From: Caedibacter taeniospiralis
GTDB lineage: Bacteria > Pseudomonadota > Gammaproteobacteria > Francisellales > Francisellaceae
Assembly (NCBI RefSeq): GCF_002803295.2
Contig: NZ_PGGB02000010.1
Span: 13,457 to 45,456, forward strand
Length of the DNA stretch: 32,000 nt
Reading direction: 5' to 3'
This document shows positions 1 to 32,000 of this stretch, piece by piece; position 1 is the stretch's first letter, and each line of letters starts with the position of its first letter. The position numbers were made by a program, and so were the translations under genes. The notes beneath the pieces are model-generated. The model did not search any database, was not told where the DNA came from, and saw nothing but the letters and a program-made list of their open reading frames with translations.

Positions 1-1747
1 GCTTCTCTGGCGCTGTTAGGATAGATGTTTTTGCTTTTGCTATCAGGTGTTCTAATTCATTTTGACGTGCCTGCTTCATTATCTTATCTAACATTGCCAT
101 TAATTCATCAATAAGTTGTTCTGCTTCAAGCTCAATCTGCAGTTGTAAAAGCTGGTAGAAATAGGTTTTAAACAACTCATACTTTTCAATCAGCATCTGC
201 ACTAGCAAGGCAGAAGACAGCCCGTCATTTTGCCTGATTATATTCAAAGCATCAAGCAAAATAAAATGCTGTTCGGTGACGCACTCAAACTCTATTTCTA
301 TAGCTTGTTGCAACACTACTTTATGCACTTCTTGCGGCATATTCATCATGTACGCCAGTGCTCTTTCGACCAGGCTTAGTTTATTTATATTCAACTGCCC
401 GCATTTTGGTAGCATTTTTGATGAAGCATTCCTATCTGTAGACGCTTTTTGCTTTATCATTCGCTGTAATTGCAATGATGAGATATCTATTGCCTTGGCA
501 AGCTGCTCTATTATCATCAGAGTGTAGGCACTTTCTGGCATGTTCTTTAAAATGCGTCTGGTTTCCTCTATCAATTGAGCCAGGCTATCCGCGCTGCTTA
601 AATCATATTTGGTCACTAAATTATGGACAAAAAAATCTGCTGCACTAAGCGCAGTTTCCAAAGATTTTGTAAAGCCTCCTAAGCCAAACACTTTGATATA
701 TGAATCTGGATCATGTTCTTGTGGTAGCAATAGAAAACGTGCTTTCTTATGTTCATTCAGTAGTGGCAATACCATTTCAAATGCTCGCAAGGCCGCGTTT
801 TGTCCTGCATTATCTCCATCAAAGCACAACACAATCTCTGAGGTGTGACGAAATAAGGTTTTAATATGAGTTTCAGACAATGCAGTTCCTAAAGTAGCCA
901 CAGCCATGGTATATCCATGTTGATAAAGACCGATCACATCCATATACCCCTCAACCACCATGATATGTGAAGGGTTTTTGTGTTGCTGTTTTAACTCATA
1001 TAAGCCATATAACTCGTGACTTTTAAAAAATACGGGTGTCTCTGGCGAATTTAAGTATTTAGGATTTGCGTCTTTATTGGGTAATACTCGCCCACCAAAA
1101 CCAATCACAAGTCCTTTACGATTACGAATTGGAAACATTAAACGCTCACGAAAGCGATCATATACGCGTGTTTTGTCTTTGCAAATAACCAAACCCGCCT
1201 GATCTAAAACTTCCAGTGAAAACTGTTTTCTCAACACCTCATACAACGCCTGCCACTGATTTGGGGCATAACCCAGCTGAAAATATTTGATCGTTTTTGC
1301 TTCCAAGGCGCGCGCTTTTATATAATCAATAACGGCTGCTTTGTCGATATCATGACGCAAACACCATTGGTAATATTTATTTGCCATTTGCAAGGCTTCA
1401 TATATCGATTTCGTTAGTTTCTCCTGCGATAAGTCCCTCTTGGCGTTCTCATAGGGGACTTCAAGCCCTTGCATATACGCCAGCTCTTCAATCGCTTCGA
1501 CAAAGGTTAAACTATTGTAATCCGACAGGAAATCAATGACATCACCCGAAACATGGCAGCCGAAACAGTGGTACATTTGTTTGTCTGGATTTACTGAGAA
1601 TGAAGGCGTTTTTTCATGATGAAAAGGGCAACACGCCATATAATTCTTGCCAGTTTTTTTAAGCGTCACATATTTTGAAACAACTTCAACAATATTTGTG
1701 GACGCCACGACCTGACGCACAAAAGTTACGGGAATACTTCCCCTCAT
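1..1747 (-). CDS. dnaG: DNA primase DnaG; the C-terminal end runs off the left edge of the window
   Basis: Absent from the ORF track because it is open-ended. Reverse-strand translation from the ATG at 1747 gives MRGSIPVTFVRQVV...CCPFHHEKTPSFSVNPDKQMYHCFGCHVSGD (CHC2 zinc finger), HIMVVEGYMDVIGL and VLCFDGDNAGQNAA (TOPRIM). The spot-checked N-terminal, TOPRIM-region and window-edge segments are in frame without stops, and no complete minus-strand ORF is listed for 1-1747. It lies downstream of rpsU-yqeY. Confidence 0.93.
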   Translation of the reverse strand, partial: MRGSIPVTFVRQVVASTNIVEVVSKYVTLKKTGKNYMACCPFHHEKTPSFSVNPDKQMYHCFGCHVSGDVIDFLSDYNSLTFVEAIEELAYMQGLEVPYENAKRDLSQEKLTKSIYEALQMANKYYQWCLRHDIDKAAVIDYIKARALEAKTIKYFQLGYAPNQWQALYEVLRKQFSLEVLDQAGLVICKDKTRVYDRFRERLMFPIRNRKGLVIGFGGRVLPNKDANPKYLNSPETPVFFKSHELYGLYELKQQHKNPSHIMVVEGYMDVIGLYQHGYTMAVATLGTALSETHIKTLFRHTSEIVLCFDGDNAGQNAALRAFEMVLPLLNEHKKARFLLLPQEHDPDSYIKVFGLGGFTKSLETALSAADFFVHNLVTKYDLSSADSLAQLIEETRRILKNMPESAYTLMIIEQLAKAIDISSLQLQRMIKQKASTDRNASSKMLPKCGQLNINKLSLVERALAYMMNMPQEVHKVVLQQAIEIEFECVTEQHFILLDALNIIRQNDGLSSALLVQMLIEKYELFKTYFYQLLQLQIELEAEQLIDELMAMLDKIMKQARQNELEHLIAKAKTSILTAPEK

Positions 1748-1756
1748 GACGACCTG

Positions 1757-2203
1757 TTAGGATAACTGTGATTTGATGATTAAACCAACTTTCCCCATAT
1801 CAGCCCTACCGTTTAGTTCGGCTTTAATGGCACCCATAATTTTACCCATGTCTTTAACTGATGACGCGCCCACCTCTAAAATAGCGCGTTGGATAATCCC
1901 AATAATTTCATCTTCTGATAAGGGTTTTGGTAAATAAACCTGTAAAATTTCTATTTCTTCCAGCTCTTTTTGTGCAAGCTCATCTCGACCTGCCCGTTTA
2001 AATTGCTCAGCCGAATCCTTCCTTTGCTTGATCATTTTTGTCAGAATGCCGATAACATCTGCCTCTGTTACTTCGACACGCTCATCAACCTCTTTCTGCT
2101 TAAACGCAGCTAACGCCATACGAATAGTCGATAGACGATTTTTGTCTTTGTTCTTCATTGAGGTCTTCATATCTTCAACAAGACGTATACGTATTTCAGA
2201 CAT
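1757..2203 (-). CDS. GatB/YqeY domain protein
   Basis: 148-aa ORF. The N-terminal RIRLVEDMKTSMKNKDKNRLSTIRMALAAFKQKEVD pattern is typical of the YqeY family. It lies between rpsU and dnaG, and its stop is 9 nt before the dnaG start. Confidence 0.85.
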   Translation of the reverse strand: MSEIRIRLVEDMKTSMKNKDKNRLSTIRMALAAFKQKEVDERVEVTEADVIGILTKMIKQRKDSAEQFKRAGRDELAQKELEEIEILQVYLPKPLSEDEIIGIIQRAILEVGASSVKDMGKIMGAIKAELNGRADMGKVGLIIKSQLS

Positions 2204-2268
2204 TTATTAATCCTAACACTTTGATTTGGTGAGTTTATTTTTTCATACACTTAACTACTACTGCAAAT

Positions 2269-2360
2269 TAGGTCTTACCAGAATTTCCACCCATTTTTGC
2301 AAGGGCGTATACAATACGCCCCTCCGCACCATCTGTCGTGGGCGGAGATATTATCGTTAC
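2269..2360. mobile_element. MITE-like element, family B copy 1 (TIR - GGGCGTAT/ATACGCCC hairpin - TIR) with an 8-bp direct-repeat flank
   Basis: Ends are ggtcttaccagaatttccaccca (2271-2293) and tgggcggagatattatcgttac(c) (2339-2361), which are inverted copies of a 23-nt motif. Central hairpin gggcgtatacaatacgccc. CTGCAAAT is present at 2261-2268 and again at 2361-2368. Related to copies at 16168-16260 and 31719-31795. Confidence 0.7.
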
Positions 2361-2446
2361 CTGCAAATATGGCATCCATAAATGCAACAGCCAACTATAC
2401 CACAGAAGCATAGCTGGCTGGCTGATTTGCAACAATCTTTTTGGTT

Positions 2447-2656
2447 CTAGTGGTGAGGCATTGCTGAACCTGAACGCGATTGCTTCATTGAGCGCTTAAC
2501 CGCTGCTGCTTTCTTGCGTTTGCGCTCCCATGTCGGCTTCTCATAAAATTCTCTGCTACGAAGCTCAGAAACAATTCCCGCTTTCTCACAACTACGCTTA
2601 AAACGGCGGAGCGCAACATCGAAAGGCTCTGTTTCTCTTACACGTACTGCTGGCAT
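2447..2656 (-). CDS. rpsU: 30S ribosomal protein S21
   Basis: [55 protein letters not shown] is near-identical in pattern to enterobacterial S21. Start moved to the internal ATG at 2656, which has a GAGGTGA Shine-Dalgarno upstream. Confidence 0.93.
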
Positions 2657-2950
2657 ATATCTCACCTCGCTTAAATGCCATTAAAACATCAACAACTCTA
2701 TTTGTAAGGTCTAAATAAACAGGCTTACCTGCCACTTTAGTCCTAAAAATCAAACGCGCCAAGTCTACAAACTTTCCCTCCAAAAAGCAAATGCGTTTTG
2801 CTGAAATTTGCTCCAAAAATAATAGGCTTGGCAGGATTCCCACTCATAAATCTGTTGCAGCTTTTGATTAGGTAGCACATAATGCTGACGGCAATGACCA
2901 TGTCATGGTCTTTGACTCTCTTGTGTTAATTGGCGAAGTGGCTAAATATT

Positions 2951-3397
2951 ATGATCCAAAGCGAAACTAAAAATCAGCTCATCATCGCAGATGAGCATGC
3001 GATGCTTGAACTTGGTAAAAAAATCAGCAAATCTCTCAAAAAAGGCGGTGTTATCTATCTTTATGGAGATCTAGGCGCTGGCAAAACTACACTTACCAAA
3101 GGTATTTTACAAGGTTTTGGGTTTACAGGGAGTGTCAAAAGCCCTACTTACACACTGATTGAAACTTATCCGATTAATGGCACCATCTTGCAGCACTTTG
3201 ATTTGTATCGGTTAAGTGATCCAGAGGAGCTTGAATGGATTGGCATTCGTGACTACTTCAACGGCGACAGCATTTCGCTGATTGAGTGGCCACAAAAGGG
3301 TGGCGACTTTCTGCCCCCCCCCACCAGGGAAATTCACATTGCGTACACAGGTACAGGTCGTTCTGTCACCATACTACCTCTTGGGCTGACATTTTAA
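2951..3397 (+). CDS. tsaE: tRNA t6A37 biosynthesis ATPase TsaE (YjeE)
   Basis: P-loop GDLGAGKTTLTKG followed by SPTYTLIETY and HFDLYRL, and about 150 aa in size. The ATG at 2951 is preferred over the TTG at 2930 used by the track. Confidence 0.85.
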   Translation: MIQSETKNQLIIADEHAMLELGKKISKSLKKGGVIYLYGDLGAGKTTLTKGILQGFGFTGSVKSPTYTLIETYPINGTILQHFDLYRLSDPEELEWIGIRDYFNGDSISLIEWPQKGGDFLPPPTREIHIAYTGTGRSVTILPLGLTF

Positions 3398-3413
3398 AAA
3401 CCAGATCATCGAT

Positions 3414-6400
3414 TTACAAGAGGTGAATATAGGGGATCAATGGGAAATACAAGGATACCTTGATGTGTGTCTTGTTTATTTGAAGATGTGTTGCCAGTAA
3501 GGTTTGATAGGTCTTTAGCTGTTCGCTGTAGTGAGTCTCTTGCACTTTAAGAAAATCTTCTAATGTCTCTCCGAAGGCAGGTGATGTAAATTTGTAGTCC
3601 ACAATATGGTACTGGTTATTGTCAACAATGATTCTATCGGCAATATTTTTCTTCAGTTTGCCAAAGTTTAAACTTAGCATCATTTGTTCACTCATGCCCG
3701 TGGCAGAAAATATCCAGGGATAATGCTGTTGTGTGTATTCAACAGCGAGCCTGGCGTCGTTTAGAGCTTTAATTTTAAGCGTACCTGAAAGCGCATATTC
3801 ATGGGCACAGAGTGAGAAATATGCTTGCCAGTCACCGATGTGATCAGGATTACGGCATAGATAGTTAAATAATTGGTGAAGCACTGATCCCATCTGGCGA
3901 TCTTCACTTACTATCAACTCATTCATATCAGGATGATTAAGCTCATCTTGCAACATCATGGAAGGGAAGATGTCTGTCAAGGAAATGGAGTAGTGACTCA
4001 CTTGTTTGATGGGTTTATAGCAGGCGAGTCTTTCTACCTTATCTTGTAATAATTGCTGAGATTGAGTTTCATGTGGCGCAGTCTTCCAGGGAAAGTTTAA
4101 AGGTTGAAGTAATGCAAGTAGACTATTGTTTTTAGCAGTGAGCTGATCGCTGTTATTTTCAGTAATCGCGGTAAGAAGAAGCTTTGATTTTGCGCGTGTG
4201 ACCGCTACGTAGAGAAGGCGCTGCTGTTCATAGGCAGCACGCTTCTTTTGCATATTTTGAATGACTTGATAAAGGGCGGGGGCTGATTTATCCCAGCTGT
4301 GTTTGATAGGACTCAATAACAAATGTATCTTGTGATCATTTAAGCGCACGCTTTCGTGTAGAAATAATGGGTTTTCATCGCCTTTGCTGCCCTTATCCAG
4401 CTGCGGGAGAATCACAAAATCAAACTCAAGCCCCTTGGCCTTATGAATGGTCATAATAGAAACCTGGGCTTGTGAGGGGATACTGATATATTTTCGTTTC
4501 AAGGTATCAATTAAACGATCCATATTGGCAATCGAAGTCTTATCAGGAGTTAAATGCCCATCTAGCAAAGCCAAAAAGCTGGTGTACAGGCTTTTTTGCG
4601 CGCCATGAATATTCATTCCATCCAGCCTTTGCCATAAGATGCTTAAGCGGTCAATTAATGATCCACGCAAACTGGTAAACGGCATATTCATTAGCCACTG
4701 TAAAAAATGATGGGCTTTTTGTTGGTGAGCATGAGTCTGATGATGACAAAGATAAGTCAGGAGTTGCTGGCAAAATGAAATATCCTCCCGCCCGCACATG
4801 GATATTTTTTTAACCGAAGTTTCGCACTTTTGCAAATTTACACGTTTAAGAAACACCCCGTCAGCCTGCGGCTGCCACCCCTCTACAAGAGGGGAATCTT
4901 TTGATGGCTTTCTATCAAATTCCCCTTCATTTGTGAAGGGGTGGACGCAAAGCGGACGGGGTAGTTCAGCAAGCAGTGCATAATCCGAGCTTTTTATGCG
5001 ATTCAATTCATTTAAACTAAATCCAAATAAGGATGATTGTAATAAGCTTATCCAGTAAATCTCTTGTTCAGGATTAGTTAAAATCGCCGCAAGAGAGACA
5101 AGATCCATAACCATTGGCTGGTGATAAAAAGGCTCAATCTCGTTTTCAACGAGTCTGATTTGATGCGCTTTTAGAATGGGGATCATCGTTTTAAGCTGTG
5201 TTCGTGTACGCACCAAGATAGCGATATGATGCTTGGAGTGCTCTTGCAGATAATGTTTAATCTTATGAGCGATATAATGCGCCTCGTCTTGAGCGTCACT
5301 AAAGAGTGAAAAACTTACTGCTTCTTGATTATCAGTTTCAGACAGTGTGCTTGCGTAAGCATAACTAATACCTCCATAGTTCATATCATCTTCAGCAGGA
5401 AAAATCTGACTGAAGCTTTTATTCACCCAATCAACGATGCTTTTTTGCGAACGAAAATTACAATGAAGTTGCAAAAATTTGGGTTTAATTTGGTTAATAC
5501 CTTGAGATTTAACTTCTAAAAACTGATTCACTTCCGCTTGACGAAAGCGGTAAATAGATTGCATAGGGTCTCCGACAACAAACAGTGTTTTACCATCGTC
5601 AGACTGCCATTCCAAAGTTAGCATTTGCAGTAATTTAAATTGTAAAATTGAGGTATCCTGGAACTCATCAATGAGTAAATGCCTGATCTGATGATCCAGA
5701 TAAAGCATAAGCTCTGTTGGACTGTCTTCATTACCTAATGCCGACAAAGCCTGGAGTGATACTTCATTAAAATCAAGCAAGCCCTGCTGTTTGAAAACAA
5801 GCTTAAGATATTGCACTAAACGCAAGCTGATTTGAGTGATCGCCTTGAGTATTTGCCACTCGTTATCATCAAAGATAAGCTTTTCATAGAGTACAAGCTC
5901 AGAAATAACCGCATAAATCCTGAGCTTGTCTTTATCGCTAAACTGTTCAATGTAGGTAAGGAGCCATTTTTTATGTGCCTCGGCAGTTGGGTCTTTGGCG
6001 GGCAGTCCCTGTCTGGCATTAAAAGTCTTTCGAAACTGAAGCTCACTTGTAAACAGTAGCTGAATGAGTCGTTGCCAAAAATAAGGATGATTGCGGTTAT
6101 CCTCAAACGATTGAATTAAATTTTCATCAGTGGACTGATTAGAGTCTTGATGATCACAAAATGCAATAATCTGCCCAAGCCTTTCACTATAAGTCTTTTG
6201 GTCCAAACAAAGCAGATGCGTGGCTTTCTGGCATAATGCTCTAAAAAGCGCCAAAAAGCCTGATTCAATCGTTGACCTGGTATTAGTATCCTTTTGGTAA
6301 AGGAGTTCGGATTGCAATAAAACCGGTAGCCACTGTTCACGAGTTGACAGTAGATTGGTAAATAGTTGTTTGACATTACTGATATTGTTATCAAGATGAA

Positions 6401-6956
6401 GCAACAGTTGATAAAAATCCTGATAATAAGGACTCGTATCCGTTGTGTCAGCAATGAGTTGATCAATGGCTTTTTCATACAAAAGCTCTGGCGAGTCAGT
6501 CACTTCGGCGCTAAATGCTTCACCCGTTTCAAAAACAAGCTGTTTTGATAAGAGCTGACAAAAGGCGTCGATGGTTGTGATGCGTAATCTCTTGGGGTTA
6601 TTGAGAATTTGCCAATGTTTCATCTGACTTTGTTTGAGTGCTGCTTGTGCAAGCTCAAAGGTCAGTTTTTTATGTGACTCATCGGAGGCGCGCGTGCTTT
6701 TTGCATCCATAAGCGCCTCATAAATTCGATGGTGCATTTCATTGGCCGCTTTATTGGTAAAGGTTAGCGCGATAATTTCTTCAGGTGCATCGGCATGTGC
6801 CAACAGGTTTAAGTAACGCTGTGTCAGAGTTTCTGTTTTGCCAGAACCAGCGGGTGCTTGAACGATAAAAGATCGACGGGGGTCTAACGCTTGCTTACGC
6901 GCGTGAGCATCATCAGGGATCATGGATAAGGCTGCATTTATTACACTAGCCAACAT
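3414..6956 (-). CDS. AddA/RecB-like UvrD-family helicase fused to a C-terminal PD-(D/E)XK nuclease
   Basis: 1180 aa. Walker A QAPAGSGKT, motif II LLIDEFQDTS, motif III VGDPMQSIYRFRQA, motif IV-like AILVRTRTQ, motif V TIHKAKGLEFD, motif VI YVAVTRAKSKL, and a C-terminal nuclease motif ADRIIVD...HIVDYKF. Contains an in-frame repeat insertion at 4818-4984. Confidence 0.85.
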   Translation of the reverse strand: MLASVINAALSMIPDDAHARKQALDPRRSFIVQAPAGSGKTETLTQRYLNLLAHADAPEEIIALTFTNKAANEMHHRIYEALMDAKSTRASDESHKKLTFELAQAALKQSQMKHWQILNNPKRLRITTIDAFCQLLSKQLVFETGEAFSAEVTDSPELLYEKAIDQLIADTTDTSPYYQDFYQLLLHLDNNISNVKQLFTNLLSTREQWLPVLLQSELLYQKDTNTRSTIESGFLALFRALCQKATHLLCLDQKTYSERLGQIIAFCDHQDSNQSTDENLIQSFEDNRNHPYFWQRLIQLLFTSELQFRKTFNARQGLPAKDPTAEAHKKWLLTYIEQFSDKDKLRIYAVISELVLYEKLIFDDNEWQILKAITQISLRLVQYLKLVFKQQGLLDFNEVSLQALSALGNEDSPTELMLYLDHQIRHLLIDEFQDTSILQFKLLQMLTLEWQSDDGKTLFVVGDPMQSIYRFRQAEVNQFLEVKSQGINQIKPKFLQLHCNFRSQKSIVDWVNKSFSQIFPAEDDMNYGGISYAYASTLSETDNQEAVSFSLFSDAQDEAHYIAHKIKHYLQEHSKHHIAILVRTRTQLKTMIPILKAHQIRLVENEIEPFYHQPMVMDLVSLAAILTNPEQEIYWISLLQSSLFGFSLNELNRIKSSDYALLAELPRPLCVHPFTNEGEFDRKPSKDSPLVEGWQPQADGVFLKRVNLQKCETSVKKISMCGREDISFCQQLLTYLCHHQTHAHQQKAHHFLQWLMNMPFTSLRGSLIDRLSILWQRLDGMNIHGAQKSLYTSFLALLDGHLTPDKTSIANMDRLIDTLKRKYISIPSQAQVSIMTIHKAKGLEFDFVILPQLDKGSKGDENPLFLHESVRLNDHKIHLLLSPIKHSWDKSAPALYQVIQNMQKKRAAYEQQRLLYVAVTRAKSKLLLTAITENNSDQLTAKNNSLLALLQPLNFPWKTAPHETQSQQLLQDKVERLACYKPIKQVSHYSISLTDIFPSMMLQDELNHPDMNELIVSEDRQMGSVLHQLFNYLCRNPDHIGDWQAYFSLCAHEYALSGTLKIKALNDARLAVEYTQQHYPWIFSATGMSEQMMLSLNFGKLKKNIADRIIVDNNQYHIVDYKFTSPAFGETLEDFLKVQETHYSEQLKTYQTLLATHLQINKTHIKVSLYFPLIPYIHLL
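4818..4984. repeat. Palindromic element, family A copy 2, embedded in frame in the helicase-nuclease CDS
   Basis: Core 4854-4964 aligns with 11978-12087. Both share ..ccccgtcagcctgcggctgccacccc.., two internal hairpins and a closing cggggtag. Outer arms agtttcgcacttttgcaa (4818-4835) and its degenerate complement (4968-4984) resemble the arms of the 8524-8621 element. Confidence 0.75.
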
Positions 6957-6975
6957 CCTAGCGGATTCTCGCTAT

Positions 6976-7146
6976 CTATTCATTATTATTGCCGCATTCG
7001 TTTTTTAAATGGCGAATTTTCTCGACAGGAATCTGTAATGTCTTGGCAACCACAGAGATCGGCACGCCCATCTTAAGCATGGTCTCAGCTTCGCTTAACA
7101 GTGCGTCTTGTGCTGCATCGTTGTTATCTGTTTGATTGGATTCCAT
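6976..7146 (-). CDS. Small 56-aa hypothetical protein with a helix-turn-helix-like segment (not in the ORF track, which appears not to list ORFs shorter than about 60 aa)
   Basis: ATG at 7146 preceded by AAGGAG with a 9-nt spacer; TAG at 6976-6978. Translation: MESNQTDNNDAAQDALLSEAETMLKMGVPISVVAKTLQIPVEKIRHLKNECGNNNE. GVPISVVAKTLQIPVEKIRHL looks like an HTH. No homolog recognised. Confidence 0.5.
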   Translation of the reverse strand: MESNQTDNNDAAQDALLSEAETMLKMGVPISVVAKTLQIPVEKIRHLKNECGNNNE

Positions 7147-7168
7147 TTTAGCTTTCTCCTTACCTTAG

Positions 7169-7220
7169 AAACTCACTTTATCGTAGCTAAAAACTCACTC
7201 AGATGCTAATGGTTTTCACT
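7169..7220 (-). promoter_or_regulatory. Three phased direct repeats (plus-strand AAACTCACT / AAACTCACT / TTTTCACT) upstream of the small HTH ORF
   Basis: The TCACT cores at 7173-7177, 7195-7199 and 7216-7220 are spaced 22 and 21 bp apart, about two helical turns. They lie between the rsmB stop and the small ORF start. Confidence 0.25.
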
Positions 7221-8500
7221 CAAATTTTACCTGTTTTTTGTAACAGGCAATAATAAAAACCATCACCGCCATTTGGTTGTGGCAGGATCTGGTAACCATA
7301 TTTTTGCTTGATCGTTTTTGCAAGTAATGGAATATCAAGTGCCTGAAAATATGGATGGGCATCTAGAAATTGTGTGATCTGTTTTTCGTTCTCTTCGGGC
7401 AAGATAGAACAGGTTGCGTACAGTAACAATCCATCTGGTTTTAACTGAGAGGCTAAATTGTCAAGTATTCGTCCTTGAAGGTTGGCAATTTCTTTTACTT
7501 CTTCAGGAGTGCGTAATACCTTAATATCAGGATTGCGGCGTATCACTCCCGTAGCACTACAAGGCGCATCCAGTAAAATCTTATCAAATTGAAGTTCTGG
7601 GTCTAACTGCCCCGTAGCATCTTGAATAAGCAAATGAATATTGAGTTTATCCAGTTTCAGACGAATAAGGTTTTCTTTGATGCGCTCAAAGCGCTTAGCA
7701 TTATTATCCATAATGCTAAGCTCAATCTCAGGGCAAAGCTCCAATAAATGCGTGCTTTTACCACCAGGAGCCGCACAGGCGTCAAGGATTTTTTCGGAGG
7801 GTTTTGGCTGTAAAATATGAGCCGCAAGCTGCGCTGAGGCATCCTGGACACTAAAGCACCCTGCAGCAAAAAACGGAAGCTCACTGATGTTTTGTGTTTC
7901 AGCCAAGCAAATGCAATAAGGTACCTCCGTGAGTCTATACTGGATATTTTTTTGTTTAAAAGCACCACTAAGTTCAGTCTGGCTTCTCTGTTGATTCAAG
8001 CGTAAAAAAATAGGAGGCTGACGATTACTATTTTGCGTAATTGCATTGATCTCAAGTGGGTAGTGCTTCTTTAACTTTCCATACAACCAGTCGGGTAACT
8101 CCTGGAAACTCTCGATGTCAGGTAAGTTCTGCTCATGTGCAATCTTACGTAAAAGCGCATTAATAAATGTTCTCGTGTTACCAAGGTTAAGTTCATTACA
8201 GGCATTAACGGTTTCATTAATCGCGGCATGTATTGGCTTGCGCATAAAGAGAATCTGGTATATTCCAATGAGTGCCAGCACACGCACCTGTGCTTTGGTT
8301 TTCCCTTTTGCCCATTGATCAAAAAGGTGGTTAAGATAGAAAAAATGGCGAAAAACTCCATAACATATGGCATAGACTAAGCGGCGATTTTGCTCACTTA
8401 AGGAATAGGCGTTTAAGCGAGTATCAAGATGTGCCAAAGAGTCTTTGTTTTGCATGATCTGATGAATGATATGGCAAGCAATAGCGCGTGGATTTTCCAT
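7220..8500 (-). CDS. rsmB: 16S rRNA (cytosine967-C5)-methyltransferase RsmB/Sun
   Basis: 426 aa. N-terminal NusB-like region, SAM-binding LDACAAPGGKSTH, catalytic DAPCSATGV and LLYATCS motifs. Confidence 0.9.
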   Translation of the reverse strand: MENPRAIACHIIHQIMQNKDSLAHLDTRLNAYSLSEQNRRLVYAICYGVFRHFFYLNHLFDQWAKGKTKAQVRVLALIGIYQILFMRKPIHAAINETVNACNELNLGNTRTFINALLRKIAHEQNLPDIESFQELPDWLYGKLKKHYPLEINAITQNSNRQPPIFLRLNQQRSQTELSGAFKQKNIQYRLTEVPYCICLAETQNISELPFFAAGCFSVQDASAQLAAHILQPKPSEKILDACAAPGGKSTHLLELCPEIELSIMDNNAKRFERIKENLIRLKLDKLNIHLLIQDATGQLDPELQFDKILLDAPCSATGVIRRNPDIKVLRTPEEVKEIANLQGRILDNLASQLKPDGLLLYATCSILPEENEKQITQFLDAHPYFQALDIPLLAKTIKQKYGYQILPQPNGGDGFYYCLLQKTGKI

Positions 8501-8523
8501 GAGTTATTATCCATTATTACTGG

Positions 8524-8621
8524 AGTTACGCACTTTTGCTGCACTACCCCCACCTCGCTTGCCTGACCACTACTGGAGTGGTCAGGCGGGGTAGTTAAAA
8601 AATCAGTAAAAGTACGTAACT
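8524..8621. repeat. Nested palindromic REP-like element (R1)
   Basis: Outer arms agttacgcacttttgctg (8524-8541) and cagtaaaagtacgtaact (8604-8621) are complementary at 16 of 18 positions. Inner hairpin cctgaccact-actgg-agtggtcagg (8562-8586) is enclosed by ctaccccc...cggggtag. Lies in the suhB-rsmB spacer. Confidence 0.7.
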
Positions 8622-8639
8622 TCAGATTGTTAGAAAAAG

Positions 8640-9446
8640 TTAGCCTTGCTCAGAAGGGATCAGGTGAGGTGCTAAAAACTTAGTGAGTTTGGAAACAATT
8701 CTTGGATTGCCGCCGATTAACCGACCATCTTCAAGAAAATTAACGCCACCATCTAAGCCACAAAGCATACCACCTGCTTCTTTAATCACAAGGGCAGCCC
8801 CTGCGGTATCCCAGATTTTAGCATCTCGAGATGTCCAGACAGCATCCAGAAATCCTGCGGCAACATAACACATATCAAGAGCCAAAGAGCCTGAATAACG
8901 CAGTCCTGATATTTCCTTATGCAGATCAAGCACGGCTTCTGGGTAAGTGTGAGCAAATACTTTCTTACTAAACTTTAGCGCGCCTGAAAACAGGCAACCC
9001 GTAAACTCCTTGCGATTAGCAACACGAATACGCTGACCGTTTAACTGTGCCCCTGAGCCTTTAGTTGCGGTAAAAAGCTGATCCAGGTATGGGTTGTAAA
9101 TAACAGCAAGTTCTGTTTTGCCACGAAACTGCATGGCAATAGACACACAATGGTGCGGAATGCCGTGAATAAAGTTATTTGTCCCATCAATGGGGTCAAT
9201 AATCCAGGTATGATCACTATCTTCATTGCCAAATTCCCCTGCTTCTTCGGTAATGTAATATTGATCAGGAAAAGCACGCTCTAATGTATCAACGATTGTT
9301 TTTTCAACCTCGATATCAATATTGGTAACGTAATTATTAGGGGACTTGGTCTCAATTTTCACAGTTTGCATGTTTTCATTTGCGTTTAAAATCATACGCC
9401 CCGCTTTACGCGCCGCCTTAACTGCAACATTCATCATTGGATGCAT
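8640..9446 (-). CDS. suhB: Inositol monophosphatase family protein SuhB
   Basis: MHPMMNVAVKAARKAG start as in SuhB, plus motifs WIIDPIDGTNNF and WDTAGA. Divergent from trmJ as in enterobacteria. Confidence 0.9.
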   Translation of the reverse strand: MHPMMNVAVKAARKAGRMILNANENMQTVKIETKSPNNYVTNIDIEVEKTIVDTLERAFPDQYYITEEAGEFGNEDSDHTWIIDPIDGTNNFIHGIPHHCVSIAMQFRGKTELAVIYNPYLDQLFTATKGSGAQLNGQRIRVANRKEFTGCLFSGALKFSKKVFAHTYPEAVLDLHKEISGLRYSGSLALDMCYVAAGFLDAVWTSRDAKIWDTAGAALVIKEAGGMLCGLDGGVNFLEDGRLIGGNPRIVSKLTKFLAPHLIPSEQG

Positions 9447-9532
9447 TGAAATACCTTCTGCTTTTTGCTCGACTAAAAAATTAGTTGTGTATAATACCCC
9501 ATTTACATATAAGGTGATAGTTTCTATTTAAG

Positions 9533-10260
9533 ATGTTAAATAAAATCCGAATGGTGCTCGTTGAAACGTCGCACCCTGGCAATATTGGCTCTAGTGCACG
9601 AGCCATGTTAAATATGGCGCTAACCGAACTTTATTTAGTCAATCCAAAACATGTGCCTGATGAAGACGCTTTGGCAACGGCCGCGCATGCAGCTGAGATT
9701 GTTAAAAATGCCAACATTGTGCCAACCCTGATAGAGGCTTTAAATGGGGTGGATTTAGTCATTGGCACCAGCGCAAGAGTAAGACGCATGAGTTTACCGA
9801 TGTTAAGTGTTGAAAACGCAAGTAAAGAAGCCCTTCGGTATGCCAATCAAGGTTTGACTGTGGCCATATTATTTGGTCGTGAGCGTACGGGACTTTTTAA
9901 CGATGAGCTTTTGATGTGTCATTATCACGCATATATCCCAAGCAATGAATCCTACACTTCATTGAATCTGGCGCAAGCCGTGCAGATTGTAAGCTATGAG
10001 CTCTTTAAACATTTCCAGGCATATGAAGCAGGACTGATGCTGCCCAGACAGAATCGAGTGCATGAAAAAGCTTCAATTGAAGAAATTCAAAATTTGTATA
10101 GGATGCTTGAGGATAAAATGTTTGAGGTGGGGTTTTTAAATCCAGACAGGTCAGAGCATGTGATGAACAGGCTTAAGCGGATGTTTCAGCGGACTCAGTT
10201 AGAATCAAAGGAAGTCAATATTCTACAAGGCTTTTTAAGTCAGATCACAAAGGAAAATCA

Positions 10261-10264
<4 letters not shown>
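9533..10264 (+). CDS. trmJ: tRNA (cytidine/uridine-2'-O)-methyltransferase TrmJ (SpoU family)
   Basis: [25 protein letters not shown] matches the TrmJ N-terminus. 243 aa, with conserved suhB-divergent synteny. Confidence 0.85.
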
Positions 10265-11905
<1,641 letters not shown>

Positions 11906-11943
11906 TAACCAAAGTTATGGACTTTTGCGAATTGAATAAACAC

Positions 11944-12111
11944 CAATGGCACTACCTTAAGCAGTCTTAATGAGAAACTACCCCGTCAGCCTGCGGCTGC
12001 CACCCCTTCGCTAACGAAGGGGAATTACACATATGCCACAATTCCCCTTCACTCGTGAAGGGGTGCCGAGCTTGCGAGGCGGGGTAGTGACTGCTTAAGG
12101 TAGCGCCATTG
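11944..12111. mobile_element. MITE-like palindromic element, family A copy 1, with 23-bp TIRs and a 10-bp target-site duplication
   Basis: Left TIR caatggcactaccttaagcagtc (11944-11966) and right TIR 12089-12111 match at 22 of 23 positions as reverse complements. GAATAAACAC is present at 11934-11943 and 12112-12121. Core 11978-12087 carries hairpins ccccttcgctaacgaagggg and ccccttcactcgtgaagggg. Confidence 0.8.
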
Positions 12112-12134
12112 GAATAAACACAGGGTAATAACAA

Positions 12135-14513
12135 ATGAAATTTAGTCATCGTTGGTTGGAAAGTTATCTGGATCAAACACTTGATATTGATGTATTAAGC
12201 GAAAAATTAACAGCAGCAGGTTTAGAGGTTGATTCAATTGAGGCAGTGGCGCCTGAATTTAACGGGGTTGTCGTCGGTGAAATCAAGAAAATTGATAAAC
12301 ATCCTGATGCGGATAAATTGAATATATGTCAAGTGGATGTCGGTGACGACGAGTTATTGACGATCGTCTGTGGTGCACCCAATGTGTACTCTGGAATGAA
12401 AGCACCTGTTGCCAAAATTGGTGCCTCTTTACCTTATGACTTTAAAATTAAAAAAAGCACCCTTCGAGCTCAGGAATCCTATGGCATGATGTGCTCACAA
12501 AAGGAGTTAGGACTTAGCGAAGAAAATGAGGGGCTGATGGATTTGCCTCAGGATGCTCGAGTTGGTGAGGATATTCGCGACTATCTTCAGCTGGATGATC
12601 ATGTGATTGAAGTAGATTTAACGCCAAATCGCGCGGATTGTTCAAGTGTATATGGTATCGCCAGAGAAGTTTCAGCATTGACCGAAGCCAAACTTTTGCC
12701 ATTGACAGAAATTAAGCTAACAGCAACTAAAAAAGCGGATAAACAAGTTATCAGTGAAACACCTGAAAACTGCCCACGATACTTTGGACAAACGATTTAT
12801 AACATCAATGCCAAAGTGCAAACCCCGCTGTGGATGAAAGAACGTTTACGTCGTTCAGGGCTGAGATCCATTTCAGCGATCGTTGATATTACTAATTATG
12901 TATTGCTTGAATTAGGACAACCTATGCACGCCTTTGATGCAGATAAAGTGGGCAGCAGTATTTATGCGCGTATGGCAAAAGACAACGAAAAAATCACCCT
13001 GCTTGATGAAACCGAAATAACGCTTAAACCAGGTACGCTGGTGATTGCTGATGCGCATCATGCTCTGGCAATTGCTGGAGTTATAGGGGGGCTTAATTCG
13101 GCTGTTACTACTGAAACCCGCAATATTTTTTTGGAAAGTGCCTATTTTGCGCCAGTTGCCATTGCAGGCAAAGCTCGTCAATACGGTTTACATACGGATT
13201 CGTCACACAGATTTGAACGTGGTGTTGATCCCAAACTCTGTCAATATGCGATTGATTATGCAGCAGCATTAGTCGTTGAAATTGCAGGTGGTGAGCTTGG
13301 TGAGATTGTTTGTGCTGATCATTATGATGAAATTGCGCTTGAGATACCGCTTCGTTTAAGTAAGTTAAATTCTATTTTAGGCATGAACTTTTCAGCAGAC
13401 TTTGTAGAAGCAGTGCTTACTGCACTTAAGATGAGCCTTACTCGAGTGACTGCCAATGGCGATGTGATCTGGCAGGTGAGCGCCCCCAGTTATCGCTTTG
13501 ATATGATAATCGAAGAAGATTTGATTGAAGAGGTGGGGCGCATCTATGGCTATCAAAATTTACCCATGAATCTACCTCAAATGTCATTGATGCCACAGCA
13601 TGTCTCTGAGCAGACGATCGCATTAGCGACACTTAAAAGCACGCTGGTAAATCGTGGCTACCATGAAGTGATCAACTATAGTTTTATCGATCCTAAGCTT
13701 GATGAGCTGTTTTTTGGCATGGCTGGACTTTCTTTGCAAAACCCGATTTCGCAGGATATGTCTATTATGCGTCAAGGTTTAATTCCGAGTTTAGTCAGCA
13801 CATTTAAAACCAATTTAAATCGCCAGCAGTCACGTATTCGTATTTTTGAGGAGGGGGTGTGTTTTCAACCTGCTGAAAAATTGGCGCATGAGTATTCCCA
13901 TTTTGCAGGTCTTGCCTATGGCAGTATTAACCCTCTTAACTGGCAGGAGAAGTCGATCAGTGACTTTTATTCGGTGAAGGCGGATGTTGAAGCCTTATTG
14001 CAATTGAATAAACATGCCATTCATTATATCCCGTGTGAAGACATTGACTGGCTGCATCCAGGACAATCTGCCTACATATATCAAAGTGGAGAGAAGGTGG
14101 GCGTAATCGGCGCGCTGCATCCTAATGTCATGAGCGTGTTGCAGATTAAAGGAAAAGCGCCGATTGTGTTTGAATTGCAGACGAGTAAAATCTCTAACAA
14201 ACATATCGCGAAATTTATGGCAATTTCTAAATATCCATCGGTTTCCAGAGACATTGCTGTGACTGTTGATCGCCATACCACCGCGCAAAGCTTGGTTGAT
14301 GCTGTCAACAAAGCCGATGTGCAGCAATTGAATCAAGTCGATCTTTTTGATGTTTATCAAGGTGATAATTTACCTGAAAATAAAAAGAGTATTGCGTTGA
14401 ATTTGACTTTCCAGGACAACACAAAAACCTTGACGGATGAAGTGATGAGTGAAGTCATGGCAAAGATTCTCACTTCGCTGAAAACCCATGCCAATGCGAG
14501 CTTGCGTGAGTAA
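12135..14513 (+). CDS. pheT: Phenylalanine--tRNA ligase beta subunit
   Basis: 792 aa. N-terminal tRNA-binding domain VVGEIKKIDKHPDADKLNICQVDVG, then B3/4, B5 and FDX-ACB-like regions. Follows pheS. Confidence 0.95.
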   Translation: MKFSHRWLESYLDQTLDIDVLSEKLTAAGLEVDSIEAVAPEFNGVVVGEIKKIDKHPDADKLNICQVDVGDDELLTIVCGAPNVYSGMKAPVAKIGASLPYDFKIKKSTLRAQESYGMMCSQKELGLSEENEGLMDLPQDARVGEDIRDYLQLDDHVIEVDLTPNRADCSSVYGIAREVSALTEAKLLPLTEIKLTATKKADKQVISETPENCPRYFGQTIYNINAKVQTPLWMKERLRRSGLRSISAIVDITNYVLLELGQPMHAFDADKVGSSIYARMAKDNEKITLLDETEITLKPGTLVIADAHHALAIAGVIGGLNSAVTTETRNIFLESAYFAPVAIAGKARQYGLHTDSSHRFERGVDPKLCQYAIDYAAALVVEIAGGELGEIVCADHYDEIALEIPLRLSKLNSILGMNFSADFVEAVLTALKMSLTRVTANGDVIWQVSAPSYRFDMIIEEDLIEEVGRIYGYQNLPMNLPQMSLMPQHVSEQTIALATLKSTLVNRGYHEVINYSFIDPKLDELFFGMAGLSLQNPISQDMSIMRQGLIPSLVSTFKTNLNRQQSRIRIFEEGVCFQPAEKLAHEYSHFAGLAYGSINPLNWQEKSISDFYSVKADVEALLQLNKHAIHYIPCEDIDWLHPGQSAYIYQSGEKVGVIGALHPNVMSVLQIKGKAPIVFELQTSKISNKHIAKFMAISKYPSVSRDIAVTVDRHTTAQSLVDAVNKADVQQLNQVDLFDVYQGDNLPENKKSIALNLTFQDNTKTLTDEVMSEVMAKILTSLKTHANASLRE

Positions 14514-14518
14514 ATAAG

Positions 14519-14938
14519 ATGCTGGATGTACAATTTATAGAAAAATGCAATGCAACTTTGATCGAAGCCTATCGCCTGTTAGGGGAAAGCGAGTCAGAAG
14601 GCGTTCACTATGATCTGTATCTCTCGGCAATTATCAAAGAGTTTGAAATACTGCTTGAACAGTGCGGAAAGTTATTGAAGAAAGCCCTGGTTCCTTACTT
14701 TCACTCAAAAAAGGCTGTGGATCAGTTGACTTTTAAAGATATTTTTAGATACACAGGTAACTATGGGCTATTAAGTACAGATGAAATTGAACGCTGGTTA
14801 AACTATCGAGATAACCGAAATCTCACGGCGCATGATTACGGCTTTGATTTAGCAGAGGAAACTTTGCCACTTATCCCCATGTTTATCGAAGATGTGAAAC
14901 GTTTAATTAAAATGCTTAGGGCACAAAATGCTTCTTAG
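14519..14938 (+). CDS. HEPN-domain protein of the HI0074 (nucleotidyltransferase substrate-binding) family, putative HepT-type toxin
   Basis: 139 aa. RX4HXY motif present as RNLTAHDY. Length and helical pattern fit the HI0074 family. Overlaps the downstream MNT gene by 11 nt. Confidence 0.8.
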   Translation: MLDVQFIEKCNATLIEAYRLLGESESEGVHYDLYLSAIIKEFEILLEQCGKLLKKALVPYFHSKKAVDQLTFKDIFRYTGNYGLLSTDEIERWLNYRDNRNLTAHDYGFDLAEETLPLIPMFIEDVKRLIKMLRAQNAS

Positions 14939-15239
14939 GGATAAAGATAGAGAGTTACTGATAGCGCTTGCAGTGAAAACGCTCAAAACGCCTTGTGAGA
15001 TTTGGGTCTATGGCAGTCGCGTTGACGGCTCAGCACACGATGGCAGTGATTTGGATCTTGTAATTAGGACGAAAAATCTCGCTCCCTTGAACGCGCTAAT
15101 GTTGCAGGCATTTAAAGACGCAATACAAACTTCAAATATTCCCATCCTGGTGCAAGTTCTGGATTGGGCACGAATTCCTCAAAGTTTTCATAGCAACATC
15201 TTAAAAAACTACGCTGTTTTAAAGCCACTTAATAGTTAG
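14928..15239 (+). CDS. Minimal nucleotidyltransferase (MNT, HI0073-like), putative antitoxin partner
   Basis: 103 aa. GSX10DXD signature present as GSRVDGSAHDGSDLD. Confidence 0.8.
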   Translation: MLLRDKDRELLIALAVKTLKTPCEIWVYGSRVDGSAHDGSDLDLVIRTKNLAPLNALMLQAFKDAIQTSNIPILVQVLDWARIPQSFHSNILKNYAVLKPLNS

Positions 15240-15281
15240 TCATCATCACCCCTCCCCCTTGTGGGAGAGGTCGAATTTCTA

Positions 15282-15408
15282 GGTCATGGACCATATTCCC
15301 GCCCATCGCTACCCTGTGCGAGATTGCAGGAGTCATTTCAAAGCTGGACTTCCGCCTTCGCGGGAATAACAGCGCCCATTTTGTTTGGGTGAAGATTTGT
15401 TCTAAGCC
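15282..15408. mobile_element. MITE-like element, family C copy 1, with a perfect 8-bp target-site duplication
   Basis: Ends ggtcatggaccatattcccgccca (15282-15305) and tgggtgaagatttgttctaagcc (15386-15408) are inverted copies of the 23-nt motif. Central cttccgccttcgcgggaa hairpin. AATTTCTA at 15274-15281 and 15409-15416. Homologous to 31583-31708. Confidence 0.78.
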
Positions 15409-15435
15409 AATTTCTATGCATGCGGGTGAAGATAG

Positions 15436-16083
15436 TTAAACCTTTCTGGAGCTTTTGTCACTTAATTGCATCTCAAGTGCGTTTGCCCACAGGTAACTAA
15501 AAACACCGATGTAAACACCACCCAAAACATCACCAAGATAATGCTCTGTACTTAATATTCGGCTAATGGTAATGACAAGCGCAAGAGCGATACACAGGAT
15601 GGTTATTTTCTTATTCTGTATAAGCTCGGTAAGTCCCAGTAATCCAGCAAAAGCCAGTGTAGCATGCCCTGAAGGAAAACTGTTAAATAAGCGCTTGTGT
15701 GAAAACCAGTGAAAACCATAGAGTCCTTCTTGCAGAAAGAGCTCAGGACGATAGCGTGCCAGGGTGACTTTAATAACCGTTGCCACCCCAAGAGCAAGAA
15801 ATAAACTCAGCGCCCAGATAGCTAAGCGGGGGTTTAGCTTCTGGCGCCACTTTTGCCAGATACACACAATCGATAGAATAACAAATAGCACAAGCCAGTG
15901 ATCAGGATCAAAAACAGTGGAGATAAAATTTGCGAGTTTAACGACAGCTGTATACTGAAGCTCATGATAAGCCGTAATCGCCAGAGGGCGGTCCAGGTAA
16001 ACATAACATAAAGTTAAAACTGCCAGGGTGATAATTCCGTAAGAAAGTGTTTGTTTAAGAAGCGTTCTGATATTCGTCATCAT
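15436..16083 (-). CDS. PAP2-family membrane phosphatase (lipid phosphate/lipid A phosphatase-like)
   Basis: PAP2 motifs KVTLARYRP, PSGH and SRILSTEHYLGDV, with multiple hydrophobic segments. Start set at ATG 16083 because the longer track ORF (to 16221) begins inside repeat B2. Confidence 0.8.
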   Translation of the reverse strand: MMTNIRTLLKQTLSYGIITLAVLTLCYVYLDRPLAITAYHELQYTAVVKLANFISTVFDPDHWLVLFVILSIVCIWQKWRQKLNPRLAIWALSLFLALGVATVIKVTLARYRPELFLQEGLYGFHWFSHKRLFNSFPSGHATLAFAGLLGLTELIQNKKITILCIALALVITISRILSTEHYLGDVLGGVYIGVFSYLWANALEMQLSDKSSRKV

Positions 16084-16167
16084 TGCATTGTTATCTAAGA
16101 AGTAGGTGTAAAAAGCGTAACTTTTTTTACGAGTTGAGAAAAGAGAAATTACACTAAATCGGGTTTT

Positions 16168-16260
16168 GTCGCACACTATATCTTCGCCCATGATGGCGTA
16201 TTGCGTAGGGGCGTATTGCATACGCCCTTCTAAAATGGGCGGAAATTCAGGTAAAACCCT
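16168..16260. repeat. MITE-like element, family B copy 2
   Basis: gtcgcacactatatcttcgccca (16168-16190), hairpin ggcgtattgcatacgcc, and tgggcggaaattcaggtaaaacc (16236-16258). Same architecture and length as 2269-2360 in the opposite orientation. No clean TSD seen. Confidence 0.7.
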
Positions 16261-16297
16261 GATCTATTTGAAGAATGGCGTATTAGTCAGGATTGGA

Positions 16298-17389
16298 TTA
16301 GACATTAAATCTAAAATGAATTACATCTCCGTCATGCACAATGTATTCTTTGCCCTCAAGGCGTGCTTTGCCTGCGTCTTTGGCACCCTTTTCTCCGTTA
16401 TATTGAATATAGTCATGGAAGCCTATGACTTCGGCGCGAATAAATCCGCGTTCAAAATCTGTGTGAATTTTTCCTGCTGCTTGCGGTGCCGTGGCTCCTA
16501 CAGGAATTGTCCAGGCGCGGACCTCTTTGACGCCCGCGGTGAAATAGGTTTGCAATTGTAAAAGCTTGTAGCCCGCGCGAATAACACGATTAAGTCCAGG
16601 TTCATCTAAACCAAGATCGGAAAGAAATTCCATTTTTTCATTATCCTCAAGCTCAGTAATTTCAGACTCAATTGCAGCACAGACAGCGACTACATCAGCG
16701 TTATCCTGTTTAGCAAACTCAATAACTTTATCAAGTAGAGGGTTGTTTTCAAAGCCTGACTCATCGACATTAGCGATATAAAGAGTTGGTTTGTGAGTTA
16801 GTAGTGGCGTTTGTTTGATCCATGTGAGCTCATCCTCATTAAACGGAAAACTACGAGCTGGTTTTTCAGACTCTAAATGTGTCTTTAAATTTTGGTAAAG
16901 ATCCAGTTGCAGCTTGGCTTCTTTGTTGGCACTTTTAGCCAGTTTTTGCACACGCTGAATAATTTTGTCAACGCTTTCAATATCGGCCAAAAGAAGTTCA
17001 GTGTTAATGGTTTGGATGTCATCGATGGGATCAACTTTGCCAGCGACGTGGACAATATCGCTATTGTGAAAGCAGCGGACAACATGGGCAATGGCTTCTG
17101 TTTCACGAATATTGGCTAAAAACTTATTGCCTAATCCCTCGCCCTTAGAGGCTCCAGCAACAAGACCTGCAATATCAACAAACTCCATGGTGGCAGGTAA
17201 AACTCGTTGTGGTTTTACGATTGCTGAGAGCTGATCTAAACGTGGATCAGGAACTGATACCATGCCAACATTAGGCTCAATGGTGCAAAAAGGGTAATTT
17301 TCTGCCTGAATACCTGCTTTTGTCAACGCATTAAATAGGGTTGATTTTCCAACGTTAGGAAGTCCAACAATGCCACATTTAAAACCCAT
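16298..17389 (-). CDS. ychF: Ribosome-binding ATPase YchF
   Basis: 363 aa. [19 protein letters not shown]1 motif and C-terminal TGS-like HFRFNV. Follows pth as in many bacteria. Confidence 0.95.
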
Positions 17390-17419
17390 AATAAAACCCT
17401 TATGAAATATTGTTTGTAT

Positions 17420-17998
17420 TTATTTCTGATGAAGCTCATTCATCACGCTTTGATGATTGCCCCGTATTATATCGTCCAGATAACAAAGCGCACGCTTAAT
17501 GCCATGATCAATGGCAATTTTATCTTCGATCGATGGTTTTCCTAATACATAACCCACGACTTTATGGCGATCTCCTGGGTGATCAATGCCGATGCGAAGG
17601 CGATAATAATCACGTGTACCTAAAGAGGCATCAATATCTCTTAAGCCATTATGTCCGCCGTGTCCACCACCCTTTTTGAGGCGCACCTGCCCGCAAGGCA
17701 AATCCAGCTCATCGTGCGCAACCAGGATCTCATCTGGTGTGAGTTTGTAAAATTGCGCAAGCTTAGCAACGGCTAAGCCACTTTTATTCACATAGGTGTG
17801 AGGATATAAAAGCCAGAGTTTATCAGTTCCCATTTGAGTTTGTGCTGTGGCACCATGGAATTTATGATCTGCTACTAACGCTAGATGATATTTTTCCGCA
17901 ACACCTTGGAGAAACCATTCTCCTGCATTATGGCGTGTGTCCTGGTATTGACTGCCAATGTTACCAAGTCCAACGATAAGCTTAATAGTAGTCGTCAT
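17420..17998 (-). CDS. pth: Peptidyl-tRNA hydrolase
   Basis: LIVGLGNIGSQYQDTRHNAG and GGGHGGHNGLRDI motifs. 192 aa. Confidence 0.93.
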   Translation of the reverse strand: MTTTIKLIVGLGNIGSQYQDTRHNAGEWFLQGVAEKYHLALVADHKFHGATAQTQMGTDKLWLLYPHTYVNKSGLAVAKLAQFYKLTPDEILVAHDELDLPCGQVRLKKGGGHGGHNGLRDIDASLGTRDYYRLRIGIDHPGDRHKVVGYVLGKPSIEDKIAIDHGIKRALCYLDDIIRGNHQSVMNELHQK

Positions 17999-18113
17999 GT
18001 CTTAACCAAAGTTTAAAATTGGGGTGGAGTATAGCGAAGGCAATTTTGAATGACAAGTTTACTGACGCCATGCTACCATAAACGAAATTTTTCTTGGGTG
18101 TTTTTCTGTGTAA

Positions 18114-18647
18114 ATGAGTATTAAAAAGCTTGAATCACTAATTGTTGCGGTACCTGATTTTCCAAAGCCAGGAATTTTATTTCGTGATGTTACCCCATTG
18201 CTGGCAGACCCTGCTGGCTTGACTCTCACCGCAAAACTGATGGCTAAGCGTATTAAACAGCTTAAACTTAAACCCACGGTGATTGCAGGTCCTGAAAGCC
18301 GAGGGTTTATTTTTGGTGTGGCACTGGCCAAGCATTTAGGTATCGGTTTTGTCCCTATTAGAAAGCGAGGTAAGTTGCCACGAGCGGTTTATGATTGTGA
18401 ATACGAACTGGAATATGGGATGGATCACTTAGAGGTGCATCAGGATGCTTTTCATGCCAATGATCAGGTACTGTTGGTCGATGATTTGCTGGCAACAGGA
18501 GGAACTGCAAACGCCTGTGTTGAGCTGGTGAAAAAAGCAGGTGCAACGGTCTTGGGGTCACTGTTTGTGATTGAGCTTAAGGGACTAAAAGGTCGAGATA
18601 GAATGCCTAAAAATATCCATATTGACTCGCTGGTAAAATATGAGTGA
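18114..18647 (+). CDS. apt: Adenine phosphoribosyltransferase
   Basis: DFPKPGILFRDVTPLL and the PRPP-binding VLLVDDLLATGGT motif. 177 aa. Confidence 0.92.
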   Translation: MSIKKLESLIVAVPDFPKPGILFRDVTPLLADPAGLTLTAKLMAKRIKQLKLKPTVIAGPESRGFIFGVALAKHLGIGFVPIRKRGKLPRAVYDCEYELEYGMDHLEVHQDAFHANDQVLLVDDLLATGGTANACVELVKKAGATVLGSLFVIELKGLKGRDRMPKNIHIDSLVKYE

Positions 18648-19653
18648 TATTGCCATCCACTTCGATATCCGTGATTATCAAGAAGCCATATTTAATTGGT
18701 ATACAACTCATGGACGGCACAACCTTCCATGGCAGGGTGAGTTTAATCCCTATTTTGTGTGGCTATCTGAAATTATGCTGCAACAAACGCAAGTTAAGAC
18801 GGTTATTCCCTATTTTTTAAATTTTATTGCGAGGTTTCCTCAAATTGAATCTTTAGCTTACGCTGATCAGGATCAGGTAATGCAGGCATGGGCAGGGTTA
18901 GGTTACTATGCGCGCGCTAGGAATTTACATAAGGCAGCGAAGCTTATCTGGGAAAAACATCATGGGAATTTGCCAGATAAGATTGATGAATTATTGACAT
19001 TGCCAGGCATTGGTCAATCAACTGCACATGCGATTTTATCCATTGCGTTTAATCAAGCGACGCCTATTTTAGATGGCAATGTTAAACGGGTATTCTCGCG
19101 ACTTTTTGCCATTGATGAAGTGTTGACTGAAGCGAAGGTTGAAAAAAAGCTATGGCAATTAGCGCATAAGCTGATGCCAAAAGAAAATACGCAAGCCTAT
19201 ACACAAGCACAAATGGACTTGGGAGCCATGCTTTGTACGCGTACAAAACCAAAGTGCGATTTGTGCCCCTTGCAGCAAACCTGTCTTGGCTTTCTAAACC
19301 GCAGTGTGGAAAAATATCCACTCAAAAAAGTCAAAGCAATCAAGAAGATAAAATCATCCATGTTTCACCTTTATCAATATGAAGATGAAATTTTGCTGAT
19401 AAAAAAACCAGATAGCGGGATTTGGGGTGGGTTATATGTTTTGCCTGAAAGTTCCTTAGATATCGGGGAATACAGCCATATGCTGTGTGAAGAACAAAAG
19501 CATGTTTTTACGCATTTTGAGCTGTATTACGCTATTAAGGTTTATCAGCTGCAACAGAAACCTGTTGTGGAAAATGCACATTGGGTCTTAGCGGCAAACC
19601 TCATGCAATATGCGCTTCCAGCACCTCTGGCAAAACAGCTTTTAACGGTGTAG
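18640..19653 (+). CDS. mutY: A/G-specific adenine DNA glycosylase MutY
   Basis: HhH LPGIGQSTAHAI, Fe-S cluster cysteines CTRTKPKCDLCPLQQTC, and a C-terminal NUDIX-like domain. 8-nt overlap with apt. Confidence 0.9.
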   Translation: MSDIAIHFDIRDYQEAIFNWYTTHGRHNLPWQGEFNPYFVWLSEIMLQQTQVKTVIPYFLNFIARFPQIESLAYADQDQVMQAWAGLGYYARARNLHKAAKLIWEKHHGNLPDKIDELLTLPGIGQSTAHAILSIAFNQATPILDGNVKRVFSRLFAIDEVLTEAKVEKKLWQLAHKLMPKENTQAYTQAQMDLGAMLCTRTKPKCDLCPLQQTCLGFLNRSVEKYPLKKVKAIKKIKSSMFHLYQYEDEILLIKKPDSGIWGGLYVLPESSLDIGEYSHMLCEEQKHVFTHFELYYAIKVYQLQQKPVVENAHWVLAANLMQYALPAPLAKQLLTV

Positions 19654-19660
19654 TTTTCAA

Positions 19661-19827
19661 TTTGGTAAGCTGTTATACTCTTGTCATTTTGAATGGCTTG
19701 ATTGAATCTCATGAAAAAACTTCCCATTGACATTTCTTGGTTTGAGTTAATGTCAAACTTATATTTCAGAGTCTGTAAGATATTTGTACATAAATATAGC
19801 ATTCAGTTCAAGTTAAACTACAACTGA
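19661..19827 (+). pseudogene. Decayed 5' remnant of an AAA-ATPase-like (PF09820-type) gene with its upstream region
   Basis: 19661-19746 aligns by eye with 31861-31951, including ATG-AAAAACTTCCCATTG-ATTTCT-GGTTT. The remnant ORF MKKLPIDISWFE... diverges after about 12 codons and stops at 19825-19827. Confidence 0.5.
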
Positions 19828-19856
19828 TTTACCCATAAATCGCGAATGCGCCCAGT

Positions 19857-21579
19857 TTACGCATTACATCGCATGGTTCCTGAACCTTCTGCAGCCTTGC
19901 TGCCTTGAGAAATCGGGATTTCCAGTTGAGCAGATGGTTCAAGGTTGAGCAGGTAATATAATTTTTTAAGATGCTGTCGATATAGTTTGTCAAAGTCCTT
20001 TACACTCTCAGATGGATTATAATCTCCAAACCACCAGAACCAATCTGAACCCTCACAAATCGCGAGCTGCTTAGTGACCTGTTTAATCTGTTCTGTCGCT
20101 AATTTGCCTGATGCAATAACCTGGTCATAAGCATATTTAGCTTCAACCAATAAATCCCAGGCATGATTTTTCTCTTTCAAGCCAATCCATGTCGAGAAGG
20201 AGCCATAAACCCAGCTGCCTGCGTTTAGGCGAGATAGCTCCAACACGGAAAGTGATTGCTTCAGTGCATCAGAGAAAGTTGTCATCGCTATGTGTGGATG
20301 ATTTGAGAGTTTTTTGTATAACAGGGGTAAAAAGGTGACTGCCATTATCAGGATAATACTCCCAGGCATTTTCACCATCTAAAATCACTGGAACAACATG
20401 TTCGCATGCACTATCTCCAAATTGTGTACGAATATTTTCCAGGTTCTGAATAAAATGATCGACGGCATTTTCAGGATCCCAGTTTTTATACTGAAAACCA
20501 ATTAAATCGGACAACCCATCGTCTCGAAAAAAAATGCGACAAACCTTTCCCTGAATACTCACGGGCTGGAAAAGTAGTTGTTTACTTGACACACTCTCAG
20601 GTTCTATGTGTGAAATTTTGCAGGAATTACGCCAAACACTTTCACCCGTCGCGGTCCATTGAATATTAAAAGTATCAAGTAAATTTAAAGCATCACTGCT
20701 AAGCGCCCCCTCAGATAGCCAGACTCCTCGTGGAGCACAATCAAAGTGCTGCTTAAAAATTTCTATACCGTGCGCCATGTGCCAGCTTGAACGTTCGTAA
20801 CCTCCTGGATATTTTTCATACTTAGGCAAAGGAGCGTCAGGTTGTGAGTCTTGCATAGCACGAAAATCAATTAACAGCGGAAAGATGGGATGACCATAGG
20901 GAGTCATTGATATTTCGATTTGTCCTTGATCCTGCAATTGTTTATAACGTGGGATAATTTGTTCAATACTATCGACCATAATTTCAACCAGTAAACGCTG
21001 ATCTGCCGCTGAAAAATTCCTTCCCTTACGCATTAATTGCTTAATTCTATCGTCAGTTTTTCGCAAACTGGATCCAGTCCATGCAATGTGATACCAAATG
21101 AGCATATCGATATAAAACTGACCATTGAGATACTCATGGATTCGGTTTGACGGACTGTTTTGTGTTAAATAATAATTTGCAATTTCGTGTAGCGCTTTAA
21201 AATCTGGCAACGTTTCAATCATAGTTGGAGCATTGGCCCTTCTACACACGGCAATGATGCCAGATTTTTGCTCAGCAGTATCTGGAATAGGCGTGGCGCC
21301 AGAAACCAGATTCAACAAAGGATCATTCATTGCTTTTCCAGTTTTTAGCCACTGGCGCATCATAGCTGCATATTCTTCCAACTGTTCAAGCAGCACAGGG
21401 GTGTAATTGACCACTACCTGGCTATCTGGATTTTCCTCTAAAAAAGCAGCCATATCCGTATAATCTTTTATGGCATGCAAATACACCCACGGTAAATGAT
21501 ATTCACCATCCAAACCATCTTTGTAATGTGGCTGGTGCATATGCCAACATAAAACCAGCTTTAACTTATTATCTTTCAT
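19857..21579 (-). pseudogene. Glycoside hydrolase family 57 gene split by a single-nucleotide frameshift (or an assembly error)
   Basis: N-terminal ORF: MKDNKLKLVLCWHMHQPHYKD...DGENAWEYYPDNGSH. C-terminal ORF in the adjacent frame: FLPLLYKKLSNHPHIAMTTF...AGSWVYGSFSTWIG...CEGSDWFWWFGDYNP. The total span of 1723 nt equals 574 codons plus 1 nt. The junction is at the A5 run at 20328-20332. Confidence 0.8.
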
Positions 21580-21630
21580 GTTAATTATTTTCCAAAGCAG
21601 AAATGTCAATTTTACGACCACGATAGAGAG

Positions 21631-21724
21631 TAATGGCGCTAAGTTAAGCTGTTTTTAGGACTACCCCGTCTGACCACTCCAAAGTGGTCAGACGGGGTAG
21701 TTGTTACTTAACTTAGTGCCATTA
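21631..21724. repeat. Nested palindromic element (R2) with A-family-like termini and a perfect 18-bp hairpin
   Basis: Outer arms taatggcgctaagttaag (21631-21648) and cttaacttagtgccatta (21707-21724) match at 17 of 18 positions. Inner ctaccccgtctgaccact-ccaa-agtggtcagacggggtag (21661-21700) is perfect. Lies in the glgC-GH57 spacer. Confidence 0.75.
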
Positions 21725-21733
21725 GTCTTAACC

Positions 21734-23023
21734 TTAAACTTCATAAACAACGTGCTGATTAACCACATTTGGTGCTCCCTTTTCAACACCCTGGTCAAGC
21801 ATTTCAGCTGTGACAAGTGTAATTCCATGGTCATCAACAAAGAAACGTTTGGCGTCTTCTTCGTGATTTTCCCCAATAACAGTACCATCTGGGATTTTAA
21901 CACCTTTATCAATAACCGCTTTGGTGATACGGCAATATCGTCCAATTTCAACATTTGGGAGGATGACACTGTCCTTAATAAAAGAGCAACTACGCAACTT
22001 GCACCCGCTAAAAACGACCGAGCGCTTCACCTTTGAGCCAGACAAAATACACCCTGAAGAAATCAAAGAATCAATCGCTACCCCTCGGCGATTTTCTTCA
22101 TCAAAAATAAATTTAGCAGGCGGCAACTGTGACTGATATGTCCATATCGGCCAATCATAATCGTATAGATTTAGCTCAGGTTCAACAGAGCAAAGTTCCA
22201 TATTCGTTTTCCAGTAGGATTCGACCGTGCCTACATCTCTCCAATAGGCTGGTTTCCCATTTTGCTCATTGATAAATGGATAGGCTGAAATTTTTGAATT
22301 ACCAATACTCGAAGGAATAATATCCTTGCCAAAATCCCTTGAGGAAGTGGGGGTATTATTATCTTCAATTAGTTTATCAATTAAGTATTGCTTGGAAAAA
22401 ACATAAATCCCCATGGATGCCAAAGCCATATCAGGTTTGCCAGGAAGGGCTTGAGGATCAGCAGGTTTCTCAATAAATTGAGTAATACAGCCCTTTTCAT
22501 CCACAGACATCACTCCAAAAGCGGTTGCATCCTTTAGTGGGACTTCGATACATCCGACGGTAATATCAGAATTTGAGTCAACATGTGCCTGAACCATTTT
22601 TTCATAATCCATTTTATAAATATGGTACCCGCCTAAAATGAGGATATATTCAGTATAACGTCTTTCAATAATATCTATGTTTTGATAAAGTGCATCAGCG
22701 GTACCTTTATACCAGTCTTTGTTCACTCTTTGCTGAGCAGGCAGAATCTCTACAAACTCACCTGCTTCATAACGTAAAAACCCCCACGCTCTTTGCAGGT
22801 GCCTGATAAGCGAATGCGACTTATATTGTGTCAATACCAACACTTTACGTATATCTGAGTTAATGCAGTTAGATAAAGCAAAATCAATAATCCGATATTT
22901 CCCCCCAAATGGGACAGCTGGCTTCGCCCGCCATTTTGTTAAATCTTTTAATCTATTCCCCTCTCCGCCAGCTAAAACAATTGCCAGAACTTTTCTACTT
23001 AAACGCGCAGCTGTGTTTGACAT
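21734..23023 (-). CDS. glgC: Glucose-1-phosphate adenylyltransferase
   Basis: LAGGEGNRLKDLTKWRAKPAVPFGGKYRIIDFALSNCINS N-terminal signature, with a left-handed beta-helix C-terminus. ATG 23023 (AAGGTAG upstream) is preferred over the track start at 23059. Confidence 0.9.
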   Translation of the reverse strand: MSNTAARLSRKVLAIVLAGGEGNRLKDLTKWRAKPAVPFGGKYRIIDFALSNCINSDIRKVLVLTQYKSHSLIRHLQRAWGFLRYEAGEFVEILPAQQRVNKDWYKGTADALYQNIDIIERRYTEYILILGGYHIYKMDYEKMVQAHVDSNSDITVGCIEVPLKDATAFGVMSVDEKGCITQFIEKPADPQALPGKPDMALASMGIYVFSKQYLIDKLIEDNNTPTSSRDFGKDIIPSSIGNSKISAYPFINEQNGKPAYWRDVGTVESYWKTNMELCSVEPELNLYDYDWPIWTYQSQLPPAKFIFDEENRRGVAIDSLISSGCILSGSKVKRSVVFSGCKLRSCSFIKDSVILPNVEIGRYCRITKAVIDKGVKIPDGTVIGENHEEDAKRFFVDDHGITLVTAEMLDQGVEKGAPNVVNQHVVYEV

Positions 23024-23192
23024 ACTAACTACCTTAATGCTTGATTTTTCATCTTCCACCTAAGCCTCAGCTGCCTGTAAGTCCTTTTTCATACGGTATA
23101 AAACTTGCCAAATTAAGTAGTCTGAAGCTATTTTTTTTTGATGCCAGCCCTATAATATTAAACTTATGCAACTAATCATATTGTTTTTTATG

Positions 23193-23780
23193 AAAATTCA
23201 GATTATTTCAAACATTAGGGTCTATGACGGTTTTTTTAAGGTTAACCAAATAAAGTGCAAACACAGCCTGTATCAAGGAGGAAACAGTCCCGTGATTGAA
23301 AGAGAGCTACTGTGCCAGGGACAACAAGGTTGCGTGTTATTTTTATACGATTTAAAGAAGAAAACAGTCATTCTCATCGAACAGTGCCGAATTGGGGCAC
23401 TTGCCGATGAGGACGGCGATCATTGGTTAATTGAGCCCGTAGCAGGCAGAATTGAGCCAAATGAGTCGGCAGCTGAAACATGTATTCGAGAAGCAAAGGA
23501 AGAGGCAGGAATCTGTTTGGACATTCAAAATCTGGAATTTATTTATAAGTATTATCCAAGCCCTGGGGGATATGCGGAAGTACTTCATCTATATGCTGCG
23601 GAAGCCGATGCAGATCAATTTGGTGACTATGGCGGAATAATGAATGACATTGAAGATATTAAAATTTTGAAAATCCCCTTCGCGAAGGCTTATGAAGATT
23701 TAAAAGCCAAAAAATATAAAGTTGCAAGCACCTATATCGCATTGCAGTGGCTATTTTTATTCAAAATATCTCCTCAATAA
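23193..23780 (+). CDS. nudF: ADP-ribose pyrophosphatase (NUDIX hydrolase, NudF-like)
   Basis: Nudix box GRIEPNESAAETCIREAKEEAGI. LIEQCRIGA, SPGG and the C-terminal IALQWL parallel E. coli NudF. Start set at MKIQIISN (23193). Confidence 0.78.
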   Translation, partial: KIQIISNIRVYDGFFKVNQIKCKHSLYQGGNSPVIERELLCQGQQGCVLFLYDLKKKTVILIEQCRIGALADEDGDHWLIEPVAGRIEPNESAAETCIREAKEEAGICLDIQNLEFIYKYYPSPGGYAEVLHLYAAEADADQFGDYGGIMNDIEDIKILKIPFAKAYEDLKAKKYKVASTYIALQWLFLFKISPQ

Positions 23781-23938
23781 TTAGACACTTTATATCAGCT
23801 ATACCACTCGTAAATCATGTAATCATCTTGTTTCAAATTCAAATTAAAATTTCGCGGGGATTTACGTTCCCCTTATCCTGCTTTTCTGCTAGAATCGCGA
23901 CCAGTTTTGCTTTTAATAGACCCTGAAGGAATTTAATT

Positions 23939-24262
23939 ATGTCTCAATGTATTAACATCACTGATAGTGAATTTAAATCAGCCGTCCTTGATAGCACACA
24001 ACCCGTGCTTGTAGATTTTTGGGCGCCATGGTGCGGACCTTGCAAGATGATTGCCCCTGTTTTAGATCAAGTGGCTGAACACTATGGTCAAAAGCTTAAG
24101 GTCGTTAAAATTAACGTTGACGATAATCCAGAAATCCCTGCTAAATTCGGGGTGCGAGGTATTCCAACCTTAATGGTATTTAAAGATGGTGAAAACGTCG
24201 AAACCAAAGTAGGGGCCGTGCAAAAATCTCAGCTTATCCAAATCCTTGATAAGCATATTTAA
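23939..24262 (+). CDS. trxA: Thioredoxin
   Basis: 107 aa. VDFWAPWCGPCKMIAP active site. Immediately upstream of rho. Confidence 0.95.
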   Translation: MSQCINITDSEFKSAVLDSTQPVLVDFWAPWCGPCKMIAPVLDQVAEHYGQKLKVVKINVDDNPEIPAKFGVRGIPTLMVFKDGENVETKVGAVQKSQLIQILDKHI

Positions 24263-24285
24263 TTAATAATCATTTTGTCCAACCC

Positions 24286-24301
24286 GAAGGGGTTCCCCTT
24301 C
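24286..24301 (+). terminator. Short GC hairpin between trxA and rho (possible weak terminator or attenuator)
   Basis: gaagggg-tt-ccccttc followed by ttcaac. The T tract is poor and the loop very short. Confidence 0.25.
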
Positions 24302-24324
24302 TTCAACATTCGTGAGAATTTTCA

Positions 24325-25584
24325 ATGAATTTAACCGATTTAAAAAACCGATCCATCCCTGAATTAATGGAGCTTTCGCACTCACTTGGTCTTGAAGCCA
24401 CGGGGCGTGCCCGTAAACAAGAAATCATTTTCAATATCTTAAAAGAACACGCCGATAAGGGCGAAGATATTTATGGTGACGGCGTGCTTGAAGTCTTACA
24501 GGATGGCTATGGTTTTTTGCGCTCATCTGACACCTCTTATTTTGCATCCCCTGATGATATTTACGTCTCCCCTACTTTCATTCGCAAGCTTAATTTGCGC
24601 ACGGGAGACAGCATCATCGGTAAAATTCGCCCCCCTAAAGACAATGAACGCTACTTCGCGGTAAAGCATATCGACAGTGTAAACTTCGACTCACCAGAGC
24701 TTGCTCGCACCAAAGTATTATTTGAAAACTTAACTCCCGAATATGCTAAAGAGCGTTTATCAATGGAGCTTGGTAATGGTTCAAGCGAAGATATTACCGC
24801 CCGCATTATCGACTTGGCAGCTCCTTTTGGCAAGGGTCAACGCGGTCTGATCGTCGCTCCTCCAAAAACGGGTAAAACGATTATGATGCAAAATATTGCA
24901 TCCTCAATCGCCAAAAAATACCCTGAATGCTATCTGATTGTCCTTTTGATTGATGAGCGCCCTGAAGAGGTAACTGAAATGCAGCGCTCTGTTCGTGGTG
25001 AGGTGGTTGCCAGCACCTTTGATGAACCTGCTGCGCGCCACGTGCAGTTGGCTGAAATTGTGATTGAAAAGGCAAAACGCCTGGTTGAGCATAAACAGGA
25101 TGTCGTTATTCTATTAGACTCGATTACACGTCTGGCACGTGCTTACAACACCGTCTCCCCCGCTTCAGGTCGTGTATTATCAGGAGGCGTTGAAGCCAAT
25201 GCCTTACAAAAGCCAAAGCGTTTCTTTGGGGCAGCACGTAACACCGCCGAAGGTGGTAGTCTAACTATTATCGCTACCGCATTGGTTGAAACTGGATCCA
25301 AAATGGATGAGGTGATCTTTGAAGAATTTAAAGGCACGGGTAATATGGAGCTTCATTTGGATCGCAAAATTGCTGAAAAACGCGTCTATCCTGCGATTAG
25401 TTTTGCACGTTCTGGAACGCGCCGCGAAGAATTACTGACCACCCAGGAAGAGCTGCAAAAACTCTGGATCTTGCGTAAGATTCTACATGAAATGGAAGAC
25501 ACACAAGCCATGGAGTTCCTCACCGAACGCTTAAAGAAAACCCAAACCAATGAAGAATTCTTCAACATTATGAAGCGAGGCTAA
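24325..25584 (+). CDS. rho: Transcription termination factor Rho
   Basis: 419 aa. N-terminal [18 protein letters not shown], Walker A PPKTGKT, and [36 protein letters not shown]. Confidence 0.97.
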
Positions 25585-25662
25585 GATTCATTTGTAATCC
25601 TGCTGGTCAGCAGCAACCTTTTCTCGTAAACTGCGAGGACCCCACATTTAATCAATGGCACG

Positions 25663-27171
25663 ATGACTTTCGATTTACAGCATTACCAACATAAGCGCGG
25701 CATTGAACGCGAAAGCTTGCGCATCTTACACTCAGGGCGTCCTGCCACATCTGATCATCCTTTAGCGCTTGGCTCAAAGCTTACCAATAGCAATATCACG
25801 GTGGATTTTTCCGAAGGTCTCGTAGAACTGATCACTGAACCGTTCTATGATATTTCGAGCACGTTCTCACGTTTAACTCACATCTTAGGATTTTGCAGCC
25901 AAAACCTTGCTAAAGACGAGCTGTTACTTGCTACCAGCATGCCGTTAACTGCAACAGAAGATGAAATTAAGGTTGCCCATTTCGGAACCTCTAACTCTGG
26001 TAAAATGAAAGAGGTCTACCGTAGGGGATTAGCACAACGCTATGGCAAAATCATGCAGGCAATTTCAGGGGTACATTATAATTTTTCTTATGATGTCGAA
26101 TTGATAAATAGACTAAACCAGGAAAAGAATCTTAGCTCAGATGCACTTTATTTCTCGGCGATCAATCACTATTTCGACTTCATGTGGCTCATCCCCTACT
26201 TATTTGGAAGCTCACCCATTTGCGCAAAAACTTCAGTTAAACAAACACCTGAGTATCTTAAAACACTTAATGATGATTTCTATATTGCTGAATATGCCAC
26301 CAGTTTACGCATGAGTGGTCTTGGATATCAAAGTCCCGCGCAAAAAGATCTATACATCTCTTACGCAAGCCTTAAAGACTATGTTTATGATCTTATCAAC
26401 GCCACCAAAACCACTTATCCGCCATTTGAAAAAATTGGCTTATATGCTGATAACGGCTCACGGCAACAGCTTAGCACCAGCATTCTACAAATCGAGAATG
26501 AGTACTACAGCAGTATTCGTCCAAAACAAATTACCAAACGCTGCGAGCGTCCTGCTTGCGCCTTGTTAAATCGAGGAGTTGCCTACTTGGAGGTGCGCGT
26601 TGTTGATGTGAACCCCTTTGATCCTTTAGGCATAGATGAGACGACCGCCCATTTTATTGAGGCCTTATTACTCACCTGTTTGTTGCAACCTAAGAAGCAA
26701 TATCAACAAAGTGAAATTATGCGAAATAAAGCAAACTTTGCTAAAGTTGTGACCCATGGTCGCAAGCCTCGGCTTCAACTTAAGGATAATCAAGGCAAGG
26801 ATATATCACTGAAAGATTTTGGGGTTCTTCAGCTTGAGCTTATTGCCCATACTGCCCAATCCATGGGAGATAAATACTTTCAAGCGGTAATGCAACAATT
26901 TGAAAAACTGACCGATCCAGGCAAGACGCTTTCAGCTCAACTTATTGATCATGCTGGCAAAGATTATGCGCAAACAGTGCTTGAATTGTCACGCGAAAAT
27001 ACACAAGGCTTACAGAAGGTCGAGCTTAGCAAAGACAGCTACACAGGCTTTAGCCATCAGACCGCCCAATCTCTCGTTACACAACAGGCGCTTGAAGAAA
27101 GCGATTGTTGTGATTTGGAAAGTTATATCGATCACTATTATCTATCGGCTAATTGTTCAAATCAAAAATAA
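25663..27171 (+). CDS. gshA: Glutamate--cysteine ligase
   Basis: 502 aa. RGIERESLRI, EGLVELITEP and YLEVRVVDVNPF resemble E. coli GshA. Confidence 0.88.
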   Translation: MTFDLQHYQHKRGIERESLRILHSGRPATSDHPLALGSKLTNSNITVDFSEGLVELITEPFYDISSTFSRLTHILGFCSQNLAKDELLLATSMPLTATEDEIKVAHFGTSNSGKMKEVYRRGLAQRYGKIMQAISGVHYNFSYDVELINRLNQEKNLSSDALYFSAINHYFDFMWLIPYLFGSSPICAKTSVKQTPEYLKTLNDDFYIAEYATSLRMSGLGYQSPAQKDLYISYASLKDYVYDLINATKTTYPPFEKIGLYADNGSRQQLSTSILQIENEYYSSIRPKQITKRCERPACALLNRGVAYLEVRVVDVNPFDPLGIDETTAHFIEALLLTCLLQPKKQYQQSEIMRNKANFAKVVTHGRKPRLQLKDNQGKDISLKDFGVLQLELIAHTAQSMGDKYFQAVMQQFEKLTDPGKTLSAQLIDHAGKDYAQTVLELSRENTQGLQKVELSKDSYTGFSHQTAQSLVTQQALEESDCCDLESYIDHYYLSANCSNQK

Positions 27172-27208
27172 ATACCATAAAAAAATTGTCGTTGATTGTA
27201 TGTCACTC

Positions 27209-27237
27209 AGAAGAGGCGTATTCAATACGCCCCTACG
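27209..27237. repeat. Solo family-B core hairpin between convergent gshA and speA; a possible bidirectional terminator
   Basis: agaggcgtattcaatacgcccctacg matches the B-element core. Stem ggcgtatt/aatacgcc lies at 27215-27231. Confidence 0.4.
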
Positions 27238-27276
27238 TTTATCCAAATAAATGAGTCGAAAGCCAAACAATTACTT

Positions 27277-28977
27277 TCATAAAAGCTTAATTGCCCGGCG
27301 ATTCAACAGCAGCGACTGACTGCAAGGGGTGCTTTCTATTTGTAAATAAGGATTGCCACTTAACATAGCATAAAACAAGCCCTGTTCATCTGCTGTCAAA
27401 GACTCATCCAGATGAAATTCTGCTAAGCGCTGAAATTGCGACATTAATTGTAACGGATTATGCCCATAGTGGCATAACAGTGCGTGATAGTCTTCTGCCT
27501 GCTCAACGCTGATTACACAATCATCCTCCGTGCTAAGATCGATTTCAACCGCCGTTGTACGTCCGATAATATTATGTTTGCTACTGAGCATATCCTGGTA
27601 AGCGCCAACAAACATAAATGCCAGATCATTGATTTCAGTGCATGGGATGCGCACGTAATCATCCCCTGTCTTGTCTTTGAAAACCCCATCGGCATCGCAG
27701 GAAATATCAAACAACTGACAATCAATAGTTTTCTCTTCTGAATAATGGGTGACAGGCAATAAGGGGAAATGCTGACCAATTCCCCAATGATCTGGCAGTG
27801 ATTGGAACAGGGAGAAATTAAGCCATAATTTATAAGATTTTTGATCATCCAGATAGCTCACACTCGTGCTTTCCACCAAATCTGCCAAATTAATTTCCCC
27901 ATTTAACCAGCAAGCCTGCAATGACTCGTCATAACTGGTTTGCACGGTGATATTCCGTTCTGCTGTTTGATATAACGGCGATACAATGAGCACACTTGAC
28001 ATAGCCGTCACTGCGCGCCCTGATTCTGTCATGATCACAGGATGAGGTAACTTCAATAAATCCAGATGATAGCTAAAGCTTTTGATAATCGTTTCAGCAT
28101 AATAGGATAGCTGGAATCTTGGATTCTCTGTTTCCTCATAATCAATACCCAATCCGCCCCCTAAGTCAATCATAGTCAAGTTGGGGCAATCATTTAGCAA
28201 ATTACCATACAGGCAAACCATCATATTTATGTGCCTTTCTACCTGATGTAGACTCTTAAGCTGTGAGCCAATATGACCGTGTAGCAGAACAACCCGATCT
28301 GCTAGCGCCAAGTCTTTGAGTGCGCCGCTAGCATCATAAATATCTCTTAAACTTAAGCCAAATTTTACACTGTGTAGATCATCATGAAATGGTTTAGTTC
28401 TAAATCCCAGACCAACATAAATTTCTGCTTCCTGGCTTAATTCCTTAATCACTTGAAGCTCATCAATGTGCTCAAGTACCATAATCACCTCAAAGCCAAG
28501 TTTTGCAGCCAGGTTTGCCAGTTGATAAAATGCTTTATCTTTAAAACCATTGCAAATAATTCTATTGCGTGGCGCTGTCAGAGATAACACGCTCAAAAGT
28601 TCTGATTTACTACCAACTTCAAAATTAAACACTAAATCATGTCGATCGGCACATTCTTTGAGTGCACGCATAACACTGGCATTGGGATTTACTTTAATCG
28701 GATAGGCTAATTGATACGCTCCTTGATAGCGATAGTCCTCAATTGCTTTAGCAAAGCTTTGATACAGACATAACATTCTATCTTGGGTAATGTGTTTAAA
28801 ATTAAGCACACATGGTTTATTGCCGCCTTGTTTTGCTACCTCATCTACAATCTTCGCCAAAGGCATTGACTGAGTAAAACTTTGCCCGTAATGAACACAT
28901 AACTGTTGATCATGGTCATAGCTAAAGTAGGGTTGGAAAGTGTTACGCGCATTAAATGAAAATACATTGTTTTCCAT
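27277..28977 (-). CDS. speA: Biosynthetic arginine decarboxylase-like PLP enzyme (SpeA family)
   Basis: 566 aa. YPIKVN (PLP lysine), HGHIGSQ, GGGLGIDYE, ESGRAVTA and FQSLPDHWGIGQHFPLLP parallel SpeA motifs. AAGGAG Shine-Dalgarno before the ATG. Shorter than typical SpeA, so substrate assignment is tentative. Confidence 0.8.
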   Translation of the reverse strand: MENNVFSFNARNTFQPYFSYDHDQQLCVHYGQSFTQSMPLAKIVDEVAKQGGNKPCVLNFKHITQDRMLCLYQSFAKAIEDYRYQGAYQLAYPIKVNPNASVMRALKECADRHDLVFNFEVGSKSELLSVLSLTAPRNRIICNGFKDKAFYQLANLAAKLGFEVIMVLEHIDELQVIKELSQEAEIYVGLGFRTKPFHDDLHSVKFGLSLRDIYDASGALKDLALADRVVLLHGHIGSQLKSLHQVERHINMMVCLYGNLLNDCPNLTMIDLGGGLGIDYEETENPRFQLSYYAETIIKSFSYHLDLLKLPHPVIMTESGRAVTAMSSVLIVSPLYQTAERNITVQTSYDESLQACWLNGEINLADLVESTSVSYLDDQKSYKLWLNFSLFQSLPDHWGIGQHFPLLPVTHYSEEKTIDCQLFDISCDADGVFKDKTGDDYVRIPCTEINDLAFMFVGAYQDMLSSKHNIIGRTTAVEIDLSTEDDCVISVEQAEDYHALLCHYGHNPLQLMSQFQRLAEFHLDESLTADEQGLFYAMLSGNPYLQIESTPCSQSLLLNRRAIKLL

Positions 28978-29145
28978 AGAAATTCTCCTTCTATGAAAGG
29001 CACCTTACACTTGACGTTAAAGTCCAGGTTGCCATATTAACGGGGCTACATCGCAAGATTGCGCTTGCAATGCCTCTAAGCGTACAAACACACCAATGTG
29101 CATTCTGGCGTATAATTGCATTTGTTTTTTTAAAGCGGTATTGAC

Positions 29146-29174
29146 AATATCTTCACCTATTGTGATTTTGTCAA
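29146..29174 (-). promoter_or_regulatory. Candidate sigma70 promoter for speA
   Basis: On the minus strand: TTGACA (29174-29169), a 17-nt spacer, then GATATT (29151-29146). This lies about 170 nt upstream of the speA start. Confidence 0.3.
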
Positions 29175-29285
29175 AACCTTTAAAGCGATCTGGGAAGTAG
29201 CCCAAAATCCCGCATAAAGTAACAGCAACTTTGGTCACTGTAAATAAAATTTTCTATCAAAAAAATAAAAAAACAGTTACACCAG

Positions 29286-30680
29286 CTATCTCGCACAGGA
29301 TATGGGGTTTTTGGACTTTTTATAAAGCCAATAAATTGCCATTGGCAATAGCACCGCGGGCACACCAAAATAAAAAGCAGGTCTTAGTTCTTCGTTGAAA
29401 AACAGCAACAAAAGACAGGCAACTTGCAGCCATATCCCCAGCAATGGCACAAGTGGATAGAAAGGTGTTATAAACTTACCCTTAGGTTCAATCCTATTCT
29501 TCTTACAGTATTTTCTGAAATTGTACTGCGACCAGCAAATAGAAATCCAACACACGGCTCCAGTAAACCCTGAAATGCTCAAAAGGTAAGAAAATGCCGT
29601 ACTTGAGGAAAAGAAATAAGACAAAATTAAAAATATCCAAATGCAAACCAGTGTAAATATAGCCGCAGGCATCGGCACCTGATGGCGATTTAGTCGCGAG
29701 AATATTTTAGGCGCCATCTTTTGTTTGGATAACCCATAAAGCGCACGCACTGTGGCATACATACCACTATTTGCACAGGAAAAAGCAGCAGTTAAGATGA
29801 CAAAAGTAAAGACCCCTGCAACCCAGTGAAAACCATACTGCTGTAGCGCTAAAACAAACACTGACGTGTCACTGTCCATTTTGTTCCAGGGGAAGATTAA
29901 CACCAACAACAAAACGGGAATCAAATAAAGTAACACAATGCGAATGGCAATATTTCGCGAGGCTCTAGGGATTGCCACATCGGTGTCCGTCGACTCAGCT
30001 GCCGCAAGACACACGATTTCTGAACCCTGAAAATTCACCAGCAATATTACCATTAAGCTCATCACCACCAGCTTGCCATGTGGGAAAAAGCCACCATCAG
30101 CCAAAAGGTATTCAGTCCCAATCGTTGGCACTTTTCCACCGCTTTTATAGAGTCCGAAAAAGATAAAAATAGCCAGTACGCTAAACATCACAATTGCCGC
30201 AATTTTGACAATCGCAAGCCAAAACTCCATCTCACCAAAAATGCGCACCCTAGAAATATTGATGAGGGTAATCAGTAAACCAAAGAGCATTGCCCAGGTG
30301 AAAGCAGGAACGCTGGGTATAATATAGTGCATGATCATACCCGCTGCCGTACACTCCGCAGGAATATAAGCGACCCAGTTTAACCAATAGGACCATCCCG
30401 TGCCACATGCCCAGGTTGGTGAAATATAGTCGTTGGCATACTGGATAAAGGAACTTGAGCTTGGCATTGCCACCGTCAACTCACACAGGCAAAGCATCAC
30501 TAAGAAAACAATTAAGCCTCCTAAGGCGTAAGAGATTAAAACGGCAGGTCCTCCTTGAGCTATGATATAACCTGTTCCCAGAAAAAAGGCCGATCCAATA
30601 ATTCCACCTAAAGATATCAACTCAAGATGACGTAATTTAAGGTCTTTTCTCAGTGTTTTTACTTCCGTCATAGGGATCAT
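29286..30680 (-). CDS. APC-superfamily amino acid permease
   Basis: 464 aa with about 12 hydrophobic segments. The N-terminal LKLRHLELISLGGIIGSAFFLGTG signature is typical of the AAT family. Confidence 0.85.
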   Translation of the reverse strand: MIPMTEVKTLRKDLKLRHLELISLGGIIGSAFFLGTGYIIAQGGPAVLISYALGGLIVFLVMLCLCELTVAMPSSSSFIQYANDYISPTWACGTGWSYWLNWVAYIPAECTAAGMIMHYIIPSVPAFTWAMLFGLLITLINISRVRIFGEMEFWLAIVKIAAIVMFSVLAIFIFFGLYKSGGKVPTIGTEYLLADGGFFPHGKLVVMSLMVILLVNFQGSEIVCLAAAESTDTDVAIPRASRNIAIRIVLLYLIPVLLLVLIFPWNKMDSDTSVFVLALQQYGFHWVAGVFTFVILTAAFSCANSGMYATVRALYGLSKQKMAPKIFSRLNRHQVPMPAAIFTLVCIWIFLILSYFFSSSTAFSYLLSISGFTGAVCWISICWSQYNFRKYCKKNRIEPKGKFITPFYPLVPLLGIWLQVACLLLLFFNEELRPAFYFGVPAVLLPMAIYWLYKKSKNPISCAR

Positions 30681-30791
30681 GCCTTAAGTTTAGAGTGACA
30701 GGAAAAGCGAATATTAGAGCCAATTATTTGGGGGGTCAATGAAAATTTTGACGACAGAAATAAATTTTTTATTCAGTTATTTAATCACCCC

Positions 30792-31457
30792 TTAGCAAGC
30801 TAAGAGCTTTTCACGCATCTGATCAATAATGACCTGGTAATCCTGTGCACCAAAAATTGCGGAGCCCGAGACAAAAGCACGTGCTCCACACTTGGCAATT
30901 GGTTCAATATTATCGACGTTAACACCACCATCAACTTCGAGTAAAATGCCCTCTTTGTGATGCTTGATCCACTGAGAAACTTCACGGATTTTGCCATACA
31001 TCGCAGGAATAAAACTTTGCCCACCGAAGCCTGGATTGACGCCCATTATCAACACGCGATCAAGTTTATCAACAACATGTTCACATACACTCACTGGGGT
31101 TGCTGGATTAAGTACCAAACCTGCTTGAATTCCATAGGATTTAATGAGACTTAGACTCCTATCGACATGTTTTGACGCCTCAGGATGAAACACAATACTG
31201 CTCGCCCCAGCTTCGGCAAACTGCTCAATCATTGCATCCACGGGCTCCACCATTAAGTGCACATCCATACCTGTGTTGATGCCATCCTTGCGTAATGCTT
31301 TTAACAGCATTGCACCGAAGGTAAGGTTAGGCACATAATGATTATCCATCACATCAAAGTGAATGTTATTTGCACCCGCTTTTAGCACTTTTCTGACATC
31401 ATCAGCCAAATAGGCTAAATTCGCCGACAAAATTGAAGGGTTAATTTGAAATTTCAT
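30792..31457 (-). CDS. rpe: Ribulose-phosphate 3-epimerase
   Basis: [46 protein letters not shown] and VDGGVN motifs. Start set at ATG 31457. Confidence 0.93.
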
Positions 31458-31526
31458 AAAACTACATTCCATACTACAGTGGCTGAATGATGGCTAATTG
31501 TATCTCAAAGCATGCTAAATTTCTTA

Positions 31527-31554
31527 GTAGGGGTGAAAAATATTTCGCCCCTAC
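31527..31554. repeat. 12-bp-stem hairpin related to the GC-rich repeat cores
   Basis: gtaggggtgaaa-aata-tttcgcccctac with one G-T wobble. Shares CGCCCCTAC with the family B cores. Confidence 0.5.
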
Positions 31555-31582
31555 TTACATTGTGTTTTAACTACTATTTTTC

Positions 31583-31708
31583 GGCTCTGACTATCTTTCC
31601 GCCCACCGTTACCCTGCGCGAAGTCGTTAGGGTTATTTGAAAGCTGGATTCCCGCCTTCGCGGGAATGACCGTGTCTCTTTTGTTTGGGCGGAAATTTTG
31701 TCTAAGCC
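31583..31708. mobile_element. MITE-like element, family C copy 2
   Basis: ggctctgactatctttccgccca (31583-31605) and tgggcggaaattttgtctaagcc (31686-31708) as TIRs. Perfect hairpin attcccgc-cttc-gcgggaat. Flanks are TATTTTTC (31575-31582) and TATTTTC (31709-31715). Confidence 0.75.
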
Positions 31709-31718
31709 TATTTTCGGT

Positions 31719-31795
31719 GCTGACAATAATATCTTTGCCCATGATGGCGTATTGCATACCTTTGCAAAACTGGGCGGACATTCTGTCCAAGCCCA
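31719..31795. repeat. MITE-like element, family B copy 3 (central hairpin partly deleted), abutting C copy 2
   Basis: gctgacaataatatctttgccca (31719-31741), gatggcgtattgcatacc, and tgggcggacattctgtccaagcc (31771-31793). A further solo inverted motif, ggtcatgaccatgttcccgcc, lies at 31798-31818. Confidence 0.6.
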
Positions 31796-31916
31796 TTGGT
31801 CATGACCATGTTCCCGCCTATTTTCAAAAAATAGCCCTGGTGCCTAATGACTCGAGTAGTTTTGGTCTTAGCAAACTGGTATACTTTTGCCATCTTAAAT
31901 TGCCTGAATCGATCGT

Positions 31917-32000
31917 ATGCAAAAACTTCCCATTGGTATTTCTGGTTTAGAGAAAATCATCACAGGTGACTATATTTACGTCGATAAAACCAGACATGTT
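31917..32000 (+). CDS. 5' end of an AAA-ATPase-like domain protein (PF09820-type, often fused to a PD-(D/E)XK nuclease domain); runs off the right edge
   Basis: MQKLPIGISGLEKIITGDYIYVDKTRHV matches the characteristic N-terminus (KLPIGI..FEK....Y.YVDKT) of this family. Only 28 codons are visible. Confidence 0.6.
   Translation, partial: MQKLPIGISGLEKIITGDYIYVDKTRHV

Follow-up and report, generated by a model that had tools for sequence, protein, structure and literature searches.

The gene for an AddA/RecB-like helicase-nuclease in the window, the 32,000-nucleotide stretch of DNA analysed here, contains a palindromic element that inserted in frame and is absent from all homologs aligned. Our preferred explanation, which we regard as likely, is that a non-autonomous composite palindrome entered the 2B coding region of this gene after the split from Caedibacter taeniospiralis.

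An in-frame palindromic element in the addA-like gene

The host gene and the parts of the element, in window coordinates, are the following.

3414-6956, minus strand: AddA/RecB-like ORF, the host gene, a UvrD-family helicase with a C-terminal PD-(D/E)XK nuclease
4808-4814: left copy of the target-site duplication, TTTTTAA, based on the empty site in L001, a syntenic contig of C. taeniospiralis type
4815-4990: composite palindromic element, MITE-like, 176 nt, absent at the precise site in L001
4815-4833: left arm of the type-A outer inverted repeat, CGAAGTTTCGCACTTTTGC, a motif also found at 8520-8539 and 11908-11928
4853-4897, minus strand (reverse orientation): left double-hairpin module ACACCCCG-TCAGCCTGCGGCTG-CCACCCCTCTACAAGAGGGGAAT, placed by alignment and a 28-nt identity with 11980-12007
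4918-4965, plus strand: right double-hairpin module AATTCCCCTTCATTTGTGAAGGGGTGGACGCAAAGCGGACGGGGTAGT, aligned column for column with 78 modules of other phyla
4969-4990: right arm of the type-A outer inverted repeat, GCAAGCAGTGCATAATCCGAGC, degenerate, with a complementarity of about 70% to its left counterpart by sequence and fold
4991-4997: right copy of the target-site duplication, TTTTTAT, where the BLAST segments of the window and L001 overlap by 7 nt (L001 11123-11129)

An earlier note on this DNA had proposed that a palindromic mobile element lies in frame in the helicase-nuclease gene, and this is borne out by the target duplication and by the empty site in L001 (GGTTTTTTTAAC|GCGAT), from which the exact limits were set. 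The element had been put in the right place with limits (4818-4984, about 56 residues) that were slightly short; it spans 4815-4990, reads SDYALLAELPRPLCVHPFTNEGEFDRKPSKDSPLVEGWQPQADGVFLKRVNLQKCETS on the minus strand and, with the 7-nt duplication, adds 183 nt, or 61 codons, to the ORF. The right copy of the duplication has one base different and one base missing relative to the left. In the predicted fold the inner part of the left arm pairs with 4969-4980, and the predicted energies are -39.6 kcal/mol (z=-6.4) for the element as single-stranded DNA and -71.3 kcal/mol (z=-5.5) in the mRNA sense. Rfam reported no family at gathering thresholds across the whole window and only sub-threshold miRNA-hairpin noise on the element, and a BLAST search of the core against 72,556 plasmids returned no match.

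The ORF contains the Pfam domains UvrD-helicase, UvrD_C and PDDEXK_1, and its top PDB match is Bacillus subtilis AddA (3U44_A, E=3.7e-29). The conserved start MIPDD lies at 6923, and all orthologs begin MIPDD/MxP; the 11 codons upstream of it are probably not translated. The ORF stays open through the element, as had been noted: a single one of the six frames is free of stops, and it is the frame that the gene uses. By our own calculation 61 random codons would lack a stop with a chance of about 5%, and thus the open frame is not extraordinary. The insert falls between helicase motif IV (AILVRTRTQ) and motif V (TIHKAKGLEFD), and the residues just before it align to positions ~428-431 of PcrA and 662 of AddA, placing it in the 2B region that had been suggested.

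Alignment of orthologs, put forward earlier as a check on lineage specificity, reveals that neither the C. taeniospiralis ortholog, which is 89% identical, nor any of 48 further homologs has the 61-residue segment (absent from 49/49 aligned, from several families); the block is also missing from nine close orthologs. In a second strain (L003, GCA_031972495.1) the insert is likewise present and in frame, having changed at three nucleotides; the two strains differ at five amino acids, of which one, N676S, lies within the insert. The window and L003 are two independent assemblies that span the insert.

Related copies in the window

Further copies, with their flanking repeats, lie between genes.

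8520-8625: short relative in the rsmB-suhB spacer, with type-A arms around ACTACCCC...GCCTGACCACT-loop-AGTGGTCAGGC-GGGGTAGT
11943-12112: sister copy in the pheS-pheT spacer, with a core doublet (11977-12088) as in addA and a different outer repeat (type B)
11935-11942 and 12113-12120: target-site duplication of the pheS-pheT copy, a perfect 8 nt, AATAAACA, read from the sequence
21627-21728: short relative flanked by the GH57 and glgC genes, with type-B-like arms at 21627-21648 and 21707-21728

The 32-kb window thus holds four copies of 102-176 nt without a transposase gene, one of which is intragenic. The cores in addA (4853-4965) and pheS-pheT (11977-12088) are exactly identical over 28 nt (4855-4882 and 11980-12007) and have in common two CCCC/GGGG hairpins and the closing stem A(C/T)ACCCCG...CGGGGTAGT, while the type-B arms of the spacer copy (11943-11966 and 12089-12112) are 24 nt long and 96% complementary. 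The earlier note had described both the shared hairpins and stem and the TIRs and target duplication of the spacer copy. Its further statement, that the spacer copy is open in the equivalent frame and encodes a similar peptide (HPFTSEGE...KGWQPQADGV), holds for the core; the outer arms contain stops.

The type-A arms of the 8520-8625 copy are 20 nt long and are bordered by a 7-nt duplication (ATTATTA at 8513-8519, ATTGTTA at 8626-8632), for which L001 has the empty site TATCC-ATTGTTA-GAAAAA. Hence L001 supplies precise empty sites for two copies (addA and rsmB-suhB), each with a 7-nt duplication in the window. The interior of the 21627-21728 copy is a perfect 19-nt hairpin (ACTACCCCGTCTGACCACT / AGTGGTCAGACGGGGTAGT), and CTACCCCG occurs six times in the window against 0.29 expected. 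The window copies have several characteristics of MITEs, namely TIRs, target duplication recognized by comparing filled and empty sites, and being small, transposase-free and multicopy. The gene adjoining repeat D2, at one point taken for ruvB, is mutY.

A double-hairpin module found across phyla

The core consists of two inverted copies of a double-hairpin module of ~45-50 nt, in the order AATTCCCCTTC-loop-GAAGGGGTG, variable hairpin, CGGGGTAG. One strand of the module has the form CTACCC-CGTC-stem-loop-stem-(G)CCA and the other ends in GTAG. The module is present in Bacteroidota, Ignavibacteriota, Rickettsiales, Burkholderiales, Francisellaceae and other groups. A genome scan for the hairpin pattern found, among the matches listed, more than 119 stretches in many phyla, Rickettsiales MAGs included, and an exact 23-mer of the variable hairpin occurs in more than 119 metagenome stretches, which among the matches listed are mostly from termite-gut bacteria. 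Several module-bearing bacteria are symbionts of protists or come from termite guts or rumen.

Across 79 aligned modules the CGGGGTAG end hardly varies. The variable hairpin covaries among modules and, in statistics calculated directly from them, has strand-specific GNA triloops in 72/124 and perfect stems mostly of 3-5 bp. GNA triloops are very stable in single-stranded DNA. A reading of this hairpin as an RNA with a UNCG tetraloop was dropped because, from the geometry of pairing, the loops are GNA triloops of the other strand; a CRISPR array, considered on the 71-72-nt tandem spacing in contig L021, was likewise rejected since the sequence between the repeats is conserved too.

Doublets of the module occur both head-to-head and tail-to-tail. 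Among the matches listed in other genomes, 6 of 150 modules lie deep inside ORFs longer than 300 amino acids, and 13 lie in ORFs of at least 150. The sole verified interrupted gene among those intragenic modules is PriA in a Rickettsiales MAG, a second in-frame case. Searching the literature with sequence words of the module returned only primers and unrelated matches.

Relation to described repeats

The REPs tagged GTAG or CGTC that were surveyed by Di Nocera et al. (2013, PMC3733652) are short palindromes with the tag and a CCA tail, as is the window module, are often inverted dimers, sometimes nested in longer palindromes, and are found in many phyla. Their in-frame copies concentrate in replication and repair genes, where the survey found a recurrent excess, with inserts in a UvrD/Rep helicase, recB, exonuclease V beta and Coxiella AddB. 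The survey also equated two families of Rickettsia palindromic elements (RPEs), RPE-4/-6, with CGTC-tagged REPs, and according to it the latter lack a dedicated enzyme; it does not mention DUF559. Our unit departs from the published definition in having two hairpins, the conserved CCCCTTC/GAAGGGG hairpin falling outside that definition, and in its geometry, since CGTC REPs have an 8-9-bp stem and a 4-5-nt loop whereas ours have mostly 3-5 bp and mostly GNA triloops.

QMITE2 of Coxiella burnetii (Wachter et al. 2018, PMC5896051), to which the window element is likened by description only, is 150-190 bp long (170-176 here), with TIRs of 21-31 nt (19-24 here) and unique direct repeats of 7-11 bp (7-8 here). 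It too has a GTAG-ended palindromic REP core, long and short versions, and core relatives beyond the genus. Its core is a target of IS1111-type insertion sequences (PMC5896051), and likewise, in the related contig L250 rather than in the window, an IS110/IS1111-family gene (PF01548 and PF02371) splits the GACCACT hairpin GCCTGACCACT...TGGTCAGGC. QMITE2 differs in that it is reported to overlap gene 3' ends by only a few bp, with no internal in-frame insert (PMC5896051). The sole intragenic GTAG REP dimer of C. burnetii in PMC3733652 encodes SPYEAQRNTG..., which the translations of our module do not resemble, and the window core therefore probably belongs to a different REP family.

The RPEs (Ogata et al. 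2000, 2002), as outlined in the summary account of PMC10969869, are palindromes of ~100-150 bp that sit in frame in unrelated housekeeping genes and add tolerated surface peptides. Palindromes in frame in housekeeping genes are seen here in the addA-like gene and in PriA of the Rickettsiales MAG. The large intragenic share of RPEs is not: one of four window copies lies in a gene, and elsewhere 6/150 modules among the matches listed. Other differences are the host lineage and the TIRs with 7-8-bp duplications, features that RPEs are not known to have. The earlier note had seen RPE-like behaviour in a different lineage and with an unrelated sequence. Judged by its peptides the element is indeed unlike RPE-4/-6, whose R. 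conorii peptides (SFLRKQES..., WIPWSNHGMT; PMC3733652) bear no resemblance to the module translations, but the core module is cosmopolitan and extends to Rickettsiales MAGs; the idea of RPE-like behaviour with a sequence private to a new lineage is not supported, the module occurring in more than 119 stretches, among the matches listed, from many phyla.

The RAYT-mobilized REPIN/BIME doublets are likewise inverted GTAG-tagged hairpin doublets that fold into a long hairpin. In contrast, insertion of the composite described here leaves target duplications, a footprint not made by HUH transposition, and its module is conserved across phyla in a way that species-specific REPs are not. Among the matches listed, no RAYT gene was found in the vicinity of ~150 modules. 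The kind of insertion seen in addA is thus already known and the palindrome is a further member of described repeat kinds, given the in-frame REP and RPE inserts in helicase and nuclease genes reported in 2013 and the shared architecture of QMITE2.

Proposed mobilization of the element and the DUF559 association

In our preferred explanation the mobile unit would comprise outer TIRs around two inverted copies of the cosmopolitan GTAG/CGTC-tagged double-hairpin module. Its insertion duplicated 7 bp of AT-rich target, and as the resulting gain of 183 bp was stop-free in the frame struck, the gene still encodes the same helicase-nuclease with an extra 61-residue loop in a domain tolerant of length variation. 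Since duplications of 7-8 bp argue for staggered cleavage, the whole TIR-bounded unit may have been mobilized by a cut-and-paste-type enzyme acting in trans from another locus. Weighing against this explanation are the outer arms, only ~70% complementary, the imperfect duplication, the lack of an adjacent AddB-like gene and the failure to see any transposase, DDE type included, with ends matching the window copies in the sequences examined, which cover genomes in part. The very stable hairpin predicted in the mRNA also counts against it, as such a structure could hinder translation or recruit RNase III.

It is possible, though on balance doubtful, that the modules are instead the ends of a selfish unit, shared across phyla and not described before, whose sole gene encodes a DUF559 (Vsr-like PD-(D/E)XK) endonuclease, and that the addA doublet is a non-autonomous derivative; the nuclease, rather than a DDE transposase, would move or copy the doublet by homing or single-strand hairpin recognition. 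Indeed inverted modules flank small DUF559 endonuclease genes in many lineages, Facilibium and Francisella included. Among the matches listed, DUF559 is the only protein family that recurs beside modules in 119 genome loci, all eight DUF559 matches there lying within 84 nt of a module, and 6/7 loci retrieved starting from DUF559 proteins have modules, usually one per side and inverted. Facilibium subflavum has a compact unit consisting of a module (1088-1138), a DUF559 gene (1201-1587) and a second module (1588-1636), and the hairpin variants of the pheS-pheT doublet are the two end variants of this unit. Contig L250 has, in order, a type-B arm, a module and an internally deleted DUF559 gene. 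The DUF559 proteins adjoining modules are 50-85% identical across phyla, and the strand-specific GNA triloops also favour this alternative. C. taeniospiralis itself has a DUF559 homolog (P0251), the contig carrying which was not located.

It should be emphasized, however, that the copies for which empty sites are known have outer TIRs at their ends and 7-8-bp duplications beside them, neither of which is predicted by homing or HUH-type single-strand transposition. DUF559 genes may instead insert into, or gather beside, repeat doublets; the 32-kb window has no DUF559 gene, and we know of no nuclease activity or mobility for this DUF559 subfamily. Among the papers listed from the DUF559 literature, titles and abstract openings draw no link to repeats. 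The link between DUF559 and the module is the most novel lead of the analysis.

State of the host gene and its extra loop

It could be argued that the addA-like gene is dead or crippled and its open frame fortuitous, the gene being a young pseudogene or its mRNA blocked by the hairpin. The stability of that hairpin and the ~5% chance of a stop-free insert lend this some weight, as do the relationship of the organism to the obligate endosymbiont C. taeniospiralis, the several repeat families on its contigs and the finding of no AddB-like partner among the neighbouring genes checked. We nevertheless consider this unlikely. Every one of the 1169 codons is intact, and so is each of the motifs checked, namely Walker A, DEFQD, motifs IV and V and that of the nuclease. 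Comparison with the C. taeniospiralis-type ortholog gives a dN/dS, averaged also over the period preceding the insertion, of 0.21 for the whole gene, 0.19 for the part upstream of the insert and 0.23 for the part downstream (0.01-0.14 for neighbouring genes), and L003 keeps the frame despite three substitutions in the element; the within-species comparison comprises just nine substitutions (four synonymous, five non-synonymous). Judged from its sequence, the gene is not decaying and its constraint continues, and we infer that the full-length protein is made and active.

A function for the insert, whereby the loop, or a hairpin in the RNA or DNA, would confer something new on the helicase-nuclease or on its expression, appears improbable. 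The 2B domain regulates UvrD-family helicases, a role that makes the site suggestive, and the module is found in PriA too; REP inserts are also in excess in replication and repair genes (PMC3733652). Structure prediction, also proposed in the earlier note, however, gives a low-confidence loop (AlphaFold pLDDT below 50 at residues 647-712, between flanks at 83-95), and the 61-residue insert is probably a disordered surface loop. In addition its sequence is merely the translation of the module, the two strains differ within it at N676S, and no ortholog aligned has anything at the site. The insert is thus best read as a tolerated selfish passenger and not as a new functional domain. Finally, it is barely credible that the segment was present in the ancestor and disappeared from relatives, or that it is an artefact of repeat collapse. 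One metagenome contig from this organism (L139, 99.9% identical) does reach into the element from one flank and stop within it, a sign that assemblers struggle here. Yet none of the 49 homologs, drawn from several families, has the segment, its target duplication and TIRs are the marks of an insertion, and the window and L003 assemblies both span it.

Implications

The addA case, with its filled site, empty site and duplication, is a clean and datable absorption of a selfish palindrome by an essential-type repair enzyme; it provides a useful example and no new principle. The wider context weighs more, as a module of ~50 nt is spread across phyla and in repeated instances lies on either side of a highly conserved DUF559 gene. 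A causal link would bear on the means by which REP-like repeats of one large class spread, a question open since REPs were described and put in so many words for CGTC REPs in 2013. The GTAG/CGTC-tagged REP-like repeats would then gain the dedicated enzyme that the 2013 survey called missing, and a role would be assigned to a very common domain of unknown function.

Architecture of the palindromic elements and their insertion

The palindromic element that the earlier note had recognized inside an AddA/RecB-like gene (the addA copy) shares with the copy in the pheS-pheT spacer an exact 28-nt match (4855-4882 = 11980-12007), two CCCC/GGGG hairpins and an A(C/T)ACCCCG...CGGGGTAGT closing stem. The sequence CTACCCCG occurs at six sites in the window against 0.29 expected, and the extra sites expose two shorter relatives of these copies.

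3414-6956, minus strand: ORF of 1180 codons, UvrD-family helicase with a C-terminal PD-(D/E)XK nuclease
4815-4990: addA copy, two modules (double-hairpin repeats of ~45-50 nt) in inverted orientation
8520-8625: rsmB-suhB copy, one GACCACT/AGTGGTC hairpin
11943-12112: pheS-pheT copy, two modules in inverted orientation
21627-21728: shorter relative, one GACCACT/AGTGGTC hairpin
Outer inverted repeat, type A: CTGRAGTTACGYACTTTTRC, enclosing the stem
Outer inverted repeat, type B: CCAATGGCACTACCTTAAGCAGTC, enclosing the stem and unrelated to type A

The ACTACCCCG...CGGGGTAGT stem is present in 4/4 window copies, and all four combinations of inner structure and outer repeat type are found in the window. 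The element is a mosaic.

The nearest homolog of the ORF product, an annotated Caedibacter taeniospiralis protein of 1108 aa (89% identical), is encoded on a syntenic JGI contig, L001. The BLAST alignment of the window to L001 breaks exactly at 4814/4991, both segments sharing 7 nt of L001; the empty site reads TTTTTTTAAC|GCGAT and the filled site of the window TTTTTTTAA(C)-[CGAAGTTTCGCAC...CCGAGC]-TTTTTAT-GCGAT. Together, the break and the two sites indicate an element of 176 nt at 4815-4990, with a duplication of about 7 nt and a net gain of 183 nt, or 61 codons. The exact empty site, the duplication and the match to the pheS-pheT copy bear out the proposal that a palindromic copy had been inserted in the gene; the extent first flagged, 4818-4984, overlaps the element but falls short of these limits. 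At rsmB-suhB the pattern is alike: the empty site is TATCC-ATTGTTA-GAAAAA, and in the filled site ATTATTA and ATTGTTA flank 8520-8625. The arms of the pheS-pheT copy are 24 nt long, and its AATAAACA duplication is perfect. The mobile unit behind the difference between empty and filled sites is apparently the entire composite bounded by the outer arms, its terminal inverted repeats (TIRs).

In the pheS-pheT spacer a lone type-A arm, CCAAAGTTATGGACTTTTGC (11908-11928; region 11899-11934), lies left of the type-B element, with TAATAA on both outer sides (right: 12121-12131); the type-B element seems to have landed in what was left of an earlier type-A element, giving a nested insertion. In L001 the spacer is occupied instead by a 244-aa ORF (L001:3546-4280), for which Pfam gave no match. 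These different contents indicate independent invasions in the two lineages.

The host gene and its product

Pfam identifies UvrD-helicase, UvrD_C and, weakly, PDDEXK_1 domains in the ORF product, whose closest solved structure is Bacillus subtilis AddA (3U44_A, E=3.7e-29). The mechanical ORF start lies 11 codons 5' of a conserved MIPDD (window 6924-6956) that all orthologs use, and the true protein is probably 1169 aa long rather than the annotated 1180 aa. The insert directly follows ...FGFSLNELNRIK, aligned to residues 651-662 of AddA and ~417-428 of PcrA, with motif IV (AILVRTRTQ) upstream and motif V (TIHKAKGLEFD) downstream, as the earlier note had placed it. From PcrA and UvrD structures we take this position to be the 2B domain. 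Two of the checks that the note had proposed, ortholog alignment and structure prediction, agree with an insertion: the 61 residues are missing in nine orthologs and in all 49 homologs of a wider alignment, which have 15-33 residues at this position versus 76 in the window protein, and in an AlphaFold model (50-sequence alignment, mean pLDDT 83.8) residues 647-712, counted from MIPDD, score under 50 and are flanked by confident helices.

Five of the element's six frames contain stops; the one open frame is that which the gene uses. That the ORF stays open through the element holds also in L003, a second assembly of the species (GCA_031972495.1), in which the insert is still in frame with three substitutions within it; the whole gene differs there by 4 synonymous and 5 non-synonymous changes. 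Against the C. taeniospiralis-type ortholog dN/dS is 0.21 (0.19 before the insert and 0.23 after it), with 0.01-0.14 for the adjoining genes. The gene looks alive, because the frame in use is stop-free, dN/dS is low and the insert is kept in frame in L003. Folded in the mRNA sense, the element reaches -71 kcal/mol (z=-5.5). A metagenome contig of the same organism (L139, 99.9% identical) stops within the element. Elsewhere, a between-strain indel near the 5' end of tsaE, within the gene, interrupts the alignment to the near-identical L003: the window has 50 nt there (2993-3042) and L003 has 23 nt.

Distribution of the module

When one genome was scanned per species, AATTCCCCTTCN{4,8}GAAGGGGTG matched at least 119 stretches. 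Those listed come from Bacteroidales, Chitinophagales, Ignavibacteria, Melioribacteraceae, Kapaibacterium and Rickettsiales, and from other Alphaproteobacteria, Polaromonas, Arenimonas, Ghiorsea, Deferribacteraceae, Endomicrobium, Spirochaetales and a Francisellaceae MAG. Nearly all matches listed continue past the first hairpin into a second, variable one, after which comes CGGGGTAG. The second hairpin shows strand-biased structural covariation, with 61 distinct perfectly complementary arms among 124 distinct modules, and 72 loops among these modules are GNA triloops on the AATT-to-GTAG strand. Modules are found alone, paired in either kind of inverted doublet, or arrayed in tandem; Rfam has no family for the module. 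In a Rickettsiales MAG (L021:1-1040) tandem modules have a 71-72-nt period, and the likeness to a CRISPR is superficial, the linkers being conserved.

The 23-mer CGTCAGCCTGCGGCTGCCACCCC, which is the window's variable hairpin, has exact metagenome matches that, among those listed, are mostly from termite gut and have the head GGGGTGGT and a first stem CCCCTCC/GGAGGGG. This variant (L137-L255, e.g. L145, L164, L175, L192) lies within a much longer conserved stretch (...AAAATAGATNCC...GAAATATTGATAA-module-...TTCTGCTTTCTGCC...) and may be part of a repeated element of larger size or of a gene end that is conserved.

A second in-frame case was observed in PriA of a termite-gut Rickettsiales MAG (L026:5274-7409, module at 5970-6016). 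The protein carries ...SKFPFAGEGVDCEAGRGSG... in its helicase core, with Pfam domains on both sides; the module and a second small palindrome add ~55 residues in frame before the conserved LILIGTRSALF motif.

Other repeat families share the window. A separate classical GTAG-tagged REP, (C)GTAGGGGCGTATnnnATACGCC, occurs at 2303-2326, 16204-16227 and 27214-27237; these three sites, on both strands each, make 6 matches against 0.05 expected, and all adjoin gene ends. A ~125-nt repeat (15289-15413 and 31589-31713, 77% identity) has at its centre GGTCATTCCCGCGAAGGCGGGAATCC, a CGTC-1-type hairpin, and the translation of this centre, VIPAKAGI, is the peptide given for a Rickettsia conorii CGTC-1 (RPE-6) insert (PMC3733652). 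In a ~100-nt family (19650-19751 and 31856-31957, 74% identity), the first copy begins with the mutY stop codon (mutY: 18640-19653).

Association with DUF559 genes

When ORFs within 1.5 kb of modules were clustered, the only family to recur tightly beside modules across phyla, among the 119 genome loci listed, was that of small DUF559 proteins (PF04480), putative endonucleases, in one genome each of Melioribacteraceae, Rickettsiales, another alphaproteobacterium, Bacteroidales and Ghiorsea, with 53-58% mutual identity. In these loci 8/8 DUF559 matches (five intact, three fragments) are no more than 84 nt away from a module. The reverse approach, from the proteins, found modules at 6/7 loci fetched, the archaeal locus having none. 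Members occur in Francisella, Francisellaceae CB299, Facilibium, Cysteiniphilum and C. taeniospiralis, and in Parcubacteria, Desulfuromonadales, Oscillospiraceae and an Aenigmarchaeota MAG (56-85% identity; 50-85% across phyla). Many called DUF559 ORFs run on through the upstream module and are lengthened N-terminally as a result. Inverted modules bracket DUF559 genes in many phyla, at L256:1088-1636, L129, L123, L132, L014, L021, L032, L093, L105 and L152.

The cleanest unit, from Facilibium subflavum (L256:1088-1636), consists of AATTCCCC...GGCAGCCGTAGGCTGACGGGGTAG, a ~60-nt spacer, the gene and CTACCCCGCCTCGCAGGCTCGGCACCCC...GGGGAATT, which begins right after the DUF559 stop codon. The hairpin variants GCAGCCGCAGGCTGAC and CCGAGCTTGCGAGGC are common to this unit and the pheS-pheT doublet, whose layout is that of a right-end/left-end junction of a Facilibium-type unit. 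In L152, from a metagenome project that also contains the window organism, a module with 92.6% identity to the window's precedes a DUF559 gene that is intact and shares 84% identity with that of Facilibium. L250, a related contig, has a type-B arm, a module and a DUF559 gene with an internal deletion; this element hosts an IS110/IS1111-family IS (L250:359-2350; 351-aa DEDD transposase, PF01548 and PF02371; subterminal repeats GGACTTCCTCC / GGAGGAAGTCC) in the loop of its GCCTGACCACT...TGGTCAGGC hairpin. This picture fits a parent/derivative relation but falls short of showing mobilisation by DUF559, which is only a candidate for moving the elements. For the last step, the outer TIRs with their 7-8-bp duplications suggest an enzyme other than DUF559.

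Discussion

Di Nocera et al. (2013) recognized two REP superfamilies, GTAG- and CGTC-tagged, among REPs from more than 80 species of eight phyla, and equated CGTC-1 of R. conorii with RPE-6 and its CGTC-4 with RPE-4. They also saw REP dimers nested in longer palindromes, and the in-frame REPs that they listed cluster in genes for replication and repair, namely UvrD/Rep helicases, recB, exonuclease V beta and, as a GTAG-3 dimer, Coxiella AddB (PMC3733652). Coxiella QMITE2 (Wachter et al. 2018) is 150-190 bp long and combines TIRs and unique repeats of 7-11 bp with a GTAG REP core, the target of IS1111; it comes in a long and a short version, and other genera have relatives of it (PMC5896051). 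The window element has this architecture in common with QMITE2, a likeness of description and not of compared DNA, and the IS that splits the GACCACT hairpin in L250 mirrors IS1111.

The insertion is real, and the structural reading of the earlier note was right. Its comparison with Rickettsia palindromic elements, as the same behaviour in another lineage with unrelated sequence, stands for the in-frame insertion, and published REP-encoded peptides did not match the module translations; the core, however, is cosmopolitan rather than private. In-frame insertion of a REP, RPE or MITE in a repair helicase is already known, and the window case belongs to that kind. It is the DUF559 association that deserves follow-up.
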